A program made the position numbers and the translations under genes. Source: an uncultured Methanosarcinales archaeon (GTDB lineage Archaea; Nanobdellota; Nanobdellia; Woesearchaeales; ARS49). From it: a DNA stretch of 64,000 nt. The notes beneath the pieces are model-generated. The model was given only the letters and a program-made list of their open reading frames with translations, was not told the origin of the DNA and did no database searches. Positions 1-64,000 of this stretch are shown here, piece by piece. Position 1 is the stretch's first letter; the number at the start of each line of letters is the position of its first letter. The DNA lies in the NCBI GenBank assembly GCA_964362535.1, contig CAYIEN010000002.1, forward strand, positions 8,133-72,132. Reading direction: 5' to 3'.

Positions 1-102
1 AGAACTCCTGAGTTTTGGGCGTTTGGCTACATCACGATTCCGGTGATGGCGTTGTCAGCGTTTATTCTGATTTTGTTCGGGCTCTGGGCCGCGAGAAAGT
101 AA
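1..102 (+). CDS. 3' end of a membrane protein gene truncated by the window edge
   Basis: Open frame from nt 1 to TAA at 100-102 (RTPEFWAFGYITIPVMALSAFILILFGLWAARK*). It ends in a TM-like segment plus a basic tail, and the stop abuts the next ATG. Confidence 0.35.
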   Translation, partial: RTPEFWAFGYITIPVMALSAFILILFGLWAARK

Positions 103-342
103 ATGGCAGGCATGGAAGGCATCCTGATGGGTTTTGCCTGGCTGAACTTTTTTATTTTGATTCTTGGCGTGTTGTTGCTAGTCGGTATTTTACTCGGCTT
201 TATTTTTTGGATTGCGATGATTATTGATTGCGCGAAGAGAAATCTGTCTGCCGGCGAGAAGGTTGCGTGGATACTCGTGATTATTTTGTTGCATGATATT
301 GGCGCAGCGATTTACTATTTTGCTGTTAAAAGAAAGAAGTAA
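103..342 (+). CDS. small membrane protein, PLDc_N-like (PLD nuclease / cardiolipin synthase N-terminal family)
   Basis: 79-aa ORF with two TM helices and the tail KVAWILVIILLHDIGAAIYYF, which resembles the PLDc_N small-protein family. Confidence 0.5.
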   Translation: MAGMEGILMGFAWLNFFILILGVLLLVGILLGFIFWIAMIIDCAKRNLSAGEKVAWILVIILLHDIGAAIYYFAVKRKK

Positions 343-1905
343 TTACAATCCAAGACTTTCTATCAGTGCGTTTGCGTCGAAGGGTTTCAAATCGTCGTAT
401 TCTTGACCGGTTCCTAAGTACAAAATGGGTTTCTTGGTGACGTATGAAACGGAGATTGCGGCTCCGCCCTTCTCATCGATGTCTGCTTTGGAAAGAATGA
501 TGCCGTTGATGCCGACTGCTTCGTTGAATTGTTTTGCTTGTTCGACGCAGTCATTACCCGTAATTGATTCGCCGATGAACAAGATGCAGTCGGGCTTCGA
601 GACGCGTACGATCTTTTTCATTTCGTCAACGAGGTTTGCGTTGCTGTGCAAGCGTCCGGCAGTGTCAATCAAAACAATGTCTTTTTTGGCGGCTTCGGCG
701 TGTTTGATTGCGTCGAAAGCTACTGCTGCAGGATCAGAGCCGTAGTCGTGCTTGATTAAGCGTACGTTGAGCTTGTCCGCGTGGAGTTGAAGTTGGTCGA
801 TGGCGGCTGCTCGGAACGTGTCTGCGGCTGCCATGACGACTGAGAGACCATTTGTTTGGAGCATGTGGGTGAATTTGGCGATGGTGGTTGTTTTTCCCGA
901 ACCATTTATGCCGACGAAGCAGATGACGTAGGGTTTTTTCTTTTTTGCTTCGTTAAGAATGTTAATTGTGGGCACGTCAAAGAGTTCTTTGATGGTAGTT
1001 TTCAACGTCGAAAGTATTTTTGTTTCGACTTGTCCGCGGGGGATGGGTTGGTTGACTAATGCAAGTTTCAGGTCGTCTTTGATTTTGTTGACGACTTCGA
1101 CGGCGACGTTGTTTTCGAGCAATACGACTTCAATGTCCCAGAAGAGGTCTTCGAATTGGGTTTCCGAGATTTTCTTAGTAGTGATTGCTTCTTTCATGCG
1201 GGCGAAGAAGCCTTTCTTTTCGACAATGGGTTCTGCTTCAGGTTCCTCTTCAGTTTCGTCTTCTGTTGTTTCTTCTTCAGTAGTTTCTGCTTCTTCGAGT
1301 TCTTCTGTGTCTTTTTCTTCTTCGGCTTCGTCGTCAGAAATGTGTTTTAATCGTTCTTGTATTTTTGCAGGGGTGTATTCTTCGGGTGCTTCAGTTTTCT
1401 TTTCAACTTTCGGAGTTTCGGGTTCGATGGGTTCGAAGACTTTGTCAATGATGGGTTGTTCGCTTTCAATGTGGTCGTGGATTCTGATTTTTTTGAGGGG
1501 CGAACCTTCGACTTCGATTTCGTTTTCTTCCACGACGACTTCTTCTGGCGGTGTGGCGAATTCGACGGGTGGTTTTTCAACGTGTTCTTCGAGAATTTCG
1601 ACTTCTTCTTTTTTGGTAAAGACTCCTTTGAGTTTTGAGAAGAAGCCTTGCTTTTCAGGTTCTTTTTCAATGGTGATTTTGGGAATTTCTTTAACAACTT
1701 CGGGTTCTTCAGCAGGAGTTTCTTTTTTGGGTTTTGTTTTCTTTTCCGTTTTTTTGACAGTCTTTTCTTTCTTGGCTTTTGCAACAGGTTTTTCTTCCGG
1801 AACGTCGACTTCCTGTTCAATTACTTCTTCTGTTGCAACTTCTTCTGCTTTCTTAGAGAACGAGGAAAGTGCTCCTTTGAGCTTGTCTTTCAAGAACTTG
1901 AACAT
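343..1905 (-). CDS. ftsY: signal recognition particle receptor FtsY
   Basis: C-terminal NG domain with GINGSGKTTT, DTAGR and SKAD GTPase motifs. The track ORF runs to 2058 but overlaps the prefoldin gene. The ATG at 1905 (MFKFLKDKLKG) lies 1 nt after the prefoldin stop and gives 520 aa. Confidence 0.9.
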   Translation of the reverse strand: MFKFLKDKLKGALSSFSKKAEEVATEEVIEQEVDVPEEKPVAKAKKEKTVKKTEKKTKPKKETPAEEPEVVKEIPKITIEKEPEKQGFFSKLKGVFTKKEEVEILEEHVEKPPVEFATPPEEVVVEENEIEVEGSPLKKIRIHDHIESEQPIIDKVFEPIEPETPKVEKKTEAPEEYTPAKIQERLKHISDDEAEEEKDTEELEEAETTEEETTEDETEEEPEAEPIVEKKGFFARMKEAITTKKISETQFEDLFWDIEVVLLENNVAVEVVNKIKDDLKLALVNQPIPRGQVETKILSTLKTTIKELFDVPTINILNEAKKKKPYVICFVGINGSGKTTTIAKFTHMLQTNGLSVVMAAADTFRAAAIDQLQLHADKLNVRLIKHDYGSDPAAVAFDAIKHAEAAKKDIVLIDTAGRLHSNANLVDEMKKIVRVSKPDCILFIGESITGNDCVEQAKQFNEAVGINGIILSKADIDEKGGAAISVSYVTKKPILYLGTGQEYDDLKPFDANALIESLGL

Positions 1906-1906
1906 T

Positions 1907-2314
1907 TTACTCCACGAGCTTTTGGAGCTCTTCTTCTGATTTGTGCGCGTGCGCGACCATGCTTTGCAGTTGTTCGGCGAGCTGGCTTTGGAGTGCCCGG
2001 AGTTCGACTGCTTGGGTGCTGATGAGCTTTCGTACTTCGGGAATGGAGCGGGGAACATTTACGTGCGCTCCAACATTAACGAGGAGTGTGCTGGTGTCTT
2101 GGATGTGTCCTTTGACAAAGATGCCGTTTGCGATGGGGACGAGGATTTCGGTTCCTGCTTTGACGGTGCCGATTTCATCAAGGCTTTTGAGGGTTTCGTC
2201 AAGGCTGTCTGCCTGTTGTTCGAGTGCTTCGGCTTGTTGTTGGATTTGCTGCATTTGTTGTCCGAGCGCTTGCAGGGCAAGATACTTCTTTTGGACTTCT
2301 TGTTCGTCAACCAT
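1907..2314 (-). CDS. pfdA: prefoldin alpha subunit
   Basis: 135 aa with coiled-coil ends and a central double beta-hairpin region (ILVPIANGIFVKGHIQDTSTLLVNVGAHVNVPRSIPEV). The pfdA-ftsY linkage is conserved in archaea. A TTTAAATA box lies about 26 nt upstream. Confidence 0.8.
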   Translation of the reverse strand: MVDEQEVQKKYLALQALGQQMQQIQQQAEALEQQADSLDETLKSLDEIGTVKAGTEILVPIANGIFVKGHIQDTSTLLVNVGAHVNVPRSIPEVRKLISTQAVELRALQSQLAEQLQSMVAHAHKSEEELQKLVE

Positions 2315-2427
2315 GAAGGGAATGGCTATTTGGCGTTATTTAAAGCTTATGTCTGAGGTGAGTAGCAAAACATTTAAATAGCTCCCATCGGGAAATCGGA
2401 TTATTAACCGATTTTCGGGGTGTAGCT

Positions 2428-2682
2428 ATGATGATGGACGAAACAAGAGCATTTGAAGGCCAGAGCCGACCGCTTGACGCGTTGAATAAAGCGCGCAAGA
2501 AGAAGGTTATGGTTGAAGCAAAGGGCGGCAAGCAGTATGTTGGCTTGTTGAACGCATTTGACATTCACATTAACGTTGTTCTCGATAACGCTGAAGAAAT
2601 GGAAAACGGCCAAGTGAAGAGAAAGCTCGGCACCGTGTTTTTGCGTGGCGACAACATTATTTTGATCTCTCCGGCGGCATAA
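2428..2682 (+). CDS. Sm-like (LSm) archaeal RNA-binding protein
   Basis: Sm1/Sm2 motifs ([24 protein letters not shown] ... [13 protein letters not shown]). It is followed immediately by L37e, the conserved archaeal Sm-L37e gene pair. Confidence 0.85.
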
Positions 2683-2683
2683 T

Positions 2684-2851
2684 ATGAAAGGCACATATTC
2701 GATGGGTAAGAGAAGCAAGGGCAAGTCGCACATAATTTGCAGACGTTGCGGACGCCACTCGTACCATACGCGAAAGAAAGCTTGTTCAAGCTGCGGTTTC
2801 GGTAAGTCCAAGCGATTGCGATCATACGCTTGGAAGAACCCGATCAAGTAA
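2684..2851 (+). CDS. rpl37e: 50S ribosomal protein L37e
   Basis: Absent from the ORF track because it is under 60 aa. Hand translation gives [55 protein letters not shown], with a C4 zinc ribbon typical of L37e. It starts 2 nt after the Sm stop. Confidence 0.9.
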
Positions 2852-2856
2852 TTGTT

Positions 2857-3099
2857 ATGACTTCTGACCGTTCGTTGGACGCAGACCTTGTTGCTGAGCA
2901 GATTAACGCTCGTCGTGGATGGTCTCGGGAGCAGATTGAGGAGGAAAGTATGCTGAATCATTTCACCGCACGTCCTCAAGACATCAATCCCCTTAATCCT
3001 GCGCACGAGAAATATGTGGGATTGATTCCGAAACTGTCTTCGGTCAGCGGCTCTCCATCAATAGAGCAGTTTGATGACCACAACTATTGCGATTTCTAA
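2857..3099 (+). CDS. hypothetical protein (80 aa)
   Basis: The track ORF 2830..3099 overlaps the L37e end. The internal ATG at 2857 (MTSDRSLDADL...) avoids the overlap. I recognise no family. Confidence 0.4.
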   Translation: MTSDRSLDADLVAEQINARRGWSREQIEEESMLNHFTARPQDINPLNPAHEKYVGLIPKLSSVSGSPSIEQFDDHNYCDF

Positions 3100-3178
3100 T
3101 AGTTATTTTCTAAAATAGATATTGCAATACTTTCCGCCGTCGATAAGTTCAATTTTCTTTAGGCGTTTTAGTGGTGTT

Positions 3179-3267
3179 GGCAACCTTCGCAGCGCGACGG
3201 CTGATGCCTACTCGCCACCCCGATGGGGCGTCCCCCGGCTCGCCGCGCGCGAGGTTGCCGTTTTTTT
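3179..3267 (+). ncRNA. candidate GC-rich structured small RNA (unknown class)
   Basis: An 81-nt GC-rich island closed by an 8-bp helix (GGCAACCT 3179-3186 / AGGTTGCC 3252-3259). It has internal hairpins (GCGAcGGC-TGAT-GCCtacTCGC; CCCC-GAT-GGGG) and is followed directly by T7 (3261-3267). It does not fold as a tRNA. Confidence 0.3.
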
Positions 3268-3357
3268 GATTTTTCGCTCTTGGGAGTGCTATATATACTG
3301 TCAAAGAAGTGGCAAAATAGTAACTCTCTTAAACAAAAAGGTTCTTCCAAGTCTTGC

Positions 3358-3440
3358 GCGGAGGTACCGAAGCGGTCAAACGGGCGCGGCTTAGGACCGC
3401 GTGGCTCAGGCCTTCGCAGGTTCGAATCCTGCTCTCCGCA
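3358..3440 (+). tRNA. tRNA-Leu (anticodon UAG), class II with long variable arm
   Basis: Hand-folded cloverleaf: acceptor GCGGAGG/TCTCCGC (one G-U), D stem CCG/CGG, anticodon stem CGCGG/CCGCG with loop CTTAGGA, 14-nt variable arm, T arm GCAGG-TTCGAAT-CCTGC, discriminator A. No encoded CCA. T6 at 3444-3449. Confidence 0.9.
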
Positions 3441-3687
3441 TCCTTTTTTCCATTCTTTTTGGATTGAGTTTCACTCACAAAATGACCTTTTGTATGGACT
3501 TCTCATCCATACCATTAGGGAGTGGCACTGCCCCAAAAGTGAGTTTAAAGCAGTTATGGAGGGCTATTGTCAAAAATAGCCATTTCCTATATGCTTTACT
3601 TGCGAAAACCTTATAAACGTTCCAGAAGCCAATAGGTGTAGCTGAAGTTGGAGTCTTCTCCAACTGACGTTAAAAAAAGAGAGGAAT

Positions 3688-3754
3688 CCATACTTTTGAA
3701 AGTATGGGTTCTCGCCACAAGAGGTATAAATGCACGGTGAAGGACGTCACGTCC
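3688..3754 (+). promoter_or_regulatory. S-layer gene promoter region: 20-bp palindrome, TATA box, 13-bp palindrome at the predicted TSS
   Basis: CCATACTTTTGAAAGTATGG (3688-3707), GTATAAAT (3724-3731) and GGACGTCACGTCC (3742-3754). A strong SD GGAGGTG (3792-3798) lies 5 nt before the ATG at 3804. Confidence 0.4.
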
Positions 3755-3803
3755 TAAGTGCCTTTAGCCATAAAGATACCAGAGTAAACACGGAGGTGTT
3801 TAA

Positions 3804-6221
3804 ATGAAAGCAATAAATACCAAGAAGATCGTCGCCTTGACCGCTGGCGCAGCCATGGTCGGAGCAACTATCTTCGGTGCAGTAGCAGCAGGCCTCGAAT
3901 CGTACCCGGCCCCGTTCATCACGGACGGAACCTTTAGTGGTGCGATCGTTGTCGGCGAACTTGCCAAATCCACGGACGTTGTTGGTTCTATCGAACTCGC
4001 AGCAGGATTGCAAGCAGCAGCAGTAAAGAAGACCCCGGTCGTCGTGGGTACTGGCTCGTCCGTCATTGACAAAGGAATCAAGATTGACAAGACAGGAACA
4101 CACGTAGGTTTGGGTCGATTCTTGCAGTTCGTTCAGGACACACCTTTGGATGAATCCGATCTTCCGAACTTGCTTGCAGAAGGCAGCATTGACGAAGATG
4201 AAGGAGCAACCAAGAACACGCTTGGCTACAGCCAAGATGTCCGTTTGTATTCGAACAGCGGTCAGGTTATCTTTACACAAGATGACGATGACGCTCCGAC
4301 TGCCGGCGCGTACTTGTACTTTGCAGACAATGCAAACATGTACAACTACTCGTTGGACTTGGACGAAGACTGGGACTATGATAACACGTCCGCGGCAACG
4401 ATTGATGCAGACTTCAACACAGCAAAGATTAACATGCTGGGTAAGGAGTACACCATCACGAACGTCAAGTCAGTCAGTACGACGAACTCCAACCTCGACA
4501 AGATCACCTTGTTGGCAGGAGACACAACTCGATGGATGACACAGGACGAACCTTTGACTCGTGAAATCGCAGGCGGCAAACACACGTTTGTTCTTGCAGA
4601 CGTCAACGAAGACGAAGACAAGTGTGGCATCAGTGTCGACGGAACGATCCAATGGGTCGATGTCGGACAGACCAAGACGGTCAACGGCATCCAAATTGGC
4701 GTAACTGACGCAATTGTTGTCCACAGCGCAGGCAAGGACACCGACGTTTGTGAAGTAAACCTCGGCGCAACCGAACTTGAACTTGAAAACAACAACAACG
4801 TTAAGTTGAACGGTGTTGACATCGACGGTACGACGGTTGAAATTGTTGGAGACGTAAACTCGTTCCAGCGATTGAACATTGTCTACGAGCCTGATGACAA
4901 CATCTATCTCGCAAAGGGCGAACACCACAACGAACCTGTCTTCGACGCGTTCACCTTCTACTTTGAAGGATTGACCACGGAAAAGTCGGAAACCATCGAC
5001 TTGCAGGCAACTGGCAACTCGGCGAAGTTGACGTTCTGGAACAATGACAACAAGGAAATCAATGTTGAATGGGACAAAAACACAACGGATCTTATCACGT
5101 TGGGTACGTCCAGCAACCTCGATGACCGCTTGTATCTTGAAGGCCAAGCATGTGTTTTCGGAACGAACGCAATTACGGTGTGTGAGGGATCAGAATTTTT
5201 CCTCGTCACCTCTGGCGGCGAAGCACACGTCATCGAAATCTTGGATTTCGACACGGCGGACAACAAGATTCAGTTGAAGGACAAGACCTACGGCAGCACG
5301 TCGGAAGACGACTTTGACGAAGCGTCAAACTCGTCGCAGACGGTTGACTTGGGCTCTGGCGCGGGTTCGGTTAGCTTGACGGTAACCAATGGCGGCTTAG
5401 GAAACACCTCGCTTCCGGGAAACTTGACGTTTACCGAAATCTCGGGAAACAGCAACATTGCCGAAACCAGCTTGAACGACGTCGGTGGAGTAACCTTGTT
5501 GTCTTTTAACTTGACTTTTGGTCAAGTTCAGGGCACAGCGTTTACCTTGACGGAAGAAAACGATGACGGCTACGGTGGCGTTGTAATGAGACAGAACTTG
5601 TCGGTTGACACTGGCAGCGATGACGACATCAACGTTCTCGCACCGGTTGCAACTACAGGCGCGTTCCACGCATCCGCAGTGCAGGCCAGCGATAGTGACG
5701 ACAACAATGTCTGGTACGTCACCAACTGGTCAACCCAGGTCTGGTACGACTCTGAAGACGCAGACTTTGCAACCTACACGTATCCGGACGAATACCGATA
5801 CGGTCAGGCCTTTGTCGGCGAAACAGAAGCGAAGATCACCGCAAGCGGCGGATCGGTTGAGAGCGTCGAAGTTCAGCAAATCCCTGTTGGAAGCGCAAAG
5901 CTTGACAAGGACATTGCGGACTGGGAAGCTCAGAACTTGATCGTCGTTGGCGGTCCGTGTGCAAACACAATCGCGGCTGCCTTGATGGGCAACCCGACCG
6001 ACTGTACCGCGGGCTTCAAGGAAGGAGAGGGTATCATCAAGTTGTACACCGCAAGCACTGGCAAGGTCTCCTTGCTCGCAGCGGGATACAGCGGATTGGA
6101 CACTCGCCGAGTGACCCGAGTTCTTGCAAGTTACAAGGACTACGCTTCCACCCTCAAGGGTACGGAAGTTAAGGTCAAGGGCACCACCTTGAGCGACATC
6201 AGCGTCGAAGCTGTTGCGTAA
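3804..6221 (+). CDS. S-layer protein (S_layer_N / S_layer_C type)
   Basis: Signal peptide MKAINTKKIVALTAGAAMVGATIFGAVAAG. N-terminal AIVVGELAKSTDVVGSIELAAGL and C-terminal NLIVVGGPCANTIAAAL motifs resemble methanogen-type S-layer proteins. The protein is acidic and T/D/N-rich, with a strong SD and a long oligo-T terminator. Confidence 0.7.
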   Translation: MKAINTKKIVALTAGAAMVGATIFGAVAAGLESYPAPFITDGTFSGAIVVGELAKSTDVVGSIELAAGLQAAAVKKTPVVVGTGSSVIDKGIKIDKTGTHVGLGRFLQFVQDTPLDESDLPNLLAEGSIDEDEGATKNTLGYSQDVRLYSNSGQVIFTQDDDDAPTAGAYLYFADNANMYNYSLDLDEDWDYDNTSAATIDADFNTAKINMLGKEYTITNVKSVSTTNSNLDKITLLAGDTTRWMTQDEPLTREIAGGKHTFVLADVNEDEDKCGISVDGTIQWVDVGQTKTVNGIQIGVTDAIVVHSAGKDTDVCEVNLGATELELENNNNVKLNGVDIDGTTVEIVGDVNSFQRLNIVYEPDDNIYLAKGEHHNEPVFDAFTFYFEGLTTEKSETIDLQATGNSAKLTFWNNDNKEINVEWDKNTTDLITLGTSSNLDDRLYLEGQACVFGTNAITVCEGSEFFLVTSGGEAHVIEILDFDTADNKIQLKDKTYGSTSEDDFDEASNSSQTVDLGSGAGSVSLTVTNGGLGNTSLPGNLTFTEISGNSNIAETSLNDVGGVTLLSFNLTFGQVQGTAFTLTEENDDGYGGVVMRQNLSVDTGSDDDINVLAPVATTGAFHASAVQASDSDDNNVWYVTNWSTQVWYDSEDADFATYTYPDEYRYGQAFVGETEAKITASGGSVESVEVQQIPVGSAKLDKDIADWEAQNLIVVGGPCANTIAAALMGNPTDCTAGFKEGEGIIKLYTASTGKVSLLAAGYSGLDTRRVTRVLASYKDYASTLKGTEVKVKGTTLSDISVEAVA

Positions 6222-6232
6222 GAACTAACAAC

Positions 6233-6266
6233 TTTTTTTCTTTTTTTTTTAATTTTCTTTTTACTC
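6233..6266 (+). terminator. oligo-T terminator of the S-layer gene
   Basis: T7-C-T10 followed by AATTTTCTTTTT, starting 12 nt after the stop codon. Confidence 0.5.
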
Positions 6267-6317
6267 TTTATCAATTTCAATGTGACTTGCTCTAGCTTTC
6301 TTTTTCACGGGGGGGGG

Positions 6318-6452
6318 ATGAGAAAAAATATTGAATGGCAACGCGAATTGTCGTTGCCGTGTCCCTCCATGTTTGCCGTCGCGCCGGTTTCTGTGTCCCC
6401 TGTAGTCTTTGAGTCGGCGTTTAGTACTGCGCTAGCGCCAAAAACTGACTAA
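6318..6452 (+). other. candidate 44-codon micro-ORF or intergenic element containing a repeated 15-mer
   Basis: The ATG follows a G9 run directly. It encodes MRKNIEWQRELSLPCPSMFAVAPVSVSPVVFESAFSTALAPKTD*. A related frame (CPRTSAFHVVAAPVVFESL*) exists at 29443-29505. Confidence 0.2.
6402..6416 (+). repeat. intergenic 15-mer GTAGTCTTTGAGTCG, copy 1
   Basis: Identical 15-mer at 29485-29499. Both copies lie 85-95 nt upstream of a plus-strand gene start, and both are preceded by GTGTCC 40-43 nt upstream. Confidence 0.5.
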
Positions 6453-6510
6453 ACAATACAACACAGAAATACATATAAACAATCACGGCAGAGAATTGAT
6501 TGGGGAGTGT

Positions 6511-7311
6511 ATGGAAAACGATGTTGCATTGACGTATGAGAAGCTGTACGAGCTTCTACGTCGTGAAAAAGGAAAAGAAGACCTGCAGCTATTAGATAAC
6601 GTTTTTTTCTTACAGGTTGTTGCGTATTTGCGCGAGAAGGACACTACGTACAGCATGAGCTTGACGAAGAACGATGTCTTTAGCATGAATGAGCGTCAAA
6701 GACTCCAAACAGAACTGCATAACATTCACCGTTTGGTAAAAGAACTCTATGAGCGCAGAGAAAAGAAAATTCTTGAGATGGCATTGAACAGAAGTCGTAC
6801 GAGCGCGAACATTATCGACACGACTAGTCTCCTTCCTGAAGAGCGCGCGATGTTTGACCAGTTGGTTTCCAACATGGATCATTTCAGAGTTGGTGTTTTG
6901 CAAAACATTTTGACGCTGAAAGATCCGTCAGTATCAATCACGACATTGCCGTTGCGTTTGTTCAACGAGCCAACAATTCCTCGAGGAGAAGCGCCGAAGA
7001 AAGTAGTTATTGAGCACCCGAGTTTTGTTCCGCCGACGGCAGTGACGCCTACTCCTGCTATTGCTCCGACGATAACTGCGCCTGTTGTTTCTGTTTCATC
7101 GTCTGGTGCTTCCGTTTCAGCAGCTGCGCAGTCAGCATCGACGCACATCAATGCAAATCAGTTGAATGTGCGTTTTATTCAGGAGGTTCCGCAGGTTGTT
7201 GATTCTGATATGGCGACGTTCGGTCCGTTCAACGCGAATGACACGGCAATTATTCCTCGCGAGATTGCAGAAATCTGGATTGAGCAGGGCGCGTGTGTTG
7301 AGCAGAAATAG
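6511..7311 (+). CDS. DNA replication complex GINS subunit (Gins51/Gins15-like)
   Basis: Helical A domain (LTYEKLYELLRREK..., RREKKILEMAL), a P/T/A/S-rich linker, and a small C-terminal B domain (MATFGPFNANDTAIIPREIAEIWIEQGA) match the archaeal Gins51 architecture. ATG at 6511 with GGGGAG upstream; the track start at 6496 is TTG. Confidence 0.55.
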   Translation: MENDVALTYEKLYELLRREKGKEDLQLLDNVFFLQVVAYLREKDTTYSMSLTKNDVFSMNERQRLQTELHNIHRLVKELYERREKKILEMALNRSRTSANIIDTTSLLPEERAMFDQLVSNMDHFRVGVLQNILTLKDPSVSITTLPLRLFNEPTIPRGEAPKKVVIEHPSFVPPTAVTPTPAIAPTITAPVVSVSSSGASVSAAAQSASTHINANQLNVRFIQEVPQVVDSDMATFGPFNANDTAIIPREIAEIWIEQGACVEQK

Positions 7312-7347
7312 TTTAGTTTTTATATTCTAAGTGATATTGTTTTTGTT

Positions 7348-7764
7348 ATGATTCGTAACTTCATGTTGTTGAGTTTACTTTTTCTTGCAGCATGCACGTC
7401 TGTGCCGAATGTGCAAACTGACGCGTCAGGATTTCAAGATCTCACTCCTGCTGAAGCGAAAGAACTTCTTGCACAAAAAGAAGAGTTGGGCTTGTTCGTT
7501 CTGAACACGCATACTCCGTACGAGGGCGCAATTGAGAATACGGACGCAGTAATTGAGGATTGGGAAAACATTGCGAATCATCTTGACCAGCTTCCGGCGG
7601 ACAAGAATACGCCGATTCTTGCGTACTGTCGTTCAGGAAGAATGAGTTTGGCAGCGATAGAGCAGCTCAAATCGTTGGGCTACACGAATTTGTATAACTT
7701 GAAGGGTGGTATGATTGCGTGGGACAAAGCAGGATATCAAGTTTTCAATAAGACGTTTGAGTGA
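7348..7764 (+). CDS. rhodanese-domain sulfurtransferase, lipoprotein
   Basis: Lipobox LFLAAC. Rhodanese active-site loop CRSGRMS and LKGGMIAWDKAGY. Confidence 0.8.
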   Translation: MIRNFMLLSLLFLAACTSVPNVQTDASGFQDLTPAEAKELLAQKEELGLFVLNTHTPYEGAIENTDAVIEDWENIANHLDQLPADKNTPILAYCRSGRMSLAAIEQLKSLGYTNLYNLKGGMIAWDKAGYQVFNKTFE

Positions 7765-7782
7765 TTATTTCTTACCATAACC

Positions 7783-7790
7783 TTTATAAA
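7783..7790 (+). promoter_or_regulatory. TATA box (TTTATAAA) of the L44e gene
   Basis: Its centre is 26.5 nt upstream of the ATG at 7813, the spacing seen at many genes in this window. This implies a leaderless mRNA. Confidence 0.5.
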
Positions 7791-7812
7791 CCACCCTTCA
7801 GCACTTCGTAGT

Positions 7813-8124
7813 ATGGTCGTCTTACCGAAAGTCCGAAACACGTACTGCCCGAAGTGCAAGAAGCACACCGAGCACAAGGTAGAACAGGCTAAAGCGAAGA
7901 CGATGGGTAGCGCTCACCCGCAATCCCGTGGTAAGCGCGCTCAGGCCCGTCACAAGTCGGGTTTCGGTAACAAGGGCCGTTATTCTATGCCGCCCATTGG
8001 CAGACGACGTTTGTTCGGTCGAAAGACTTCCAAGAAAGTTGATTTGCGCTATGTTTGTAAGATTTGCAACAAGACGCACATCGCGGGTCAGAGCTGGCGC
8101 GCGAAGAAAGTTGAGTTCAAGTAA
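7813..8124 (+). CDS. rpl44e: 50S ribosomal protein L44e
   Basis: CPKCKKHTEHKV ... CKICNKTH zinc ribbon and a basic composition typical of L44e (eL42). Confidence 0.9.
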   Translation: MVVLPKVRNTYCPKCKKHTEHKVEQAKAKTMGSAHPQSRGKRAQARHKSGFGNKGRYSMPPIGRRRLFGRKTSKKVDLRYVCKICNKTHIAGQSWRAKKVEFK

Positions 8125-8133
8125 TTCTTTTTT

Positions 8134-8904
8134 ATGAAATACGTTTCGTCCGCGGTCGCGACGGTGCTTCTTGGAGCTTTTGCGGGCTGTCGGGCTCCAG
8201 AAATCGCAGACGTAACGTTTGAGCTTCCTGCTTCTGAATCATTGTGTGTGAATACGGAAACAAAGCATTACCGCACGGTGCGTTCTCGTGAGCAGGGTGA
8301 GAATGAGTTAATTGCGTTGGCAAAAACGTCCGAGCTTGAAGAAGGTTGGTTGTACAAGGATAACGAGTGGGTGGAGGTCGGTTTTTCTGAACAGGCGCGT
8401 GACGCGCATGTTGATGCGAGAGAACCGTTTTTGTCGTTCGGGGCAAAGGGCGTTTTTTATCACATTCATCCTCACAGTGGTGTTGAGCAGATGTGGAAGG
8501 ATTGCAATCGTTCTTTAGAAAAAGAATTGGAAACGATTTCGTCAGACGAAGGAAGGCAGGATATCAAACGGCTTCTTCGGGATACGAATTCGAAACGAAA
8601 TTATTTGCTGAACTCGTTTCCGTCAGGTAATGATTTGAAATTGCTCGCGTGCTATCCGCGGTGCGCGGTCGCGTCGGAGTTTGGTGTTGTGGAAGCAAGA
8701 CGCACGACGAATGTGGTGAAAGAGTTCAATGAAACGCTTGCAGTTTATGATGCGGATATTCAGTATGATTCGCGCGCGGAACACGCGATGATCGTGATGT
8801 ATTTGCAGTTTGGTAAATTGATGGACTATTTTGAGAAGGATGAGAATAAAGAAAAATGTTTGTTACTTTTTAATCAGGAACAATGGGACTTGTTAGATAC
8901 GTAG
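8134..8904 (+). CDS. hypothetical lipoprotein
   Basis: Lipobox GAFAGC. It starts 9 nt after the L44e stop. It contains FYHIHPHSG and FPSGNDL, faintly reminiscent of JAB/RadC-type HxHP...PSxxD motifs but with atypical spacing. No confident family. Confidence 0.55.
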   Translation: MKYVSSAVATVLLGAFAGCRAPEIADVTFELPASESLCVNTETKHYRTVRSREQGENELIALAKTSELEEGWLYKDNEWVEVGFSEQARDAHVDAREPFLSFGAKGVFYHIHPHSGVEQMWKDCNRSLEKELETISSDEGRQDIKRLLRDTNSKRNYLLNSFPSGNDLKLLACYPRCAVASEFGVVEARRTTNVVKEFNETLAVYDADIQYDSRAEHAMIVMYLQFGKLMDYFEKDENKEKCLLLFNQEQWDLLDT

Positions 8905-9064
8905 GAGGCTCCGGAAGCCGCCGTCCAATTCGCAGTGTGGGAGCTGAACAAGAAGTTGAAGGGTATTCAGCTTGAATTCAGACGAGCGAAATAGTTTTTG
9001 TGTTTGGTTGATTTCTTTTTCGCGCAGGATGATTTAAATATGCTATCTTGTTAGTGCAAATCGA

Positions 9065-9949
9065 ATGAAAGCATGGTTGTTGTTGATTGGAATTCTTTTG
9101 GTGAGTTGTGTGCAGAAGGCGGAGGAACCGCTTGCGGAACAACAAACGGGTGTGATCCTAGAAAATGTTTCGGCGCAAAATGTGACGGTGAGTGTGGTTG
9201 AGGATTCGGTGCAGGTAAAAACTGTTGAACGTGCACGTTCGAATTGGTGGATGCCTCGTCCGAGTTTGTCGTGGCAGTGGCAGTTGATGGGTGAGTTGAA
9301 TGAGGAGTATGATGTTGATGTGTATGATGTTGATTTGTTTGATACGTCGAAAGAATCGATTGCGGCGTTGAAAGCGAAGGGTAGTAGAGTTATTTGTTAT
9401 TTTAGCGCGGGTAGTTATGAGGATTGGAGGAGTGATGAGGCTGATTTTTCTGACGATGTTTTGGGTAATACGTTAGAGGGTTGGGAGGATGAGAAGTGGC
9501 TTGACATCTCACGAATAGAGTTGCTCGCGCCAGTTATGCGAAAACGATTGGATCTTGCCGTTGAGAAAGGGTGCGATGGGGTTGAGCCGGATAATGTGGA
9601 CGGGTACGCGAATGATAACGGTTTTTCCTTGACTGCGCAGGACCAGTTGGGGTATAACAAGTGGCTTGCGGCAGAGGCGCACGAACGGGTGTTAGCGATT
9701 GGTTTGAAGAATGATGTAGACCAAATTTTGGAATTGGTAAATGACTTTGATTTTGCCGTTAATGAGCAATGTTTTGAGTATGGTGAGTGTGAGTTGTTGT
9801 TGCCTTTTGTTGAGCGAGAGAAAGCCGTTTTTGGTGTGGAATATGAGTTGGAGCCGGAAGAGTTCTGCGAACGCGCGAAAAGTATGCGGTTGAGCTGGCT
9901 GAAGATGGAGTATGATTTGGATGGCGGAAGAATAAGTTGTGATGAGTAA
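9065..9949 (+). CDS. glycoside hydrolase family 114-like (endo-alpha-1,4-polygalactosaminidase family), lipoprotein
   Basis: Lipobox LLVSC. WQWQL, VYDVDLFD, VICYFSAGSYEDWRSD, WLDI, GCDGVEPDNVDGY, LKND and NEQCFEYGEC match the GH114 TIM-barrel signature as I remember it. Confidence 0.7.
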   Translation: MKAWLLLIGILLVSCVQKAEEPLAEQQTGVILENVSAQNVTVSVVEDSVQVKTVERARSNWWMPRPSLSWQWQLMGELNEEYDVDVYDVDLFDTSKESIAALKAKGSRVICYFSAGSYEDWRSDEADFSDDVLGNTLEGWEDEKWLDISRIELLAPVMRKRLDLAVEKGCDGVEPDNVDGYANDNGFSLTAQDQLGYNKWLAAEAHERVLAIGLKNDVDQILELVNDFDFAVNEQCFEYGECELLLPFVEREKAVFGVEYELEPEEFCERAKSMRLSWLKMEYDLDGGRISCDE

Positions 9950-10089
9950 GAGAAAACTGTTTTTGATCAACAGCACATAAGAATTATCATTTTTCAGTCA
10001 TTTAAATACTTTTTTTCAAAAAATTTCGTCAAGAATACCTTTATATAGAAGTCTTCTTTCAACTTGCCTAAATTGGTGACATTCATAGT

Positions 10090-13000
10090 ATGAGTAGGGA
10101 GGCTGTTGGTATGAAAAACGCGAAAAATAAATTCTCAAGTATTTTGGTAATTATGATGATGGTGCTGTCCATCGTTCCTGCGGCGTTTGCGGACACTGAA
10201 GAAGGCGCAACTGCATCAGAAGGTCCTGGAGTTCCTGCTTGGCTTGCTCCTGGTAATGCAATTGGTAGTGATGATGTTTACACCTCAAGCGCATTGCTGA
10301 TTGGTGAAACGTCTAATAATCTTTACTTGACGAACTTTGGTTTTGCTATTCCTGATGGTGTCACGATTGACAGTATCTCAGTGGCAATTAAGCGTTCTCG
10401 TGAAGGCGGCATTCCTCCAGTTATTCACGATTCCAGCGTTCGTTTGATGAAGGCAGGTGCAGTCATTGGGGACGATGCAGCAACTGCGACGCCGTGGCCT
10501 TCCCTTACTTTGTCTGGCGATGCTACTGAAGATCATATGCCTGTAGATCCTTTGTGGGGTTCCACGTGGACTCCTGCAGAGATTAATGCAGCAGGATTTG
10601 GTGTTGCGATGTCAGCAACGCGTGAAGTAGGCGGTACTGTTGCCACGCGACGCGCATTTATTGACAACGTTCAAATCACGGTAGATTACACTGACATTGA
10701 AGCTCCTGTTGCTTCATTTACTGCAATTCCGAACCCTGTTGACGAAGGTAGCAGCGTAACGTTTTCGAGCACCTCCACAGACAACGTCGGCATCACCCGA
10801 TATGACTGGAATTTTGGTGACGGAACAATTCTCCTTGATGACTTAGCAAGTCCTGCGCCTCACCCATATGCAGATGGCGCGGACAGTCACACGGTAACAC
10901 TTACTGTTTACGACGCAGCAGGTTTCATCGTTGATAGCACGACTGATATTGTTGTGAACAACGTTGCTCCTGTTGCAGTGCCTGGCGGTCCTTACGCGGG
11001 CGTTGAAGTAGTTGATGTTTCATTCAGCGCAGCAGCACTTGATGTTCCCGCTGACACGCACACTTATGAATGGACGTTCAGTGACGGTGGAAGTGCTTCG
11101 GGTGCGAGCGTTACGCACGCATTCGCAGACGATGGTTTGTATACTGCAACGCTTGTTGCAACGGATGATGACGGCGGAGTTTCGTTGCCGGTTGACGCAA
11201 CCGTGACGATTAGCAACGCAAACCCGATTGCATCCGCAACGGTTTCACCGAGCTCTCCTGATACGGATGATGATTTGACTTGCAGTGCATCAGCGACTGA
11301 TGTTCCTGCCGATACTGTTTCAGGACCGACGTACCAGTGGAACGATGACGGTGTTCCCATGGTTGGCGAAACATCCTCAACATTGTCAAGTACATTAACA
11401 ACCAAAGGACACACGTACACGTGCGAAGCAACCTTTACTGACGAAGATGGTGGAAGCGACATGGATCCCGATTCAGTAACTGTTGTTAATTCCAATGTTA
11501 TTGTTTCAGTAACTGCTCCAGTTGACGGTGATGATGAACATCACAACGGAGACTTGCTTGTTACTTGGAGCGCAACCGATGCTGATGGCGATAGCATGAT
11601 CTTTGATGTTGTCGCAGACGGTATCACGTTCTGTGATAATACTCCATCACTCAGCTGTACTGTTGACACAACGTTATTGCCGCAGGGAACAAACACGGTT
11701 GTTGTAACCGCAGATGACGGTAGTGCAACAGGCGGCAGTGATTCTGCAGAATTTACTGCAGACAATGTTGCTCCAGTAATTACGGTTTCAGCAGCGCAAA
11801 CTATTGAAGCAGGTGACGTATACGTCGCTCCGATCCCAACTGCGGTTGACGATATTGATGGTGATATCACCATCAATATTGCAGTAGGTGGCGAAATTGT
11901 TGATAACGACACGCCTGATGTCTATGTTATAACATACGACGTTAGTGATGACGCAGGTAATGCAGCAACGCAAGTAACGCACACCGTAACGGTTGTTGAC
12001 ACTACGGCACCTTCAATTACGGCTCCCGCGGGAATAACAATGGAAGCAACCGGTGCATTGACACCGGTTACTCTCGGTTCTCCTATTGTCACGGACAATA
12101 GTGATCTCGCACCGATCGTTACGAACGATGCACCGCCTGCAGGATATCCTGTTGGCTTGACCACAGTGACCTGGACTGCAACTGACGTTACAGCTCCGAA
12201 TGCATTTGCGACTTCACCGCAAGCAGTAACGATTACGGACACAACGGCACCGATTATTTCGTTGACCGGTTCTGATCCGCAAATTGTTGCGCAAGGTAGC
12301 GGTGCGTATGTGGATCCTGGCGCAGTTGCAAGCGACCTCGTTGATGGTTTGTTTGCAGCAACTTCTTCAGGTGTTGTTGACACGGATACCATTGGTGATT
12401 ATTTTGTTGCCTACGATGCGACTGATGTTGCAGGAAACTCTGCTTCAACCGTAACTCGCACCGTCCAAGTACGTGACTTGACTCCGCCGACATTGGTGAG
12501 CGCAATCACGCGTGATACTAATGCAAACGGGCAGATTGACACCATCGAACTTGAATTCAGTGAAGCAATTGACGACGATCGCCTTACTGTAGGAACGTCC
12601 GATGGTTGGGATATTGAAGACTACGGTGGCGAAGCAATCGCTAGTGGCACAGGCATCAATGACGAATTCCTCGTTTTGACGTTCACGGAAAGCGTTACGC
12701 CTGACACGAGCGAAACACCTGCTATTAGCTATGATGATACATTTGATGTTGAATCAAGCACGCACGACTTAGCATTAGGAAGTAATGAACTCGAAACGTT
12801 TGGTCCGTCTGATGAAACTGAGTTTTATCCTGACGACGGGGCAGCTCCGTTAATTGCGGTGACTGGCGCGAACCCGATGGGTTTGACTGTTGGTGGAACC
12901 TACACGGAAGAAGGCGCAACGCTCAGTGATGCTGTTGATGTTGATGAAGCAGGAGTAGTCATTAGCGGAACGGTAGATACTGGCTCGGCTGGTGCATATA

Positions 13001-13407
13001 TTGTAAGCTATGACGCATCTGATGACGCAGGTAACACAGTACACGCTGAACGCACCGTAAACGTAGCAAGTCTGGGCGGCAGTAGCAGCACGGGCGGTGG
13101 CGGTGGTGGCGGTGGCGGTGGCGGAAGTACAGCGCAGATTAGAACTACAACGACTACGTCAACTGACCAGAGCGAATTGACTGGTGCGGATGAGGAAGCC
13201 AGTCCTCCGTTGAACAACGGCGCAAGTGAAGTTGATGGTAGCAGCGGTGAAATTACCCAAGAAACGGGCGATGGCGACGCGGGCAACCAAATCACGGGCG
13301 CAGTAGTTGGTGGCGGCGGTCTTGGTAACTGGTGGTGGCTGATTGCGTTGTTAATCGCGATTGGTGCAGCACTTGGCTTTACCTGGTATCGCAGAAACCA
13401 AGCGTAA
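10090..13407 (+). CDS. large membrane-anchored surface protein (unknown N-domain, PKD, HYR and Ig-like DUF5011-type repeats)
   Basis: Signal peptide; PKD-type WNFGDG / WTFSDGG modules; repeats of the type APVITV...DDIDGDIT...YDVSDDAGNAAT...VTVVDTTAP; an 11-codon Gly run; C-terminal TM (WWWLIALLIAIGAALGFTW) plus YRRNQA. An alternative start is the ATG at 10111, preceded by GGGAGG. Confidence 0.8.
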   Translation: MSREAVGMKNAKNKFSSILVIMMMVLSIVPAAFADTEEGATASEGPGVPAWLAPGNAIGSDDVYTSSALLIGETSNNLYLTNFGFAIPDGVTIDSISVAIKRSREGGIPPVIHDSSVRLMKAGAVIGDDAATATPWPSLTLSGDATEDHMPVDPLWGSTWTPAEINAAGFGVAMSATREVGGTVATRRAFIDNVQITVDYTDIEAPVASFTAIPNPVDEGSSVTFSSTSTDNVGITRYDWNFGDGTILLDDLASPAPHPYADGADSHTVTLTVYDAAGFIVDSTTDIVVNNVAPVAVPGGPYAGVEVVDVSFSAAALDVPADTHTYEWTFSDGGSASGASVTHAFADDGLYTATLVATDDDGGVSLPVDATVTISNANPIASATVSPSSPDTDDDLTCSASATDVPADTVSGPTYQWNDDGVPMVGETSSTLSSTLTTKGHTYTCEATFTDEDGGSDMDPDSVTVVNSNVIVSVTAPVDGDDEHHNGDLLVTWSATDADGDSMIFDVVADGITFCDNTPSLSCTVDTTLLPQGTNTVVVTADDGSATGGSDSAEFTADNVAPVITVSAAQTIEAGDVYVAPIPTAVDDIDGDITINIAVGGEIVDNDTPDVYVITYDVSDDAGNAATQVTHTVTVVDTTAPSITAPAGITMEATGALTPVTLGSPIVTDNSDLAPIVTNDAPPAGYPVGLTTVTWTATDVTAPNAFATSPQAVTITDTTAPIISLTGSDPQIVAQGSGAYVDPGAVASDLVDGLFAATSSGVVDTDTIGDYFVAYDATDVAGNSASTVTRTVQVRDLTPPTLVSAITRDTNANGQIDTIELEFSEAIDDDRLTVGTSDGWDIEDYGGEAIASGTGINDEFLVLTFTESVTPDTSETPAISYDDTFDVESSTHDLALGSNELETFGPSDETEFYPDDGAAPLIAVTGANPMGLTVGGTYTEEGATLSDAVDVDEAGVVISGTVDTGSAGAYIVSYDASDDAGNTVHAERTVNVASLGGSSSTGGGGGGGGGGGSTAQIRTTTTTSTDQSELTGADEEASPPLNNGASEVDGSSGEITQETGDGDAGNQITGAVVGGGGLGNWWWLIALLIAIGAALGFTWYRRNQA

Positions 13408-13505
13408 AATTCTTCTTTTTTCTTTTTTTATTTCATTTTTTTCGTTGTTTTTCTATTCAATAACTTTATATAGGTCGCAATCTCAAATAAGGGTAAGAGG
13501 TTGAG

Positions 13506-15923
13506 ATGTCCAAAACGATTATTTTCATACTAGTTTTCCTTCTTGGAGCTATCTCCGTTGCTGCTTCTCCTGGTGTGGTGGTCATTCCGGGTACGGGTGG
13601 AACGAATATCTCTGCTGATACGACAAATGGCGCGTGGACGACCATTACTGGGCCGACATTGCGAGAGAACACAACGGGCGACATCAGAACGGGTTTCTTC
13701 TATCTTGTCGCGCCTGCGGGCTTCGTGTTTGACACGAGTGCTCCGAATGTTGTGGTTTTGTTGGCAGGACATACTACAAATTCGCGGAATATTAATGATG
13801 GTGTGAATGGTACTTCTTTGAACATTACTTCGATAAATACTACAACTATCTCGTTTGATGTTGATGAGGCAAGTTCGAGTTCGGGCGTGCCAAACAATTT
13901 GACGTTTCAAAACATTCGTATTCGTCCGACTTCGGGTGTGGCTCGTTCTGCGAATGTTACGTTTTTGAGAACGAGTTCAGTGTGGTCGGGGCTCGTGACG
14001 GGTGATACCGTCATTCCGTTGACGGTTGTTGCTGGTTCAAGCGCAACGTTGAACGTCACCCCGAAAGCGACAACTATCAATCAAAGCCAGACAAAGACGT
14101 TTTACGCAACGGAGTTTGACGCGTATGGGAACAGTCTTGGTAATGTGACGGGCGCGACAACGTTTAACATTTCTGCAGGTGCGGGAGGTAGTTTTGATTC
14201 AAATGTGTATACTCCGGAAAAAGGAGGCATGTGGACGATTACAGGCAGTAAAGGTTCCGTTATCAACACAACCACATTGACAGTAACAGATATTACGAAG
14301 CCGATTATTACTGTTCTTGGTACATCTCCGCTCACAATTGAAGCGTTGTCGAGTTATGTTGATGCGGGCGCGACGGCTTCTGATGAAACCGATGGTGTTC
14401 TCACGTCGAGTATTGTGATGACGGGTAGCGTTACTTCGTCAGTTGTCGGAACATATGTTTTAACATATAACGTAACGGATGCTGCGGGTAACAAGGCGGA
14501 TGGAAAAAACCGAACGGTAACGGTTGTTGACACGACTGCTCCAGTAATTACGGTTCTTGGTTCGAATCCGGTTGATGTGTCATTTGGTTCTGTTTACAGC
14601 GATGCGGGTGCAACAGCGTTAGACGCGTATGATGGCATAATTACGGGTTCAATTATTACGAACACATCTGCGGTCAACACCGCTGTGTTGGGAACGTATA
14701 CGGTCACGTATGATGTTACAGACGCGAACGGAAACACAGACCACGAAACGCGCGCAGTGCACGTGGTGGACACGGCAATTCCTATTATTTCGATGTCAGG
14801 TAGTTCTCCAGTGACCATTGAAGTCGGCAGCAATTACAGTGATGCGGGCGCGACCGCGAGTGATGATGTGGATGGTAGTTTGACTGGTTCAATTGTGACG
14901 GTAAATGGTGTTGTTGCAAGCACGGTTGGCAATTACACTGTGATGTATGACGTGATGGATTCTTCGGGAAATAATGCAACGACGGTGACTCGAATTGTGC
15001 AGGTTGTTGATACCACAATTCCCGTTATTACATTAACAGGTAGTTCGAGTGTGACGGTTGAGGTTGGTAGCGTTTACAGTGATGCGGGCGCAACTGCAGC
15101 AGACAATTATGGTGGGGATGTGACTGGTAGTATTGTGACAGTAAATCTGGTCAATATGACTGTTCTTGGAAATTACACGATTACGTACAATGTTGTTGAT
15201 GCTCAGGGTAATGCTGCGGTAGAAGTTACGCGAACGGTGCATGTTGTTGACACAACCGTTCCAGTCATTACTTTGGTTGGTGGCGATGTTTCGTTAACAA
15301 CGGGCGATGCGTACAGCGATGCTGGCGCGACGGCGTCAGACAATTATGATGGTGATATTACGGGTTCAATTGTTACGACTGGTTCTGTTGACACAGGTGT
15401 TGCGGGAACGTACACGATGCATTATGATGTGACGGATGCGCAGGGCAATGTTGCAGTGACTGTTACAAGAACGATTACTGTTTCCGACTCTGCTCCGGCG
15501 CCGTCAAGTGGCGGTGGTGGCGGTGGAAGCAGTAGTCGTTCGTCAACTCCCGTAACTGTTCCTGTTGTGGAGGTTCCTGAGGTAGTTGTTCCGTTGATTG
15601 TTGAGGATGTTCCTGAAGAAGTCACTGATGTCACAACGACTGATTTCGCGAATGATTCGAGTTCGAGCGTTGCTGATTCGTTTGGTAGTTTGATTCCGAT
15701 TGCGGGTGCAGCAACGACGGAAACGGCCAATGGGCTAGAAAACAAGGGTGGTAGCGCGACAGAGTGGATTTTGGCATTGTTGGTTGTTGGTTTGGCTGGT
15801 GCGGGTATTTATTCCGCTCACCGCGCGAAGAAGCCCAAGAAGCATCACAAGTTGGTTGTGAAGTTGCACAAGCGTGGCACAATCACGTTGAAGCTCCACA
15901 GACCGCAGCATAAGAGTAAATAA
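13506..15923 (+). CDS. large membrane-anchored surface protein with five tandem Ig-like (DUF5011-type) repeats
   Basis: Signal peptide; five 75-80 aa repeats; a GGGGGG run; an acidic stalk; a C-terminal TM (WILALLVVGLAGAGIYSA) and a Lys/His-rich tail. This is the same C-terminal architecture as the preceding gene. Confidence 0.8.
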   Translation: MSKTIIFILVFLLGAISVAASPGVVVIPGTGGTNISADTTNGAWTTITGPTLRENTTGDIRTGFFYLVAPAGFVFDTSAPNVVVLLAGHTTNSRNINDGVNGTSLNITSINTTTISFDVDEASSSSGVPNNLTFQNIRIRPTSGVARSANVTFLRTSSVWSGLVTGDTVIPLTVVAGSSATLNVTPKATTINQSQTKTFYATEFDAYGNSLGNVTGATTFNISAGAGGSFDSNVYTPEKGGMWTITGSKGSVINTTTLTVTDITKPIITVLGTSPLTIEALSSYVDAGATASDETDGVLTSSIVMTGSVTSSVVGTYVLTYNVTDAAGNKADGKNRTVTVVDTTAPVITVLGSNPVDVSFGSVYSDAGATALDAYDGIITGSIITNTSAVNTAVLGTYTVTYDVTDANGNTDHETRAVHVVDTAIPIISMSGSSPVTIEVGSNYSDAGATASDDVDGSLTGSIVTVNGVVASTVGNYTVMYDVMDSSGNNATTVTRIVQVVDTTIPVITLTGSSSVTVEVGSVYSDAGATAADNYGGDVTGSIVTVNLVNMTVLGNYTITYNVVDAQGNAAVEVTRTVHVVDTTVPVITLVGGDVSLTTGDAYSDAGATASDNYDGDITGSIVTTGSVDTGVAGTYTMHYDVTDAQGNVAVTVTRTITVSDSAPAPSSGGGGGGSSSRSSTPVTVPVVEVPEVVVPLIVEDVPEEVTDVTTTDFANDSSSSVADSFGSLIPIAGAATTETANGLENKGGSATEWILALLVVGLAGAGIYSAHRAKKPKKHHKLVVKLHKRGTITLKLHRPQHKSK
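14301..15485 (+). repeat. five tandem ~240-nt coding repeats
   Basis: Repeat units start at residues P266, P346, P426, P506 and P586. Consensus: P(V/I)IT(V/L)xGSxPVT(I/V)EVGSxYSDAGATAxDxxDGxxTGSIVT...GNYT(V/I)TY(D/N)VxDxxGNxA...TRTVxVVDTT. Confidence 0.85.
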
Positions 15924-16046
15924 GTTCAGTCGCGCAAATTTTTCTCGTCACGCCTGAGCGTATGCAGTCCAGGGGGTATTTTGAGTGTTAGCAGGAACGA
16001 TAACGAAAAGAAATGCGGGGGTAGTGGAAAAGATAGGCTTGCTGAA

Positions 16047-16235
16047 TTACTCTTCAGCTACTGGAAGTGCATCTTCGACCGAAGGTTGATCTGCATCTGT
16101 GCCACCAGTAGTTTTGTATGCGGATTCGCTAGGTGAAGGGCCATCTGCAACATTCGCTCCTTCGTTTGTGAGTGCAGGTGTCTCTACGCAAGAGGTAAGT
16201 AGAAGCAATACAAGCAAGGCGAAGAGCAATTTCAT
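16047..16235 (-). CDS. small acidic secreted lipoprotein (62 aa)
   Basis: Lipobox LLLTSC. The AATAAATA box centre is 25.5 nt upstream of the ATG. No known family. Confidence 0.5.
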   Translation of the reverse strand: MKLLFALLVLLLLTSCVETPALTNEGANVADGPSPSESAYKTTGGTDADQPSVEDALPVAEE

Positions 16236-16352
16236 GGTCGTTGTATGTCATGACTGAATAAATACCTTTGCATATTGCAAGGTTTGTTCGTGAAGATACT
16301 TTTTTTGTTTATAAACCAAATATTCTTAAACGAAGATGCCTTTCCTCGTCTT

Positions 16353-16529
16353 ATGAAGCGAATTCAGCATTGTGCTACAGATAACCGTTACACGCTTAAA
16401 GACACGTGTCCTGATTGTGGCAAGGTTACGCAGACAACACAGCCTCCGAAATATTCTGTTGACGACAAATACTCAGGGTATAGACGAGAAGCAAAGAAGG
16501 CTGCAAGGCAAGAGGCAGGTCATTTATGA
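16353..16529 (+). CDS. nop10: H/ACA RNP component Nop10
   Basis: MKRIQHCATDNRYTLKDTCPDCGKVTQTTQPPKYSVDDKYSGYRRE matches the Nop10 zinc-ribbon pattern. The track ORF (16275, TTG) is over-extended. Confidence 0.85.
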   Translation: MKRIQHCATDNRYTLKDTCPDCGKVTQTTQPPKYSVDDKYSGYRREAKKAARQEAGHL

Positions 16530-17290
16530 GTTGGGTTGCGCGGCCGACGGGAAAACTTCCTGTTCTGAAGAACCCTGTTTTGATTGAAGGTTTGCCGGGC
16601 ATTGGTAATGTTGGCAAAGTCACGACGGATTTCTTGATCGACCAATTAAAAGCAAAGAAGGTGTTTGAGTTTCACGGCATTAGCATTCCTCATTCTGTTT
16701 TTGTGAATGAAAAGAACTTGGTTGAACTTCCGAGAATTGAGTTGTTTCACGCAAAGACAAAATCCAGAGACATTTTGTTGCTTGGCGGTGACGTGCAGCC
16801 GTTGTCGGAAGAATCTTGCTACGAATTTTGCGATGCGGTTTTAGCGTTGTGCACCCAGTTACATTGCAAAGACATTATTGCTTTGGGTGGTATCGGTCTC
16901 AAGCAAGTTCCGAAGAAGCCGAAGACGTATTGCACGGGCGCGGACAACGCTACGGTGAAGGAGTTCATGAAGAAGACAGGCGTTACGAACAAGTTGTATG
17001 GTATTGTGGGTCCTATTGTCGGAGTTTCTGGCGTGTTGGTCGGTCTTTCTCCTGAGCACAAGGCTCACGCAGTTGCGTTATTGGCGGAAACGTATGGTCA
17101 CCCGATGTATTTGGGTTTGAAGGGCGCACGAGAATTGTTGATGGTGTTATCAAGATATTTGAACATGAAAATCAACTTGAAATTGTTAGATGAAGATATG
17201 GCTGAGTTGGAAGATGAAATGATGGCTCGTGAAGTGTTGCCGAAGTATCGCAAGTTCCCGGGCAAGGGCGAAACAAGCTATATTGGGTGA
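16526..17290 (+). CDS. proteasome assembly chaperone family protein (PAC2 / COG1938)
   Basis: NPVLIEGLPGIGNVGKVTTDFLI, LLGGDVQP and ALGGIG are typical of archaeal PAC2. There is an ATGA overlap with nop10. The Nop10-PAC2 linkage is conserved in archaea. Confidence 0.75.
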   Translation: MSWVARPTGKLPVLKNPVLIEGLPGIGNVGKVTTDFLIDQLKAKKVFEFHGISIPHSVFVNEKNLVELPRIELFHAKTKSRDILLLGGDVQPLSEESCYEFCDAVLALCTQLHCKDIIALGGIGLKQVPKKPKTYCTGADNATVKEFMKKTGVTNKLYGIVGPIVGVSGVLVGLSPEHKAHAVALLAETYGHPMYLGLKGARELLMVLSRYLNMKINLKLLDEDMAELEDEMMAREVLPKYRKFPGKGETSYIG

Positions 17291-17682
17291 TTCGTATGAA
17301 AAAAGAAGTGATGTTCACAATCGTTGCTGTTTTTAGTGCGTTAGTCGCGATTATTCTGCCGAGAGTGTTTGCGTGGGACGGTTCTTTGACGACGTCGTTG
17401 CTCGGCATTTTGTTTGGCGTTGGTATTGCGTTTCTGGTCTGCGGACTGAGATTGGCCTTGAAGGCGCGTAAATCTGTTCGTTTGCCGTTTATTGCGGTTA
17501 TTTGGCTCATGATTGAGCCATGGTTGTCGACTTTGCCGTTGCCAAACTGGTCGAGCTGGATTGCGTTATTGACCATCATCGCGGCAATCCTTATTCTTGC
17601 GTTGGATGTGTGGAAACAGATTAATCACGGTGCAGGGAGAATGGATGATGATGTCCGACGCGGCGGATTTGATGTGTGGTAA
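17287..17682 (+). CDS. hypothetical membrane protein
   Basis: 3-4 predicted TM helices. GTG at 17287 overlaps the upstream stop; ATG at 17296 is an alternative start. Confidence 0.5.
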   Translation: MIRMKKEVMFTIVAVFSALVAIILPRVFAWDGSLTTSLLGILFGVGIAFLVCGLRLALKARKSVRLPFIAVIWLMIEPWLSTLPLPNWSSWIALLTIIAAILILALDVWKQINHGAGRMDDDVRRGGFDVW

Positions 17683-17697
17683 AAACGAGAAATTTCT

Positions 17698-18474
17698 TTA
17701 TTCCTGTCTCTTGAATTCTGCAACTGCCTTGTGCTTTTCAGCATAAGCAATAGTCTTGTCGACTGCGTCTTTCATCATTTTTTCTGCTTTCTTGAAGTCG
17801 TCGGACTTAACCGTCAAATGGTATGTTCCGTTGCCTTTGTATTTGATGCTTAAGTCGCCAGCAGTTGTAAGTGCTTCGTTCAGCGCGCCAGTAATGACGT
17901 CAATGCCGTCTGGGGCAGTGCTGGAAATCATGAAGTCACCGATGAGTTGGACCTCGGGAGGTCGAATCTTCAGCTTGACTGCTTCAGAGAAATCTTTTGC
18001 AAGCGTTGCTTCTAAGCCGATTGCTTCGAAGGTGTCTTCGTCGCGTGCGACTGATTCAAACGCGGGGAATAATGCACCGTATTTTGCAAAGATGGGTTCT
18101 CTGACTTTCAAGTAAAGTGCTTTGGGATCGATTTTGCGGGCTTTGGCAACGTGTTCGAGAATCTTTTCTGCGAACTGTTCCTGCTTCATGTCGTTCAATT
18201 TGGTGCGTCTGTGACCTTCGTTGACGCGTCGTAATGACAAGTCAATGTGTCCGCGTTCCAAGTTAATCTGCAGAACCTTACACACAATCTTTTTGCCTTC
18301 GGCGACGAATTCTCGGATGTTTTTGATGCGTCCGGGCGCGATTTCAGAAATGTGTATCATGCCTGATTTGCTGTATTCGTCGAGCGTGCAGAAGACGCTG
18401 TGGGGCTGAACGTTGGTAACGGTGCAAAGAACTAATTCTTCATTTGCGGGAAAGCCTTCTTTCTTGAGTAGCAT
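17698..18474 (-). CDS. eif2a: translation initiation factor aIF2 alpha subunit
   Basis: N-terminal S1 domain (EELVLCTVTNVQPHSVFCTLDEY...GMIHISEIAPGRIKNIREFV) followed by helical and alpha-beta domains. Length 258 aa. Confidence 0.9.
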   Translation of the reverse strand: MLLKKEGFPANEELVLCTVTNVQPHSVFCTLDEYSKSGMIHISEIAPGRIKNIREFVAEGKKIVCKVLQINLERGHIDLSLRRVNEGHRRTKLNDMKQEQFAEKILEHVAKARKIDPKALYLKVREPIFAKYGALFPAFESVARDEDTFEAIGLEATLAKDFSEAVKLKIRPPEVQLIGDFMISSTAPDGIDVITGALNEALTTAGDLSIKYKGNGTYHLTVKSDDFKKAEKMMKDAVDKTIAYAEKHKAVAEFKRQE

Positions 18475-18527
18475 AGACGAAAGGGACAGAAGGGGGTTTA
18501 AAAAGGTTTACGTCGAAACCGCGGGGT

Positions 18528-18917
18528 TCAGAACTTTTCTTTTCCGAACACTTTCTTCTCGAGGCTCCACGTCTTGGCGCCGTATGCGAGTGTCGCGATG
18601 AAGGCTATTACGAAAGTGAGCGCGGCTCCGCCGTTGTTGGTTATGGGGTTCCAGTTGCCGGTTTTTGTGTGGACGTAGAATGCTACAAGCATCTCGATGA
18701 TGCCGAAAAATGATGCTGGCCGCACGAGTACGCCGGTCACCAGTCCGAGGCCGATCAATAGCTGTCCTGCGCCGGCAAACCAGCCCAGAGAAAAGGTCAC
18801 AGGAATCGTGCCCCAGATTCCGAAGAAGTTCTTCAGTCCGTACATGAAGAAAAATAGTCCTAACAATATCCTGAATGTCGAGTAAAGATAATCGTCTCGC
18901 GGGTGTGCTTTTGCCAT
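18528..18917 (-). CDS. DoxX family membrane protein
   Basis: Four TM helices with a FRILLGLFFFMYGLKNF DoxX-like N-terminus. ATG at 18917 is preceded by AGGAG. The track start at 18974 is over-extended. Confidence 0.7.
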   Translation of the reverse strand: MAKAHPRDDYLYSTFRILLGLFFFMYGLKNFFGIWGTIPVTFSLGWFAGAGQLLIGLGLVTGVLVRPASFFGIIEMLVAFYVHTKTGNWNPITNNGGAALTFVIAFIATLAYGAKTWSLEKKVFGKEKF

Positions 18918-18993
18918 GCTCAATCTCCTTTTTCTTAGGGGGAGTAAGAGAGGTGTAGTATATAAAATGTGCATTTACGAAAAAATGGCAGAA

Positions 18994-19179
18994 TTATTCT
19001 AACACTTCAAGTACGCGTGCTTTGACCTTGCTTTTGCCGCCTGTCGGGTCTGCGAGTATTTTTTGGCAGATGAGGCATTTGATGCTGGTCGATGCTCTGC
19101 CGAAAATGATTTGTTCATTCTTGCATTTCGGGCAGCGCACTTTGACGAATTTGCTCGTGGTTTGTTTGAGTCCTTTCAT
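18994..19179 (-). CDS. rps27e: 30S ribosomal protein S27e
   Basis: VRCPKCKNEQIIFGRASTSIKCLICQKIL C4 zinc ribbon; 61 aa. Confidence 0.9.
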   Translation of the reverse strand: MKGLKQTTSKFVKVRCPKCKNEQIIFGRASTSIKCLICQKILADPTGGKSKVKARVLEVLE

Positions 19180-19238
19180 GGTTTCTCTAGTGAAGAAACA
19201 CAGGGAGGGGTTTATAAAGCTTTGCTCACAGGTTCAGA

Positions 19239-19562
19239 ATGTTTAAAAGCAGTCTTCTGGTTTTTTGTTGTATGGAGAAGAGAACGCCGTATGACAATAT
19301 TTGTTCTATTTTGGTGAGCATACACGAAGATTTGCGCAAACAGGATTCGGATAATCCTCTGCTGAAATTCATTGACGTTCGGGGCGATGACATTTTTTCG
19401 TTTCGTGACGAGTACAAATCGGAATACATCCAAACGTTTGAACAAGAATTCGGGCACCTGTCGCACTTGGAAAAATTGGAAATGGGTTTGGGAAAGTATT
19501 TTCGCGCATTGGAACAGGCATATTTAGAAAATGGTAACTTTCGTCCTAAATCAGAGCCTTAA
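19239..19562 (+). CDS. hypothetical protein, paralog A of a tandem pair
   Basis: Shares PLLxFIxVxG..F.F....EY...FExEF..L...ELGLGKY with the next gene. The palindromic TTTATAAA box (19211-19218) is 24.5 nt upstream of the ATG at 19239. ATG at 19272 is an alternative start. Confidence 0.5.
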   Translation: MFKSSLLVFCCMEKRTPYDNICSILVSIHEDLRKQDSDNPLLKFIDVRGDDIFSFRDEYKSEYIQTFEQEFGHLSHLEKLEMGLGKYFRALEQAYLENGNFRPKSEP

Positions 19563-19627
19563 TCATCAACGTGAACATATTCCCTCTATAGCCAATCATT
19601 AAAAGCATTCTTTAAGGGTTAGAGTAT

Positions 19628-19900
19628 GTGGAAAATTTAGGTGAGTTGGTGACGCAGGCGCATTGTCATCTTGCTATGCTGGAGCGGAGTCATCCGTTGT
19701 TGAGTTACATTAAGGTTGATGGAGCGGGTTCGTTTAGGTTTCAGCCCGAGCATTTCGCTGAATACTTGGAACAGTTTGAGTCAGAATTCAGCAAGTTGCC
19801 TCAAAAGCAGGAGTTAGGGTTGGGAAAATATTACCATTCCGTGCGTGTTGTGTGTCAGGAATTGCAGAACACGCGTCCGAAAAAAGTTACGCAGAGTTGA
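19628..19900 (+). CDS. hypothetical protein, paralog B of a tandem pair
   Basis: GTG start. About 35 percent identity by eye to the preceding gene over about 75 residues. Confidence 0.5.
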   Translation: MENLGELVTQAHCHLAMLERSHPLLSYIKVDGAGSFRFQPEHFAEYLEQFESEFSKLPQKQELGLGKYYHSVRVVCQELQNTRPKKVTQS

Positions 19901-20948
19901 TCATGGACGGCACGAGTTGTGCGTCGGGGTGTTCGTCTGAGAATTTGTGGTCTTCTGGTGCGTAGGGACAGATCCAGAGTGTTTTCGCGTTTTTTTCGTC
20001 GCACATTGTTTTAACGGAAGTATCCATTTTTGTTCTTAGCACATAGTCTGCGATTGGGATGACAACGTTGAGGTTTTTGTTCATTTTTGCGTGGTGTCCG
20101 TAGTGGTGGCGGTGCATTTTTCTGAAGGGCGAAAGTTTTCCACCGCGAACCCAGTTCATGAAGCCGCTTTTTGTTTTTGCCCAAACTCCTCGTGACGCGC
20201 GTGCTTCTGTTTCGTAAACAACGAATTCATCGACAAGGTTGTCGATGACGAATTCGGCTGATTTGTCCGTGACTTTTACTCCTCGCGAAAGATTGTGTTC
20301 GAAATAGTGTGTGCATTCTGCCTGCAAGTCAGCGGGAATGATGCGTTTGCCAGAGCCGTGTTTGGCTTCTTTGCGGGCGGTGTTGATGACGTAATTGCTT
20401 AAGTTGTCCATGAATGGGAGAGGGAAGAGTGCGTTGCCGTCAGGTTTGTCTTGTACGTGGTGCGCGAATGATTTCTGCACTTGATAGAGCTCTTTTTCGA
20501 GGACGTGCATCCAGTTGTGGGTGGTTTCGTACGCGCGGTAGTAGCTCATGACTGAGGCAGTGACTCCCGTTACGAGTCCTGCCGCTTGTGCGAAGTTCAT
20601 TGCGTGTTCGGGAACGAGTGCGTTGTATGCTGCTGCGATTCCCGCGCTGAATCCGGCGCTGCCGAAGAAGATTTTTGCGATTTCTCCCCAGCCGAATTCG
20701 CTGGTGATGTTGTCGTTCCAGGTGTCTTGGAAGTAGTGTTTGGGTGCTTTGTACGCGCCGTGGTGTTCGTCTTGGTGCGTTTTTGATTGGCGTTCGTTGA
20801 TGTGCGGAATGCGCTTGTTTTTGGGCTGGTGCATCAGGTATTTGTGGATGCCCCATTCAACAAAACTCGTGAGTGGGGTCATGACTGCGTAAGAAGCTGC
20901 GGCGTATGGCGCTGCTTGTTTGACTGACGAAAGAATTTCTTCCAGCAT
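19887..20948 (-). CDS. membrane di-iron fatty acid hydroxylase/desaturase-family protein
   Basis: Histidine boxes HKYLMH, HQDEHH, HNWMH and HRHHYGHH between hydrophobic segments. The start is set at the ATG at 20948 because a TTTTTAAA box is centred 26.5 nt upstream. The track start is GTG at 20993. Confidence 0.55.
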   Translation of the reverse strand: MLEEILSSVKQAAPYAAASYAVMTPLTSFVEWGIHKYLMHQPKNKRIPHINERQSKTHQDEHHGAYKAPKHYFQDTWNDNITSEFGWGEIAKIFFGSAGFSAGIAAAYNALVPEHAMNFAQAAGLVTGVTASVMSYYRAYETTHNWMHVLEKELYQVQKSFAHHVQDKPDGNALFPLPFMDNLSNYVINTARKEAKHGSGKRIIPADLQAECTHYFEHNLSRGVKVTDKSAEFVIDNLVDEFVVYETEARASRGVWAKTKSGFMNWVRGGKLSPFRKMHRHHYGHHAKMNKNLNVVIPIADYVLRTKMDTSVKTMCDEKNAKTLWICPYAPEDHKFSDEHPDAQLVPSMINSA

Positions 20949-21065
20949 ATGCCGAGAATGCAGCATTCGCTTTAAAAACCTTATGTGGACCACATGAGTT
21001 AAATAGTGGTTTGTTGTTTTGGAGTGTATGAAATATGAATCGGTGCGTTTGCACGGAGGTGCGTA

Positions 21066-21224
21066 ATGGGATGCGATTGTGGTAGTGGTGGCTGTTGTGG
21101 TGGCTCGGAAGAAAAGATGAGCCCTGCGGAACAGGTCAAGATGCTCAAGAACTATGAGAAAGAGCTTGCGCAGGAAATGAAGGACGTTGCCGCCAAAATC
21201 AAGGAATTGTCCAAGAAGAAGTAG
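21066..21224 (+). CDS. small Cys-rich protein (52 aa) with C-terminal coiled coil
   Basis: Not in the track. GGAGGTG SD 4 nt upstream. MGCDCGSGGCCGGSEEKMSPAEQVKMLKNYEKELAQEMKDVAAKIKELSKKK*. An oligo-T terminator follows immediately. Confidence 0.5.
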   Translation: MGCDCGSGGCCGGSEEKMSPAEQVKMLKNYEKELAQEMKDVAAKIKELSKKK

Positions 21225-21238
21225 TTTTTTTGTTTTTT
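21225..21238 (+). terminator. oligo-T terminator
   Basis: T7-G-T6 directly after the stop codon of the small Cys-rich ORF. Confidence 0.5.
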
Positions 21239-21293
21239 ATTATTAAGGTTCTTTTTCGTGTCGTTTTTCCGTTTTTAATGAGGGTGTGTTCAG

Positions 21294-21310
21294 GCGATGC
21301 ATTTAAAAAC
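21294..21310 (+). promoter_or_regulatory. 17-mer GCGATGCATTTAAAAAC (BRE/TATA-like) upstream of enolase
   Basis: Identical 17-mer at 25340-25356 upstream of prs. A second TATA-like palindrome, ACGCTTTAAAAGCGT, follows before the ATG at 21347. Confidence 0.4.
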
Positions 21311-21346
21311 GTGCTTCACGCTTTAAAAGCGTAAAGAGTGTGATGT

Positions 21347-22642
21347 ATGTTCAAAATTACCCGCGTGTTTGCTCGTGAAGTTCTTGATAGTAGGGGTAAC
21401 CCTACGGTTGAGGTTGATGTGCACACGTCTGCTGGCCGGTTTGGTCGCGAGATGGTGCCGTCTGGGGCGAGTACGGGTGTTCACGAAGCGCTTGAGTTAA
21501 GGGATGGTGGCAAGCGGTATCTGGGTATGGGCGTGCAACGCGCGGTTAGAAATGTCAACCAGATTCTTGGTCCAAAAATTGTTGGTTTTGATGTTCGTCA
21601 GCAAAGAGATATTGATGACAGGCTTAGAGATATTGATGGCACGGCGAACAAGTCTGTTCTGGGTGCAAATGCTATTTTGGGGGTTAGTCTTGCGGTAGCA
21701 CGAGCCGCAGCAGTCTCGAGCGATATGCCGATGTATCAGTATCTTGGTAGTTTATGCGGAACGAAGAAATACATTCTTCCAGCGCCATTCATGAATGTGA
21801 TTAATGGAGGTCGTCATGCGGGGACGAATATTGATTTTCAGGAGTTCATGATTGTGCCGTTTGGAAAGACGTTTGCGGATAGTTTGAGAATGGGTTCGGA
21901 AGTGTATCATGAATTGAAGAATCTGCTCGTCAAGAATTATGGTAAGGAAGCTGCCAATGTGGGCGATGAAGGTGGTTTTACGCCGCATTGTCATGGAGGG
22001 GGTAATACGGTGTGTGAGTTGATTGAGGAGCCGTTGGATATGTTGTCGGAAGCGGTGAATAATCTAGGCTATCAGAAGGAAGTAAAATTTGCGATGGATG
22101 TTGCGGCGTCGGAGTTTCACCGGCAGGGCAAGTATGTGGTGAGGGGCAAGCATATGTCTGCGGGCGAATTAAGTGATGTGTACGCAGAACTCGCGAAGAA
22201 ATATCCTATTATCAGCATTGAGGATCCGTTTCATCAGGAGGCGTTCAAGGAATTTGCTTCATTAACAAAGCGTTTGCAGGGCAAAGTGCAGGTTGTCGCG
22301 GATGATTTGACCGTTACGAATTCGCAGCGTATCAGGGAAGCGATTAAGGCAAAGTCTGCGAGTTGTTTGTTGTTGAAGGTGAACCAGATTGGGACGTTGT
22401 CAGAATCGCTTGACGCGTCGCAGTTGGCGAAGCGTGCGGGTTGGAACACGATGGTGAGCCATCGGTCTGGTGAGACGGAGAACCATTTCATTTCAGACTT
22501 GGCGGTTGGTATGGCAACGCAGCAAATCAAGGCAGGAGCTCCCGCGCGAGGCGAACGGACGAGTAAGTACAATCAGCTTTTGAGAATCGAGGAAAAGTTA
22601 GGCTCGAAGGCAAAAATATGCGGTAAGGATTGTTGGAAGTAG
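21347..22642 (+). CDS. eno: enolase (phosphopyruvate hydratase)
   Basis: Full-length match to the enolase pattern: REVLDSRGNPTVEVDV, SGASTG.HEA.ELRD, and the C-terminal SHRSGETE and KYNQLLRIEE. Confidence 0.95.
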   Translation: MFKITRVFAREVLDSRGNPTVEVDVHTSAGRFGREMVPSGASTGVHEALELRDGGKRYLGMGVQRAVRNVNQILGPKIVGFDVRQQRDIDDRLRDIDGTANKSVLGANAILGVSLAVARAAAVSSDMPMYQYLGSLCGTKKYILPAPFMNVINGGRHAGTNIDFQEFMIVPFGKTFADSLRMGSEVYHELKNLLVKNYGKEAANVGDEGGFTPHCHGGGNTVCELIEEPLDMLSEAVNNLGYQKEVKFAMDVAASEFHRQGKYVVRGKHMSAGELSDVYAELAKKYPIISIEDPFHQEAFKEFASLTKRLQGKVQVVADDLTVTNSQRIREAIKAKSASCLLLKVNQIGTLSESLDASQLAKRAGWNTMVSHRSGETENHFISDLAVGMATQQIKAGAPARGERTSKYNQLLRIEEKLGSKAKICGKDCWK

Positions 22643-22663
22643 GGTTCTGTTCGGGCGTTGAGC

Positions 22664-23488
22664 TTATTCTGGTTCGTAGAGGTTTTCGCGTAAAGCAATA
22701 ATGATTTCTTTCACTTTTGCAGGAGACAGTTTGGGGTATTCGGAGAGAATTCGATCCGTGAGCGCTTTGTCATCGTTAATGATGTCTGAAAGTATGGGTC
22801 CGTCTCTTCGCTCTGCGAGGTCTCGTGCAGTATCAATTGCGTCTCGGGAAATTTTCGCCTGTTTCTTTGGCACACCAGTCGGTTTTCCCGCGAGAAAATC
22901 AGTAATGATGGCTTTCAACTTTTTCCGTTGGGCATCAGTAAAGGGCGAATCGGGGTAGTCTGCATGGAGTGCTTCCGCAATTCCTGATTCTTTATGCACG
23001 ATGAGTTTAAACAAGAACAGGAAGGTTGTGTCTGGTGCATTGGTGTATCCCGTTTTTTGGTATTCCATTGCTTTTGCAGGATTTTTTTTGATGAGCTGAA
23101 TGGTTTGTAGTTCGAGTATCAGAATTTGTTTTAGTTTTCTGAACAGTTTAGGCACCGTGACTTCATCCGCAGGGTTGTCAAAATTCATTGGGACTGATTT
23201 TATATCGCGTAGTTCTGAAATGACTTCCTCCTCTGTTTTCTCGATGACATCAAGATCGATAAGTTCACGCGTGATAAGCTTCTCGATGTGCAGAACGCAG
23301 CTCAAATTGTTCGCGAGAACTTGCTGCATGTCATTGCGGTCAAGCTCATCAGGTCGTACATATTTGAGTCCTTTTGCAGCGCGTTCTTTGTCTTCGAAAG
23401 AAAGAAGATAGTCTACCAAAATCTTGTCAGCAGAGGTCTGTTCAGAGGGATTTTTATTTTTTTTTGTTAGCCAGTCGAGCAGACCCAT
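22664..23488 (-). CDS. hypothetical protein (274 aa)
   Basis: Clean ORF. A TTAATATA box is centred about 27 nt upstream of the ATG. No recognised family. Confidence 0.6.
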   Translation of the reverse strand: MGLLDWLTKKNKNPSEQTSADKILVDYLLSFEDKERAAKGLKYVRPDELDRNDMQQVLANNLSCVLHIEKLITRELIDLDVIEKTEEEVISELRDIKSVPMNFDNPADEVTVPKLFRKLKQILILELQTIQLIKKNPAKAMEYQKTGYTNAPDTTFLFLFKLIVHKESGIAEALHADYPDSPFTDAQRKKLKAIITDFLAGKPTGVPKKQAKISRDAIDTARDLAERRDGPILSDIINDDKALTDRILSEYPKLSPAKVKEIIIALRENLYEPE

Positions 23489-24067
23489 GTATCTTCACAA
23501 AAACTCAGCATATATTAAGCTTATCATAATATGTCAAATGATAGAATAAGTTTTAATGAAAATAAAAAAAAGTAGGGCTGGATGGTGCCGATGTTGAAGG
23601 TCACCACCTCGTTTGTCGTAGAGGCACCATCTTCCCTTTTGCCGGTTAGGGCTTCTCTGGCATTTCTTCCGTTATGTTCTTTCTCTTCTACGTTTTCTCT
23701 TCTTCTTTTCTATTTCTGTCGACACCGTTGATAGATGTCTTAAGAATTCATAAGACGTTGAAGTATAACTAGGTTGTGAATTAATACGTTTTGTCGTCGG
23801 GCGCGAATAAAGTGCTGCCGCTATGTAAAAAATATATACGGCATATATTATTCGCGAGCGTGAGTGCTATTCGTCATCACGCATTGTTTTTGTTTTTTCT
23901 CGAACAACGTCTTTTACTGCTGCGCCCCAGCGCAAGAAGTCTTGCTGGACGAGGCGGTCCGTTTGTTTTGTCACAAATTCCCCCGTCTTCACTCGGATTA
24001 TTTTGATTGTTGTTGAAATATTTAAACGTTATGAACTATTTTTGCACTTTTAGCAAGAAAAAAGAAA

Positions 24068-25312
24068 TCACAGTCGAACAGCGACCATGATGTCGGAAAT
24101 ATTCGTGCCGGTTTTTCCCGTCTTGATTGCCGAATTTATTTTTTTCCAGAACATGTAGGAATTGTTGTCTTGCAGGAAGAGTGCAGGTGTGAGTTTCAAT
24201 TGTTTTGCCCGTTTGAGTGTTGTCTCGTCGGCGAGTGCGCCGGCGTAATCTGAATTGTCGCGTCCGTCAGAGCCCATGGATGCCAAGGCGGTGTGTTTCA
24301 TTGAAGCTAATGTTTCAACCGAGCCTAACACGAGTTCTTGGTTTCTTCCGCCTTTGCCGTGACCGTGCACAGTGACCGTGGTTTCGCCAGCTCCGAGAAC
24401 GGCTGTCTTTTTGCCGAGTTTGGCCAGCAGTTTGATGCCGGTGTCTCTGGCTTCGCCGTGGATGTCTTTCAGGAGTATGGATTGCAGTCCAAGTTCTTGA
24501 GCGGCTTTTTGCATCGCTGTCAATGCGTGGCTACTGTCGAGGATGAGCAAATTTTCTACTTTTTTGAATGTGTTTGCTTCTTTTGGGGTTTCAGTTAATT
24601 TCACTTGATTGAGTCCGTAGTCGGAGAGTATTCTTCGCGCATCTTTGGCAGTCGTAGAGTCAAGTACGGTTGGTCCAGAAGCAATCACGCCGAGATTATT
24701 GCCGACGACATCGGAAACAAGTAAGGTAATCACGGTTGCGGGGAATAGTTTTTCTGCGAATCTTCCGCCTTTGACGCCGTCGATGTGTTTGCGGATGGTA
24801 TTCAACTCTTGAATGGTGGCTCCTGACCGAAGGAGTTCTTTCATGAGTGCTTGGTAGTCAGGTAATGGAATTTGCGGGTCGGTGAACAACGCGCTTCCTC
24901 CGCCGGAGAATACGCAGATGACGATGTCAGATACGCCGAGTGTTTCGGTGAGAGAAATTATTTTCTTTGTGAAGGTTACGTTTTTTGCGGACGAGATAGG
25001 ATGGTCGCCGACGAGTATTTTGATGCGTTTGAGTTTGCGTGGCTGTGTGTCGATGACGAGTCCGTCTGTAATTGCGTTGCCGAGGACTGCTTCAACGCCA
25101 GCAGCCAAGCCAGCGGATGCTTTTCCTGCTCCAATCACAAATATTCTTCGTTTGGCAATGGAGATTTCGCGTTCGCCGATGTGGAGTGTATTGCCCTGAC
25201 GTCTGAGTGTTTGCGTGACGGCGACTGCAGGGTCAAGTGCTGCGAGTCCTGCTTCGAGAATCTTTAAGCAGTCTTTTGCCGCGGGGCTTTTCGCTATGGT
25301 TCTGTTAATCAT
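24068..25312 (-). CDS. glycerate 2-kinase (MOFRL family)
   Basis: DUF4147 plus MOFRL pattern: IFVIGAGKASAGLA, VFSGGGSALF, LLVSDVVGN, GETTVTVHGHGKGGRNQE. Confidence 0.8.
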   Translation of the reverse strand: MINRTIAKSPAAKDCLKILEAGLAALDPAVAVTQTLRRQGNTLHIGEREISIAKRRIFVIGAGKASAGLAAGVEAVLGNAITDGLVIDTQPRKLKRIKILVGDHPISSAKNVTFTKKIISLTETLGVSDIVICVFSGGGSALFTDPQIPLPDYQALMKELLRSGATIQELNTIRKHIDGVKGGRFAEKLFPATVITLLVSDVVGNNLGVIASGPTVLDSTTAKDARRILSDYGLNQVKLTETPKEANTFKKVENLLILDSSHALTAMQKAAQELGLQSILLKDIHGEARDTGIKLLAKLGKKTAVLGAGETTVTVHGHGKGGRNQELVLGSVETLASMKHTALASMGSDGRDNSDYAGALADETTLKRAKQLKLTPALFLQDNNSYMFWKKINSAIKTGKTGTNISDIMVAVRL

Positions 25313-25339
25313 GCTCTTTTTTACTATTTAGGTGATGGA

Positions 25340-25356
25340 GCGATGCATTTAAAAAC
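25340..25356 (+). promoter_or_regulatory. 17-mer GCGATGCATTTAAAAAC upstream of prs
   Basis: Second copy of the motif found at 21294-21310. It lies in the divergent region between the glycerate kinase and prs genes. Confidence 0.4.
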
Positions 25357-25387
25357 ATTTGTTGTATTTAAAGGGGTGAAAAGAGGC

Positions 25388-26260
25388 ATGAAAACACTTG
25401 TTATTGCGAGCGAACGCTCGTTGGACTTTGGTAGGAAGATTGCAAGAAAATTGCACAAGCCGTTCTCGAAGCTGTTGACAAAGCATTTTCCTGATGGCGA
25501 GCTCTACCTAAGGTACCCGATTCCGTTGAAGGGCGCCCACGTTATTCTGGTTGATAGTATGCAGCCGAATCCGGATGATGCATTAGTGGAGCTTTTGTTT
25601 GGTACGGCTTCAGCACGCGCCCACGGCGCGAAGAAAGTCACGTTAGTCATTCCGTACATGGGCTTTTTGCGTCAGGACAAGGAGTTCCATCCGGGTGAGA
25701 CGGTGAGTAACAAAATAGTGGCCGACCTGTTAAGTAGAGCGGATAGAATTGTGACGATGGATCCGCACTTGCACCGCATTTCGAGTTTAAAACAAATTTT
25801 CAAAACGAAAACGAAAACGCTCACGGCGAACGATATTCTCGCACAGCATTTGAAAGCAAAGCATAAGGGTGCGCTTGTTGTCGGTCCAGATGGAGAGTCG
25901 TTCCAATGGGCGAGAAGCGTCGCAAGCAAGGCTGGACTTCATGCAATCGTTTTGAACAAGAAGCGTTACACGTCGGAAAAAGTTCGTATCTTGGTCAAGT
26001 CAGACGTTCCGTTGAAGGGTAGAGATATTGTCATTGTGGACGACATTATCAGTACGGGTCACACGATGATTGAGCCCATCAAACAATTTAAGCGCATGAA
26101 GGTCAAGAGTATTACGTGTATTGGTATTCATGGTGTGTTTGCGAAGAATGCGTTGCAAAAGCTGAAAAAACTTGGTTCAAAGGTTGAGTGCACGAATACA
26201 ATTCAGAATCCTGTTTCAATTATTGACGTTACGGATGCGTTTGTTGAGGCGTTGCGATAG
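25388..26260 (+). CDS. prs: ribose-phosphate pyrophosphokinase
   Basis: FPDGELY, VTLVIPYMGFLRQDK, DPHLH and VIVDDIISTGHTM motifs. Start at the ATG at 25388 (MKTLVIAS); the track start at 25343 includes the promoter. Confidence 0.85.
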   Translation: MKTLVIASERSLDFGRKIARKLHKPFSKLLTKHFPDGELYLRYPIPLKGAHVILVDSMQPNPDDALVELLFGTASARAHGAKKVTLVIPYMGFLRQDKEFHPGETVSNKIVADLLSRADRIVTMDPHLHRISSLKQIFKTKTKTLTANDILAQHLKAKHKGALVVGPDGESFQWARSVASKAGLHAIVLNKKRYTSEKVRILVKSDVPLKGRDIVIVDDIISTGHTMIEPIKQFKRMKVKSITCIGIHGVFAKNALQKLKKLGSKVECTNTIQNPVSIIDVTDAFVEALR

Positions 26261-26833
26261 ATGGCGTTCAGAACAGTTTATGTCGTAAGACACAGCCAAT
26301 CGGTTGATAACGAGCATCATGTTTTTTCTGGCTGGCGTGATTCTCCGTTGACAAAGCAGGGCATTGAAACAGCAAAGATTCTTGCGCAGAAACTAAAACA
26401 CAAACAAATTGACCTTTCCTTTAGTTCTGACCAGGTGCGTGCGTTGGACACCGCAAAGGAAATTCTCGAATTTCACAAAGAAACTCCTATTATTGTTGAT
26501 GCAAGGTTAAGAGAGCGAGATTATGGCTCACTTACAGGTCAGAGCAAGATTGCATTCCAACTAAAAAATCCAAAGTTGTACGAAGTATACCATCGTTCCT
26601 ATAGTAAAGGTCCGCCGAAAGGAGAATCGTTCAAGGCAGTCGACAAACGCGTGCAGCCATTCATTAAAGACCTCATCAGCATCGTGAAGGAAATGAAGGT
26701 CAACGTGTTAATCGCCGCGCACGGCAACAGTATTCGCCCTATCCGAAAGCATTTCGAACACTTGTCCATTCACCAAATGAGAACGATTGATAATCCGCAT
26801 GAGAAAATTTTTGAGTATAAAATAAAAGTATAA
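26261..26833 (+). CDS. histidine phosphatase family protein (dPGM-like phosphoglycerate mutase)
   Basis: VVRHSQS (RHG-type catalytic His), SSDQVRALDTA and AAHGNSIRPI motifs. Confidence 0.7.
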   Translation: MAFRTVYVVRHSQSVDNEHHVFSGWRDSPLTKQGIETAKILAQKLKHKQIDLSFSSDQVRALDTAKEILEFHKETPIIVDARLRERDYGSLTGQSKIAFQLKNPKLYEVYHRSYSKGPPKGESFKAVDKRVQPFIKDLISIVKEMKVNVLIAAHGNSIRPIRKHFEHLSIHQMRTIDNPHEKIFEYKIKV

Positions 26834-26835
26834 TT

Positions 26836-29394
26836 CTAGGCAGTTGCATCAGTTGATTTTCGTAACTTAAGCAATTCTCCGACGAGTAAGACACTGATCG
26901 CTGCGCTCATAATCCATGCCCATTCGATGCCGGTTAGTGGCACGGTTTTGAACAGAGTGTTGAGTGCGGGGATGTAGAGCACGCTGAGCTGGAGTGCGAG
27001 TGAGGTCGCGAGCGCAAGTAATACCCAGATGTTGGAAAATGGATTGGTAACGAATACTGAACGGTCTGTGCGTCTGCTGAGGACGCTGCAGAGCTGCATC
27101 ATGACGATGGCGGTGAAGGCGATGGTTTGTGCGCGTTCTACGGGTGCGTTCACGAACAAAAGAAGTGTGCCTAGCATCATGGTGGTTCCGATGATAAGAA
27201 GTCCTGCAATGTTGTTTGTTCCGATGATGGGTGTGCGTTGTGGTTTTTTGCGCATGATGTCTTGTCCTGCGGGTTCGACGCTTAATGCAAGTGCGGGCAT
27301 GCCGTCCGTTACGAGATTAATCCAGAGGAGTTGGATGGCGAGGAAGGGTAATGGTAGTGCGAGCAAGAGTGCGGTGAAGACGGTGATAACTTCTCCTGCG
27401 TTTGCAGCAAGCAAGTATCGTACTGATTTTCCGATGTTGTCGTAGATGCGTCGTCCTTCGCGGATGGCTGCGACGATGCTTGCGAAGTTGTCATCGGCGA
27501 GAATCATGGCTGAGGCGTCTTTTGCGACGTCGGTGCCCGATCCCATTGCGATGCCGATGTCGGCTTTTTTGAGTGCGGGTGCGTCATTGATGCCGTCGCC
27601 AGTCATCGCGACCACGTGGCCTGCTGCTTGAAGAGCATGGACGATTCGTATTTTGTGTTCGGGGTTGACGCGCGCGAAGACTCCGATGTCGGAAATATTG
27701 TCAAGATTGTATAGGTCGAGTTCTGCTCCGGTAACAACTCTGCCAGGTATTCCCAAAGAGTCGGCGATGGCGTCGGCGGTGTCTGCGTGGTCGCCGGTGA
27801 TCATGATGACTTTGATGCCTGCGTTGTGGCATTCGCGGATTGCTTCGCGGGCTTCGGCTCGTGGTGGGTCAATCATTGCTTGTAATCCGACGAAGGTGAG
27901 GCTTTGTTCGGGGGTTTTGGTGTTTTTTGTGGTGGCGAATGCGAGAACTCTCAGTGCTTGTTGTCCGAACTGTTTGACTTGGTTTGCGATGAGCGTTCTC
28001 TCGGTGTTCAGCATCGTTACCGTTTTGCCGTTGAGCAGGATGTGCGTGCATTTTTTCAGGAGGACATCCGGTGCGCCTTTGATGAAGGCCGCTTTTTGGT
28101 GGATGGTCGTCATTATTTTGCGTTCGCTGGTGAATTCGATTTCTCTGATGCGTGGATACATGGTGGAAAGTTTTTCGATGGAGAGTCCTGCTTTGATGGC
28201 GCTGACGAGTAGAGCTCCCTCAGTTGGGTCTCCGAGAACGACAGAGTCTTTGAGTGTGGCGTTGTTGTTGATGGCGCCGATGGTGAGTAGTAAGTCTAGG
28301 TCTTTTGGTTGGCTGGAGAATCTGCCGGTGGTTTGGTAGCCGGTGCCGGTGACGTCAACGACTTGGTTGTCGACGAAGAGTTTGGTGACCGTCATTTGGT
28401 TTTTGGTTAACGTGCCGGTTTTGTCCGTACAAATCACCGTGCAGGCTCCGAGTGTTTCGGCGCTGGGGAGTTTTCTCACTAATGCGTTTCTGGAAGCCAT
28501 GCGTTGGACGCCGAGCGCTAATGCAATTGTTACAACGGCAGGCAGTCCTTCAGGGATGGCGGCTACGGCGAGCGCGAGTGCGGCGATAAAGAAGGTGAGT
28601 AACGGTTTTCCTTGTAATGCTCCGAGTGTGAAGACGCATGCTGCGACAACGATGACGATGAGGGTGAGCCAGAAGCTCAGCTCAGCCAATTTCTTTTGGA
28701 GGGGTGTGTCTTCTGTTTTTGCGGTTTTGATGAGTTTGGCGATTTTGCCGATTTCAGTTAAGTTGCCGGTAGTTGCGACGATGGCTTTTGCTCTTCCGGC
28801 GACGATGATGGTGCTGGCGAAGAGCATGCAGGTTTTTTCCGAGATGAGCGCGCCTGCGCTGGAAGGAAGAGTATTTTTTTGGACAGGAGTGCTTTCGCCG
28901 GTGAGGTTTGCTTCTTGGGTTTGCAAATTTGTAGCAGTCAGGATGCGGCAGTCTGCGGGGACTTTATCTCCCGTTTCGAGCAACACAATATCTCCAGGCA
29001 CAAGCTCGGCTGCATCAAGCAGTATTTCTCGTCCGTCGCGGATGACTTTTGCTTTCAACGCGGTTAATTTTTGGAGTAATGCAATTGCTTTTTCTGCGCG
29101 GTATTCTTGCGCAAATCCAAGGATGGCGTTGAGTACAACAATAATTGCGATGACGTAGAAGTCTGCGTATTCTTTGACGAAGAGGGATATCCCCATTGCG
29201 AACAACAGTATCCATACGATGGGGCTGGCGAACTGTTCGAGAATCAGAGTTAATACGGAGGTTCGGGTGCTGTCTGTGAGCGTGTTTGGTCCGTAGCGCC
29301 CTCTGCGGCGGTCGGCTTCAAATGTGGTGAGCCCGCCTTCGGTGGCGGTAAGCTCGCGGAGTACCTCTTTCGCGGTTGTGTCGTGGAACGACAT
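26836..29394 (-). CDS. cation-transporting P-type ATPase (P2, Ca2+-type)
   Basis: ICTDKTGTLT, TGDGINDAPALKKADIGIAMG, TGES and about 10 TM helices; N-terminal cation-ATPase-N domain. A TTTATATA box lies about 29 nt upstream. Confidence 0.9.
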   Translation of the reverse strand: MSFHDTTAKEVLRELTATEGGLTTFEADRRRGRYGPNTLTDSTRTSVLTLILEQFASPIVWILLFAMGISLFVKEYADFYVIAIIVVLNAILGFAQEYRAEKAIALLQKLTALKAKVIRDGREILLDAAELVPGDIVLLETGDKVPADCRILTATNLQTQEANLTGESTPVQKNTLPSSAGALISEKTCMLFASTIIVAGRAKAIVATTGNLTEIGKIAKLIKTAKTEDTPLQKKLAELSFWLTLIVIVVAACVFTLGALQGKPLLTFFIAALALAVAAIPEGLPAVVTIALALGVQRMASRNALVRKLPSAETLGACTVICTDKTGTLTKNQMTVTKLFVDNQVVDVTGTGYQTTGRFSSQPKDLDLLLTIGAINNNATLKDSVVLGDPTEGALLVSAIKAGLSIEKLSTMYPRIREIEFTSERKIMTTIHQKAAFIKGAPDVLLKKCTHILLNGKTVTMLNTERTLIANQVKQFGQQALRVLAFATTKNTKTPEQSLTFVGLQAMIDPPRAEAREAIRECHNAGIKVIMITGDHADTADAIADSLGIPGRVVTGAELDLYNLDNISDIGVFARVNPEHKIRIVHALQAAGHVVAMTGDGINDAPALKKADIGIAMGSGTDVAKDASAMILADDNFASIVAAIREGRRIYDNIGKSVRYLLAANAGEVITVFTALLLALPLPFLAIQLLWINLVTDGMPALALSVEPAGQDIMRKKPQRTPIIGTNNIAGLLIIGTTMMLGTLLLFVNAPVERAQTIAFTAIVMMQLCSVLSRRTDRSVFVTNPFSNIWVLLALATSLALQLSVLYIPALNTLFKTVPLTGIEWAWIMSAAISVLLVGELLKLRKSTDATA

Positions 29395-29484
29395 GGTGTT
29401 TGTTTAACGTTCGATGCTATATAAACGTAACGAAGCGTCTCGTTGTGTCCACGCACGTCTGCTTTTCACGTTGTTGCTGCACCG

Positions 29485-29499
29485 GTAGTCTTTGAGTCG
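29485..29499 (+). repeat. intergenic 15-mer GTAGTCTTTGAGTCG, copy 2
   Basis: Identical to 6402-6416. It lies in the divergent region between the P-type ATPase and sppA genes. Confidence 0.5.
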
Positions 29500-29583
29500 T
29501 TGTAATATCGAAGCCTAAGAACACAAACAAAGCAAATTGATCGAGCCACCACCTTTTTATACTCAGTCTTCTCATTTGAATTT

Positions 29584-30525
29584 GTGAAAAAAGTGGTGAA
29601 AGAAGAACGTTCTGTGTTGAAAACAGTAGTTACTATTATAGGAATCTTGTCGGGTTTGCTTTCACTAGCGTTCTTTGCATTTTTATTTGTCATGATCGTT
29701 TCTGCCGTGAGCGGTCCGGCGACATTCGCAGAGGGTAATGTCGCGATTATTCCGATCCAGGGAGAAATAATGACGCAAGGTTCGTTTGGTAGCGCGGTGA
29801 GTAGTCAGATTGTTGGCTGGATTCAGGATGCGGAAGCGAATGAGCAGATTCAGGCAATCATTTTCGAGATTGATTCTCCGGGTGGCAGTCCGGTGGCGAC
29901 GGAAGAAATCGCGCGAGCTATTAACGAGATGGAGAAGCCGAATGTTGCGGTTATTCGAGAAATCGGTGCGTCGGGCGCGTATTGGGCTGCTTCGGCGACG
30001 GACAAGATTTACGCGAGCCGTATGAGTTTGGTTGGTAGTATTGGTGTCGTTGCAAGTTACATCGAGATTGCCGGCACATTAGAAAGATACAACGCAACAT
30101 ATCAATCATTAACAGCAGGCGAGTTCAAGGAAGCGGGCAGTCCGTTTAAGCATTTGACTGCGAAGGAAGAGCAGATGTTCCAGTCACAATTAGATAAGTT
30201 GCACACGATTTTTATTCGGGCGGTTGCGCAAAATCGCGGTTTGCCTGAGGAGAAGGTTCGCGAGATAGCGAACGGTTGGGTTTATACGGGCGATGAGGCG
30301 TTGTCGTTTGGCTTGATTGACAAAATCGGTAATGAGGATGACGCGATTGCGGACCTTGAGGAATCGTTAGGTATAACTGCTGAATTAGTAAAGTATGAGG
30401 CTTCCCCGTCTTTCTTTGGCAGTATTTTGGGCATGTCGAATGATGCGAGCTTTCAGGTCGGGAGAGGGATTGGAACGGCGATGACCGAGCCGCGTGCGCA
30501 GTCTCCAGTAAAGGTTTGGACATGA
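29584..30525 (+). CDS. sppA: signal peptide peptidase SppA (36K type, S49)
   Basis: N-terminal TM; IFEIDSPGGSPVA, IGASGAYWAASATDKIYA and GSIGV (catalytic Ser region). GTG start. Confidence 0.85.
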   Translation: MKKVVKEERSVLKTVVTIIGILSGLLSLAFFAFLFVMIVSAVSGPATFAEGNVAIIPIQGEIMTQGSFGSAVSSQIVGWIQDAEANEQIQAIIFEIDSPGGSPVATEEIARAINEMEKPNVAVIREIGASGAYWAASATDKIYASRMSLVGSIGVVASYIEIAGTLERYNATYQSLTAGEFKEAGSPFKHLTAKEEQMFQSQLDKLHTIFIRAVAQNRGLPEEKVREIANGWVYTGDEALSFGLIDKIGNEDDAIADLEESLGITAELVKYEASPSFFGSILGMSNDASFQVGRGIGTAMTEPRAQSPVKVWT

Positions 30526-30953
30526 GAGTTTCGTTTCTGATTGTTTTTTCATTATGTATTTTTCTCACGGGTTGTGTGCAGGACAGAGTAACGTTTTTCG
30601 TTCCTGATGGTTACGTGAACATTGACGTGCGTGTTGCGGATACGTTAAGTGAGCAGGCTTCTGGTTTGATGGAGTCTTCGTTGAAAGATGGCGAGGGGAT
30701 GTTGTTTGTGTTTCCCGATACTGCCCAGAGAGCGTTTTGGATGAAGAATGTCACGATTCCGCTGGATATCATTTTTGTTGATGAAACAAAAACCGTAAAT
30801 GAGATTAAGGAGAATTTGCCTCCGTGTGAGAGAGACCCGTGCGCGGTGTATCCATCACTCAAGCCCGCAAGGTATGTTGTTGAAGTTCCCGCTGGTTTTG
30901 CAAGGGAGCACAAAATCATTGTCGGCAGCAGAATGACGAGTACGGTTGTTTGA
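30522..30953 (+). CDS. DUF192 domain lipoprotein
   Basis: Lipobox FLTGC. GLMESSLKDGEGMLFVFP, MKNVTIPLDIIFVD and YVVEVPAG are DUF192 hallmarks. ATGA overlap with the sppA stop. Confidence 0.75.
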   Translation: MRVSFLIVFSLCIFLTGCVQDRVTFFVPDGYVNIDVRVADTLSEQASGLMESSLKDGEGMLFVFPDTAQRAFWMKNVTIPLDIIFVDETKTVNEIKENLPPCERDPCAVYPSLKPARYVVEVPAGFAREHKIIVGSRMTSTVV

Positions 30954-30965
30954 GTTAGAATTTTT

Positions 30966-31673
30966 TCAACTGTCTTCTTTCTTCATTCCTTTTTTGCTCA
31001 TCCAGATGGGGATTTCGTAATTGCCTTGGATTTTTGGTAGTGTGATTGCTTTTGCGTCGGTTAAGTCGTTGATGTTGACGATGCCGGCGTTTTCGTCCGT
31101 GATTCGGGGACAGGCGGTGTTGACCCAGCAGTCGATGAAGTTGAAGTTTTCGAGTTCGTTGAAGTTCAACGTGTCAGCGACAAAGACGTAGTAGTTTTTG
31201 TCTTTGTTCTTTTTGAGTTCCATGGCGCGTTTGAAGTTCATTTGACCAATCTTAGTGGAAACAATAATGCCGATGTTTTTTGCCGTCATGAATTTGAGAA
31301 TGCTTCCTTGTTTGCGAGCTAAGTACGTATCAATCGTTTTTTGTTTCAATGGTCCGAATTGTTGCGTTGCGGGGTTGAAGACGAAAACAGGCTTTTCCGT
31401 GCGAGTTGCGACTTGTATCGGGTGGAATTCGCCAGAACCGACGAACAAAAAGCAGTCTACTTTGTCTTTGATGTTCTCAGCATTGTAGGAGTTGCAACCC
31501 AATACCTGTCCCGCAATGATGGACTTCGGTAATTGTTCCTGCACTTTCTTAATAGCGTGAAGAAGTTGAATCGACGTTACAATGCCCACAACTTTGCCTT
31601 TGAATCCTTTGACTGCTTCAGAAGTCAAAGTCACATCCATGTTGGATTTGGCGTGGATGAAGAGCGTTTCCAT
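30966..31673 (-). CDS. dph2: diphthamide synthesis protein Dph2-like, lacking the N-terminal domain
   Basis: GQVLGCNSYN, LFVGSGEFHP and WVNTACPRI align to the central and C-terminal parts of archaeal Dph2 (about 340 aa). At 235 aa it begins near the position of residue ~88 of Pyrococcus Dph2. Confidence 0.6.
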   Translation of the reverse strand: METLFIHAKSNMDVTLTSEAVKGFKGKVVGIVTSIQLLHAIKKVQEQLPKSIIAGQVLGCNSYNAENIKDKVDCFLFVGSGEFHPIQVATRTEKPVFVFNPATQQFGPLKQKTIDTYLARKQGSILKFMTAKNIGIIVSTKIGQMNFKRAMELKKNKDKNYYVFVADTLNFNELENFNFIDCWVNTACPRITDENAGIVNINDLTDAKAITLPKIQGNYEIPIWMSKKGMKKEDS

Positions 31674-31695
31674 AAGCTAGTTTCTCGAGAAGGCA

Positions 31696-31703
31696 TTTAT
31701 AAA
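31696..31703 (-). promoter_or_regulatory. TATA box (palindromic TTTATAAA) of the Dph2-like gene
   Basis: Its centre is 26.5 nt upstream of the ATG at 31673. This leaves no room for an upstream exon or extension. Confidence 0.5.
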
Positions 31704-31706
31704 GCT

Positions 31707-31982
31707 TTACAAGCCGAATGCGTCCGTAAATTCCTTAACTTTTCTATACTCCTGCAAGAAGTTGAGTCCTTTGTCGGTGATGAGGAACATGTTGTGGTCG
31801 TCTTTGTTCATTTCGGTGGTCATGAAGCCTTTCTGTTGTAAATCCTCAACATAACCCTTCATTCGTTTGTGAGAAAGGTTTGATTTGTACAGCAAGTGCG
31901 TCGGCTTGATTTTTCCGCCTTTATCCTGAATTGCCTTTAAAATGTCAAAGACAATTTCTAACTGGCTTCTTCGTTCAGTCAT
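31707..31982 (-). CDS. winged-helix DNA-binding protein (COG3432-like)
   Basis: 91 aa. EIVFDILKAI...KPTHLLYKSNLSHKRMKGYVEDLQQKGF resembles the archaeal wHTH family. There is a 4-nt overlap with the upstream membrane protein gene. Confidence 0.6.
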   Translation of the reverse strand: MTERRSQLEIVFDILKAIQDKGGKIKPTHLLYKSNLSHKRMKGYVEDLQQKGFMTTEMNKDDHNMFLITDKGLNFLQEYRKVKEFTDAFGL

Positions 31983-32656
31983 TTGCGGTACACCCGGACG
32001 AGCATGGCCAAAAGAATAACGTACGCGAGCAGTCTAAAGAAGTATGCTGCGACAATTATGGGTTTGTAGTATATCGCAATCATGGAGAATAATGGTTCGA
32101 GCGCCATGACTGAGAATGCGATGGAAATAAGGAAGGTACTTCTCGTCTTTTTGGCTTGGTAGTTTCGGATGTAGTTGCTCGCGATGAAGAACAACAGTAC
32201 GAAACTGACGATGTAGAACATGATGGGGATTTCTTGGAAGGCAGAAAAAGCAAAGAGTCCCAAGAAAATACTCATGAGGCAGAGTTGTTTTTTGTCGGAA
32301 ATCTTGGCGCTCAAAGCGTACAGTATAAGATAGGCTGCGAAGACAAGTGCGAAGTAGACAAAGCGTCCGCTGTCAAAAATAGACTCAATCGCCGTCATGG
32401 AAGGCGTCGGAGTGCTGATGCCAGGCACGATGCCGACTTGCATAAGGACAACGCCTGCAGTAATAGCTCTTGCCAAAAATGAAAGCGTGATGAAGCCGAA
32501 TGCTGCGGCGAGCCAGAGTGATTTTTTGTCGTTGGTGAGCTTGAATGCTTTGTAGCCCATGATGCTGATCAATACGGCGGCGAGGACGCTGAAGAGTTCA
32601 AGAGCGATGTCGATTCCGTGGAACCATAAGGGACTGAAGACGAGCGTTACTGCCAT
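31979..32656 (-). CDS. hypothetical polytopic membrane protein
   Basis: About 7 TM helices. ATG at 32656 (MAVTLVF); the track start at 32680 is TTG. A TTTATAA box lies about 38 nt upstream. Confidence 0.55.
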   Translation of the reverse strand: MAVTLVFSPLWFHGIDIALELFSVLAAVLISIMGYKAFKLTNDKKSLWLAAAFGFITLSFLARAITAGVVLMQVGIVPGISTPTPSMTAIESIFDSGRFVYFALVFAAYLILYALSAKISDKKQLCLMSIFLGLFAFSAFQEIPIMFYIVSFVLLFFIASNYIRNYQAKKTRSTFLISIAFSVMALEPLFSMIAIYYKPIIVAAYFFRLLAYVILLAMLVRVYRK

Positions 32657-32776
32657 GTGTTCACCTTCGTCACTTTGCAATTACGTGCCTTATAAAGGTT
32701 GCGGACGTTTTCTCCTGATGACTTCTGCATAATCCATTAATAAAGGGTTCACGGATAAAAGGCTATCGAGGTGTAT

Positions 32777-32926
32777 ATGAAAAAGACAAAAACCAGTAAG
32801 TTTGTTTTTCACGATCCTGAATGGCAGGAAGTGTTCGGTACGTTGGTGGAAAACCCGTACGAAGAAATTCCTGACGACCTATTTGATGCACACAACAATC
32901 CCTCTTTGAAGGAGGTGGTGCGATAA
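32777..32926 (+). CDS. candidate small acidic protein (49 aa)
   Basis: Not in the track. GAGGTG SD 5 nt upstream. MKKTKTSKFVFHDPEWQEVFGTLVENPYEEIPDDLFDAHNNPSLKEVVR*. Followed by a structured 3' region. Confidence 0.35.
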   Translation: MKKTKTSKFVFHDPEWQEVFGTLVENPYEEIPDDLFDAHNNPSLKEVVR

Positions 32927-33006
32927 TTGGCTTGGGCAGTGCCAAACTGCCCTTCATATTCACAGATATTCACTGCCGAACTCCTCCGTTTCGGCTTCCT
33001 CTCTTG

Positions 33007-33039
33007 GACCAAAGGTGACCTCTTCCTTTGGTCTTTTTT
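33007..33039 (+). terminator. hairpin plus T6 (intrinsic-terminator-like)
   Basis: GACCAAAGG (33007-33015) pairs with CCTTTGGTC (33025-33033) and is followed by TTTTTT (33034-33039). Confidence 0.45.
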
Positions 33040-33118
33040 ATTTCTTTGTCGATTTCTTTATTTTTTAGATTTTTCGAAAACGCTACGTTTTTAAACAAGA
33101 AATGTGTTATTGGAAAGT

Positions 33119-33727
33119 ATGGGCTTGCTTGTCAAATTGTTCGTCAGTCTTGTTGCCTTGTTAGTGGTGGGCGGCGCTGGTTTCTATTACTTGAATGGTA
33201 TCAACAAAGTGAGTCTTGATGATTTTGTATTGACGGGCATCAAGGGTGTTACGGTGAATTCATTTACGTTCAATGGACAATTGTTCGTGAATAACCCGAG
33301 CAAAACGCCGGTTCCGATTCAAACAATAACGTATGATGTTATTCTGGATAAGACTGGAGAAATCATTTCGTCAGGTACGCTTCCGTCGTTCATTCTTGTT
33401 TCAGGCGATAACACGATTCCGTTTGACCAACGAGTAAATTGGGTTCCGACTGCGTCCTTAGCAGCCACATTGGTGACCAGCGACCGCGTTTACACAACGG
33501 TAAAAGGAAGAATCAAAATTGCGTTACCGCAGGTAAAAGAGTACGAGCTTCCGTTCAGCAGTAAGGCGGACATTAAGGCGTATGTTTCTCAGTTTGTTGA
33601 TACGATTGTTCCGGCTAGCAGTGTTACTGATAGTGGTCTGCTTCCGTCAGGTGCGTCTGATGACGATGTTCCTGTGTCTGGTGATACTGATCAGAAGTCT
33701 TTGGGCAGTTTGCCGTCGCTTACGTAA
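33119..33727 (+). CDS. membrane-anchored LEA_2 / WHy-like protein
   Basis: N-terminal TM followed by a beta-rich region (FTFNGQLFVNNPSKTPVPIQTITYDVIL...) resembling LEA14/NDR1-type domains. The ATG at 33119 is 27.5 nt from the TTTTTAAA box centre. Confidence 0.45.
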   Translation: MGLLVKLFVSLVALLVVGGAGFYYLNGINKVSLDDFVLTGIKGVTVNSFTFNGQLFVNNPSKTPVPIQTITYDVILDKTGEIISSGTLPSFILVSGDNTIPFDQRVNWVPTASLAATLVTSDRVYTTVKGRIKIALPQVKEYELPFSSKADIKAYVSQFVDTIVPASSVTDSGLLPSGASDDDVPVSGDTDQKSLGSLPSLT

Positions 33728-33742
33728 AAGAGAGGTGTTCCT

Positions 33743-34459
33743 ATGAAGAAATTGTTCGTTATGATGAGTGTGTTGTTGTTGCTCGTGCCGTTGGTGGTGG
33801 CGGAGTCGTATTCGTGTTATTCTGAATCGCAATTGCAGGAGAAGGATGAGGAGTGTCGTTCGGTGGGTCTTGTTTCTTCGCGGTATGTGGATGCCAATGG
33901 CTGCGGACAAGTGCGTTGTCAGGATGTTGAGCATACGTGTTTGTCGCGTGATGATTTGGCGCGTGATGCTGAGATTTGTCAGGATAATGGCATTCGCGCG
34001 GTGTATGATATTGACAGGTATGATTGTCAGTTCGTGACGTGTTTGAGCGCGCGATGTACAACGGACCAAGTGCATACGAATGCTGTTGAGAAGTGCAAGG
34101 AGCTTGGCCGTTTTCCTGATGTCACGGTTGATGATGAGGGTTGCAGGATTGTGACGTGTATGGACTTGAGTTGTCCGGATGTTTCGTCGCAGAAGGAGTC
34201 GTGCGTGCGTAGGGAGCTTGACGCGGTTGAATACAAGGACGCGAAGGGTTGTGACGCGGTGAAGTGCGCTACTCCTCCGGGTGTTGCGTGCAGACGTTCG
34301 ACAACGGGCGATTGCTACACGTTTTCGTGCTCTGACGGCATGATGTATGATTCGTGCAAGAGCTGTCCTGCGACAACAGCATCCACTTCCACAGATACGA
34401 TGACGATTGGTACCACGGATACTCGAGGCTTTTGGGCTCGCTTGTTTAACTGGAAGTAA
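33743..34459 (+). CDS. secreted cysteine-rich tandem-repeat protein (novel 4-Cys module)
   Basis: Signal peptide MKKLFVMMSVLLLLVPLVVA. Four units of about 40 aa with the pattern C-x10-12-C-x14-16-C-x4-C, then CRRSTTGDCYTFSCSDGMMYDSCKSC. Confidence 0.7.
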   Translation: MKKLFVMMSVLLLLVPLVVAESYSCYSESQLQEKDEECRSVGLVSSRYVDANGCGQVRCQDVEHTCLSRDDLARDAEICQDNGIRAVYDIDRYDCQFVTCLSARCTTDQVHTNAVEKCKELGRFPDVTVDDEGCRIVTCMDLSCPDVSSQKESCVRRELDAVEYKDAKGCDAVKCATPPGVACRRSTTGDCYTFSCSDGMMYDSCKSCPATTASTSTDTMTIGTTDTRGFWARLFNWK

Positions 34460-34551
34460 CAATTCTTGTTTTTTATTTCTTTTTTTTCGTTTTTAGACCA
34501 CTGGACAACGTATCGGTAAGCATTTAAGTAAGTTCTTCGGTTATTTTCTTT

Positions 34552-35349
34552 ATGTTGCGTCAAAGTTTTTTGTTTTTGCCGGGTGTGAGTGCCAAAAAGG
34601 AGAAGGTGATTTGGCAGCATGCTGCTGATTGGAATAGTTTTCTCGCGGCAGAGTCGATTCCGGGAATCGCAGCAGACACCAAGCACCAGTTTAACTCCAT
34701 GATTGAGGAGTTGAAGAGCGCGGTGTATGATGATAATTTGGGTTTGCTTGCGAAATTGTTTCCTTCTGCGGAGCAGTGGCGTTTGTATCAGGATTTTCGG
34801 GACGAAGCAGTATTTCTTGACATCGAGACGGGTCCGCGAGGTGACGTGACGGTTGTGGGGATGTCTGATGGCGAAACGACAAAGACGTTTGTGCAGGGGA
34901 TTAATCTTGACAGGCAGGCTCTTGTTGATGCGCTGAAACCTTACAAATTACTGGTAACGTTTAATGGTAAGAGTTTTGATGTTCCTGTGTTGCAAAAATA
35001 TTTTCGAATTCCGTTTGCTATGCCTCATGTTGACCTCAAAGTGGTGTGCGGCAGGCTTGGCTACACGGGTGGTTTGAAAGTTATCGAGCCGCAGTTGGGT
35101 ATTAAGCGTCCGGAAGAGTTGAAGCACGTGACGGGTCAGCAGGCGGCTGAATTGTGGCGTTGTTGGAAGGCAACGGGTGATAAGGATTTCTTTAACATGC
35201 TGATTAAGTATAATGAGGAGGATTGTATTAATCTGAAGACGATTGCGGACAGGTTAGTGCCGCAGTTGTGGGAGCAAACGCGTAATGGAACGCGTGTTTC
35301 GGTGGAACTCGAGGCAGAAACGCTTATAAACAAAAACGAGAGTGTATAG
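34552..35349 (+). CDS. RNase H-like (YprB/COG3359-type) predicted exonuclease
   Basis: FLDIET, TFNGKSFDVPVL and YNEEDCINL (DEDD-like acidic residues). Confidence 0.7.
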   Translation: MLRQSFLFLPGVSAKKEKVIWQHAADWNSFLAAESIPGIAADTKHQFNSMIEELKSAVYDDNLGLLAKLFPSAEQWRLYQDFRDEAVFLDIETGPRGDVTVVGMSDGETTKTFVQGINLDRQALVDALKPYKLLVTFNGKSFDVPVLQKYFRIPFAMPHVDLKVVCGRLGYTGGLKVIEPQLGIKRPEELKHVTGQQAAELWRCWKATGDKDFFNMLIKYNEEDCINLKTIADRLVPQLWEQTRNGTRVSVELEAETLINKNESV

Positions 35350-35351
35350 GT

Positions 35352-35645
35352 ATGCCTGCGAAGAAACAACGAAAGTCAGTGAAGAAAGTAGTGAGTAAGC
35401 CTGTAGCGAAGCATAATCATTCGTTTGCGGGTTTGTTGTTGGGTCTTATCGCGCTTTTGGGTTGCTGGATTCCGTTCTTAGGCACAATTCTTGCACTCAT
35501 TGCTATTGTTTCGTCACGTAAGGGCGGTTTCATGAACATTATTGGTTGTACGCTTGGCATTATTGCGCTGATTTTGAGCTTGGCGATTCTTGGCTTAGTG
35601 GTATTTCTGTTTAGTATAGGCTTTTTCGCGGGAAAAGCGTTTTAA
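35352..35645 (+). CDS. small membrane protein (DUF4190-like)
   Basis: Basic N-terminus followed by two or three TM helices (GLLLGLIALLGCWIPFLGTILALIAIV). Confidence 0.55.
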   Translation: MPAKKQRKSVKKVVSKPVAKHNHSFAGLLLGLIALLGCWIPFLGTILALIAIVSSRKGGFMNIIGCTLGIIALILSLAILGLVVFLFSIGFFAGKAF

Positions 35646-36139
35646 CGATTTTTTGAGAATGCGATAAGAATTCCGTAGAGTGACGTTCCAAGTCCTGTGC
35701 CGATGATGGAGGGGAGGTCTCGTGTTTCTGGCGGAAGAAGGTATGCGAAGGTTGCGCCGAGCGTAAAGCCTATCATGGCGCCCGCAGTTAGTGTGCTGAT
35801 GGATGTGGAGGGGAGTTTTTGCGGGCGGAGCGCGGTCATGACTTCTTCAGTGGTGGGATGGTCTCGTTGTTGTGTGTTGTAAATGCGTTCGCTGAGGGTT
35901 TGTTCTTTTGCGACGCGTTCATAGATTTCTCCGTTGTGTTCAACTTCATTATAGAATGAGGTGGGTTCGCGCCAGCGTTTCCAGGCGTCTTCAACTACTG
36001 CGTCGACATCGGGTGCGTATTTGCCGGCGCGGAGTTTGATTCCTTGTGCCCAGGCAATAGTGGTGTCTTTGGTGAGTGCGTGGTCGCGGATGCCGCGGTG
36101 GAGTTCGTTGCATTCGCGACGGAACTGGTCATATTTCAT
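35642..36139 (-). CDS. hypothetical C-terminally membrane-anchored protein
   Basis: ATG at 36139 (MKYDQFRRE) with a TTTATATA box centred 26.5 nt upstream. The longer track ORF would overlap the nth gene. Two C-terminal TM helices. Confidence 0.5.
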   Translation of the reverse strand: MKYDQFRRECNELHRGIRDHALTKDTTIAWAQGIKLRAGKYAPDVDAVVEDAWKRWREPTSFYNEVEHNGEIYERVAKEQTLSERIYNTQQRDHPTTEEVMTALRPQKLPSTSISTLTAGAMIGFTLGATFAYLLPPETRDLPSIIGTGLGTSLYGILIAFSKNR

Positions 36140-36186
36140 CGTGCGAGAAACAACGTTTTGCTTTATATACTTTCCGACATGGCTTT

Positions 36187-36837
36187 TTAGCGAGAAGTGG
36201 TCACGCCAACGCGTTTGCAGAGTTTGTAAATGGGGCAGATGGAGCATTTCGGAGAAATAGGAGCGCAGATGGTTTTGCCATGCGCGACCAAGGTGTCGTT
36301 GACGGCTTGCCAGTGTTTTTGCGGGATGAGTTTCATGAGTTTTTGTTCCGTCTCCTCAGGCATTTTCGTTTTCACCCAGCCGAGTCGATTAGAAATACGA
36401 TGCACGTGAATGTCAACCGGGATTGCGTCTTTGCCGAACGAGTAGACAAGAACGCAGTTTGCGACTTTGCGTCCAACACCAGGAAACAAAAGCAATTGGT
36501 CAAGTTCATCAGGAACCACGCTATCAAAATCTTGAACTAACATTTTTGCCGCTCCCATGATGCTTTTTGTTTTTGCGTTGAAGAAGCCGATTCTGCGAAT
36601 TATTTTCTTGACGTCAGAAGGTTTTGCGTTCATTAAGGAGTTCGCGTCGGGATATTTTTTGAAGAGTTCTTCGGCGATGACTTCAGTCACTTCATCCTTC
36701 GCGCGGGCGGAAAGAATCGTAGAAATCAGCACTTTGTAGGGAGCATACTTTTGTCCCATCCGTCCCAACATAGTGCTTATTCCTTGCTGTTTGAGGAGTG
36801 TAGAGAGTGTTTTGTCAATCTGGTCGTGCGAAATCAT
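36187..36837 (-). CDS. nth: endonuclease III (DNA glycosylase/AP lyase)
   Basis: HhH-GPD: LLFPGVGRKVANCVL, VDIHVHR, and the 4Fe-4S cluster loop CAPISPKCSICPIYKLC. Confidence 0.85.
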   Translation of the reverse strand: MISHDQIDKTLSTLLKQQGISTMLGRMGQKYAPYKVLISTILSARAKDEVTEVIAEELFKKYPDANSLMNAKPSDVKKIIRRIGFFNAKTKSIMGAAKMLVQDFDSVVPDELDQLLLFPGVGRKVANCVLVYSFGKDAIPVDIHVHRISNRLGWVKTKMPEETEQKLMKLIPQKHWQAVNDTLVAHGKTICAPISPKCSICPIYKLCKRVGVTTSR

Positions 36838-37204
36838 TTGATACCTCGAAGAAATTAAGCATGCCATTGCAGGGGCGTTCAGGTAGGCGTTGCGGGTTTG
36901 TTAATACAAAGCCGTAGCGTGGTTTTCCGTCCCAATCGCTGAGTGCGAGGTGCAGGTGTTTGTCGGCGTCCCATTGTTGTTTTGTTTCGTATTTTTTGAC
37001 GCTGACGAGAGTGACCTTTCCGATGATGCATTTGCCTGGCGGATTGACGAGAGTGAAGTAAGCACAGGCGGAAGGGTTAGGATTGCCGGACGCGTGCACG
37101 AGAAACTCGCCGCGGAAGGACGTGTTCCAGTTGCGTGTTTCGATTGTTTTTTTGCCCGAGACGACTAATTCTGCCCAGGGTTGTTTGAGTGAGAGTGCTT
37201 TCAT
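36815..37204 (-). CDS. ASCH domain protein
   Basis: MKALSLKQPWAELVVSGKKTIETRNW is the typical ASCH N-terminus; 129 aa. Confidence 0.75.
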   Translation of the reverse strand: MKALSLKQPWAELVVSGKKTIETRNWNTSFRGEFLVHASGNPNPSACAYFTLVNPPGKCIIGKVTLVSVKKYETKQQWDADKHLHLALSDWDGKPRYGFVLTNPQRLPERPCNGMLNFFEVSNDFARPD

Positions 37205-37276
37205 CGTGTTTGTTTTGTTTTCGTGTTACTTAAACATTTGCGAAGGAATAAATAGGTGTGGGAACTTTATGCCCTC

Positions 37277-37978
37277 ATGTTCGAAAAACTTGTTCCTTTG
37301 GGATTAACATTGACAGAATCGAAGATTTATGTCATGCTTGTTGACTTAGGAAGGTCGCAGGCAGGGATTATCTCGAGAAAAACAGGGATTCATCGCCGAA
37401 GTGTGTATGATGCTCTTGAACGATTAATAGAGAAAGGTTTAGTTTCTTACATTAAGGAGAATGAAAAGCGTTTTTACGTTCCAACAGACCCGCAGCATCT
37501 TTTAGAATTATTGAAACACACTGAAACAGACCTGCAAACCGTTCTTCCGTCGTTGAAAGCGAAGTATGCGGAAGCGAAGCAGAAGCAGGAGACGCTATTC
37601 TATAGGGGAGTGGAAGGTATCAAAGCCATCTTCGATGACCAGATCGCGACGGGCAAGGATGTTTCCATTATGGGTGCTGCGAGAAATGCTCCTGAAATTT
37701 TGAAATACTATTTAGGCCATTACACAGAAAAGAGATTGAAGAAGAATATCAAGTTGCAATTGATTTATGCAGGTAAGAAGAACAAAGAAACCGTTCCGAA
37801 CGCCGAAATCAAGTATTTACCTGATGAATTCGCCAGCCCCGTATCAACAAACGTTTACGGCGATAAAGTGGCAATCATTGTCTGGGGCGTCGAACCCGTT
37901 GCAATCTTGATCAAGAGTAAAGAAATCGCGCAGGCATACCATTCGTACTTCAGTTTGTTGTGGTCGTTGGCGAAATAA
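37277..37978 (+). CDS. TrmB family transcriptional regulator
   Basis: LGLTLTESKIYVMLVDLGRSQAGIISRKTGIHRRSVYDALERLIEKGLV wHTH. The ATG at 37277 is 26.5 nt from the AATAAATA box centre. Confidence 0.75.
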   Translation: MFEKLVPLGLTLTESKIYVMLVDLGRSQAGIISRKTGIHRRSVYDALERLIEKGLVSYIKENEKRFYVPTDPQHLLELLKHTETDLQTVLPSLKAKYAEAKQKQETLFYRGVEGIKAIFDDQIATGKDVSIMGAARNAPEILKYYLGHYTEKRLKKNIKLQLIYAGKKNKETVPNAEIKYLPDEFASPVSTNVYGDKVAIIVWGVEPVAILIKSKEIAQAYHSYFSLLWSLAK

Positions 37979-38181
37979 AAGAAAAAATAAATCACCACTC
38001 GCAAATAAATAATGCTCGTTATCACTCAGCATCTTTCTTTTCTCTACTATGCATAACCACAATCTATTTAAATCAGAAAAAGGATTTTCCTAGTGGTAGC
38101 AAAAGAGGTGAAACCACAAGTAATGGTGGTTTCTACATCGTCGGCATCGTCGGTGGCTCTTGAAGCATACCGCCCTATATG

Positions 38182-38200
38182 TTGTGTATATCAAGCACAA
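38182..38200 (+). promoter_or_regulatory. imperfect palindrome TTGTG-N9-CACAA overlapping the nrdR TATA region (candidate operator)
   Basis: TTGTGTATATCAAGCACAA ends 10 nt before the nrdR ATG. The adjacent CCCTATATGTTGTGT shares the CTATAT...GTGT part of bacterial NrdR boxes. The match is weak. Confidence 0.25.
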
Positions 38201-38209
38201 TGAACCACC

Positions 38210-38665
38210 ATGAACTGCCCGTTTTGTCTCCACGTTGAAAGCAAAGTGGTGGACAGCCGAGCGTCGGTTGATGGTGGCGAGACAAGAAGAAGGCGAGAAT
38301 GTTTGGATTGCGAAAAGCGATTCACAACGTACGAACGATTGGACACGGTTGATTTGGCAATCATCAAGAAGGATGGTCGCCGGGAAGCGTTTAGCCGCGA
38401 AAAACTCACAAGGGGCTTGTTCAAGGCGTGCGAGAAACGTCCAATCGCGAGAGAAAAGATAGAAGCGGCGGTTTCCGCAATTGAGGCAGGGTTAAGAAAG
38501 AACGACCGCCAAGAAGTGTCGTCGAGAAAAATTGGTGAATTAGTAATGGAACAATTGAAAAAATTAGACCATGTCGCGTATGTCCGTTTTGCTTCTGTGT
38601 ATCGAAGTTTCAGAGATATTTCACAATTCGAGAAAGAAATCAAACTATTAAAACAGGAAAAATGA
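38210..38665 (+). CDS. nrdR: transcriptional repressor NrdR (Zn ribbon + ATP-cone)
   Basis: MNCPFCLHVESKVVDSRASVDGGETRRRRECLDCEKRFTTYE followed by an ATP-cone (IIKKDGRREAFSREKLTRGL...). Full length, 151 aa. Confidence 0.9.
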   Translation: MNCPFCLHVESKVVDSRASVDGGETRRRRECLDCEKRFTTYERLDTVDLAIIKKDGRREAFSREKLTRGLFKACEKRPIAREKIEAAVSAIEAGLRKNDRQEVSSRKIGELVMEQLKKLDHVAYVRFASVYRSFRDISQFEKEIKLLKQEK

Positions 38666-38675
38666 GGTGTGTTGT

Positions 38676-41600
38676 ATGCAAGTAAGTGTTCAGACCCCGG
38701 GTTTATTTGTCGGCAGAAAATTTACATCGCCGAGTACGTCGCCGTATGATATGTTGGAATACGAAAAGCGATCTTCAGTAATTAAAGAGCCTGACGGTCG
38801 TATCGTGTTCGAGATGACGGATGTCGAAGTTCCGAAAACGTGGTCACAACTTGCAACAGACATTGTAGTTTCTAAATACTTCAGAAAGGCTGGCGTTCCA
38901 GGAACGGGTCACGAAGTGAACGTTAAGCAAGTCGTCAACCGTATTGCGCACACCATTCGCGGTTTTGGCGAAGAGCACGGCTATTTCCGATTGAAGGATG
39001 ACGCGAACGCGTTCGAAGACGAACTTGCATACATGTTGTTAACCCAAAGAGGGGCGTTCAACTCGCCTGTTTGGTTCAATTGTGGCTTGTTCCACCAGTA
39101 TGGGGTGCTCGGCAGTTCGGGCAACCACGCGTGGGACTTTGGCACGAAGAAAATCGACGTGATGGCACACGCATACCAACGCCCTCAGTGTTCGGCGTGT
39201 TTCATTCAGTCGATCAATGACGATATCAAGAGTATTTTCGACTTGTTGAGTCACGAAGCGACCGTGTTCAAGTATGGTTCCGGTACGGGAACGAACTTTA
39301 GTAAGTTGCGAGCGACGGGCGAGCAGTTGTCCGGCGGTGGCACGAGTTCGGGATTGATGAGCTTCCTGAAGGTGTTTGACACGGGCGCGGGCGCAATCAA
39401 GTCTGGTGGTACAACACGAAGAGCGGCGAAGATGGTCGTTCTCGATATGGACCACCCTGACATTTTGGAATTCGTTCAATGGAAATCCAAGGAAGAAAAG
39501 AAGGCCAAGGCGTTGATTGCCGCGGGTTATCCTTCGGACTTTAACGGCGAAGCGTACGCGACGGTTGCGGGTCAGAACTCCAACAACAGCGTGCGTTTGA
39601 CGGATGAATTCATGAATGCATATCTTTCTGGCGGCACGTTCGCGACCAAATGGCGAACAACGGGCAAGACGGCGAAGGAATATGATGCGAAGTTTATGAT
39701 GAGTAAGATTGCGGAGGCTGCGTGGATTTGCGCGGATCCGGGCGTGCAGTTTGATACAACGATGAATGACTGGCACACGTGTCCGAACACTGGCAGAATT
39801 AATGCAAGTAACCCGTGTTCTGAATATTTGTTCTTGGACGACTCGGCATGCAACCTCGCAAGCATTAACTTGATGAAGTTTGTTGACGAGAAAGGTGTGT
39901 TTGACATTGAGGGCTATCGCCATGCGTGTCGCACGTTCTTTGTCGCGCAAGAAATTTTGGTCGATTTGTCAAGTTATCCGACGGGGCCGATTGCGCAGAA
40001 CAGCCATGATTATAGAACGCTTGGCTTGGGCTACGCAAATCTCGGTACGTTGTTGATGGTTTGGGGCATCCCCTATGACTCGGACAAGGGCCGAGCGATT
40101 GCGGGAGCTTTGACTGCAATCATGACTGGTCACGCGTATGTCGCGTCTGCTGAAATGGCGGCCGTGAAGGGCGCGTTCGAAGGCTATGCAAAGAACAAGG
40201 AGCCGATGCTTCGAGTGATGCGTAAGCATCGAGATGCGGCGTACCAGATTGATGTTCGTTTCTGCCCGGCTGATTTGTTGAAGGCTGCGCGTGAAGACTG
40301 GGATCGCGCGGTTGAGTTGGGCGAAAAGTATGGTTACAGAAATGCACAGGCAACAGTCATTGCTCCGACCGGAACAATCGGACTTTTGATGGACTGTGAC
40401 ACGACGGGTGTTGAGCCTGAATTCGCGATGGTCAAGTGGAAGAAGTTGGCTGGCGGCGGTTACTTCAAGATTGTGAACAATAGTATTGTTCGCGCGTTGA
40501 ACACGCTTGGGTACAGTGAAGACCAAGTGAGTGAGATGCTTGAATACGTGCTTGGTCACAATACGTTCGAAGGCGCTCCTCATGTGCATACGGAAGCGTT
40601 GCGCGCGATGGGATTTACAAGCGACCAAATCAAGGAAGCCGAAGCAAGTGTCCAAAAAGCAAAGTCGTGGAACGACTGGACTCCGCACATCAATCCGAAG
40701 ACGCTGATCAACAAGGGGTTGAGCAAGCAGCAGATTGATGAGGCGAAGATTTACGTTGAAGGCGCACAGACGTTGGAGGGCGCTCCGGATTTGAAGCCGG
40801 AACATGGTGCAGTGTTTGATTGCGCGAACCCGTGCGGTATTGGTAAGCGATTTATCGACCCGATGGGGCACGTGAAGATGATGGTTGCGGTGCAGCCGTT
40901 TATCTCCGGCGCTATCTCGAAGACGGTGAACTTGCCGAATTACGCGACGGTTGAGGATATTCAGAATATTTATGTTGAGGCGTGGAAGATGGGCTTGAAG
41001 GCTGTTGCGTTGTATCGTGATGGTTGCAAGTCGTCGCAACCCTTGAACACGAAGAGCGAGGAAAAGGCGGCTGACAAAGTCGTTGAGAAGGTTGTTGCTC
41101 CGCAAATTATCGTGCAGGAGTATACGGGCTTGAAGCGCGGTCAGAAGCTTGAGCTTCCTCCGAATAGTGATGGATGTACCGTGGAATCGACGGTCGCGGG
41201 ACACAAGTTTTTCTTGCGTGCGGGTGAGTATGAGGACGGCAAGCTTGGCGAAATCTTCATTGATATGCACAAGGAAGGCGCGGCGTATCGTTCGTTGATC
41301 AACTGCTTCGCTATCGCGGTGTCGATTGGTTTGCAGTATGGTGTTCCGTTGGAGAAGTTCGTGGATAAGTTTACGTTCACGCGTTTCGAGCCGAACGGCA
41401 TGACGGATCACCCGAACGTCAGAATGTGCACGTCGATTATTGACTTGGTGTTCCGTGTCCTTGGATACGAATATCTTGGGCGTACGGACTTTTTGCACGT
41501 GAAGCCAACAACGATGGATGAAGTGTCTGTCGCTCCGGCACCGGCTGCGGCTGATGATGTGCAGGCGTCGTTAGACACGTTTGAGTCAAAGCTTCCGTCG

Positions 41601-41738
41601 GAAGCGTCAGGTATGCAGCAGCAGTTGGGCAAAATGATGGGTGACGCTCCGGCGTGCTCATCCTGCGGTCACGTTACTGTTCGCAACGGCTCGTGCTACA
41701 AGTGCCTGAACTGCGGCAACTCGATGGGTTGCAGTTAA
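38676..41738 (+). CDS. nrdJ: class II (adenosylcobalamin-dependent) ribonucleotide reductase, long bacterial type
   Basis: QCSACFIQSI, GSGTGTNFSKLR and the intact radical-site motif ASNPCSEYLFLDDSACNLASINL; C-terminal CSSCG...CYKCLNCG zinc finger. ATG at 38676, 6 nt after the GAGGTG SD that spans the nrdR stop. Confidence 0.9.
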   Translation: MQVSVQTPGLFVGRKFTSPSTSPYDMLEYEKRSSVIKEPDGRIVFEMTDVEVPKTWSQLATDIVVSKYFRKAGVPGTGHEVNVKQVVNRIAHTIRGFGEEHGYFRLKDDANAFEDELAYMLLTQRGAFNSPVWFNCGLFHQYGVLGSSGNHAWDFGTKKIDVMAHAYQRPQCSACFIQSINDDIKSIFDLLSHEATVFKYGSGTGTNFSKLRATGEQLSGGGTSSGLMSFLKVFDTGAGAIKSGGTTRRAAKMVVLDMDHPDILEFVQWKSKEEKKAKALIAAGYPSDFNGEAYATVAGQNSNNSVRLTDEFMNAYLSGGTFATKWRTTGKTAKEYDAKFMMSKIAEAAWICADPGVQFDTTMNDWHTCPNTGRINASNPCSEYLFLDDSACNLASINLMKFVDEKGVFDIEGYRHACRTFFVAQEILVDLSSYPTGPIAQNSHDYRTLGLGYANLGTLLMVWGIPYDSDKGRAIAGALTAIMTGHAYVASAEMAAVKGAFEGYAKNKEPMLRVMRKHRDAAYQIDVRFCPADLLKAAREDWDRAVELGEKYGYRNAQATVIAPTGTIGLLMDCDTTGVEPEFAMVKWKKLAGGGYFKIVNNSIVRALNTLGYSEDQVSEMLEYVLGHNTFEGAPHVHTEALRAMGFTSDQIKEAEASVQKAKSWNDWTPHINPKTLINKGLSKQQIDEAKIYVEGAQTLEGAPDLKPEHGAVFDCANPCGIGKRFIDPMGHVKMMVAVQPFISGAISKTVNLPNYATVEDIQNIYVEAWKMGLKAVALYRDGCKSSQPLNTKSEEKAADKVVEKVVAPQIIVQEYTGLKRGQKLELPPNSDGCTVESTVAGHKFFLRAGEYEDGKLGEIFIDMHKEGAAYRSLINCFAIAVSIGLQYGVPLEKFVDKFTFTRFEPNGMTDHPNVRMCTSIIDLVFRVLGYEYLGRTDFLHVKPTTMDEVSVAPAPAAADDVQASLDTFESKLPSEASGMQQQLGKMMGDAPACSSCGHVTVRNGSCYKCLNCGNSMGCS

Positions 41739-41740
41739 GC

Positions 41741-42142
41741 ATGACCTTGGAGCATGAACTGGTCAGCGTGACGCTGTCGCAAAACGATTTTTCTTCTTTT
41801 ATTTCTTTATTTAAACAAAAACTTGTTGATTGGGACCGGTCTTGTCGTTCGTATATGGAGGGTGAGTCTCGTTTTCGCACTCCGGAGTATGAGGTTGCAG
41901 TCGCGATGGGGCGTGCGCAGCGTCAGGTCGCGTTTGGCGTCATTTTTGATGCGATGAAGAAGACTGGTCTGCGATTGGACTGGCCTGAGTTGGTGAGTGA
42001 GATTAATGGCGAGTCTATTTTTTCTGCTGTGTTTCCTGAGGAGCTTGCGGGTGATGTTGGTGCGGCGCACGCATATACGTTGGGTTGGGTGCTTCGCCAA
42101 GTGCAGGGTCCGTATTATGATGCGGTGCGCGAACGACTATGA
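41741..42142 (+). CDS. hypothetical protein (133 aa) in the nrdJ-pduO operon
   Basis: The ATG lies 2 nt after the nrdJ stop. No recognised family. Confidence 0.5.
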   Translation: MTLEHELVSVTLSQNDFSSFISLFKQKLVDWDRSCRSYMEGESRFRTPEYEVAVAMGRAQRQVAFGVIFDAMKKTGLRLDWPELVSEINGESIFSAVFPEELAGDVGAAHAYTLGWVLRQVQGPYYDAVRERL

Positions 42143-42489
42143 CTTCTGAACTTTCGATTGATACATTCGTTGAAGAATTGTTCACGAGGCATCGGAGGGA
42201 TTTGTTGGTCGAGCACCGTCGGAATCCGTGGAAGGTTTCGTTTTGGCGTTTGCACGAGAATGAGTCGTATCAAGGGCTTGTGAAGTTGGGCAGTAAGGCG
42301 TTTCCGTACTTTCGGTTTGCGCTGGAACAGCAGGGTCCTGATGCGTTGTTTCTTGCGGCTGCGGTGGTGACGATTGTGCAGGGGGATGCGCAATTGCGCG
42401 TTTCTACCGAGGCGTTGAAGTATCAGCAGGCGGAGCGCGCGGTGGAGTACGCGTTGGGTTTGATGAATGAGTTTCAGAGGCAGGCATGA
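42139..42489 (+). CDS. hypothetical protein (116 aa) in the nrdJ-pduO operon
   Basis: ATGA overlaps at both ends (42139 and 42486). No recognised family. Confidence 0.5.
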   Translation: MTSELSIDTFVEELFTRHRRDLLVEHRRNPWKVSFWRLHENESYQGLVKLGSKAFPYFRFALEQQGPDALFLAAAVVTIVQGDAQLRVSTEALKYQQAERAVEYALGLMNEFQRQA

Positions 42490-43004
42490 CGAACTATTTT
42501 ACGTGCACGGGGGATGCTGGTGAGTCGGGTATTCAGTTTCAGCGGTTGCAAAAGACGGATCCGGTGTTTGCCGCGATTGGGTGTGTTGATGAATTGAATG
42601 CTTCGTTGGGTGTTGCGTTGGCGTTTGTGGAGGATTTGCCTGTCAAGGAAGTGCTTGTTTCGACGCAGAATGTGTTGTTTACGGTGGGCGCGGAGTTAGC
42701 CGGAGCGGCGAAGGTGCGCATCACGGAGCAGCACGTGACTGATGTCGAGACTGCCGTGCATAACTTTTCTCAGGGTCTTAAAGAGCAAACCACGTTTTTG
42801 TTACCGCAGGGCACGAAGTCTGCTGCGTTTTTGCATTTGGCACGAACGATTTGTCGTCGAGCAGAAAGAAGTGCGCGAGTTCTCCATGAAACAAAGCCAG
42901 TGAATAATGAATTGTTGCGTTACTTGAATAGATTGTCATCATTGCTGTTTGTGCTGGCGAGATACGAAAATAGAAACAGCAATGAAGTCGCGCCGAAATA
43001 TTAA
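42486..43004 (+). CDS. pduO: PduO-type ATP:cob(I)alamin adenosyltransferase
   Basis: TGDAGESG, AIGCVDELNASLG, QNVLFTVGAELA, FLLPQG, LHLARTICRRAER and YLNRLSSLLFVLAR. Confidence 0.85.
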   Translation: MTNYFTCTGDAGESGIQFQRLQKTDPVFAAIGCVDELNASLGVALAFVEDLPVKEVLVSTQNVLFTVGAELAGAAKVRITEQHVTDVETAVHNFSQGLKEQTTFLLPQGTKSAAFLHLARTICRRAERSARVLHETKPVNNELLRYLNRLSSLLFVLARYENRNSNEVAPKY

Positions 43005-43696
43005 ACCGGCACTTGTATTACCAATACTTCTGATGCTTTTAAAGCGGCGAACGTGAGTTGTTTTGCATCGGTGATTGCAAGAGCGTCTCCAGGAGTGAGT
43101 TTTTGTCCTTCTATTTTTAATTCGCCGCTGATGAGAAACGCGAATGTGCCTTTGTTCGGGTCGGTTTTTAATTCGAGCGTGTGTTTGGCGGTGAGGTTGC
43201 CGATGTGCAGGGTGGCGTCTTGGTGGATGAGTGCGGTTTTTGGTTTCTTGACAGCTGAGGCAATGAGTGTGAATGTATTTAGTTTGAAATCAAATGCGTG
43301 TTGTTCGTAACTCGGTGTCAAGTTTTCTTTTGAGGGTTCTATCCAGAGTTGTAATAAGTGGACGGGTTTCTTGGACTTATTCATTTCGGAGTGTAAGATG
43401 CCGGTTCCTGCAGTCATGCGTTGGACGTTGTTTGTTTCAATGGTTCCTTTGTTGCCCATGCTGTCTTGGTGCTCTATTTCTCCAGACAGCACAATCGTGA
43501 TGATTTCCATATTTGCGTGGTCATGCATGCCGAAGCCTTTTCCAGCAGCAATGATGTCGTCGTTAAGAACTCTCAGAGCGCCGAATTCATTCCGTGCGGG
43601 ATTGTAATATTCGCCGAAGCTGAAGCTGTGTTTGCTGTCGAGCCAGTCGAGTTTTGTTTTGCCGCGCTCGTTTGCTTTGTGGAGGGTGAGCTTCAT
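43001..43696 (-). CDS. pirin family protein
   Basis: HSFSFGEYYNP, GFGMHDHANMEIITIVLSGEIEHQDSMGN and QRMTAGTGILHSE (cupin metal site). Confidence 0.85.
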   Translation of the reverse strand: MKLTLHKANERGKTKLDWLDSKHSFSFGEYYNPARNEFGALRVLNDDIIAAGKGFGMHDHANMEIITIVLSGEIEHQDSMGNKGTIETNNVQRMTAGTGILHSEMNKSKKPVHLLQLWIEPSKENLTPSYEQHAFDFKLNTFTLIASAVKKPKTALIHQDATLHIGNLTAKHTLELKTDPNKGTFAFLISGELKIEGQKLTPGDALAITDAKQLTFAALKASEVLVIQVPV

Positions 43697-43807
43697 GGTG
43701 AAAGAGGGTGTGGGGAGCTATTTATGTCTTGTTCAAATGATTGAGTGTGTGAAATGTAGCGTTTGCAGTTCTGAAATCTTTTTATACTGCTATTTGCATG
43801 TAGAAGT

Positions 43808-44605
43808 GTGCTCACTGACAAATTGAAGGGATTGTTTAAGCAGGATAAGTTTGTTCTCGGTATGATTCATTTGACTGGTAATGATAAGATGGCGCGCGTT
43901 CGTGAGGAAATCTCGATTTTTGAGGAAGAACAGTTTGATGGCGTGATTGTTGAAAATTTGCATGGCGTGGTGGAGGAAGTGCGTGCGGCGCTGATGGAAT
44001 TAAGGTACGCGTCGATTCCGGTTGGTGTGCGGTTGAATGACGTGTCTGCTGATGAGGCGTTTCAGCTCGCGTATGGGCATAATGCGAAGTTTTTGCAGTT
44101 GTCGCACGTTGCTGGTAAGTATGTGGAGGCGCCGAAGGGGATTCCTGATACGTTTGAGACGACGCGTAAATCGTTTTCGAATATTCCGGTGTTGGGAGGT
44201 GTGCATCCGAAGGGGTTCACACCGTTGCCTGATTCGTGTTTGGAGACAGAGATTATTGCGGGAAAAACGAGGTCTGATGGGATTGTGGTGACGGGCGAAA
44301 CGATTGGTTCAGAGACTCCGATGGAGCGCATTGTGCAGTTTCGGGAATATCTTTGTGGGCATCCGTTGATTGTGGGGTCTGGTGTGACGGTGAATAATGT
44401 GTACCGGCAGTTGCAGGTTGCGGATGGTGCGATTGTTGGAAGTTACAGTAAAGTGGGTGGTGTCCTTGAGAATCCTGTTGATCAAGGACGCGTACAGGAA
44501 CTGATGAGTGTGGTGATGCAGTTGCGTGCGGATGAAGAGTTAAAAAAGCAAGAAATAATGAAGAATTCTGAAAAAGAAACTAAATTATTGTCGCCGACTC
44601 AATAG
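43808..44605 (+). CDS. BtpA/SgcQ family protein
   Basis: FVLGMIHLTG ... FDGVIVENLHG resembles the BtpA TIM-barrel family. GTG start about 25 nt after the TTTTATAC box. Confidence 0.5.
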   Translation: MLTDKLKGLFKQDKFVLGMIHLTGNDKMARVREEISIFEEEQFDGVIVENLHGVVEEVRAALMELRYASIPVGVRLNDVSADEAFQLAYGHNAKFLQLSHVAGKYVEAPKGIPDTFETTRKSFSNIPVLGGVHPKGFTPLPDSCLETEIIAGKTRSDGIVVTGETIGSETPMERIVQFREYLCGHPLIVGSGVTVNNVYRQLQVADGAIVGSYSKVGGVLENPVDQGRVQELMSVVMQLRADEELKKQEIMKNSEKETKLLSPTQ

Positions 44606-45110
44606 TGATGTCTTTGAGTGGTTTGTCGTCTTCGTCGCGTGCAGAGTTAACAATCGCGTCAACGACGTCCATTCCTTTGATGACTTTGCCGAAGACTGGG
44701 TGTTTTGCGTTTAGGAAGGTGTTGTCTTTGACGTTGAGGAAGAATTGCGAGCCACCAGTGTTGGGTCCTGCGTTTGCCATTGATATTGTTCCGCGTGCGT
44801 TGTTGTTTTCTCGGTTGAATTCGTCTTTGATTTCGTAGCCCGGACCGCCTGTTCCATCGCCGCGAGGGTCGCCGCCTTGGACCATGAAGTTTGGAATGAC
44901 TCGGTGGAAGATGGTTCCGTCGTAGAAGCCTTTTGCAACTAATGATTTGAAATTACCTGCAGTAATGGGCATGTCATCGTACAATTTGATGGTGATGTCG
45001 CCGGCTGTTGTTTTGAGCAGTACTGTTGTTGACATGGTTCGTTCTCCGTCGACGTTTGCGACAGGTGCGCAGGCGGTAAGCAATAGCACCAATAATATCA
45101 GCCTCTTCAT
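44580..45110 (-). CDS. cyclophilin-type peptidyl-prolyl isomerase, lipoprotein
   Basis: Lipobox LLLTAC. FYDGTIFHRVIPNFMVQGGDP, GTISMANAGPNTGGSQFF and HPVFGKV. ATG at 45110 with a TTTTTATA box centred 26.5 nt upstream. Confidence 0.85.
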   Translation of the reverse strand: MKRLILLVLLLTACAPVANVDGERTMSTTVLLKTTAGDITIKLYDDMPITAGNFKSLVAKGFYDGTIFHRVIPNFMVQGGDPRGDGTGGPGYEIKDEFNRENNNARGTISMANAGPNTGGSQFFLNVKDNTFLNAKHPVFGKVIKGMDVVDAIVNSARDEDDKPLKDITIESATII

Positions 45111-45204
45111 GAGGTGGGTAACAAGGAAATGGTATAAAAAGCATGCGGTCACAAAAGAAAATCATCCTCATACCTTTATAAAGGGAGTATTGGTTTGTCG
45201 TCAT

Positions 45205-45663
45205 ATGGAACCAGAACAATACTTGTCAGCGTTCATGAACCGCATTCGCACGTTTGGGTTGTACCAGTCGAGCGATTTTGTGGCGCAGGAAGTGTTTCCT
45301 GACGGAACGTGGAATGTGCGATATGTAGGTATTGACGCGGAAAGATACGCGAATGTGCCGGGTGAAGATCTCAATAAGGTGAACACCGTTATGCTGAACG
45401 TGCACCATCAGGGGCAGGAGCACGTGTGCGATATTGTTTCGTTGTGGCTGAACCCGTCGTTTCGCAACAACGGCAAGAATCGGGGTGTGAGAGGTTACGG
45501 AACGCGTTTGTTGGATTGTGTTGAGGGTTTTGCGCAGGATGTATATTGCACAATCGTTCGCGTTCAGCCAGCGGACATTGCCGCAAAAATCGGTTTTTAT
45601 GCAAAACAGGCATATGTCCCGCAAGGTCATGACCACATAAAACGTTTCGTGCGTAACGCTTAA
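45205..45663 (+). CDS. hypothetical protein, possibly a GNAT-like acetyltransferase
   Basis: LWLNPSFRNNGKNRGVRGYGTRLLDCVEGFA resembles GNAT motif A. The ATG at 45205 is 26.5 nt from the TTTATAAA box centre. The track ORF start at 44947 is antisense to the PPIase gene. Confidence 0.35.
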   Translation: MEPEQYLSAFMNRIRTFGLYQSSDFVAQEVFPDGTWNVRYVGIDAERYANVPGEDLNKVNTVMLNVHHQGQEHVCDIVSLWLNPSFRNNGKNRGVRGYGTRLLDCVEGFAQDVYCTIVRVQPADIAAKIGFYAKQAYVPQGHDHIKRFVRNA

Positions 45664-45700
45664 ATAACGAGTACTTTCTCTCAATAGTGGGGTGTTTGTT

Positions 45701-46294
45701 ATGTATGAACCGAAAAATTATGATCACTTGTTAGGTATTCAGGGTTTGAGCGATCAGCTCATGAAGAACCACTTTACGCTGTACCAAGGTTACGTTACGA
45801 ACGTCAACAAGCTCCAAGACTCAATTGCAAAGATGGTTGCGGCTGGTACGTTTACTCCGGAATTTGCGGAATTGAAGCGCAGATTTGGGTGGGAATTCAA
45901 TGGTATGCGTATGCACGAAATATTCTTCCGTATTCTCAGCAAGACGGCAAAGCCCATTGACAGCAAAAACAAGTTCCACGCAAAGGTTGTGAAACAATTC
46001 GGTAGTTGGGAAACGTTTGAAAAAGAGCTGAAAGCCATCGCGACGATGCGTGGCATGGGCTGGACAGTAACTTACTATGATATTGCGACGGACAAATTAA
46101 TTAATTGTTGGGTGAATGAACACGATGTTGGTCATTTGGCAACGTGCGCCCCGATTTTCTGCATTGATGTCTTCGAGCATGCGTTCATGATTGATTATAA
46201 CTTGAAGCGCGCGGATTATGTTGACGCAATTATGAAGAACGTTGATTGGTCTGAAGTGGAAACGCTATTGCATTTGGTGGGTGGATTGAAATGA
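45701..46294 (+). CDS. Fe/Mn superoxide dismutase family protein (divergent)
   Basis: NHFTLYQGYVTNVN, FNGMRMHEIFF and DVFEHAFMIDY correspond to the SOD metal-ligand regions, but the KHH motif is altered. GGGGTG SD 7 nt before the ATG. Confidence 0.55.
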   Translation: MYEPKNYDHLLGIQGLSDQLMKNHFTLYQGYVTNVNKLQDSIAKMVAAGTFTPEFAELKRRFGWEFNGMRMHEIFFRILSKTAKPIDSKNKFHAKVVKQFGSWETFEKELKAIATMRGMGWTVTYYDIATDKLINCWVNEHDVGHLATCAPIFCIDVFEHAFMIDYNLKRADYVDAIMKNVDWSEVETLLHLVGGLK

Positions 46295-46617
46295 GTGAAA
46301 ATTATTTGTTGGTGTTGAAGCACGTTAAGAATGACGTGTGGTACGGTAATGTTTCAACGTGTGTGCTTCCGAAAACAACGCAGATGCAGGATTTTTGCGC
46401 ACACCAGTCAAGAACGGGTGATGCGATTTATGCTGCGTTCATAATAGGAAAAGCCGATGAAAAAAATCTGAGTGATGTTCGTATGCAGCTCTATAACGCA
46501 GCACAGGAGCAGGGCAAGGCTTCACCTTCGGAAAAGGAACTTGTTGCAGGGATTAAGAAGTCATGTAAGACTGCGAAATTAGTTCCGTTGGAAGAGTTAT
46601 TGGCTGGTGCTGCGTGA
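46291..46617 (+). CDS. hypothetical protein (108 aa)
   Basis: ATGA overlap with the SOD-like gene. No recognised family. Confidence 0.45.
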   Translation: MSENYLLVLKHVKNDVWYGNVSTCVLPKTTQMQDFCAHQSRTGDAIYAAFIIGKADEKNLSDVRMQLYNAAQEQGKASPSEKELVAGIKKSCKTAKLVPLEELLAGAA

Positions 46618-46889
46618 GCGACCTGTACCGTTTGTATCTTGTGAAGGAGAAGGATCGTCCTGAGTTTGAGTATTTGCACCCGTCAAAGACGTTTTTGGCT
46701 GGAGGTCAGGAGCTCGTTTCGGGCTTACTTGAAGGTCGTCGTGTTATTGTCGAAAAGGAAGTTTCGGAAGAAGAGTTGCCGCGCATTATTGAGGAGTTGA
46801 ACAAGCGTAATAAGGCGGTTGCGCAGGGCGCTATTTTTTTGACGGCTGAACTGGAGAAAATTGTTGATGACCATTCTCAACCTGTTTGA
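46614..46889 (+). CDS. hypothetical protein (91 aa)
   Basis: GTGA overlap with the previous gene. No recognised family. Confidence 0.45.
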   Translation: MSDLYRLYLVKEKDRPEFEYLHPSKTFLAGGQELVSGLLEGRRVIVEKEVSEEELPRIIEELNKRNKAVAQGAIFLTAELEKIVDDHSQPV

Positions 46890-47190
46890 TTCGTTGCAGG
46901 TGTGCCGGTACAGAGAGCCGAATCTGTTTGATGTGTATGCCGGGGCGGTAATCAGAAAAAGCGAAAACAGTGTTGAGTGTATTCCGTATGTGGTGACTGT
47001 GCCATCTGGGAAAGAGCAGTATGTTGTGGGATTGTCCGTTTGGTTTTCTAAGCGAGATGTGTCTGCTGGTGAAGCGCAGTGTTTGCAGGACAGAGTTACA
47101 AAGTTGTTTGTGAGAATGTCTCGTGAGCGTTTGCAGAGATTGTGTGAGAAAAATCAGAGCGCAACGCCAAGCAGTGAACCGATTGCGTAG
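46867..47190 (+). CDS. hypothetical protein (107 aa)
   Basis: ATG at 46867 overlaps the previous gene by 23 nt. The 3' end overlaps the convergent VIT1 gene by 37 nt. Confidence 0.35.
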   Translation: MTILNLFDSLQVCRYREPNLFDVYAGAVIRKSENSVECIPYVVTVPSGKEQYVVGLSVWFSKRDVSAGEAQCLQDRVTKLFVRMSRERLQRLCEKNQSATPSSEPIA

Positions 47191-47867
47191 CCTGCGAGTG
47201 CCGATATCATTCCGATGAGCATCATGGCGAGTCCTGATTTCCACCAGGTTCCAATGGTGAGTTTTGCTTTGTATGCTCCGGTTAAGAACAAAACAATGCT
47301 GCATACAATTACCGACGCAATCATTGCGGGGACAATAGGCATTAGAAAGAATGGAATGATGGGGATGATGCTTCCTATCATGCTGGCGGCGAAAACGATT
47401 AATGCGCTGGAAAGTGCAGTGGTGATGGGCGCGGACATGTTGAGTTCTTCGCTCATCATGGTTAAGAGCCAACGGCGTTTTGATGATGAGATGCGTTCAA
47501 CAATTTTAGCAAGTAATTTCCCCTTGAGTCCTTTTTTTGCGAAAATGTATTTCAATTCGGCTCGTTCTTCAGTAGGATGTTTTTGTATTTCGTGGAGTTC
47601 TTTTTGTTCGAGGCTTTTGTAGTAGGCTTGCGCTGCTTGCGTTGAAGTATACGCGACAGCGCCCATGGAGATAGATTCGGCAAAGGTTGATGCAATGCCT
47701 GCGATGATGACGATTTTGGGGTCGTTCGTAGCGGAAGCAACACCCAGAACAAGTCCGAGTACGTTTACAACGCCGTCTTGTCCGCCGAGAATGATATCTT
47801 TGAGTTTGCTTGCCAATCCATTGTTGTGCAACAGGTGGTCTGCGCGGTGTGAATCCCTCTTTATCAT
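47154..47867 (-). CDS. VIT1/CCC1 family iron/manganese transporter
   Basis: ILGGQDGVVNVLGLVLGVA, FAESISMGAVAY, a cytoplasmic helical insert, and C-terminal TM helices. Confidence 0.8.
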   Translation of the reverse strand: MIKRDSHRADHLLHNNGLASKLKDIILGGQDGVVNVLGLVLGVASATNDPKIVIIAGIASTFAESISMGAVAYTSTQAAQAYYKSLEQKELHEIQKHPTEERAELKYIFAKKGLKGKLLAKIVERISSSKRRWLLTMMSEELNMSAPITTALSSALIVFAASMIGSIIPIIPFFLMPIVPAMIASVIVCSIVLFLTGAYKAKLTIGTWWKSGLAMMLIGMISALAGYAIGSLLGVAL

Positions 47868-47930
47868 GGAAGGTTCTGAGTTTGTGGCGTATTTAAACGT
47901 TTTTAAACAAACGACTGAAAAAAAAATGAA

Positions 47931-50003
47931 CTAGTAAGAACACTCTGTAGGACTGCCGCCTGAATATTCGGTCGAAACGGCCAATTTTTCTTCTTTTATT
48001 TTTCCTACGGTTGTTACGTGTCCTTTCTTGCTGCCGTTTCGGAAGATGGTGACGTTTTTGCAGTTGAGTTTGTGCGAGAGTAAATATGCTTTTTTGACGT
48101 CTTCAACAGTTGATTTCTCAGGCAGGTTGATTGTTTTTCCGATGGTGCTGTCGCAATGTTTTTGGAATGCTGCTTGCATTTTGATGTGGGCTTCAGGAAC
48201 AATATCGGATGAAGCCATAAATAGTCGTTGAACGTCTTTCGGTACTTCTTTGAGGCCTTGCACGCTTCCTTTGTGGGCGATTTTGAGCATGAGCGCTTTT
48301 GAGTAAAATTCTTTTTCACGCGCGATTTCTTCGAAGACAGGATTGACTTCAAGGACGTGCATGCCGTTTGCTACGTCGCGTAAGAATGCAACGGCGAATA
48401 AGGGTTCGATGCCGGATGTTGCGTTGGTGAGTGCGCTGATGGTTCCGGTTTGGGCAATTGCAGTGACGGTTGCGTTGCGCGTTCCTTTCAGCGTGCGTTT
48501 GTCTTTGGTCCAGGAAGATAATGAAAAGTTGGGGAAGCTTCCGCGTTTAACACTTGATTCGGTTGATGTTTTGCGTGCTTCGTCGTTGATGAACTTCATG
48601 AGTTTCTCGGCGAATTCGAGCGCTTTCGGAGAATCGTAAGGCAATCCTAATTTGATGAGCATTTCGGCGAAGCCCATGATTCCGAGTCCGATGCGTCGAT
48701 TTGCTTTGGTGACTGCTTCAATTTGCGGAAGAGCGTATTTGTTTGCGTCAATGCTGTTGTCTAAAAAGTGAATTGCGAGTTTGATTGTTTCAGTAAGGCG
48801 TTCCCATTCGGGTTTGCCGTGCTTGACGAATTTGGAAACGTTGATGCTGCCGAGAGTGCAGGATTCAAAAGGATGCAATGGTTGTTCGCCAGAAGTTGAT
48901 TCGATGTTTCCTAATGCGGAAGTTTGATTCGCGCGATTAATGCTTTCGATAAACAACAGTCCGGGTTCTCCTGTCATCCATGCGTTGTGGGCAAGTAAAT
49001 CGAAAACTGTTTTCGCGTTGAGTTTTCCGGTTTCTTTGTGCGTGTGCGGGTCAATGAGTGAGTATTCTTGGTTTTTTTCGACGGCTTTCAAAAAGTCGTC
49101 TGTGACTGCGACGTTAAAATTTATGTGAGAAAATGCTCCTTCTCGGAGTTTTGCGTTGATAAAGTCAAGTATGTCCGGATGGTCGATGCGAAGCACGGCG
49201 GTGTTTGCTCCTTTGCGTTTGCTTCCTTGTTTGATGACGTCGGTTGCGACGTCGAAGACGCGTAGAAAGCTTAAGGGTCCGGACGAGTGACCTTTCGTGC
49301 TTTTGATGAGCGAGTTCTTCGGGCGCAAATGACTAAAGGAAAATCCTGTGCTTCCGCCGCTTTGGTGAACTAAAGCCATCGTTTTGACTGATTCAAAAAT
49401 GTCGGATAGTGAGTCGCCAACAGGAAGTACAAAGCAAGAAGATAGTTGTCCTGCGTGCGTGCCTGCATTCATGAGTGTGGGTGTGTTTGGCAAAAATTCA
49501 AGGGAAGAAAGTGATTGATAGAATTTTTCTTCGGTTTTTTGCGTGTTGGATTTCTGGTCGTACGTTCGATCAACATGAGCAATAACTTTTGCGACGCGGC
49601 GGAACAATCGAGAAGGTGTTTCGACAACGGCTCCTTCGTCGTTGCGTAAGAGATAGCGGTCTGCTAAAACCGTAATAGCGTTCGAGCTTAATCCGAGGTC
49701 ATCGCGTACGCCGTGATACGTTCTGAATTCTTTGACTTTGTTGGTTAAACGGTAAGAGTGGTATGCTTTCACAGCATCGAGGAGTTTGTTTTTGGTGAGG
49801 ATTTCTTCGACAACGTCTTGAACGTCTTGTGCGGTTGGCGCAATAGTGAATTGTTTTTCGAGGAGTTGTACGACTTGTTCGGCGAGTTTTTTTGCTTTGG
49901 GCTGTTCTTTTGGCTTCAAAGCTGCGTGGATGGATGCCACAAGTTTGGCTGGCTGGAAGAGTTCCCAGACGCCGTCTCGTTTGAGGATTTGTGTGATTTT
50001 CAC
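47931..50003 (-). CDS. class II RNR (NrdJ)-like protein with ATP-cone but a degenerate radical-site motif
   Basis: GTG start. ATP-cone (ILKRDGVWELF...), SSCFVLPV, GGSTGFSFSHLRP and GEQPLHPFESCTLGSINV. The expected N-P-C-G-E motif reads S-T-S-G-E (codons on 48885-48899). Confidence 0.85.
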   Translation of the reverse strand: MKITQILKRDGVWELFQPAKLVASIHAALKPKEQPKAKKLAEQVVQLLEKQFTIAPTAQDVQDVVEEILTKNKLLDAVKAYHSYRLTNKVKEFRTYHGVRDDLGLSSNAITVLADRYLLRNDEGAVVETPSRLFRRVAKVIAHVDRTYDQKSNTQKTEEKFYQSLSSLEFLPNTPTLMNAGTHAGQLSSCFVLPVGDSLSDIFESVKTMALVHQSGGSTGFSFSHLRPKNSLIKSTKGHSSGPLSFLRVFDVATDVIKQGSKRKGANTAVLRIDHPDILDFINAKLREGAFSHINFNVAVTDDFLKAVEKNQEYSLIDPHTHKETGKLNAKTVFDLLAHNAWMTGEPGLLFIESINRANQTSALGNIESTSGEQPLHPFESCTLGSINVSKFVKHGKPEWERLTETIKLAIHFLDNSIDANKYALPQIEAVTKANRRIGLGIMGFAEMLIKLGLPYDSPKALEFAEKLMKFINDEARKTSTESSVKRGSFPNFSLSSWTKDKRTLKGTRNATVTAIAQTGTISALTNATSGIEPLFAVAFLRDVANGMHVLEVNPVFEEIAREKEFYSKALMLKIAHKGSVQGLKEVPKDVQRLFMASSDIVPEAHIKMQAAFQKHCDSTIGKTINLPEKSTVEDVKKAYLLSHKLNCKNVTIFRNGSKKGHVTTVGKIKEEKLAVSTEYSGGSPTECSY

Positions 50004-50041
50004 GACGATAAGAAGGGGAAAGGTGCTTAATAAACATTACT

Positions 50042-50127
50042 TATTTTCTATATAGAAAATATATTCGGGACTATATATATGATGAACGAAGTCCGAGAGT
50101 ACATAATTATTTGCTATATAGAAACTT
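50042..50127. promoter_or_regulatory. 20-bp perfect palindrome plus a 17/20 second copy and a third CTATATAT box upstream of the NrdJ-like gene
   Basis: TATTTTCTATATAGAAAATA (50042-50061), ACTATATATAT (50070-50080) and TATTTGCTATATAGAAACTT (50108-50127). The centres of boxes 1 and 3 are 66 bp apart. Confidence 0.4.
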
Positions 50128-50356
50128 ATTCGTTGGTTACGTGAATACAGTTGACGGGACAAATTTCCTCTGCTTCTTTGCTTTTGTCCATCTTCGCAAC
50201 AGAGCGTTCTTCGCGTACGCCTTCAGCTACTTTGTGGTGTTTTGATTCTTTTAAATCCACGAAATTATCATCGGCCATTTCCCAGCGGTCAGGATCTACC
50301 GCAACGCAGCTACCGCAACCGATGCATTTCCAGCGTTCGTGAACAATCTTAATCAT
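50126..50356 (-). CDS. small ferredoxin (single Fe-S cluster type)
   Basis: MIKIVHERWKCIGCGSCVAVDP...EEICPVNCIH (CxxCxxC...CP). ATG at 50356 with a TTTATAAT box centred 26.5 nt upstream. The track ORF is over-extended. Confidence 0.7.
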   Translation of the reverse strand: MIKIVHERWKCIGCGSCVAVDPDRWEMADDNFVDLKESKHHKVAEGVREERSVAKMDKSKEAEEICPVNCIHVTNE

Positions 50357-50452
50357 GCTGTTTCTACCGTTTAGAGGGATTATAAAGTTTATGGAGTGTT
50401 GTCTAGAAGTAGACAGCGCGTGATTAAATGCGGAATTTTCGCAAAGAATGTC

Positions 50453-51595
50453 ATGGAAGTATTTCAGTATCATCCGCGTTCCGAACGAGAAACCAGAACC
50501 AAGGATTTGCTCGCGTCTCAATCAGACTATTCGAGTGCGATGCTGTCTGTGTCTTGTAAACGAAAAGAACGCGAGGAGTTGGCGTATCAGTTGGAGCGTC
50601 AGTATGGTGTGCCGTGTACGGCGTTGATGACGTCGAAAACAATCGTGATGAAGGCGCCGTCCAGCGAAACTCCGAAAATAATGCAGTATGTTGCTCGGGC
50701 GAATATGCGGGCACGTGTGGCGAACCGGTTTGTTCCAAAACTTCCCGTGCCGGTCAAGTCTGCGGTGAAAGCTCTCTCGTTGGACCATGTGGCGATGCTG
50801 AATGCGTATGAGGCGCACAAAACAACGACGGGCGAGCGTTCTACGGTCGCGATTATTGATACGGGTGTTGATTATACGCATCCGGTTTTGAAAAACAATT
50901 TTGATCGCGAGATTGGGTATGATTTTGTGACAAACTCAGAGTTTCCGAAGGATAGGCATGGTCACGGCACGCATGTTGCGGGTATTGTCAAGGCTATTGC
51001 TCCGGGTGTGCGTTTGAAGGCGCTTCGCGTGTTGAATGATCAAGGTGTTGGTTCGGAGGCGGACGTTCTTCTTGCGTACGAGTGGTGTTACAAGCGGGCG
51101 ATTCCAATTCTGAATTGCAGTCTGGGTGCGTCGGCGGCGTCGAGCGAAGAACGTGAGGTGGTGCTTGCGGCTCAGTCACAAAAGTGTTTGATTGTTGCCG
51201 CTGCAGGTAACGAGTCTGATGGTGAGGAAGCTCCGGATCAGGAGGGGTATCCTGCTTGGTTTGATGGGGTGCAGTCGATTGCGAGCATTGATCGTCACCG
51301 AAAGCATTCTTCGTTTAGCAATATGGGAAAGGTTGAATTTTCAGCGTTGGGCGAGAACATCATGTCGACGCTTCCGAATAATGAGTATGGTTCTATGACG
51401 GGGACGTCGATGGCGTGTCCGTGTGTTGCTGGTGCGTTTGCGTTGCAGCATTCCGCGCATCAGGTGGATTTGGAGGATAGGTTAAAACGCGCATCAACAG
51501 AGTGCCAGACTGGTTTTGGTCGTCAGTATGAAAAAAGGCAGTGGGAGCGCCGTTTTGGCTTTGGCATTCCTGACTGTGCGAGGTGGGTGCAATGA
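50453..51595 (+). CDS. subtilisin-like serine protease (S8), no signal peptide
   Basis: Catalytic triad contexts AIIDTGVD, HGHGTHVAG and GTSMACP. The N-terminal ~100 aa look like an I9-type propeptide. The start is uncertain (ATG 50453, GTG 50396 or 50420). Confidence 0.8.
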   Translation: MEVFQYHPRSERETRTKDLLASQSDYSSAMLSVSCKRKEREELAYQLERQYGVPCTALMTSKTIVMKAPSSETPKIMQYVARANMRARVANRFVPKLPVPVKSAVKALSLDHVAMLNAYEAHKTTTGERSTVAIIDTGVDYTHPVLKNNFDREIGYDFVTNSEFPKDRHGHGTHVAGIVKAIAPGVRLKALRVLNDQGVGSEADVLLAYEWCYKRAIPILNCSLGASAASSEEREVVLAAQSQKCLIVAAAGNESDGEEAPDQEGYPAWFDGVQSIASIDRHRKHSSFSNMGKVEFSALGENIMSTLPNNEYGSMTGTSMACPCVAGAFALQHSAHQVDLEDRLKRASTECQTGFGRQYEKRQWERRFGFGIPDCARWVQ

Positions 51596-51867
51596 AAGTT
51601 AAAGTGAATTATGCAAGAATGGAGCAAACCCGTGAAGTATGGCTACAGCTAGCTGATGAGCTTCCGGGAAAAGTGTTGCCGAGTATGCGAGAAACGCTCG
51701 AAGCAGTTCTTGAAAAACACGGCATGATTGTTGATAAAAGAGAACGACTTATTCCGCAAACCGTAATTTATGGAACAACTCCTGAGTTGGCAAAGTTGAT
51801 ATGTGCTCTTGACCCGTATGTACTGGATTTCACGTTTCAAAACGAGTATAGATCGAAAGAGGACTGA
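51592..51867 (+). CDS. hypothetical protein (91 aa)
   Basis: ATGA overlap with the subtilase stop. No recognised family. Confidence 0.45.
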   Translation: MKVKVNYARMEQTREVWLQLADELPGKVLPSMRETLEAVLEKHGMIVDKRERLIPQTVIYGTTPELAKLICALDPYVLDFTFQNEYRSKED

Positions 51868-51875
51868 AAAAGAAA

Positions 51876-52193
51876 TTAAGGCGCGAGTGGTTCGAGTAAA
51901 TCCGCTTTTTGTTGCAATGCTTTGATGAGTTCTGGTGAGCCTGCGGCGTACATGTCGGAGATGTGCAGTGTTACTATTTGTTTGGTAAGATACGTTTTTG
52001 GAAAGCGTTTGCTTATTTCGATGCGTTGTTCGTCTTCCATGACGGCGATGACATCTGCCCAGTCGAGTTCTTTCTGCGTAACGGAAGGTTCGTTGTACAG
52101 ACCAGCATATTTGGTTTCGTATTTGTCCGAAAAGAGTTTTGCAGCGGTTGGGCTTCGATGCCTTGCTTGATTGCAGATAAAGAGGACTCGCAT
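51876..52193 (-). CDS. low-molecular-weight phosphatase-like protein (CX5R motif)
   Basis: MRVLFICNQARHRSPTAA carries the C-X5-R-S P-loop of LMW-PTP/ArsC-type phosphatases. At 105 aa it is shorter than canonical LMW-PTP. Confidence 0.55.
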   Translation of the reverse strand: MRVLFICNQARHRSPTAAKLFSDKYETKYAGLYNEPSVTQKELDWADVIAVMEDEQRIEISKRFPKTYLTKQIVTLHISDMYAAGSPELIKALQQKADLLEPLAP

Positions 52194-52303
52194 GAGTGTT
52201 TATTGTGTTTCGGGCTTATATTTCCTTCTCCCGAAAGATTAATAAACGCTCAAAGTCAGATTTGCGCCAGAAGGGGTTAGCCCTTAACAAAAGGAGGATT
52301 CAT

Positions 52304-52624
52304 ATGGCAAAATCAGATGACGGTAAGTTGTGGGCGTTTTTGGCCTACTTGTTGGGCATTATTGGCTTCGTGCTGGTCTTGTTGCTCAAGAAGGACAATA
52401 AGTTCGCGATGTATCACGCCAAGCAGAGCTTAGTGCTCTTCATTTTGGCCGTGTTGGTTATGATTGTGGGAAGCATCATCCCCTTCATTGGTTGGTTCAT
52501 CATTTTGCCGATTGGCAACGTGATCGTGCTTATCTTGTGGATCATCGGCATCATCAATGCCTTGACGAACAAGGAAAAGCCGTTGCCGGTTATCGGCAAG
52601 TTCGCGGACAAAATCAACTTTTAA
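52304..52624 (+). CDS. DUF4870-like membrane protein
   Basis: AAGGAGGA SD. LWAFLAYLLGIIGFVLVLLLKKDNKFAMYHAKQSLVLFI pattern. The track start at 52196 is over-extended. Confidence 0.65.
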   Translation: MAKSDDGKLWAFLAYLLGIIGFVLVLLLKKDNKFAMYHAKQSLVLFILAVLVMIVGSIIPFIGWFIILPIGNVIVLILWIIGIINALTNKEKPLPVIGKFADKINF

Positions 52625-52686
52625 GTAAGTTCTTTTTTTTTTCTTTTTTCATTTTCAATAAAACAGTATTAACCGGGGGGTAACAC

Positions 52687-53103
52687 ATGGCATTGTTTGG
52701 AACGTTTGGAAGTTTGATATTTGCGATAATTGCTGCACTTGTTAGCGGTCTTTTGTTGTGGATTACTGCGAAGCTTTTCAAATTGAAGGGCGGATTTAGC
52801 GTTGCGTTTACGATTGCTTTGATTATTGGCGTCGTGAACTGGGCGATTGGTTTCGTGATGGGCTTCATTCCGTTTGTGGGTGCGTGGCTTGGCGGAATCA
52901 TTTCGTTAATCGTCTCCATTTGGCTTGGCATTACTCTGATTAAGAGCAAGTATAACCAGGACACGAGCAAGGCTGTTGTTGTCTGGCTGGTGTGGTTTGT
53001 GTTGAGCATGGTTGCCACGTTTATTCTTGCGTTCATCGCAGGAGTTTTGTTGGTGGGCACCGGCCTCGCGATGGGTGCTGGCTCAATGATGTTTGGAGGA
53101 TAA
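52687..53103 (+). CDS. hypothetical membrane protein
   Basis: Four TM helices and a G/A-rich C-terminus. GGGGGT lies upstream of the ATG. Confidence 0.55.
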   Translation: MALFGTFGSLIFAIIAALVSGLLLWITAKLFKLKGGFSVAFTIALIIGVVNWAIGFVMGFIPFVGAWLGGIISLIVSIWLGITLIKSKYNQDTSKAVVVWLVWFVLSMVATFILAFIAGVLLVGTGLAMGAGSMMFGG

Positions 53104-53107
53104 TAAA

Positions 53108-53686
53108 ATGAAACAACTCTTAGTTATGTTGATGGCGTTGGTTGTCTTGCTTGCTGCTTGTGAAGGTGGCGCGCAGACGGAAACGCGAACGAGTACGGAA
53201 ACGTCTTCTGAAGATACGTCTGCGGAAACAAGCGCTGAAGCTGATGTGCGAACGAATACTGAAACGGTTTCGAATGACTTGCGTGCGTTGTTGGCTGCGG
53301 GTCAGTCTGCGAAGTGTACGTTTACGACCGAGAATGGTCAGGTCACGATGTATATGGCGGGTATGAAGCAGCGTGCTGAAGTGAACGCGCAGGGAACGAT
53401 GGCGTACATGATTTCTGACGGCACCACAATGTATTCGTGGGCTGGCGATCAGGGCGTTAAGTATAACCTTGCGGATATGCAAGAGTTTGCTGCGCAGTAT
53501 GAGGGTCAGTCTCAATCGCCTCCGCCGACAGCATCGGATTATGCTGATGTCGCTGCTGATGTGCGTTGCAGTGCGTGGTCGCCTTCGGGTGACTCGTTTA
53601 CGCCTCCTTCGAACATTGAGTTCCAGGACATGGCTGCGTTGTTGCAACAAATGCAGCAATACCAGAGTCAGATGCCGGACTACTGA
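53108..53686 (+). CDS. hypothetical lipoprotein
   Basis: GGAGGA SD 7 nt upstream. Lipobox VLLAAC, then an acidic T/E/S-rich linker and a C-terminal globular part. Confidence 0.6.
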   Translation: MKQLLVMLMALVVLLAACEGGAQTETRTSTETSSEDTSAETSAEADVRTNTETVSNDLRALLAAGQSAKCTFTTENGQVTMYMAGMKQRAEVNAQGTMAYMISDGTTMYSWAGDQGVKYNLADMQEFAAQYEGQSQSPPPTASDYADVAADVRCSAWSPSGDSFTPPSNIEFQDMAALLQQMQQYQSQMPDY

Positions 53687-53775
53687 GCATTCTTTTTTTT
53701 TTCTTTCTATTTTTGTGAATACTTTGGCGATTTCCTTCATAACCTTTATAAAGGCCCTTTTCTGTTATCGTCGGT

Positions 53776-54486
53776 ATGGGGGACTGGAAATACATTGCTA
53801 TTTTGGTATTGTTCTTGGTAGCGTGCGCTCCAGTTCTTGAAGAGCAGAAGCCTGTTGATTCAGGGGTGGATAAGACTCCGGTGACTCCTGTTGTGGCGGT
53901 TGTTGAAACCGCTCCTTCTGACGAGTCCTTGGGTATTAAGTCAACGGGTGGTAAGGTTGCGTTTTTGAGTCCGATGATGCTGCCGGGTCAGACTGCAACG
54001 TACCAAATTTCGATTACGGGTGATGGTCCTGCGGTAAAATCCGTTCGTTCGTATGAGGTTATTGATTTTTATCACAATAGCGATCCGTGTGTTGGTATCC
54101 AAAGAAACAGTACGGTTCCTGGTGAACAAAATACTCAGACGATGTGGTGTGATGACGTGAAGTATTTGTTTGTGTGGAATGATAAGCGTTTGTCCTACAA
54201 TACTCCGCAGGTGCTTGGTCGTGATTCGCCCTGGTCTGAGGAATCCGTGCAGGGTTTCTCTATTTCGGATTCTGCATATGCTGGCGCGACAAAGGTTGTT
54301 GTTCCTGCTGGTTCGTTCTGGACGCTGTACAAGTCGGTGTTTGATGGCGTTGTGAAGACCGAAACGTGGGCTTCGTCGCAAGTGCCGGGCATGGAAGCAG
54401 GATTAGTTAAGAAAGTTGTTACGGAAGGCAGTATGGTTACGACGACTGAATTGATGAGTTTTAGTGGTTTGGATTCTGAGAAATAA
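53776..54486 (+). CDS. hypothetical lipoprotein
   Basis: Lipobox LFLVAC. The TTTATAAA box is centred 27.5 nt upstream of the ATG. Confidence 0.6.
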   Translation: MGDWKYIAILVLFLVACAPVLEEQKPVDSGVDKTPVTPVVAVVETAPSDESLGIKSTGGKVAFLSPMMLPGQTATYQISITGDGPAVKSVRSYEVIDFYHNSDPCVGIQRNSTVPGEQNTQTMWCDDVKYLFVWNDKRLSYNTPQVLGRDSPWSEESVQGFSISDSAYAGATKVVVPAGSFWTLYKSVFDGVVKTETWASSQVPGMEAGLVKKVVTEGSMVTTTELMSFSGLDSEK

Positions 54487-55161
54487 TTATTTTGTGAATT
54501 CTACTTTCCCGTCATACTGTATCCCTTTCTTTAATTCTACGGGTCTCCAGCCGTCAATCACTAATTTCGCGCCTAACCAAGAAGCTAATTCGTCCGGATT
54601 TCCAATCGTGGCAGATAAACCAACAATTTGAATGTCTTTGAGCAAGCGTTTCATTAACGTAATTAAAATTTCTAATGTCGGTCCGCGGGAAACATCATTG
54701 AGCAAATGAATCTCATCAATAATAACAGTTTTAACATATTTTATCCAGGGACATTCGTGGCGCATTAATGAATCTAATTTCTCAGCAGTGCAAACGATAA
54801 AATCGTAATCAGCCAAGTATGCATCGGCAGAATCAACGTCGGATGATGTTTGTGCGACTTTGATTAATCCAGCATATTTGCGTTTGAATTCTGAGCATTT
54901 TTCGTTAGCTAATGCAACGAGTGGAACGATGTAGACGGCTTTGCCTCGATTTTCCATGATTCCTTTAACAGCAGCGAACTCAGCAATCAATGTTTTTCCA
55001 GAAGCAGTAGGTGTGCAGACCAAAACAGATTTGTGCTCTAATAATCCGGCAGCGATTGCTTTTTCTTGTGCAGGGCGCAACTCAGTAATTCCTTCTTTCG
55101 CGAGAACCAGATGCAAGTCAGCGGGAATGCGTTCTTGTAAATCCGTGAGCTTCATGGTCAT
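54487..55161 (-). CDS. Hel308/Ski2-like helicase, N-terminal RecA1 domain only (truncated or split)
   Basis: Motifs Q (LRPAQEKA), I (TPTASGKT), Ia, II (DEIH) and III (SAT) are present. The ORF stops after WRPVELKKGIQYDGKVEFTK, with no RecA2, WH or ratchet domains. Its stop abuts the stop of the convergent gene. Confidence 0.7.
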   Translation of the reverse strand: MTMKLTDLQERIPADLHLVLAKEGITELRPAQEKAIAAGLLEHKSVLVCTPTASGKTLIAEFAAVKGIMENRGKAVYIVPLVALANEKCSEFKRKYAGLIKVAQTSSDVDSADAYLADYDFIVCTAEKLDSLMRHECPWIKYVKTVIIDEIHLLNDVSRGPTLEILITLMKRLLKDIQIVGLSATIGNPDELASWLGAKLVIDGWRPVELKKGIQYDGKVEFTK

Positions 55162-55244
55162 TTTCTGTTTGTTCGCGCTATAAAATGGTTTCTATCGTCG
55201 GCAGCACCAGAATGCATTTAAAGAGGAATTTTGGCAATACGGAT

Positions 55245-56123
55245 ATGGGGGAGAACTTCTTATTTGACATTGGGGAAGTAGTTCCAGTTGAGAAACCAAA
55301 GCGCGTTTCTACAAAAGGAATAAAGTTAGTTCGTAGGCCGTTGTTTTCGATGAATGAAGAACGCGTAAAGTATTTGACGAATCCGTTGCCGAATGAATTG
55401 TTGGAGGATGTTCAGCAGGCGCATGTCGCGCATCGTGTTGTTGAATTGTCGGAGCGTTTGTGTTATGAAAGTTTGTTGTTTTGCATTGCGAGTCAGGGAA
55501 CGTCGTTTGAGAAGGCAACGGGGTTCATGAAGGCATCCCACGGTGCTGATTTAGAGTTGTTGACTGATGCGTATTTGTTACAGGAGCAGGCAAAGGCAAG
55601 TGGTTTGCTGTATCATGATCGTTTTGCAGATCCATTGGCATACATGAAAGCGAAGGGCATACGAAATGTTGTTTCTGCGTTATTGAATGATCCGTTTAAT
55701 ACGCGCGAAGCATTGTCTGAAGTGAAGTTTTTGAAAAGAAAAACAATCAGTTTTTGGCATTTGTGTTTGGGCGGAAAAGAGCTTGTCACGTTAGACCGTC
55801 ATAATAATTTGCAGATTCACGGGTTGGGTGTGGATATGGCGCAAGCGTTGTATGATCCGCAGATGCAGCGGAGTGACGGCAAGCGTGTCCCTTCGCAACC
55901 CACTCCGAAAGAGTATGTCAGAATTGAGAAAGAGACGCTTACGAAGTTCGAGCGAGAAGACCCGTTTTATTCGGAGGGCAAACTTGATGGTGCCCTGGTT
56001 ACTACATTGTTTTGGACGGTTGGCACGTTGATGGCTCGCGGTCAGAAGTTGTGGGAGGGGAGAGAAGAATTTTTTTACACGGGTAGTCGACCGAAGTTCG
56101 TTTCGCCCTATTCAGTCAAGTAG
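55245..56123 (+). CDS. hypothetical protein, possibly a divergent HhH-GPD (Ogg2-like) DNA glycosylase
   Basis: ESLLFCIASQGTSFEKA and KRKTISFWHLCLGGKELVTLDRHN resemble the Ogg2 LVFCILTAN...A and KEASHFLRN.G..AILDRH segments. The TTTAAAGA box is 24.5 nt upstream of the ATG at 55245. Confidence 0.3.
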   Translation: MGENFLFDIGEVVPVEKPKRVSTKGIKLVRRPLFSMNEERVKYLTNPLPNELLEDVQQAHVAHRVVELSERLCYESLLFCIASQGTSFEKATGFMKASHGADLELLTDAYLLQEQAKASGLLYHDRFADPLAYMKAKGIRNVVSALLNDPFNTREALSEVKFLKRKTISFWHLCLGGKELVTLDRHNNLQIHGLGVDMAQALYDPQMQRSDGKRVPSQPTPKEYVRIEKETLTKFEREDPFYSEGKLDGALVTTLFWTVGTLMARGQKLWEGREEFFYTGSRPKFVSPYSVK

Positions 56124-56191
56124 TAACGTTTAAAAAGCCGTTCTTGCTTATTTTGTTTAAAAATGAGGCCGCGAATCTTCTTGGGTGTCGT

Positions 56192-57784
56192 ATGTTAACG
56201 AATCGTGCGGGGAGCTTTGCGTATTTCAATAAGCAGAGCGGTGGCGTTTTTCTGAAGAAAGGTTTGACGTTCAAGATTATTGATCGTATTGAGCTTCCGA
56301 ATGATGCGCCGAAGCATAACTTGTTTTTTGTGGAAAATCATGGCGCGTGGTGGATGCCTGACAATAAAGACGCGTTGGTTGTCCAACTCAATCAGGAACA
56401 AGCAGCCACACTTTCGCTGGATTGCAAGGAATTGTTTGATGACAGACAGTGGGGTAGAGAATACAAATTAACGAGCGAGAAAGGTTGTGTTGTTGTTTCA
56501 TTTTCCAAAACAAATGATGCTCGTGAGGCAAAGGGTGCGGAATACCAATTGTTTTTGGCGATTGCGGGTGTGAAGGAAGCTCACGTTATGGACTCGTGGC
56601 TGGAGCGAAAGTATTCTACAGAGAAGGAGTCTCGCTGGGTGTATCAGGCAGCAAAACTCACATTCAAAAACGCAGTGTTTGCATTTGCAACAAAGAAGTC
56701 CGAGGCAATTAGCACGGCAAAAGAAGTGTTTGAAGGTCGATCACGCTTGTTTGCGCAAAAACAAAAGCGAGTATCTGCGTTGGCAAGGTCATTCTCGGTG
56801 CCGGGAGCCTGCGCAGCACACGCAGTAGATGCACTAAGAACAACTGACGGAATTGTTGCGGGTTTGCCGTTGTTGTCCGAGTTTCAGACGCGTGACGAGA
56901 TTGTTTCAATCAAAGCGTTGTTGTTGATGAATGATGTTGCGACGGCAAAGAAAGTGTTGTGGCGTTATCTTGAGCGTGTTCCGTTTTTGACGAAGTCGTG
57001 GTCGGACAAGTTGCCGATTGCGGACGGTGGCTGGCTGTTTGTGCGCGTGCTTGACTTGCTGAAGTATTTGGCGGAAACAAATTCGCTTGCGAAAGTGTTG
57101 TCGCAGAAAGATATTGCTCTCATTGTTGCGAAGCTGAAAAAGTCTGTTGATGTTATTTTTTCCGAAAAAATGAAGGACGGTCTTGTTACAAATAAGGCAC
57201 GGGAGACTTGGATGGATTCGGCTTCCAGGCCGGGCGCGAGAATCGAAATCAACGCGTTAACCTTAGCAATGCTGCACGCGGTGCATGTCTTGACGGGCAA
57301 GCCTGATGGTCGAGAGCTCGCGTTGAAGTCCGCAGTCAGAAGAGCGTTCTTGAGAAAAACATTGGTGGACACGCCTGGCGGAATAGTAAGACCTAATTTG
57401 TTCATCGCAGCGTATGTCTATCCCAATCTTCTTTCAAAAGCAGAGTGGATTACGTGTTTTGATGTTGCGTTGAACGAGTTGTGGTTGGACTGGGGAGGTA
57501 TTGCAACGCTCAGCACAGAAAGCCCTGACAAAGAAGGCGAACATAATGGTGATAGTTGGTTCTGGCTGAACCATATCGCTGCCATCGTGCTTCACCGGTT
57601 TGACGCAACGAGATACAAAAAGCACCTTGACGCCATTATCAGCGCAAGCTCAACCATCCAAAGATGGAATGGTGGTTTTATTTGCGAACGTAGTAGTTCT
57701 TCAAAGCTCACTGTCGATGGTTGTCCTGCGTTTTTGTTGAGCAATGCGACGTTTCTTGAATTGTTAGAAGAAGTGAAGCGATAA
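56192..57784 (+). CDS. glycogen debranching enzyme-like (GDE_C / amylo-alpha-1,6-glucosidase family) protein
   Basis: RPGARIEINALTLAMLHAV, RPNLFIAAYVYPNLL and HNGDSWFWLNHIAA resemble the six-hairpin glycosidase motifs of archaeal GDE_C proteins. Confidence 0.5.
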   Translation: MLTNRAGSFAYFNKQSGGVFLKKGLTFKIIDRIELPNDAPKHNLFFVENHGAWWMPDNKDALVVQLNQEQAATLSLDCKELFDDRQWGREYKLTSEKGCVVVSFSKTNDAREAKGAEYQLFLAIAGVKEAHVMDSWLERKYSTEKESRWVYQAAKLTFKNAVFAFATKKSEAISTAKEVFEGRSRLFAQKQKRVSALARSFSVPGACAAHAVDALRTTDGIVAGLPLLSEFQTRDEIVSIKALLLMNDVATAKKVLWRYLERVPFLTKSWSDKLPIADGGWLFVRVLDLLKYLAETNSLAKVLSQKDIALIVAKLKKSVDVIFSEKMKDGLVTNKARETWMDSASRPGARIEINALTLAMLHAVHVLTGKPDGRELALKSAVRRAFLRKTLVDTPGGIVRPNLFIAAYVYPNLLSKAEWITCFDVALNELWLDWGGIATLSTESPDKEGEHNGDSWFWLNHIAAIVLHRFDATRYKKHLDAIISASSTIQRWNGGFICERSSSSKLTVDGCPAFLLSNATFLELLEEVKR

Positions 57785-57809
57785 TGGGTCGTGACATTTT
57801 TAAACCGTA

Positions 57810-58418
57810 ATGAGTTGTGTGCGAAAGATGACAAGATACTTGTTGGATATTGCTGAATTAAAGCCTGCGTTTGAGCAGTATGCGGTGTATTGTCCGTTGG
57901 TGAGTCACGCGTTGAGTTTGGGGCGGGATGTTGATGCAGTGGATGAGTTTTTTGAGCGGAAGCTTGCGCGTTTTGAGGAGTTGAAGCAGGGCTTGATTGA
58001 GGTTGGTTTGTCGTCTGAGCGGATGCGTCCGCAGTTGAAGTTTACGAAATCGATGAGTCCGGAGCGGTTTGCGTTGTATGCAGGGGACCAGACGCAGAGT
58101 CGTTTCGTGACGGAGTACTTGAATTTGGCGAATGACTTGCATGTTGCGGTGTATCGTGATTGTTTGCCTCCGGAGTGGGCGAAGCGTACGGATGTGTTTG
58201 AGTTTCAGTATGATGCGTCTGATGTGGTGCATTGGCAGGATGGGAAGTGTTTGGTGCAGCGGGTGGCGTTGCTTGATCGGTTGAGCAAGATTCACACGTC
58301 GCAGGTCACGCGTGTGCGGCACATGATGAGTTTGTGTCAGGTGGATGCGGATGTGCGGCCGATTGAGTCGTTGCTTGAGTCGTTGGCGAAGGTTCCGATT
58401 ATCAAGCGAAAATCTTAA
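57810..58418 (+). CDS. hypothetical protein
   Basis: Clean ORF. The alternative start at ATG 57828 is about 27 nt from a TTTTAAAC box. No recognised family. Confidence 0.5.
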   Translation: MSCVRKMTRYLLDIAELKPAFEQYAVYCPLVSHALSLGRDVDAVDEFFERKLARFEELKQGLIEVGLSSERMRPQLKFTKSMSPERFALYAGDQTQSRFVTEYLNLANDLHVAVYRDCLPPEWAKRTDVFEFQYDASDVVHWQDGKCLVQRVALLDRLSKIHTSQVTRVRHMMSLCQVDADVRPIESLLESLAKVPIIKRKS

Positions 58419-58443
58419 GTAGGTTTGGTTATTTCTTTCAGCC

Positions 58444-59007
58444 ATGGACATCACGTTGGATAAGGAAAGTTTCAAGGCTCTTGCTGCGGATACGCGTATT
58501 AACATTTTGAAAATCTTGTTGAAGCGTCAGCATTTGCAGACGGAACTCGCGCAGGAATTAGGCATGTCTATTCCCGCAATCAAAGAACATTTGGATGCGT
58601 TAGTGAAGGCAGGTTTGGTTGAGCGTAAGGAAGAAGGTCGTAAGTGGAAGTATTATGCGTTGTCAAAGAAGGGCAAGGCGATTCTTGATCCGGAGCAAAA
58701 ACGCATTTTCTTGGTCTTATCATTGTTTATTTTGAGCGTGGTGGGCGGTGTTGCGGCGTATTTCAGAACGATGGTGGATCCGTTGTTGAATCCGCAGCCG
58801 TTGGCGATGAAGGCTGCTCCTCTCCTTGCAGAATCAACTTCTTTGGCGATGGATGCGGGGCAGGCAACGAACGCGACGGGAGTTTCGTCCGTTTCTGCGG
58901 TGTACGTTTCGCCGTGGGGCTTGATACTCTACTTAGTCTGGCTCAGTTTGTTAGTCATTATCTTAGGCTATTGTTACTTTCAGCGCAAGAAATATTTGAA
59001 GGCGTAA
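58444..59007 (+). CDS. ArsR-family wHTH regulator fused to C-terminal TM helices
   Basis: FKALAADTRINILKILLKRQHLQTELAQELGMSIPAIKEHLDALVKAGLVERKEEGRKWKYYALS, then two TM segments (IFLVLSLFILSVVGGVAAYF; LILYLVWLSLLVIILGYCYF). Confidence 0.7.
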   Translation: MDITLDKESFKALAADTRINILKILLKRQHLQTELAQELGMSIPAIKEHLDALVKAGLVERKEEGRKWKYYALSKKGKAILDPEQKRIFLVLSLFILSVVGGVAAYFRTMVDPLLNPQPLAMKAAPLLAESTSLAMDAGQATNATGVSSVSAVYVSPWGLILYLVWLSLLVIILGYCYFQRKKYLKA

Positions 59008-59081
59008 GCTCAAGTTCTCGTTCGTCAAAGGTTCGATAAATAAAGCACAGCCTTTTTATTTGCGTGAATGTTTCTTGAGTT

Positions 59082-59369
59082 ATGGAACTTAAGATTGTTC
59101 TTGATTTGATGGATTCGTTCGGATTAGAAGAATTGCTTCGTATCTATAAAGACGGGAGGGCCATCGCTGACAGTCCGTTGGGTAAGAATGAGTATCCTCA
59201 TGACGCAGTCATGATTGTCGGGGTTGATAAGAAGTCGGATGGAAAAATCGACTACCAAGTTGTCATTCACAGCCAACCTCCTGGCAAGCCGGGTAGCTAC
59301 ACGATTAAGTCGTATGCGTACCAGTCGACGCTGGCAAAACCGTTGCATGCTCATCTGAATAAGGCGTAG
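59082..59369 (+). CDS. hypothetical protein (95 aa)
   Basis: ORF only. No recognised family. Confidence 0.4.
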   Translation: MELKIVLDLMDSFGLEELLRIYKDGRAIADSPLGKNEYPHDAVMIVGVDKKSDGKIDYQVVIHSQPPGKPGSYTIKSYAYQSTLAKPLHAHLNKA

Positions 59370-59488
59370 AATCTGTTTCAAGACCAGTGAATAGATGATT
59401 TCTCACTAAGGTCATAACCTTAATAAAACCTAGAGTATATATAAAAAGGACTTATATAGAGAAGAATCAGTAAGTAAAGGTGATTCCT

Positions 59489-60205
59489 ATGAACAAAACA
59501 AGTATATTTGGATTATTGGTGGCACTTTTAGTGCTTGCCTCGTGTCAGATTCCGAGTACGGATCAGAATGTCATTTCCGTGTCGGGCTCGGCTGAATTGA
59601 AGGTCGATCCAGACAAGGCAGACTTTTGGTCTACCATTGAAGGAACGGGTGTTGACGCAGCCGCGGCTCAAGCGCAGCTTCAATCAAAATCAAATAAAGT
59701 GATTGATGCGCTCGTAGCTGCTGGTGTCGATAAGGCAGATATGCAGACGACTGGCTTCAATGTGTACCCTGACTATTCCTGGAACCCGCAAACGGGCGAA
59801 CAGACGTTGAAGGGTTACAAGGCTTCGCACAGCATTCAAGTAACTATTCATGACTTGGACAAGGTTGGCGAAATTGTCGACGCAGCTGGCGGTAATGGTG
59901 CTTTGGTTCAAAACGTGCAGTACGGTTTGACTGATGCTCGCAAGAAGTCGTTTGATGACGATGCGTTGAAGCAAGCGGCAGAAAACGCTCGCGGCAAGGC
60001 AACTTCGTTGGCTTCCGCTACGGGAGCTTCGTTGGGCAAGGTTGTTGCAATTCAGGAAAGCAACGTCTACTACCCTCCGTTCCCCTACTACGCTCGTGAC
60101 GCAATCATGTCCTCTGAATCAGGCGGCATGACCAAGTCAACCGACATCCTGCCCGGACCCGTATCAGTCTCGGCACAAGTCACGGTAACGTACAAGTTGA
60201 ACTAA
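59489..60205 (+). CDS. SIMPL (DUF541) domain lipoprotein
   Basis: AAGGTGA SD. Lipobox LVLASC. VSGSAELKVDPDKA, GYKASHSIQV and ENARGKATSLASATGASLGKVVAIQE match the SIMPL pattern. Confidence 0.75.
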   Translation: MNKTSIFGLLVALLVLASCQIPSTDQNVISVSGSAELKVDPDKADFWSTIEGTGVDAAAAQAQLQSKSNKVIDALVAAGVDKADMQTTGFNVYPDYSWNPQTGEQTLKGYKASHSIQVTIHDLDKVGEIVDAAGGNGALVQNVQYGLTDARKKSFDDDALKQAAENARGKATSLASATGASLGKVVAIQESNVYYPPFPYYARDAIMSSESGGMTKSTDILPGPVSVSAQVTVTYKLN

Positions 60206-60230
60206 AGAATTGTTGTTTTTTCTTTTTTAG

Positions 60231-60848
60231 TTATTTTTTTCTTGCGAGAAGTGTTTCGAGTTCTGTTTGCGAATAAAGATGCAGAAATCGAGGAGTTCCT
60301 TCGAAATGCGGTGGTTTGTGAGCACGCAACTGTTCTCCACGTTCATTTTCGTGAACGTTGTATTTGATTTTTAATAAGCCGCAACGGTATTCCCACTCAC
60401 TGAGATACCCGTCTTTTGGCAATGCTGAGATTGCTTTTTCTATGTCTTGTGTGAGTGATGCTGCAATCACCAATATGTCAAGGGAGGGATCATGGATTGC
60501 TGCAGTTTTAAGGGGCATCCAGTTTTGGCGTTTCTTATTTCTCTCATGCACAACCCAGCCGTAATCAAGAAGCCTTCCGAGGTGGACATGCCAGTGTTCT
60601 TGGGCTGATTGTTGTTTTATTTTTTCTGCTTCTTCCGAGGTATAAAAACCAAAACCGCGTGCCTCAGGATAAGGTCCATTGCCAACCCATGGGAAAAGGA
60701 GGTGAGTCTTACGCTTGAGAAATTCTTCTTCAAGGGCGTTAATTATTCTGATTGTTAATTCTTCTTTGCAATGAAGACCTTTCAAACAGAGGGGTTCATC
60801 ACGGCTTTCAAACGTTTTTACATAATTCCAAGAGGGAGTGTCAGTCAT
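60231..60848 (-). CDS. hypothetical protein with unknown domain X (N-terminal)
   Basis: CLKGLHCKEEL...LLFPWVGNGPYPEARGFGFYTSEEAEKIKQQSAQEHWHVHLGRLLDYGWVV is paralogous to the C-terminus of the 62295 gene. ATGA overlap with the upstream gene. Confidence 0.55.
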   Translation of the reverse strand: MTDTPSWNYVKTFESRDEPLCLKGLHCKEELTIRIINALEEEFLKRKTHLLFPWVGNGPYPEARGFGFYTSEEAEKIKQQSAQEHWHVHLGRLLDYGWVVHERNKKRQNWMPLKTAAIHDPSLDILVIAASLTQDIEKAISALPKDGYLSEWEYRCGLLKIKYNVHENERGEQLRAHKPPHFEGTPRFLHLYSQTELETLLARKK

Positions 60849-61144
60849 TGTGGGTTGTTCTGTAATGGGTTGGAATAAATTTTTGCAAGAACAGGATTGT
60901 ACGACGCAGGTCGCGCTTGGTGTTCTTGAAATGACCGTTTTGCATGCTCAAGATTTTCTATGCTGTATACAGAACGTCGGCCTGAAAACTCTCGGTACAT
61001 CCAAAGCACCAACGCATTCTCAGAAGAGAGCAAACGAATGGTTTCATTGATTAATTGTAGTTCGATTGCGATTGTTGGTTCTTTGCCAATAGATTCAATT
61101 ATTGTTTCTTTTGTCGGTTCCATCAAGATATTGTCGATTTTCAT
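60845..61144 (-). CDS. hypothetical protein (99 aa)
   Basis: ORF translationally coupled to the downstream gene. No recognised family. Confidence 0.45.
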   Translation of the reverse strand: MKIDNILMEPTKETIIESIGKEPTIAIELQLINETIRLLSSENALVLWMYREFSGRRSVYSIENLEHAKRSFQEHQARPASYNPVLAKIYSNPLQNNPQ

Positions 61145-61200
61145 TACGTGGCGAGTGAATGATGAGAACGCAACTTTAAAAGAGTGTGTTGCGTTGGGGG

Positions 61201-61743
61201 CTACAGCTTTCTCGCTACAAGCATTGCCGTTTCGTGCTGGAATGGTTTGCCATCAGGTTTCTTTGCATGGCAGTCGGCCATTTTCAACGTGTAGGTTAAT
61301 ATTTCCCAGTCTTTGTAATATTGCTTGAGTTCGTCCGGGTCGAAGAAGTGTTTGAAGACAGGATTCACTAATTCTCCTTTCTTCGTGAAAACGGTGATGA
61401 TGTTGAGTCCTCCAGCAAGGGTGTGCTTTTTCATTTTCTCAACGAGTGCTGTGAGGTCAGATAAAGTTAGAAAGTGAAGGGTGTCCGTGCAGATGATTCC
61501 TGCATATTTCTTTTTGAATGCGAAATCAACAATGTTTTGGTGGTGAGTAGTAATCGTTTTGTTCTTTGCTTTGAGGAGTTTGAGCGCTTCTTCATCCTTG
61601 TCAACGGCATCCACTAAATGCGTTTTTGCCAAGAACAACGAGTTTCGCCCAGTATTGCATCCCAAGTCGAGAATCTTGCCTTCCGGAATTTTTTCCGCGA
61701 ACAGGGCAACAATACGCTTGGGTTCATCTTGCGGAAGAAGCAT
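61201..61743 (-). CDS. class I SAM-dependent methyltransferase (TehB-like)
   Basis: KILDLGCNTGRNSLFLA (motif I), VDAVDKDE (motif II), and the post-I/III pattern AGIICTDTLHFL ... GGLNIITVF. Confidence 0.75.
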   Translation of the reverse strand: MLLPQDEPKRIVALFAEKIPEGKILDLGCNTGRNSLFLAKTHLVDAVDKDEEALKLLKAKNKTITTHHQNIVDFAFKKKYAGIICTDTLHFLTLSDLTALVEKMKKHTLAGGLNIITVFTKKGELVNPVFKHFFDPDELKQYYKDWEILTYTLKMADCHAKKPDGKPFQHETAMLVARKL

Positions 61744-62208
61744 TTAATCCCTCTTTGGAGTAATAAGTAGTGTCGGAGCTCCGACTTCTTGCCATGCCTC
61801 AATTATCTTTTTGGCTTTCATTCGTCGTTGGCCGCGGTTTGGATCGATGTAGTAAATTGTTTCTTCACGAATTCCGTTAATGATGATGGCATGGATGGCG
61901 TCATGGTTTTTGTTCATGAGTTTTTGCCAATTCACATTAATAATAGGAGTTATTCCTTGACGTAACCATCTTTTAAGGTCTGTGAGTGTGGAGATTTGTT
62001 GTGTGACGGGAAGCGCTCGTTTTTTCTTGCTAATTCCTAAGAGTTTGACTTTTACGCCTTTTGTTTGCGCAAATGCTGCTTTACCATCTAGTTTTCCGTG
62101 ACTTGCGATTTCTTCTTCAGAACTATCAATGCCCATTTTTGCGAGAACCATTTTAATTGCTGCAGCACCACAATTAATGCGCTGTTTGTAAAAGGGCAGA
62201 GCAATCAT
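61744..62208 (-). CDS. papain-like C39-type cysteine peptidase domain protein
   Basis: YKQRINCGAAAIKMVLAKMG (Q...CG catalytic Cys context) and HAIIINGIREETIYYIDP (His/Asp context). Its stop abuts the methyltransferase start codon. Confidence 0.55.
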   Translation of the reverse strand: MIALPFYKQRINCGAAAIKMVLAKMGIDSSEEEIASHGKLDGKAAFAQTKGVKVKLLGISKKKRALPVTQQISTLTDLKRWLRQGITPIINVNWQKLMNKNHDAIHAIIINGIREETIYYIDPNRGQRRMKAKKIIEAWQEVGAPTLLITPKRD

Positions 62209-62294
62209 AAGTTAAGAAAGGCAAACCAATATATTAGTTTATGTTGCGATGGGGGCTACACAGGTTTTTATGTTAGCTTTCTTTTAAAGTTAAA

Positions 62295-62876
62295 GTGCTG
62301 CCAACAAAAAATCCTGAACGTGCCGAGTATCATGAATTGATTATTATGCGAAGAAAGATTGCGTTATTAGAGCAGGAAACAAAGAAGGAGGTTGGTGTCG
62401 TAGAAAGACAGAACAATCAGCGTGGCGCTTCGTATCGTATCGTTCAGCTTAAGGAAGTGGTCGTTGGCAGGACGGAGGGTTACGAAACAGACTTGCGCAT
62501 ATGGACAAAAGAAGATATTTTGGAATTAGCGAAATCTCAGTGCCGTTGGGCTGAGCATGACATGATTTTTGCTGCGAGAATGGAGCCTGCCTTGATGAAA
62601 CAGAAAAATAAGTATATTTGTCTGCGCATGTGTATCGATAAGAAGATTTTGTTGAGTCTCGAAGCAGAACTTAACTCGAGGGGTCCTGATGCGGTCGTGA
62701 TGCCTTGGTTAGATAGGCCTTTCGGTATAGCTTGCGGATATGGTTTGTATTCAAGAAAAGAAGCGGACGCGTTGCAGACAAAAAGATTAGCTGAAGGTTG
62801 GCCTGATCCTATTCCTGGTTACGCGTATGACTTGGAATGGGTGGTGAGAAGGTTGAAGGCTGAGGTGGTGCGATGA
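62295..62876 (+). CDS. hypothetical protein with unknown domain X (C-terminal)
   Basis: CLRMCIDKKIL...VVMPWLDRPFGIACGYGLYSRKEADALQTKRLAEGWPDPIPGYAYDLEWVV is paralogous to 60231..60848. GTG start about 28 nt after the GTTTTTAT box. Confidence 0.5.
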   Translation: MLPTKNPERAEYHELIIMRRKIALLEQETKKEVGVVERQNNQRGASYRIVQLKEVVVGRTEGYETDLRIWTKEDILELAKSQCRWAEHDMIFAARMEPALMKQKNKYICLRMCIDKKILLSLEAELNSRGPDAVVMPWLDRPFGIACGYGLYSRKEADALQTKRLAEGWPDPIPGYAYDLEWVVRRLKAEVVR

Positions 62877-62957
62877 GTGGGAGACTCCATAAAAGTAACT
62901 ACTACTAAGTAGTATAAACTAGAAAGATTTAAATACTTGTGAGGTTAAACCTCAACT

Positions 62958-63710
62958 ATGTTCCAAAGTCGCGAATTCAATCCTGCCGAGATGCGAACGG
63001 TTATTGATCATATGTTACGTTTGTACAAACGAGGTCATTTCACAGGCGCAAATCTCATCCAGAATGATGCTGCTTTGCCTTTAACGGGCATTCTAGTCCA
63101 CTTTTTGCATTCCCAAATACCTCATCTAGAAAATATTCAGAAAGCGGCCGACATGGAAGGAAAGATATTATCGCGTCAAACTTTTTATCGAACTGATCCA
63201 AAGTATCATACTAAAGATGAATTCTGGAATGATTATGCTAATGCCACTTTTTTTGATGATGATTTGACAATTATCCCATTGGAAGACGCCTGGAAAATGA
63301 AAAAAGTGCTGAATGTCAAGAATCCTGAGTTCGATCTCCTCTTAGATCTCACACAAGGAAATCTTGAAGCGGTCATTAACAGAATGCAGGTTCGTAATGA
63401 CTCTCTGAAAACAAAATGGGAGGATCCTGTTGTCATTGTTAAATCGCCTGTGAAATTAGCATCCATGCCTGGGTTCATAAATGAGCTTCACTTTGTTTCA
63501 TTAACGCGAGGATCAGAAGAGTTCTATGTAATTGTTAATGATGAGTCACGTCTGAAAAGTCTGCAGAGTTATTTGAAAAAACTTTGTGCTACTCCTAACT
63601 GTCCTAGCACCTTGTCTGAAAATGCTTTTGCATTTCATCCCAGTCAAGTAAATAAAGAATTTGCTACTTATATGCTGAACCGTTCGATGCCGTTTCAGCC
63701 TGAAGAGTAA
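62958..63710 (+). CDS. hypothetical protein (250 aa)
   Basis: Clean ORF preceded by the palindromes ACTACTAAGTAGT and GAGGTTAAACCTC. No recognised family. Confidence 0.5.
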   Translation: MFQSREFNPAEMRTVIDHMLRLYKRGHFTGANLIQNDAALPLTGILVHFLHSQIPHLENIQKAADMEGKILSRQTFYRTDPKYHTKDEFWNDYANATFFDDDLTIIPLEDAWKMKKVLNVKNPEFDLLLDLTQGNLEAVINRMQVRNDSLKTKWEDPVVIVKSPVKLASMPGFINELHFVSLTRGSEEFYVIVNDESRLKSLQSYLKKLCATPNCPSTLSENAFAFHPSQVNKEFATYMLNRSMPFQPEE

Positions 63711-63978
63711 TTTCTAGTCCTTTTCGGTCATATACTCCCAGAAGACGCGGGTGGTTGCTACGGTTGTTCATATTGATCTGTTCTTGCAGTTGTTCTGCGA
63801 TGTCTTTCTGGTGAATGTGGTATTCGAAGGTCGCATTAAGGAGATGTGCCCAAATGCTCACATAGGCATCGGCCGCAATGCCATTCAATAATTGTTTTGT
63901 TGCATCTGCTCGGTCAACCGGTGTGTGCTGGAAAATAGGCTCAGGGTCTTTCCGTGCTTCTTTGAATATGTTGCTCAT
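63664..63978 (-). CDS. hypothetical protein (104 aa)
   Basis: ORF only. Its 3' end overlaps the convergent gene by 47 nt. Confidence 0.3.
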   Translation of the reverse strand: MSNIFKEARKDPEPIFQHTPVDRADATKQLLNGIAADAYVSIWAHLLNATFEYHIHQKDIAEQLQEQINMNNRSNHPRLLGVYDRKGLEITLQAETASNGSAYK

Positions 63979-64000
63979 AGCATTTGATAAGGAAGTGGAC

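Follow-up and report, generated by a model that had tools for sequence, protein, structure and literature searches.

Among the described systems closest to the locus reported here is the nrdRJ operon of Streptomyces coelicolor, which encodes a class II ribonucleotide reductase (RNR) and is autoregulated by NrdR (PMC13584703). Bacterial NrdR sites consist of two 16-bp boxes, 15-16 bp apart, both of which are needed for tight binding; six positions of the box are conserved (C4, A6, A8, T9, T11 and G13), of which C4 and G13 are read by Asp15 and Arg17 of the protein (S. coelicolor numbering) (PMC13584703). NrdR is far commoner in bacteria and is present in 22% of archaeal genomes (PMC13584703); it has also been reported in the nrdR-nrdAB/nrdBA operons of haloarchaea, which are of bacterial origin (Lundin et al. 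2010, PMC3019208). Among class II reductases, >90% lack the ATP-cone (PMC4520616), and ~70% of NrdJ sequences carry a C-terminal cysteine-rich domain, which is a Zn-binding, thioredoxin-facing tail (PMC5704485).

The locus described here lies in a 64-kb stretch of DNA (the window) from a tiny groundwater archaeon whose NCBI protein label is 'Nanoarchaeota archaeon'. The window FtsY scored 303 and 263 bits against two chains that we take to be archaeal FtsY and ≤187 bits against the next chains, presumably bacterial; together with the NCBI label, these scores identify the host as an archaeon, as the initial annotation had stated. No cobalamin riboswitch was seen in the window and no genes for B12 biosynthesis or transport were seen among the scanned window proteins; a B12-scavenging, genome-reduced, DPANN-type archaeon is the best explanation. 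Both flanks of the cluster are also present in independent assemblies from Hainich groundwater, one (L001) spanning nrdJ to pirin and the other (L089) spanning an RNase-H-like gene, trmB, nrdR and nrdJ, which rules out an assembly artefact as the source of the arrangement.

Five tightly coupled + strand genes follow one another in the order nrdR-nrdJ-unkA-unkB-pduO. They encode a Zn-ribbon plus ATP-cone repressor of 151 aa (nrdR, 38210..38665); a class II, adenosylcobalamin (AdoCbl)-dependent RNR of 1020 aa without an ATP-cone (nrdJ, 38676..41738); an acidic, predicted helical protein of 133 aa belonging to a two-member family (unkA, 41741..42142); a cysteine-free orphan of 116 aa (unkB, 42139..42489); and a stand-alone PduO-type ATP:cob(I)alamin adenosyltransferase of 172 aa (pduO, 42486..43004). 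The nrdR TGA (38663-38665) overlaps an SD-like GAGGTG read from the sequence (38664..38669, + strand), which lies 6 nt ahead of the nrdJ ATG at 38676, the nrdR-nrdJ spacing being 10 nt with this motif included. A 2-nt gap separates the nrdJ stop codon (41736-41738) from the unkA ATG at 41741, and ATGA overlaps at 42139-42142 and 42486-42489 join unkA to unkB and unkB to pduO. Re-reading of the sequence returned the coupling, coordinates and junctions just as first annotated. On this layout a single transcription unit is the best explanation, and the coupling of unkA and unkB on both sides suggests stoichiometric co-production. A T-rich tract lies early in unkA, where it could allow attenuation of transcription.

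Profile scores above curated cut-offs confirmed the identities previously given to NrdR, NrdJ and PduO. NrdR matches TIGR00244 (3.6e-61, 205.5 bits; cut-off 124.65), with a complete Zn ribbon (PF22811, Zn_ribbon_NrdR, 1.6e-19, profile positions 1-42 of 42) containing two CxxC pairs (C3, C6, C31, C34) and an ATP-cone (PF03477, 9.8e-26); it aligns full-length with solved NrdR structures (158 bits), and its VVDSR motif puts D15 and R17 in place. NrdJ matches PRK06556 (1305.8 bits; cut-off 859) and TIGR02504 (3.4e-179, 597 bits; cut-off 400), comprises PF08471 (Ribonuc_red_2_N, 2.2e-28), PF02867 (the barrel, 1.9e-138) and PF12637 (TSCPD), and has 7b9q as its best solved relative (805 bits). Decay of its active site is unlikely because the full-length scores are high. 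The NrdJ C-terminus, CSSCGHVTVRNGSCYKCLNCGNSMGCS, holds six cysteines arranged as CSSC-x9-CYKCLNC-x5-C within the cysteine-rich domain (41655..41735, + strand; CSSC...CYKCLNC...GC). The initial annotation had called this protein a long bacterial type with a C-terminal finger; length and finger stand, but the tail is no marker of a bacterial type, because ~70% of NrdJ sequences have it (PMC5704485). PduO aligns with PF01923 (Cob_adeno_trans, 2.6e-46) over profile positions 2-170 of 171, scores 150.1 bits against TIGR00636 (cut-off 108.45) and can be aligned with PduO-type enzymes of known structure, 2zhy giving the best match (3.5e-30); its N-terminal ATP-binding motif T-x-x-GD-x-G-x-[TS] (TCTGDAGES, residues 6-14) lies opposite TRTGDDGTT of 2zhy.

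A second class II RNR gene, nrdJ2 (47931..50003, - strand), missed in the initial annotation, lies ~5 kb from the cluster. Its 690-aa product (PRK08665, 830 bits; TIGR02504, 634 bits; best solved relative 1xje, 379 bits) contains PF03477, PF00317 and PF02867, with an N-terminal ATP-cone and, at a C-terminus ending in TEYSGGSPTECSY, no cysteine-rich tail. Directly upstream of nrdJ2 is a gene for a 76-aa single-cluster 4Fe-4S ferredoxin (50126..50356, - strand; PF13459, 1.5e-09; PF13370, 1.6e-08).

Like the S. coelicolor operon, the archaeal cluster has nrdR directly upstream of and co-directional with nrdJ, a long NrdJ with a cysteine-rich tail, a canonical NrdR (Zn ribbon, ATP-cone, D15/R17) and a box upstream of nrdR. 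This NrdR-box-like 16-mer, GCCCTATATGTTGTGT (38172..38187, no strand assigned), lies 23 nt 5' of the nrdR ATG, is the sole match to ACACWATATATWGTGT with ≤3 mismatches in the 64-kb window, has the top weighted score of the window (19/22; runner-up 17) and fits all six conserved positions. It probably overlaps a putative archaeal TATA element, CTATAT, both the element and the TSS being predicted assignments. Unlike S. coelicolor, the archaeon has TBP/TFB promoters and one recognisable box, not two: no second box was found upstream of nrdR at the canonical 15-16 bp linker, and a locus from another uncultured archaeon (L006) likewise has only one recognisable box. The operon also continues with unkA, unkB and pduO.

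NrdJ differs from the Streptomyces system in ancestry as well. The closest NrdJ is that of L006 (65% identity), followed by sequences from Myxococcota, Bdellovibrionota and Omnitrophota, with no actinobacterial sequence among the 80 best genome matches. In an NJ tree the window and L006 proteins were grouped (bootstrap 200/200), and this pair nested with Myxococcota, Bdellovibrionota, Omnitrophota and Acidobacteriota, again at 200/200. The bacterial nesting expected from the initial annotation was found, and by this phylogeny NrdJ descends from bacterial enzymes, as does its counterpart in the second archaeon. The haloarchaeal operons offer a parallel, as there too bacterial-type RNR genes with nrdR occur in an archaeon keeping a second, different RNR; those are class I (nrdA/nrdB) systems of Halobacteria, whereas the present one is class II, in a DPANN-type host, with a cofactor-activation gene added. 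Given these operons (PMC3019208) and the 22% of archaeal genomes with NrdR (PMC13584703), the earlier view of NrdR as a characteristically bacterial repressor is weakened, and its presence in an archaeon is no surprise. Two bacterial loci, from Candidatus Udaeobacter (L064) and a gammaproteobacterium (L036), resemble the cluster in that a long nrdJ is directly followed by a co-directional pduO; they differ in a nrdJ-pduO gap of 84-115 nt with no genes between and no nrdR upstream, and their NrdJ proteins occupy a different branch of the tree. With NrdR in archaea and bacterial nrdJ-pduO adjacency already known, the cluster is only modestly new and, apart from the single NrdR box and unkA, ordinary.

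The data presented above have led us to a model, which we consider likely in outline, whereby the unit couples an NrdJ of bacterial ancestry with a nucleotide-sensing repressor and a cofactor-making enzyme. When dNTPs are plentiful, NrdR loaded with ATP and dATP would bind the box coinciding with the TATA element and block TBP/TFB, switching the whole unit off; NrdR control would stand in for the ATP-cone absent from NrdJ. Derepression would yield all five proteins from one short-leader mRNA. PduO would then adenosylate scavenged cobalamin to supply AdoCbl to NrdJ, and probably to the nrdJ2 product too, while a thioredoxin-type system encoded elsewhere would re-reduce the six-cysteine tail of NrdJ.

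Assisted loading of AdoCbl by an adenosyltransferase or chaperone occurs in the ATR-MeaB-methylmalonyl-CoA mutase system and, with PduO, in the pdu system. Like these, the cluster encodes an AdoCbl enzyme beside an adenosyltransferase that makes and can deliver AdoCbl, with a small extra protein between; unlike the helpers of those systems, unkA and unkB bear no P-loop, Fe-S or flavin signature. Neither contains a GxxxxGK[ST] P-loop, and Pfam, NCBIfam and PDB searches gave no similarity to MeaB, PduS, PduGH or CblC/D. We know of no accessory protein for NrdJ. The initial annotation had found no recognisable family for the two middle ORFs, which Pfam, NCBIfam, PHROG and PDB-sequence searches, all without a match for either, bear out, and had proposed from position that both are candidates for B12 handling or RNR re-reduction. 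For unkA this proposal gains some support. Its one homolog among 1.84e9 representative proteins (P0003, 50% identity, E 4.4e-26) is encoded on a contig (L086) that reads nrdJ 3' end, TAAGC, unkA homolog, ATGA overlap, pduO, so that the slot is identical in the two lineages: TAAGC after the nrdJ stop and an ATGA overlap into the next gene. Since its sole relative again lies between nrdJ and pduO, and with a dN/dS of 0.38 between the two and all strain variants in synonymous third positions, unkA is a gene under selection whose position is conserved, and its product is a candidate accessory protein for B12 or the RNR. The synteny evidence is thin, because the family has two members only, and shared ancestry alone could explain two occurrences. 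No confident fold was found for unkA. Neither protein is likely to act in thiol or Fe-S redox chemistry, as unkB has no cysteine and unkA none conserved in the L086 homolog. Tentatively, the leading candidate role for unkA is that of a small non-redox helper at the PduO-NrdJ step, for example one that escorts the cofactor or serves as an adaptor when it is handed over.

The proposal finds no support for unkB, which is absent from the L086 locus. No homolog beyond its own population was found among 5.8e9 proteins, and collections of viruses, phages and plasmids gave no match, nor did the nrdJ-flanking loci; its AF2 model is poor (pLDDT 48.5), and a Foldseek search with it returned nothing. By these searches unkB is a lineage-specific orphan, and it is fairly probable that it is a young insertion merely riding the operon. 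Rather less probable is a reading that would extend this to both genes, making unkA and unkB real but unrelated to RNR or B12: fast-evolving DPANN orphans, for example host-interaction or selfish cassettes, kept in a well-expressed operon for expression only. In favour of it, neither has a family, motif or confident fold, and the searches found no fold, motif or ligand-binding signature of a B12 role in either; among 80 related nrdJ loci, of which 79 are bacterial, none has either gene beside nrdJ, the sole related locus lacks unkB, and the same population has another orphan-gene insertion directly after pduO (L001). However, the slot of unkA is exactly the same in a second lineage, where the protein is 50% identical, the gene is under purifying selection, and both ORFs are translationally coupled on both sides.

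The initial annotation had also taken the five genes for a horizontally acquired module. Bacterial ancestry of NrdJ upholds part of this, and the greater commonness of NrdR in bacteria and the nrdRJ order known from Streptomyces point the same way; nevertheless, transfer of the whole block from a bacterium to the archaeon in one recent event is highly unlikely. GC3 of the five genes (0.47-0.63) is host-like (other window genes, 0.39-0.62), which argues against a recent single-block transfer. The closest NrdJ and also the closest NrdR (57% identity) are those of the archaeal locus L006, which has nrdR-nrdJ at a 1-nt gap and lacks unkA, unkB and pduO; identities of only 65% and 57% imply that the genes were acquired long ago or have spread among archaea. 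Across the 80 retrieved loci nrdR adjoins nrdJ in two, L006 and one bacterium, and pduO does so in two others, the bacterial L064 and L036, so that the 79 bacterial loci include none with the unknowns, one with nrdR upstream and two with pduO adjacent.

That unkA or unkB is non-coding, a spacer or decayed remnant between nrdJ and pduO, is scarcely credible: orphan status, low AF2 confidence and the lack of any unkB homolog would fit it, but it is opposed by the unkA homolog and its dN/dS, the exact start/stop overlaps, open frames of 133 and 116 codons (chance about 0.002 for unkA and 0.004 for unkB), the synonymous third-position changes at all 6 polymorphic sites of the two genes (p = 0.0014; unkB sites 42321 and 42450 among them) and the lack of an RNA-structure signal (z = -0.87).

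Under the preferred model of a coupled reductase, repressor and cofactor unit, the cluster shows a cofactor-scavenging, genome-reduced archaeon grouping enzyme, dNTP-sensing repressor and cofactor activation in one unit, which adjoins a second, differently regulated reductase. A bolder combination, that unkA founds an unrecognised class II RNR accessory family acting in AdoCbl hand-over from PduO to NrdJ or in cofactor repair, and that NrdR has been rewired to an archaeal promoter through a single box over TATA, replacing the bacterial two-box site, is improbable as a whole. The locus provides two test cases: repression of a TBP/TFB promoter in an archaeon by a bacterial NrdR acting through one box, and unkA, which, if its proposed role is true, would be the first accessory protein of a class II RNR.

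Five co-directional ORFs on the forward strand make up the cluster and, read from the sequence, their junctions are exactly those described in the initial annotation. The TGA of nrdR (38210–38665) lies inside a GAGGTG, 6 nt ahead of the nrdJ ATG at 38676; nrdJ extends to 41738 and is followed at 41741 by the ATG of a 133-aa ORF (unkA), while ATGA overlaps at 42139 and 42486 join unkA to a 116-aa ORF (unkB) and unkB to pduO, which ends at 43004 in an overlap with the stop of the convergently oriented pirin gene. The three identities assigned earlier also hold, each scoring above curated Pfam/NCBIfam cut-offs: NrdR, with its Zn ribbon and ATP-cone (TIGR00244, 205.5 bits), a class II ribonucleotide reductase, NrdJ, of 1020 aa (PRK06556, 1305.8 bits), and a stand-alone PduO-type adenosyltransferase (TIGR00636, 150.1 bits). 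The nearest solved relative of NrdJ is 7b9q (925 residues). Six cysteines in the tail of the window NrdJ constitute the cysteine-rich domain that mediates NrdJ re-reduction and is carried by ~70% of NrdJ sequences (PMC5704485). Neither a cobalamin riboswitch nor any other Rfam family was detected in the cluster.

Identical proteins are encoded on contigs assembled from 0.1 µm filtrates of Hainich groundwater and on an NCBI contig of 78.9 kb that bears the label ‘Nanoarchaeota archaeon’. Since independent assemblies reproduce both flanks, the cluster is not chimeric. The FtsY encoded in the window scores 303 bits against 3dm9 and 263 bits against 5l3s, taken to be FtsY from Pyrococcus and Sulfolobus; the chains that come next, presumably bacterial, reach no more than 187 bits. 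An archaeal host fits the TrmB-type regulators, the S-layer-like protein and the Thermoproteus-type glycerate kinase of the window; to call all flanking genes typically archaeal was too strong, as many are orphan or generic. Every 1-kb bin of window positions 1–64000 shows positive GC skew, independent of gene strand, and the cumulative skew climbs monotonically.

When one genome per GTDB species was scanned with the operon NrdJ, ~600 relatives came back. Closest, at 65%, is a protein from another ‘uncultured archaeon’ (L006), ahead of proteins from Myxococcota, Bdellovibrionota, Omnitrophota, Acidobacteriota and others at 56–65%. Neighbour-joining places the window and L006 proteins as sisters (200/200 bootstraps), and the pair groups with the Myxococcota–Bdellovibrionota–Omnitrophota–Acidobacteriota set, again in 200/200 bootstraps. 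Scan and tree together support a bacterial ancestry for NrdJ, and to this extent the proposal of a horizontally acquired module stands. Acquisition of the five genes as a single recent block does not: their GC and GC3 lie inside the spread seen for the rest of the window's genes, and L006 carries nrdR and nrdJ only, with nrdR (57% identical) abutting nrdJ and convergent unrelated genes coming next. Of 79 bacterial loci recovered, one, from a Poribacteria MAG, has nrdR adjoining nrdJ, and pduO directly follows nrdJ in two, from a Candidatus Udaeobacter and a gammaproteobacterium. The L006 locus, this survey and the host-like composition point to a transfer that was either old or spread within archaea. 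For PduO, the PDB matches do not separate a bacterial from an archaeal origin: its top two chains, one presumably bacterial and the other archaeal, score alike. NrdR had been regarded as characteristically bacterial, a view weakened by archaeal NrdR on record (PMC3019208, PMC9110341, PMC13584703), including haloarchaeal nrdR-nrdAB operons (PMC3019208); it has been described as ‘rare in archaea’ (PMC9110341), and the most recent count places it in 22% of archaeal genomes (PMC13584703).

A match to the NrdR box, GCCCTATATGTTGTGT, lies at 38172–38187, 23 nt upstream of the nrdR ATG. It is the sole site in the 64-kb window with three or fewer mismatches to the consensus, has the top weighted score across the window, and matches all six highly conserved positions of the box (C4, A6, A8, T9, T11 and G13; PMC13584703); the NrdR residues that read C4 and G13, D15 and R17 (PMC13584703), are kept in the window protein. 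The centre of GCCCTATATGTTGTGT is a CTATAT element with a spacing that would be expected for an archaeal TATA box directing a near-leaderless mRNA, and NrdR bound to the predicted box would occlude TBP. A search at canonical spacing found no second box 15–16 bp from GCCCTATATGTTGTGT, which counts against the canonical two-box mechanism, and box pairs sought across the window yielded none near an RNR gene. In L006, a single good box, ACACAACAGGTTGTGG (L006 9429–9444), lies ~35 nt upstream of nrdR and matches 5/6 conserved positions, and no partner was found at canonical spacing. The gap between the trmB-like gene and nrdR also contains a perfect 8-bp inverted repeat, GAAACCAC-N8-GTGGTTTC (38107–38130), a possible terminator hairpin or, alternatively, the operator of some other regulator.

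The two ORFs between nrdJ and pduO, unkA (41741–42142) and unkB (42139–42489), had no match in Pfam, NCBIfam, PHROGs or PDB sequences, and word-index searches of 5.8e9 proteins retrieved only the queries themselves. Exhaustive phmmer against 1.84 billion representative proteins revealed one true relative of unkA, P0003 (50% identity, E 4.4e-26), and a profile search returned just these two known members. JGI metagenome contigs, scanned by profile, yielded the same population only; viral contigs, phage records and plasmid records gave nothing, nor did hmmsearch, phmmer and tblastn against all ORFs of 80 nrdJ loci. Neither ORF has a paralog in the window, and the two are not similar to each other. 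A weak YbjN match to unkA (E 0.16) was dropped when the homolog failed to reproduce it, and a PDB match to CD48 (E 0.007) looks like chance. Both proteins are predicted to be helical; because single-sequence AF2 models of each reached a pLDDT of only 48.5 and Foldseek found nothing with E below 1, no structural inference was drawn. The lack of cysteine in unkB, of a conserved cysteine in unkA and of a P-loop in either argues against thiol, Fe-S and GTPase-chaperone roles.

P0003 is encoded on a 695-bp contig (L086) that reads, in order, ...CLNCGNSMGCS and a stop, TAAGC, the unkA homolog, an ATGA overlap and the PduO N-terminus. The slot of unkA between nrdJ and pduO is therefore conserved to the nucleotide; unkB is absent from this locus. 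Between the two lineages, dN/dS is 0.38 for unkA vs 0.25 for PduO. Across strain contigs, the polymorphic sites in unkA and unkB are all synonymous third positions (6/6, p = 0.0014), indicating that both are real genes. We infer that unkA, under selection and conserved in position, is a partner of nrdJ and pduO, and that unkB is an orphan specific to its lineage. Early in unkA lies a T-rich tract, TTTTCTTCTTTTATTTCTTTATTT (41786–41815), and the homolog has a T5 run at the corresponding position (L086 ~118–135); the tract could serve as an oligo-T attenuator of archaeal type, separating nrdJ from the genes that follow.

Comparison with L001, a contig of a co-occurring Hainich strain, gave dS values of 0.27 for nrdJ, 0.04 for unkA, 0 for unkB, 0.51 for pduO and 0.24 for pirin, so that unkA and unkB form a block of low divergence relative to their flanks (0.27–0.51; p = 3e-12). 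Such a block could mark a gene-specific sweep. This reading was rejected, since the same two strains are mosaic everywhere: over 34197–43000, comparison with L001 and a second such contig, L089, shows kilobase blocks of 0% divergence (e.g. 35397–36196, 36797–37796 and 41741–42489) alternating with blocks of 5–19% (e.g. 36197–36596, in the nth gene), an alternation also seen upstream. No RNA-structure signal was found over unkA and unkB. We have treated their low divergence as ordinary recombination mosaicism, a pattern that indicates frequent homologous recombination in this population. L001 further carries a 1.55-kb insert right after pduO (L001 3396–5005; window-equivalent junction ~42945–43004) with two orphan genes of 377 aa and 130 aa, the latter probably membrane. 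Past the insert, ~60 nt of the original pduO 3' end recur as a displaced copy, which resembles the window sequence more closely than does the functional 3' end of L001 itself. The arrangement looks like an element integrated into the pduO 3' end, bringing a replacement end; no integrase was observed.

The initial annotation omitted a second class II reductase, nrdJ2 (47931–50003), encoded on the opposite strand five kb downstream of the cluster and preceded, within 47931–50356, by a small 4Fe-4S ferredoxin of 76 aa. This enzyme carries an ATP-cone at the N-terminus but lacks the cysteine-rich tail; among solved structures it is closest to 1xje, presumably a Thermotoga-type enzyme. The differing ATP-cone and tail make-up and nearest solved relatives (1xje vs 7b9q) identify two distant NrdJ paralogs in this organism. 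The second enzyme is predicted to be allosterically switchable through its own ATP-cone; the operon NrdJ lacks this domain, yet lies behind an ATP-cone repressor. In subclass NrdJd, tail-less enzymes were found only in genomes that also encode a tailed NrdJd (PMC5704485), and this organism likewise pairs a tail-less with a tailed NrdJ; the ferredoxin might be an alternative reductant. The nrdJ2 promoter contains three TATATAG-type repeats and no convincing NrdR box. In the intergenic region upstream (50004–50125), TTCTATATAG occurs twice, 66 bp apart, with CATATATATAG in between; none fits NrdR box spacing, and they could represent either several TATA-like elements or an operator.

The cluster makes sense as a probable operon of mostly known parts, an NrdR-type repressor, a bacterial-lineage NrdJ and a cofactor-activating PduO, in a probably cofactor-scavenging archaeon. 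What is new is the very small unkA family, held in its slot between nrdJ and pduO, together with the orphan unkB and, possibly, a single-box NrdR site over a putative archaeal TATA.

Follow-up and report, generated by a model that had tools for sequence, protein, structure and literature searches.

Our analysis points to a probable pseudoenzyme in a Woesearchaeota (DPANN) archaeon, namely a short NrdJ paralog that appears to be a catalytically dead, selectively maintained descendant of a dimeric ATP-cone class II ribonucleotide reductase (RNR). The gene lies on a stretch of 64 kb that was analysed as a whole (the window). Asn-Pro-Cys is missing from the finger loop of the encoded protein, the C-terminal shuttle pair is reduced to one cysteine and motifs of the barrel are altered. 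According to the established RNR mechanism, abstraction of the 3'-hydrogen would be impossible without the finger-loop cysteine, and since this cysteine is missing, ribonucleotide reduction presumably cannot occur. An active-site Cys-to-Ala mutant of an NrdJd enzyme was described as having no activity (PMC5704485). After the loss the reading frame stayed open under weaker purifying selection, with the invariant positions of the ATP-cone and N-domain preserved.

A class II reductase with a lesion in the finger loop

The short paralog is a Thermotoga maritima-type class II RNR with an ATP-cone. The initial annotation had described its 690-aa reading frame as an end-to-end class II NrdJ carrying such a cone, and Pfam, TIGR02504 and phmmer agree on this (Table 1). 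Specifically, the NCBIfam model TIGR02504 (NrdJ_Z) matched with 634 bits (cut-off 400), and the top solved-structure match by phmmer was the T. maritima NrdJ (PDB 1xjk/1xje, E=2.5e-112). The ATP-cone signature K8-R9-D10-G11...E14...K20 is kept, and K8, R9, D10, G11, F16 and K20, which occupy invariant or near-invariant columns, are all retained. The motif logic used for the apical loop of the N-domain was taken from PMC8365446. An AF2 model of the protein (pLDDT 80, pTM 0.78) had its best fold match with T. maritima NrdJ at TM 0.82-0.84, and the RNR fold is predicted to be intact.

Table 1. Coordinates of the features discussed in the text (positions in the 64-kb window).
Feature	Position	Strand	Remarks
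NrdR (Zn-ribbon + ATP-cone repressor)	38210..38665	+	directly upstream of long nrdJ
Long NrdJd-type class II RNR, intact	38676..41738	+	1020 aa; presumed working reductase
ATP:cob(I)alamin adenosyltransferase (AdoCbl-making)	42486..43004	+	in conserved block
Cys-less short NrdJ paralog	47931..50003	-	690 aa, GTG start, TAA stop included
C-terminal tail ...GGSPTECSY	47934..47978	-	one Cys left of C-x(n)-C shuttle pair
Ten-stranded barrel domain, residues 188-653	48045..49442	-	Pfam PF02867, E=1e-118
Cys382, second active-site redox cysteine (ESCTLGS)	48858..48860	-	retained, invariant column
Finger-loop lesion S369-T370-S371-G372-E373	48885..48899	-	one Ser replaces N-P-C after conserved ST
Cys190, first active-site redox cysteine (SSCFV)	49434..49436	-	retained, invariant column
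RNR all-alpha N-domain, residues 105-183	49455..49691	-	Pfam PF00317; includes apical phosphate loop P-N-T-P
ATP-cone, residues 5-87	49743..49991	-	Pfam PF03477, 50.3 bits vs cut-off 25.8
Conserved upstream region	50022..50123	-	two TTCTATATAGAA palindromes, then TTTATTAA
Small single-cluster ferredoxin gene	50126..50356	-	clade-wide, always directly upstream of short nrdJ

The absence of a thiyl-radical cysteine, as noted in the initial annotation, was borne out by a MAFFT alignment with 120 relatives and by the phmmer alignment to 1xjk, which place a gap at the same spot. The pattern (S/T/A)-T-N-P/S-C-G-E was found in 119 of 120 aligned sequences. Only the Cys-less NrdJ reads IEST--SGE where its relatives are of the IESTNPCGE type, and the finger-loop cysteine was intact in all 81 other related loci (80 GTDB loci and the sister locus L002). 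When re-read, the codons tca act tct ggc gaa were confirmed as the reverse complement of positions 48885-48899. The alignments lead to a different reading of how the lesion is built. It had been assumed that S369, T370 and S371 stand in the columns of Asn, Pro and Cys, but phmmer and MAFFT both match S369-T370 to the conserved S-T just before NPC, and NPC is represented by the single S371 plus a two-residue gap. On the DNA level the sister locus has ACA AAC CCG TGC GGC, and the window has ACT, a gap of two codons, and then TCT GGC. Instead of at least four substitutions without any indel, as proposed previously, the codon alignment indicates that the lesion is a 6-nt in-frame deletion together with at least one change in the Cys codon. 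Of the Asn and Glu by which the finger loop positions the ribose of the substrate, Glu373 is kept, whereas the Asn has been deleted or replaced. Taken by itself the Asn does not settle the matter, because a few diverse homologs have Ser in its place and retain the cysteine (SPC, SGC).

The lesion sits exactly on the NP/C junction. Inteins use this junction in roughly half of the 150 diverse representatives of the family, and also in the long NrdJs of sister lineages. Intein sequence is absent from the Cys-less short gene, and no inteins were found among its 120 close short-NrdJ relatives. A homing endonuclease or intein active at this hotspot may have left the inactivating lesion as a scar.

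Recurrence of the lesion in further assemblies

The lesion was recovered from two further assemblies of the Hainich aquifer. The locus L001 (ENA ERZ1292616, well H52) carries it at 96.1% nucleotide identity and with 23 residue differences, and L004 (ERZ1292629, well H43) carries it in a gene that is 99.9% identical. A degenerate-pattern scan of metagenomes gave one true match (L004) and one chance match without homology (L003); the same kind of scan gave no match to the lesion pattern in GTDB representatives. The carrier lineage is narrow, consisting of one 90% cluster from one aquifer.

One might suspect a sequencing, assembly or binning artefact, with an error in one MAG hiding a true NPCGE, and the coverage of the source contigs is indeed low (3.5x and 4x). 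However, three assemblies from two wells share the 15-nt lesion letter for letter, and one of them has an allele that differs at 81 other gene positions. A 6-nt in-frame deletion with adjacent substitutions is furthermore atypical for Illumina error, and about 30 further lineage-specific changes at invariant columns accompany the lesion. An artefact is hardly credible on these grounds; the initial annotation had already held that a single sequencing error does not explain the lesion.

Conserved positions kept and lost

Near-invariant columns were defined as those at least 95% conserved in 119 relatives, and 200 such columns were scored. The Cys-less NrdJ is changed in 31 of them, two of which are gap columns. 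The losses are unevenly distributed, with 0/36 columns lost in residues 1-187 versus 31/164 in barrel and tail (p=0.002). Q662H and L664T are tail changes, and the remaining changes fall in the barrel, among them A189S, G218S, G261S, R264K, N293H, D346E, E354S, P518Q and G650N. The phosphate-binding APTG loop is altered (its Pro is gone), GGGTG is lost as well, and Cys382 is followed by Thr383 where every row shown of the 119 relatives has Asn. At the C-terminus, 113 of 120 relatives have both cysteines of a C-x(1-4)-C pair and the Cys-less NrdJ has one; this pair re-reduces the active site, and the requirement for it has been documented (PMC5704485). No new conserved motif has appeared in the protein, and the changes look like loss.

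The redox cysteines of the active site on beta-A and beta-F, C190 and C382, are retained. Residues D197, R227, K258, Q259 and R263, all in invariant or near-invariant columns, are kept. We take them to be the equivalents of T. maritima D141, R171, K202, Q203 and R207, which have roles in the specificity site. Effector binding may be impaired too, because G218S, G261S and R264K touch loops 1 and 2.

Genomic neighbourhood and the intact paralog

The window encodes a second, long NrdJ with a Ribonuc_red_2_N domain, a barrel, a TSCPD domain and a C-terminal Cys-rich zinc-ribbon tail, and without an ATP-cone. This paralog keeps NPCSE, as had been noted before, and every other motif is also present (CSACF, SACNLAS, APTGT). 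Deoxyribonucleotide synthesis would thus fall to an intact NrdJd-type enzyme encoded 6 kb away from the Cys-less gene, together with NrdR and a cobalamin adenosyltransferase, and within the 64-kb window the long NrdJ is the only candidate seen, and the presumed one, for the synthesis of DNA precursors. Other parts of the genome may encode another RNR or a partner that would account for the retention of the Cys-less gene.

The initial annotation had suggested that the short enzyme was displaced by a bacterial-type operon. An intact long NrdJd with NrdR is indeed present, but the sister genomes L002 and L090 combine the long NrdJ/NrdR module with a short NrdJ that is intact, as do, by indirect match, L089, c78303 and c77352. 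Because both paralogs coexist across the clade, a recent displacement is ruled out. Long-standing redundancy appears instead to have permitted the loss of catalysis in the short NrdJ.

The region 5' of the Cys-less gene is clade-specific, and its TATA-like box and palindromes are conserved. Copies of the palindrome TTCTATATAGAA are located at 50046-50057 and 50112-50123, and an invariant TTTATTAA at 50027-50034, 24-31 nt 5' of the GTG. Searches with the bacterial NrdR-box consensus found no NrdR boxes 5' of the Cys-less gene and one weak site upstream of nrdR that was not above chance (55/100 shuffles). The palindrome is a motif distinct from the NrdR box. A regulator of the TrmB family is encoded next to it. 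No riboswitch or other RNA element was detected near the genes, and the 64 kb contained one tRNA only. The adjacent ferredoxin gene had no non-synonymous differences between the two alleles that were compared.

A second cysteine-less homolog

Another Woesearchaeota lineage encodes a second Cys-less ATP-cone NrdJ homolog, P0411, in which the finger-loop Asn is also absent. Its 660-aa reading frame was seen in four or more source collections or assemblies (two of the contigs were read), and the members of its cluster differ by only 1-2 residues. P0411 shares with the window protein the parent family, the ATP-cone and the persistence as a full-length reading frame in several assemblies. It is far more eroded, however, and lies in a different gene context, with an XPD-like helicase and DHH phosphoesterases as neighbours and no long NrdJ within 10 kb. 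The radical cysteine, the first redox cysteine, GGGTG, the whole APTG loop and the tail are all missing, unique changes number 158 versus 26, and 78 of the 200 conserved columns are changed. Relaxation in P0411 affects 24/31 of the columns lost in the window protein versus 54/169 of the others (p=4e-6). With 10/36 of its N-terminal conserved columns lost, P0411 weakens the view of the ATP-cone as the part preserved in the long run.

Common ancestry of the two Cys-less proteins was considered and rejected. The nearest relatives of P0411, at 49-52% identity, are without exception intact, and the two proteins share 8 identical derived residues, barely above the 3-7 in divergent controls that bear the cysteine. 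P0411 thus arose independently.

The losses in both proteins bear on the question whether the window protein might still be an enzyme, with an altered chemistry in which the AdoCbl-derived 5'-deoxyadenosyl radical or another cofactor acts directly, or with a non-radical nucleotide reaction. The protein keeps the barrel fold, both bottom-face cysteines (C190, C382), Glu373 and the greater part of the nucleotide pocket, the barrel is under purifying selection (omega 0.17), and a gene for AdoCbl synthesis is found in the conserved block, all of which would be compatible with such an activity. It is nevertheless very improbable in our opinion, given that the finger-loop cysteine is used by all biochemically characterised RNRs (bioRxiv 10.1101/2022.04.23.489257), that the tail cysteine, the APTG proline, GGGTG and the Asn have disappeared with no conserved motif gained, and that P0411 has gone further and lost the first redox cysteine and the whole APTG loop.

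Selection and evolutionary rate

Selection on the Cys-less gene was estimated from one allele pair (81 differences) on low-coverage metagenome contigs, which gave 51.5 synonymous and 29.5 non-synonymous differences and a dN/dS (omega) of 0.157 (p=1.7e-15 versus neutrality), i.e. purifying selection. Nonsense changes between the alleles were not seen where about 10.6 would be expected (P=2e-5), and there is no stop or frameshift in the three assemblies or on the much longer stem branch. The 23 allele differences also avoid the 169 conserved columns that are kept, with one observed there and 5.6 expected. A neutral pseudogene was rejected because omega is significantly below 1 and stops and frameshifts are missing. 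Constraint is about 3.5-fold weaker than in intact orthologs (omega 0.044-0.057; Fisher p=5e-4). The initial annotation had also considered a very young pseudogene. This can be rejected because the lesion and most substitutions (27/29 of those at conserved columns) predate the split of the alleles, which are separated by a dS of 0.12, and because the stem branch is long.

The stem branch of the Cys-less gene has about 2.7-3 times the length of the sister branch, and unique changes in the Cys-less lineage versus the sister amount to 93:35 and 71:24. All domains are faster, about 2.5-fold (e.g. ATP-cone 11:4, N-domain 8:3), and the ratio of short to long NrdJ divergence is 1.72-2.02 for pairs that include the window and 1.10-1.49 elsewhere. 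A lineage-wide rate acceleration was rejected as the cause of the long branch, since the counts are balanced in five control genes taken from these genomes (long NrdJ 48:52, VIT1 8:13, SOD 1:2, CobAT 14:7, NrdR 4:5). On these comparisons the acceleration of the Cys-less NrdJ is gene-specific.

The window as a whole shows a very strong GC skew, and many of the changes drop G from the coding strand. Strand compositional bias was likewise rejected as an explanation, as the sister L002 agrees with the window in skew and gene orientation, and VIT1 shows no acceleration although it lies on the same strand.

The weaker constraint could mean that the gene is on its way out, having been made redundant by the intact long NrdJ, lost catalysis and started to drift toward deletion. 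The residual constraint would then be selection against misfolded or dominant-negative products, or reflect a short sampling window. The elevated omega relative to intact orthologs, the acceleration in all domains including the ATP-cone and N-domain, the stepwise erosion at several catalytic motifs and the very narrow carrier lineage would all fit such a scenario. P0007/P0273, another member of the clade, shows early signs (NSCGE, one tail cysteine, 12 conserved-column changes). On the other hand, neutrality is clearly rejected, stops are missing between the alleles alone as well as on the much longer stem, and the allele differences spare the kept conserved columns. None of the 36 conserved N-terminal columns has been lost, the upstream regulatory region is also preserved, and P0411, itself a dead copy, persists as a full reading frame through about 158 lineage-specific replacements. 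We regard gradual loss of the gene as rather unlikely. A pseudoenzyme, which the initial annotation had put forward as the alternative to a pseudogene, is favoured by the intact reading frame, the low omega, the absence of stops and the retention of N-terminal invariants and the upstream region.

Potential function and implications

As a pseudoenzyme, the Cys-less NrdJ would still fold and dimerise as an RNR. It might also still bind ATP/dATP through its ATP-cone and, probably, dNTPs in the specificity site. The reason for its retention would be a role in nucleotide binding, sensing or regulation and not catalysis. The long NrdJ, which has no ATP-cone, and NrdR are candidate targets, and simple buffering of nucleotides is another candidate. 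A wider proposal, which we put forward as tentative and doubtful in its full extent, is that ATP-cone class II RNRs have turned into non-catalytic nucleotide sensors at least twice in DPANN archaea (Woesearchaeota) and act on dNTP homeostasis or replication. One option would be a dATP/ATP-responsive control of the ATP-cone-less NrdJd or of NrdR, another a role beside the XPD-helicase and DHH-phosphoesterase neighbours of P0411, and the lesion would perhaps be an intein or homing-endonuclease scar.

RNR is generally viewed as essential and strictly catalytic, and to our knowledge its finger-loop cysteine is considered universal among characterised RNRs. If our interpretation is true, an RNR scaffold that bears an ATP-cone can be co-opted as a module for nucleotide binding or regulation, and this has happened twice independently in genome-reduced archaea. 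There is also a practical consequence for annotation. The protein passes the equivalog cut-off of TIGR02504, and HMM annotation labels it as a vitamin B12-dependent ribonucleotide reductase; because this model passes a dead protein, metabolic reconstructions of DPANN archaea could include an RNR that does not function. With two alleles and an intact sister copy at hand the system is tractable, and those columns that are relaxed in both of the dead lineages provide a natural map of catalysis-specific versus structure- or allostery-specific positions.

Comparison with known systems

Literature searches on RNR pseudoenzymes and on Woesearchaeota RNR returned nothing relevant, and no cellular or class II non-catalytic RNR large subunit was found, which is no proof that none has been described. 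The closest known proteins are the dimeric NrdJs of the T. maritima, Thermoplasma and Pyrococcus type. The Cys-less NrdJ resembles them in end-to-end homology, fold and the TIGR02504 match, and shares with the T. maritima type the P-N-(S/T)-P diphosphate-type apical loop, both redox cysteines and the catalytic Glu, and with archaeal relatives the N-terminal ATP-cone. It differs in a finger loop that is two residues shorter and without the Asn and the thiyl-radical cysteine, in the loss of one shuttle cysteine and in the 31 changed conserved columns. On present sequence evidence it cannot be filed as a functional NrdJ.

Loss of catalysis in favour of a non-catalytic role has been described for the betaherpesvirus R1 homologs HCMV UL45 and MCMV M45/vIRA (PMC5469499 and related papers). 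Like these, the Cys-less NrdJ is a homolog of the RNR large subunit that appears to lack catalytic competence. UL45 and M45, however, are class I-derived and viral and were repurposed for interference with host cell death and NF-kB via added N-terminal RHIM-type sequences, whereas the Cys-less NrdJ is a cellular (archaeal) class II protein with no added domain that has kept its ATP-cone. Rnr4 of Saccharomyces cerevisiae offers another parallel, being a non-catalytic R2-like paralog without essential residues that is selected alongside an active paralog. Rnr4 is a beta (radical-generating) subunit and heterodimerises with Rnr2; in contrast, the Cys-less NrdJ corresponds to a catalytic subunit of the alpha type, and the active paralog next to it, which belongs to another NrdJ subclass, is too divergent for an obvious heterodimer. 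This neighbour, the long NrdJ, resembles the NrdJd of Stackebrandtia nassauensis (PMC5704485) in its Ribonuc_red_2_N domain, barrel, TSCPD domain and multi-Cys tail, and differs from the Cys-less NrdJ in subclass, in the absence of an ATP-cone and in its intact catalytic residues.

Loss of the radical cysteine in the short NrdJ

The 690-aa short NrdJ passes the NCBIfam NrdJ_Z equivalog TIGR02504, scoring 634 bits where the cut-off is 400. Its nearest solved structure is T. maritima NrdJ (phmmer, E=2.5e-112), and its AlphaFold2 model (pLDDT 80, pTM 0.78) gives a TM of 0.82-0.84 on T. maritima NrdJ structures. The initial annotation had reported a finger loop without a cysteine. Re-reading of the DNA gave the same codons (tca act tct ggc gaa, reverse complement of 48885-48899), and the loss was upheld by phmmer, which pairs T. 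maritima 'KINSTNPCGEIGL' with 'NIESTS--GEQPL', and by a MAFFT alignment of the best 120 database relatives, where (S/T/A)-T-N-P/S-C-G-E is found in 119 and IEST--SGE in the window protein only. Since both alignments identify S369-T370 as the conserved Ser-Thr before NPC, with one Ser replacing NPC itself, the original column assignment at STS was wrong. Compared with the sister gene (71% identical; ACA AAC CCG TGC GGC versus ACT --- --- TCT GGC in the window), 6 nt have been deleted in frame and the Cys codon carries one or more substitutions; the flanks are near-identical. C190, C382 and E373 are kept. The short NrdJ has no radical cysteine, and it follows from the RNR mechanism that it is incapable of ribonucleotide reduction.

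Table. Features of the window and of related loci.
Feature	Position	Strand	Remark
Short nrdJ	47931..50003	minus	690 aa, GTG start
ATP-cone	residues 5-87		Pfam
RNR all-alpha domain	residues 105-183		Pfam
Barrel	residues 188-653		Pfam
Long nrdJ	38676..41738	plus	NPCSE kept
Palindrome TTCTATATAGAA	50046-50057 and 50112-50123		perfect, 12 bp, two copies; clade-specific
TATA-like box TTTATTAA	24-31 nt upstream of GTG		invariant; after the palindromes
Region with equivalents in L001, L002, L004, L089 and L090	50022-50123
Ferredoxin	50126-50356		small, single-cluster
NrdR-box-like GCCCTATATGTTGTGT	38172-38187		23 nt upstream of nrdR
tRNA-Leu	3358-3440
P0411 gene	L091 10001-11983; L092 5511-7493		second Cys-less homolog
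P0007/P0273	L090 10001-12091		short NrdJ of a clade member
Insert of ~75 nt	L002 495-581		two short hairpins
ParE toxin and small-ORF pair	L002 2666-3133		between short nrdJ and VIT1

The 90%-identity cluster of the window protein includes P0121 from a separate ENA/MGnify assembly (L001, a 3,935-bp contig from Hainich aquifer well H52). Its gene differs from that of the window at 81 nucleotides and 23 residues; the lesion is identical and the other unusual motifs are also present. A degenerate-pattern scan of metagenome contigs identified a third assembly with the lesion (L004, well H43), which matches the window at 99.9% identity over 48643-51554; the scan's other hit, L003, was a chance match. 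The scan found no carriers among GTDB species representatives, and N-P-C is present in 80/80 related loci from these. The finger-loop lesion is real; its occurrence in the independent assemblies L001 and L004 led us to reject an artefact as an unlikely explanation.

Erosion of the catalytic barrel and tail

Conservation among the 119 relatives reaches at least 95% at 200 columns, and the window protein deviates at 31 of them (relatives: median 2, maximum 12). All of these lie at residue 189 or later, so that erosion is limited to the catalytic barrel and tail (31/164 columns versus 0/36 in the ATP-cone and N-domain, p=0.002). Altered positions include A189S adjoining the first redox Cys, GGGTG (now GGSTG), G261S and R264K at loop 1 and loop 2 positions, N293H, GDPG...DE (GEPG...ES), the NPC loop, APTG (AQTG), which belongs to the distal phosphate loop (PMC8365446), and the C-terminus, where C-P-T-E-C became S-P-T-E-C. 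The C-terminal Cys pair is present in 113/120 relatives. Physiological re-reduction of class II RNR needs the C-terminal cysteines, and a class II RNR with an active-site Cys-to-Ala exchange is inactive (PMC5704485). An altered chemistry of the short NrdJ is unlikely.

The clade member's short NrdJ P0007/P0273 has the finger loop NSCGE, a single C-terminal Cys (GGSPVFEC) and 12 conserved-column deviations, the second highest of 120. Its genome also carries a long NrdJ, and relaxation there may be at an earlier stage. The diverse NrdJ representatives P0303, P0378 and P0413 have S-P-C-x-E or S-G-C-A-E loops with the radical Cys kept and Ser in the Asn position, so the 'invariant' Asn is not universal in the family.

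A second Cys-less homolog and intein junctions

The finger-loop Cys is kept by all of 150 representatives drawn from 50%-identity clusters except P0411, a 660-aa protein with ATP-cone from another Woesearchaeota lineage. P0411 is much more degenerate than the window protein: it additionally lacks the first redox Cys, GGGTG, APTG and the tail, and is altered at 78/200 conserved columns. Its nearest relatives (49-52% identity, Woesearchaeota) are all intact, so its loss was independent. At least four source collections or assemblies contain it (two were read directly). Its neighbours are an XPD-like helicase on one side and two DHH-family phosphoesterases on the other, and an IS605 OrfB/TnpB gene is close by. 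P0411 has accumulated 158 unique changes versus 26 in its sister and is still a full ORF. It deviates at 24/31 columns lost by the window protein versus 54/169 kept ones (p=4e-6); therefore both lineages relaxed the same positions, presumably those specific to catalysis.

About half of the 150 representatives carry an intein exactly at TNP|C. In these, as in the long NrdJs P0129 and P0240 of sister Woesearchaeota, the intein separates Pro from the radical Cys (SNP|C-intein-HN|CSEY or CGEQ). Further insertion points recur close to residues 218 and 260 of the query. All three points coincide with changes in the dead gene: G218S, G261S and the NPC lesion. The lesion falls on the main intein-homing junction of the family, which suggests that it may be a scar of homing-endonuclease activity or intein loss.

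Selection and rate of change

Table. Nei-Gojobori estimates for the window versus L001 and for intact orthologs.
Comparison	Syn./non-syn.	dS	dN/dS
Dead short NrdJ	51.5 / 29.5	0.119	0.157
VIT1 (neighbour)	25 / 2	0.167	0.022
Ferredoxin (neighbour)	2 / 0	0.048	0
Intact short-NrdJ ortholog pairs		0.32 to 1.2	0.044-0.057

The dead gene is under purifying selection, weaker than normal: it is ~3.5 times more relaxed than its intact orthologs (Fisher p=5e-4). A neutral pseudogene is ruled out by the synonymous excess over neutrality (binomial p=1.7e-15) and by zero nonsense changes between the alleles, where ~10.6 are expected if neutral divergence equals dS (P=2e-5). Only 1/23 allele differences falls on the 169 kept family-conserved columns (5.6 expected), and 3/23 on already-lost columns. 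As 27/29 lost-column substitutions are common to both alleles, the degeneration, lesion included, is older than the allele split. The main rival explanation is slow decay of a redundant gene. The strong selection signal and the precedent of P0411 make it less likely, though with one allele pair it keeps some probability.

The stem of both dead alleles accumulated 93 unique replacements versus 35 on the sister branch (p=3e-7, with outgroups; 71:24 with a second outgroup set, p=1.5e-6). The acceleration is gene-specific: control genes from these genomes have symmetric counts (long NrdJ 48:52, VIT1 8:13, SOD 1:2, CobAT 14:7, NrdR 4:5), and the short-/long-NrdJ divergence ratio is 1.72-2.02 in every window pair versus 1.10-1.49 among intact-copy genomes. 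Many replacements represent G lost on the coding strand. Strand asymmetry in the window is very strong: the plus-strand GC skew amounts to +0.18 for the whole stretch and stays positive in all 2-kb bins regardless of gene orientation; at third positions of the coding strands it is -0.58 for the short nrdJ versus +0.20 for the long nrdJ. The sister locus L002 also has this asymmetry and the more distant loci L089 and L090 lack it; its origin in this sub-lineage is therefore recent. It does not explain the replacement excess, since L002 shares both asymmetry and orientation. By a rough rate calculation (35 baseline changes, 3.5-fold rate after loss), the dead state would account for about two-thirds of the time elapsed after the sister-lineage split.

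Upstream region and genomic neighbourhood

The 122-nt spacer between ferredoxin and short nrdJ is conserved, though the proteins are only 62-71% identical. Its palindrome pair is confined to this spacer in the window and sister loci and essentially absent from 84 other loci; palindromes and TATA-like box are all retained in the dead lineage. Judging from what is known of archaeal promoters, the spacing would suit a TATA box that drives a leaderless mRNA, preceded immediately by an operator. The palindrome is unlike the bacterial NrdR box, and the NrdR-box-like sequence before nrdR (3 mismatches to the bacterial consensus) is not above chance. The ferredoxin lies directly upstream of short nrdJ in every clade member examined and could have the (ancestral) short NrdJ as its dedicated redox partner. 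In L002 the hairpin insert lies between a start-like GTGAAAATCAAC, homologous to the start in the window, and the annotated ATG.

Gene order in the window is TrmB-family regulator, NrdR, long NrdJ, hypothetical gene, cobalamin adenosyltransferase, pirin, BtpA, cyclophilin, SOD, VIT1, short NrdJ, ferredoxin and S8 peptidase. The only tRNA is one for Leu; no other Rfam families were found in the 64-kb window, and neither nrdJ has a cobalamin riboswitch nearby. The long NrdJ (1020 aa, NrdJd-like) has every catalytic motif, a TSCPD domain and a multi-Cys zinc-ribbon tail, and thus provides an intact second RNR; its homologs at 62-68% identity occur in Woesearchaeota/Nanoarchaeota and also bacteria. 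The sister genomes L002 and L090 were directly seen to have the two-paralog block with an intact short copy. In L089 the short-NrdJ side is visible up to the adenosyltransferase at the locus edge, and the long paralog is probably present there and in further genomes. The initial annotation had proposed displacement by a bacterial-type operon: the redundant intact long NrdJ agrees with this, but a recent displacement does not hold, since the block in L002 and L090 indicates that redundancy is old and merely permitted the loss.

Possible role and comparison with known dead RNRs

We infer that the short NrdJ would be retained for a non-catalytic role, via its RNR scaffold and nucleotide-binding modules. 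On evolutionary grounds the case is solid, and it has a parallel in P0411; the lineage concerned is narrow. For the RNR small subunit a dead form is known in yeast, namely Rnr4. As to the large subunit, dead homologs have been described from betaherpesviruses (PMC5469499 and related papers), and the literature searched yielded none that is cellular or of class II.
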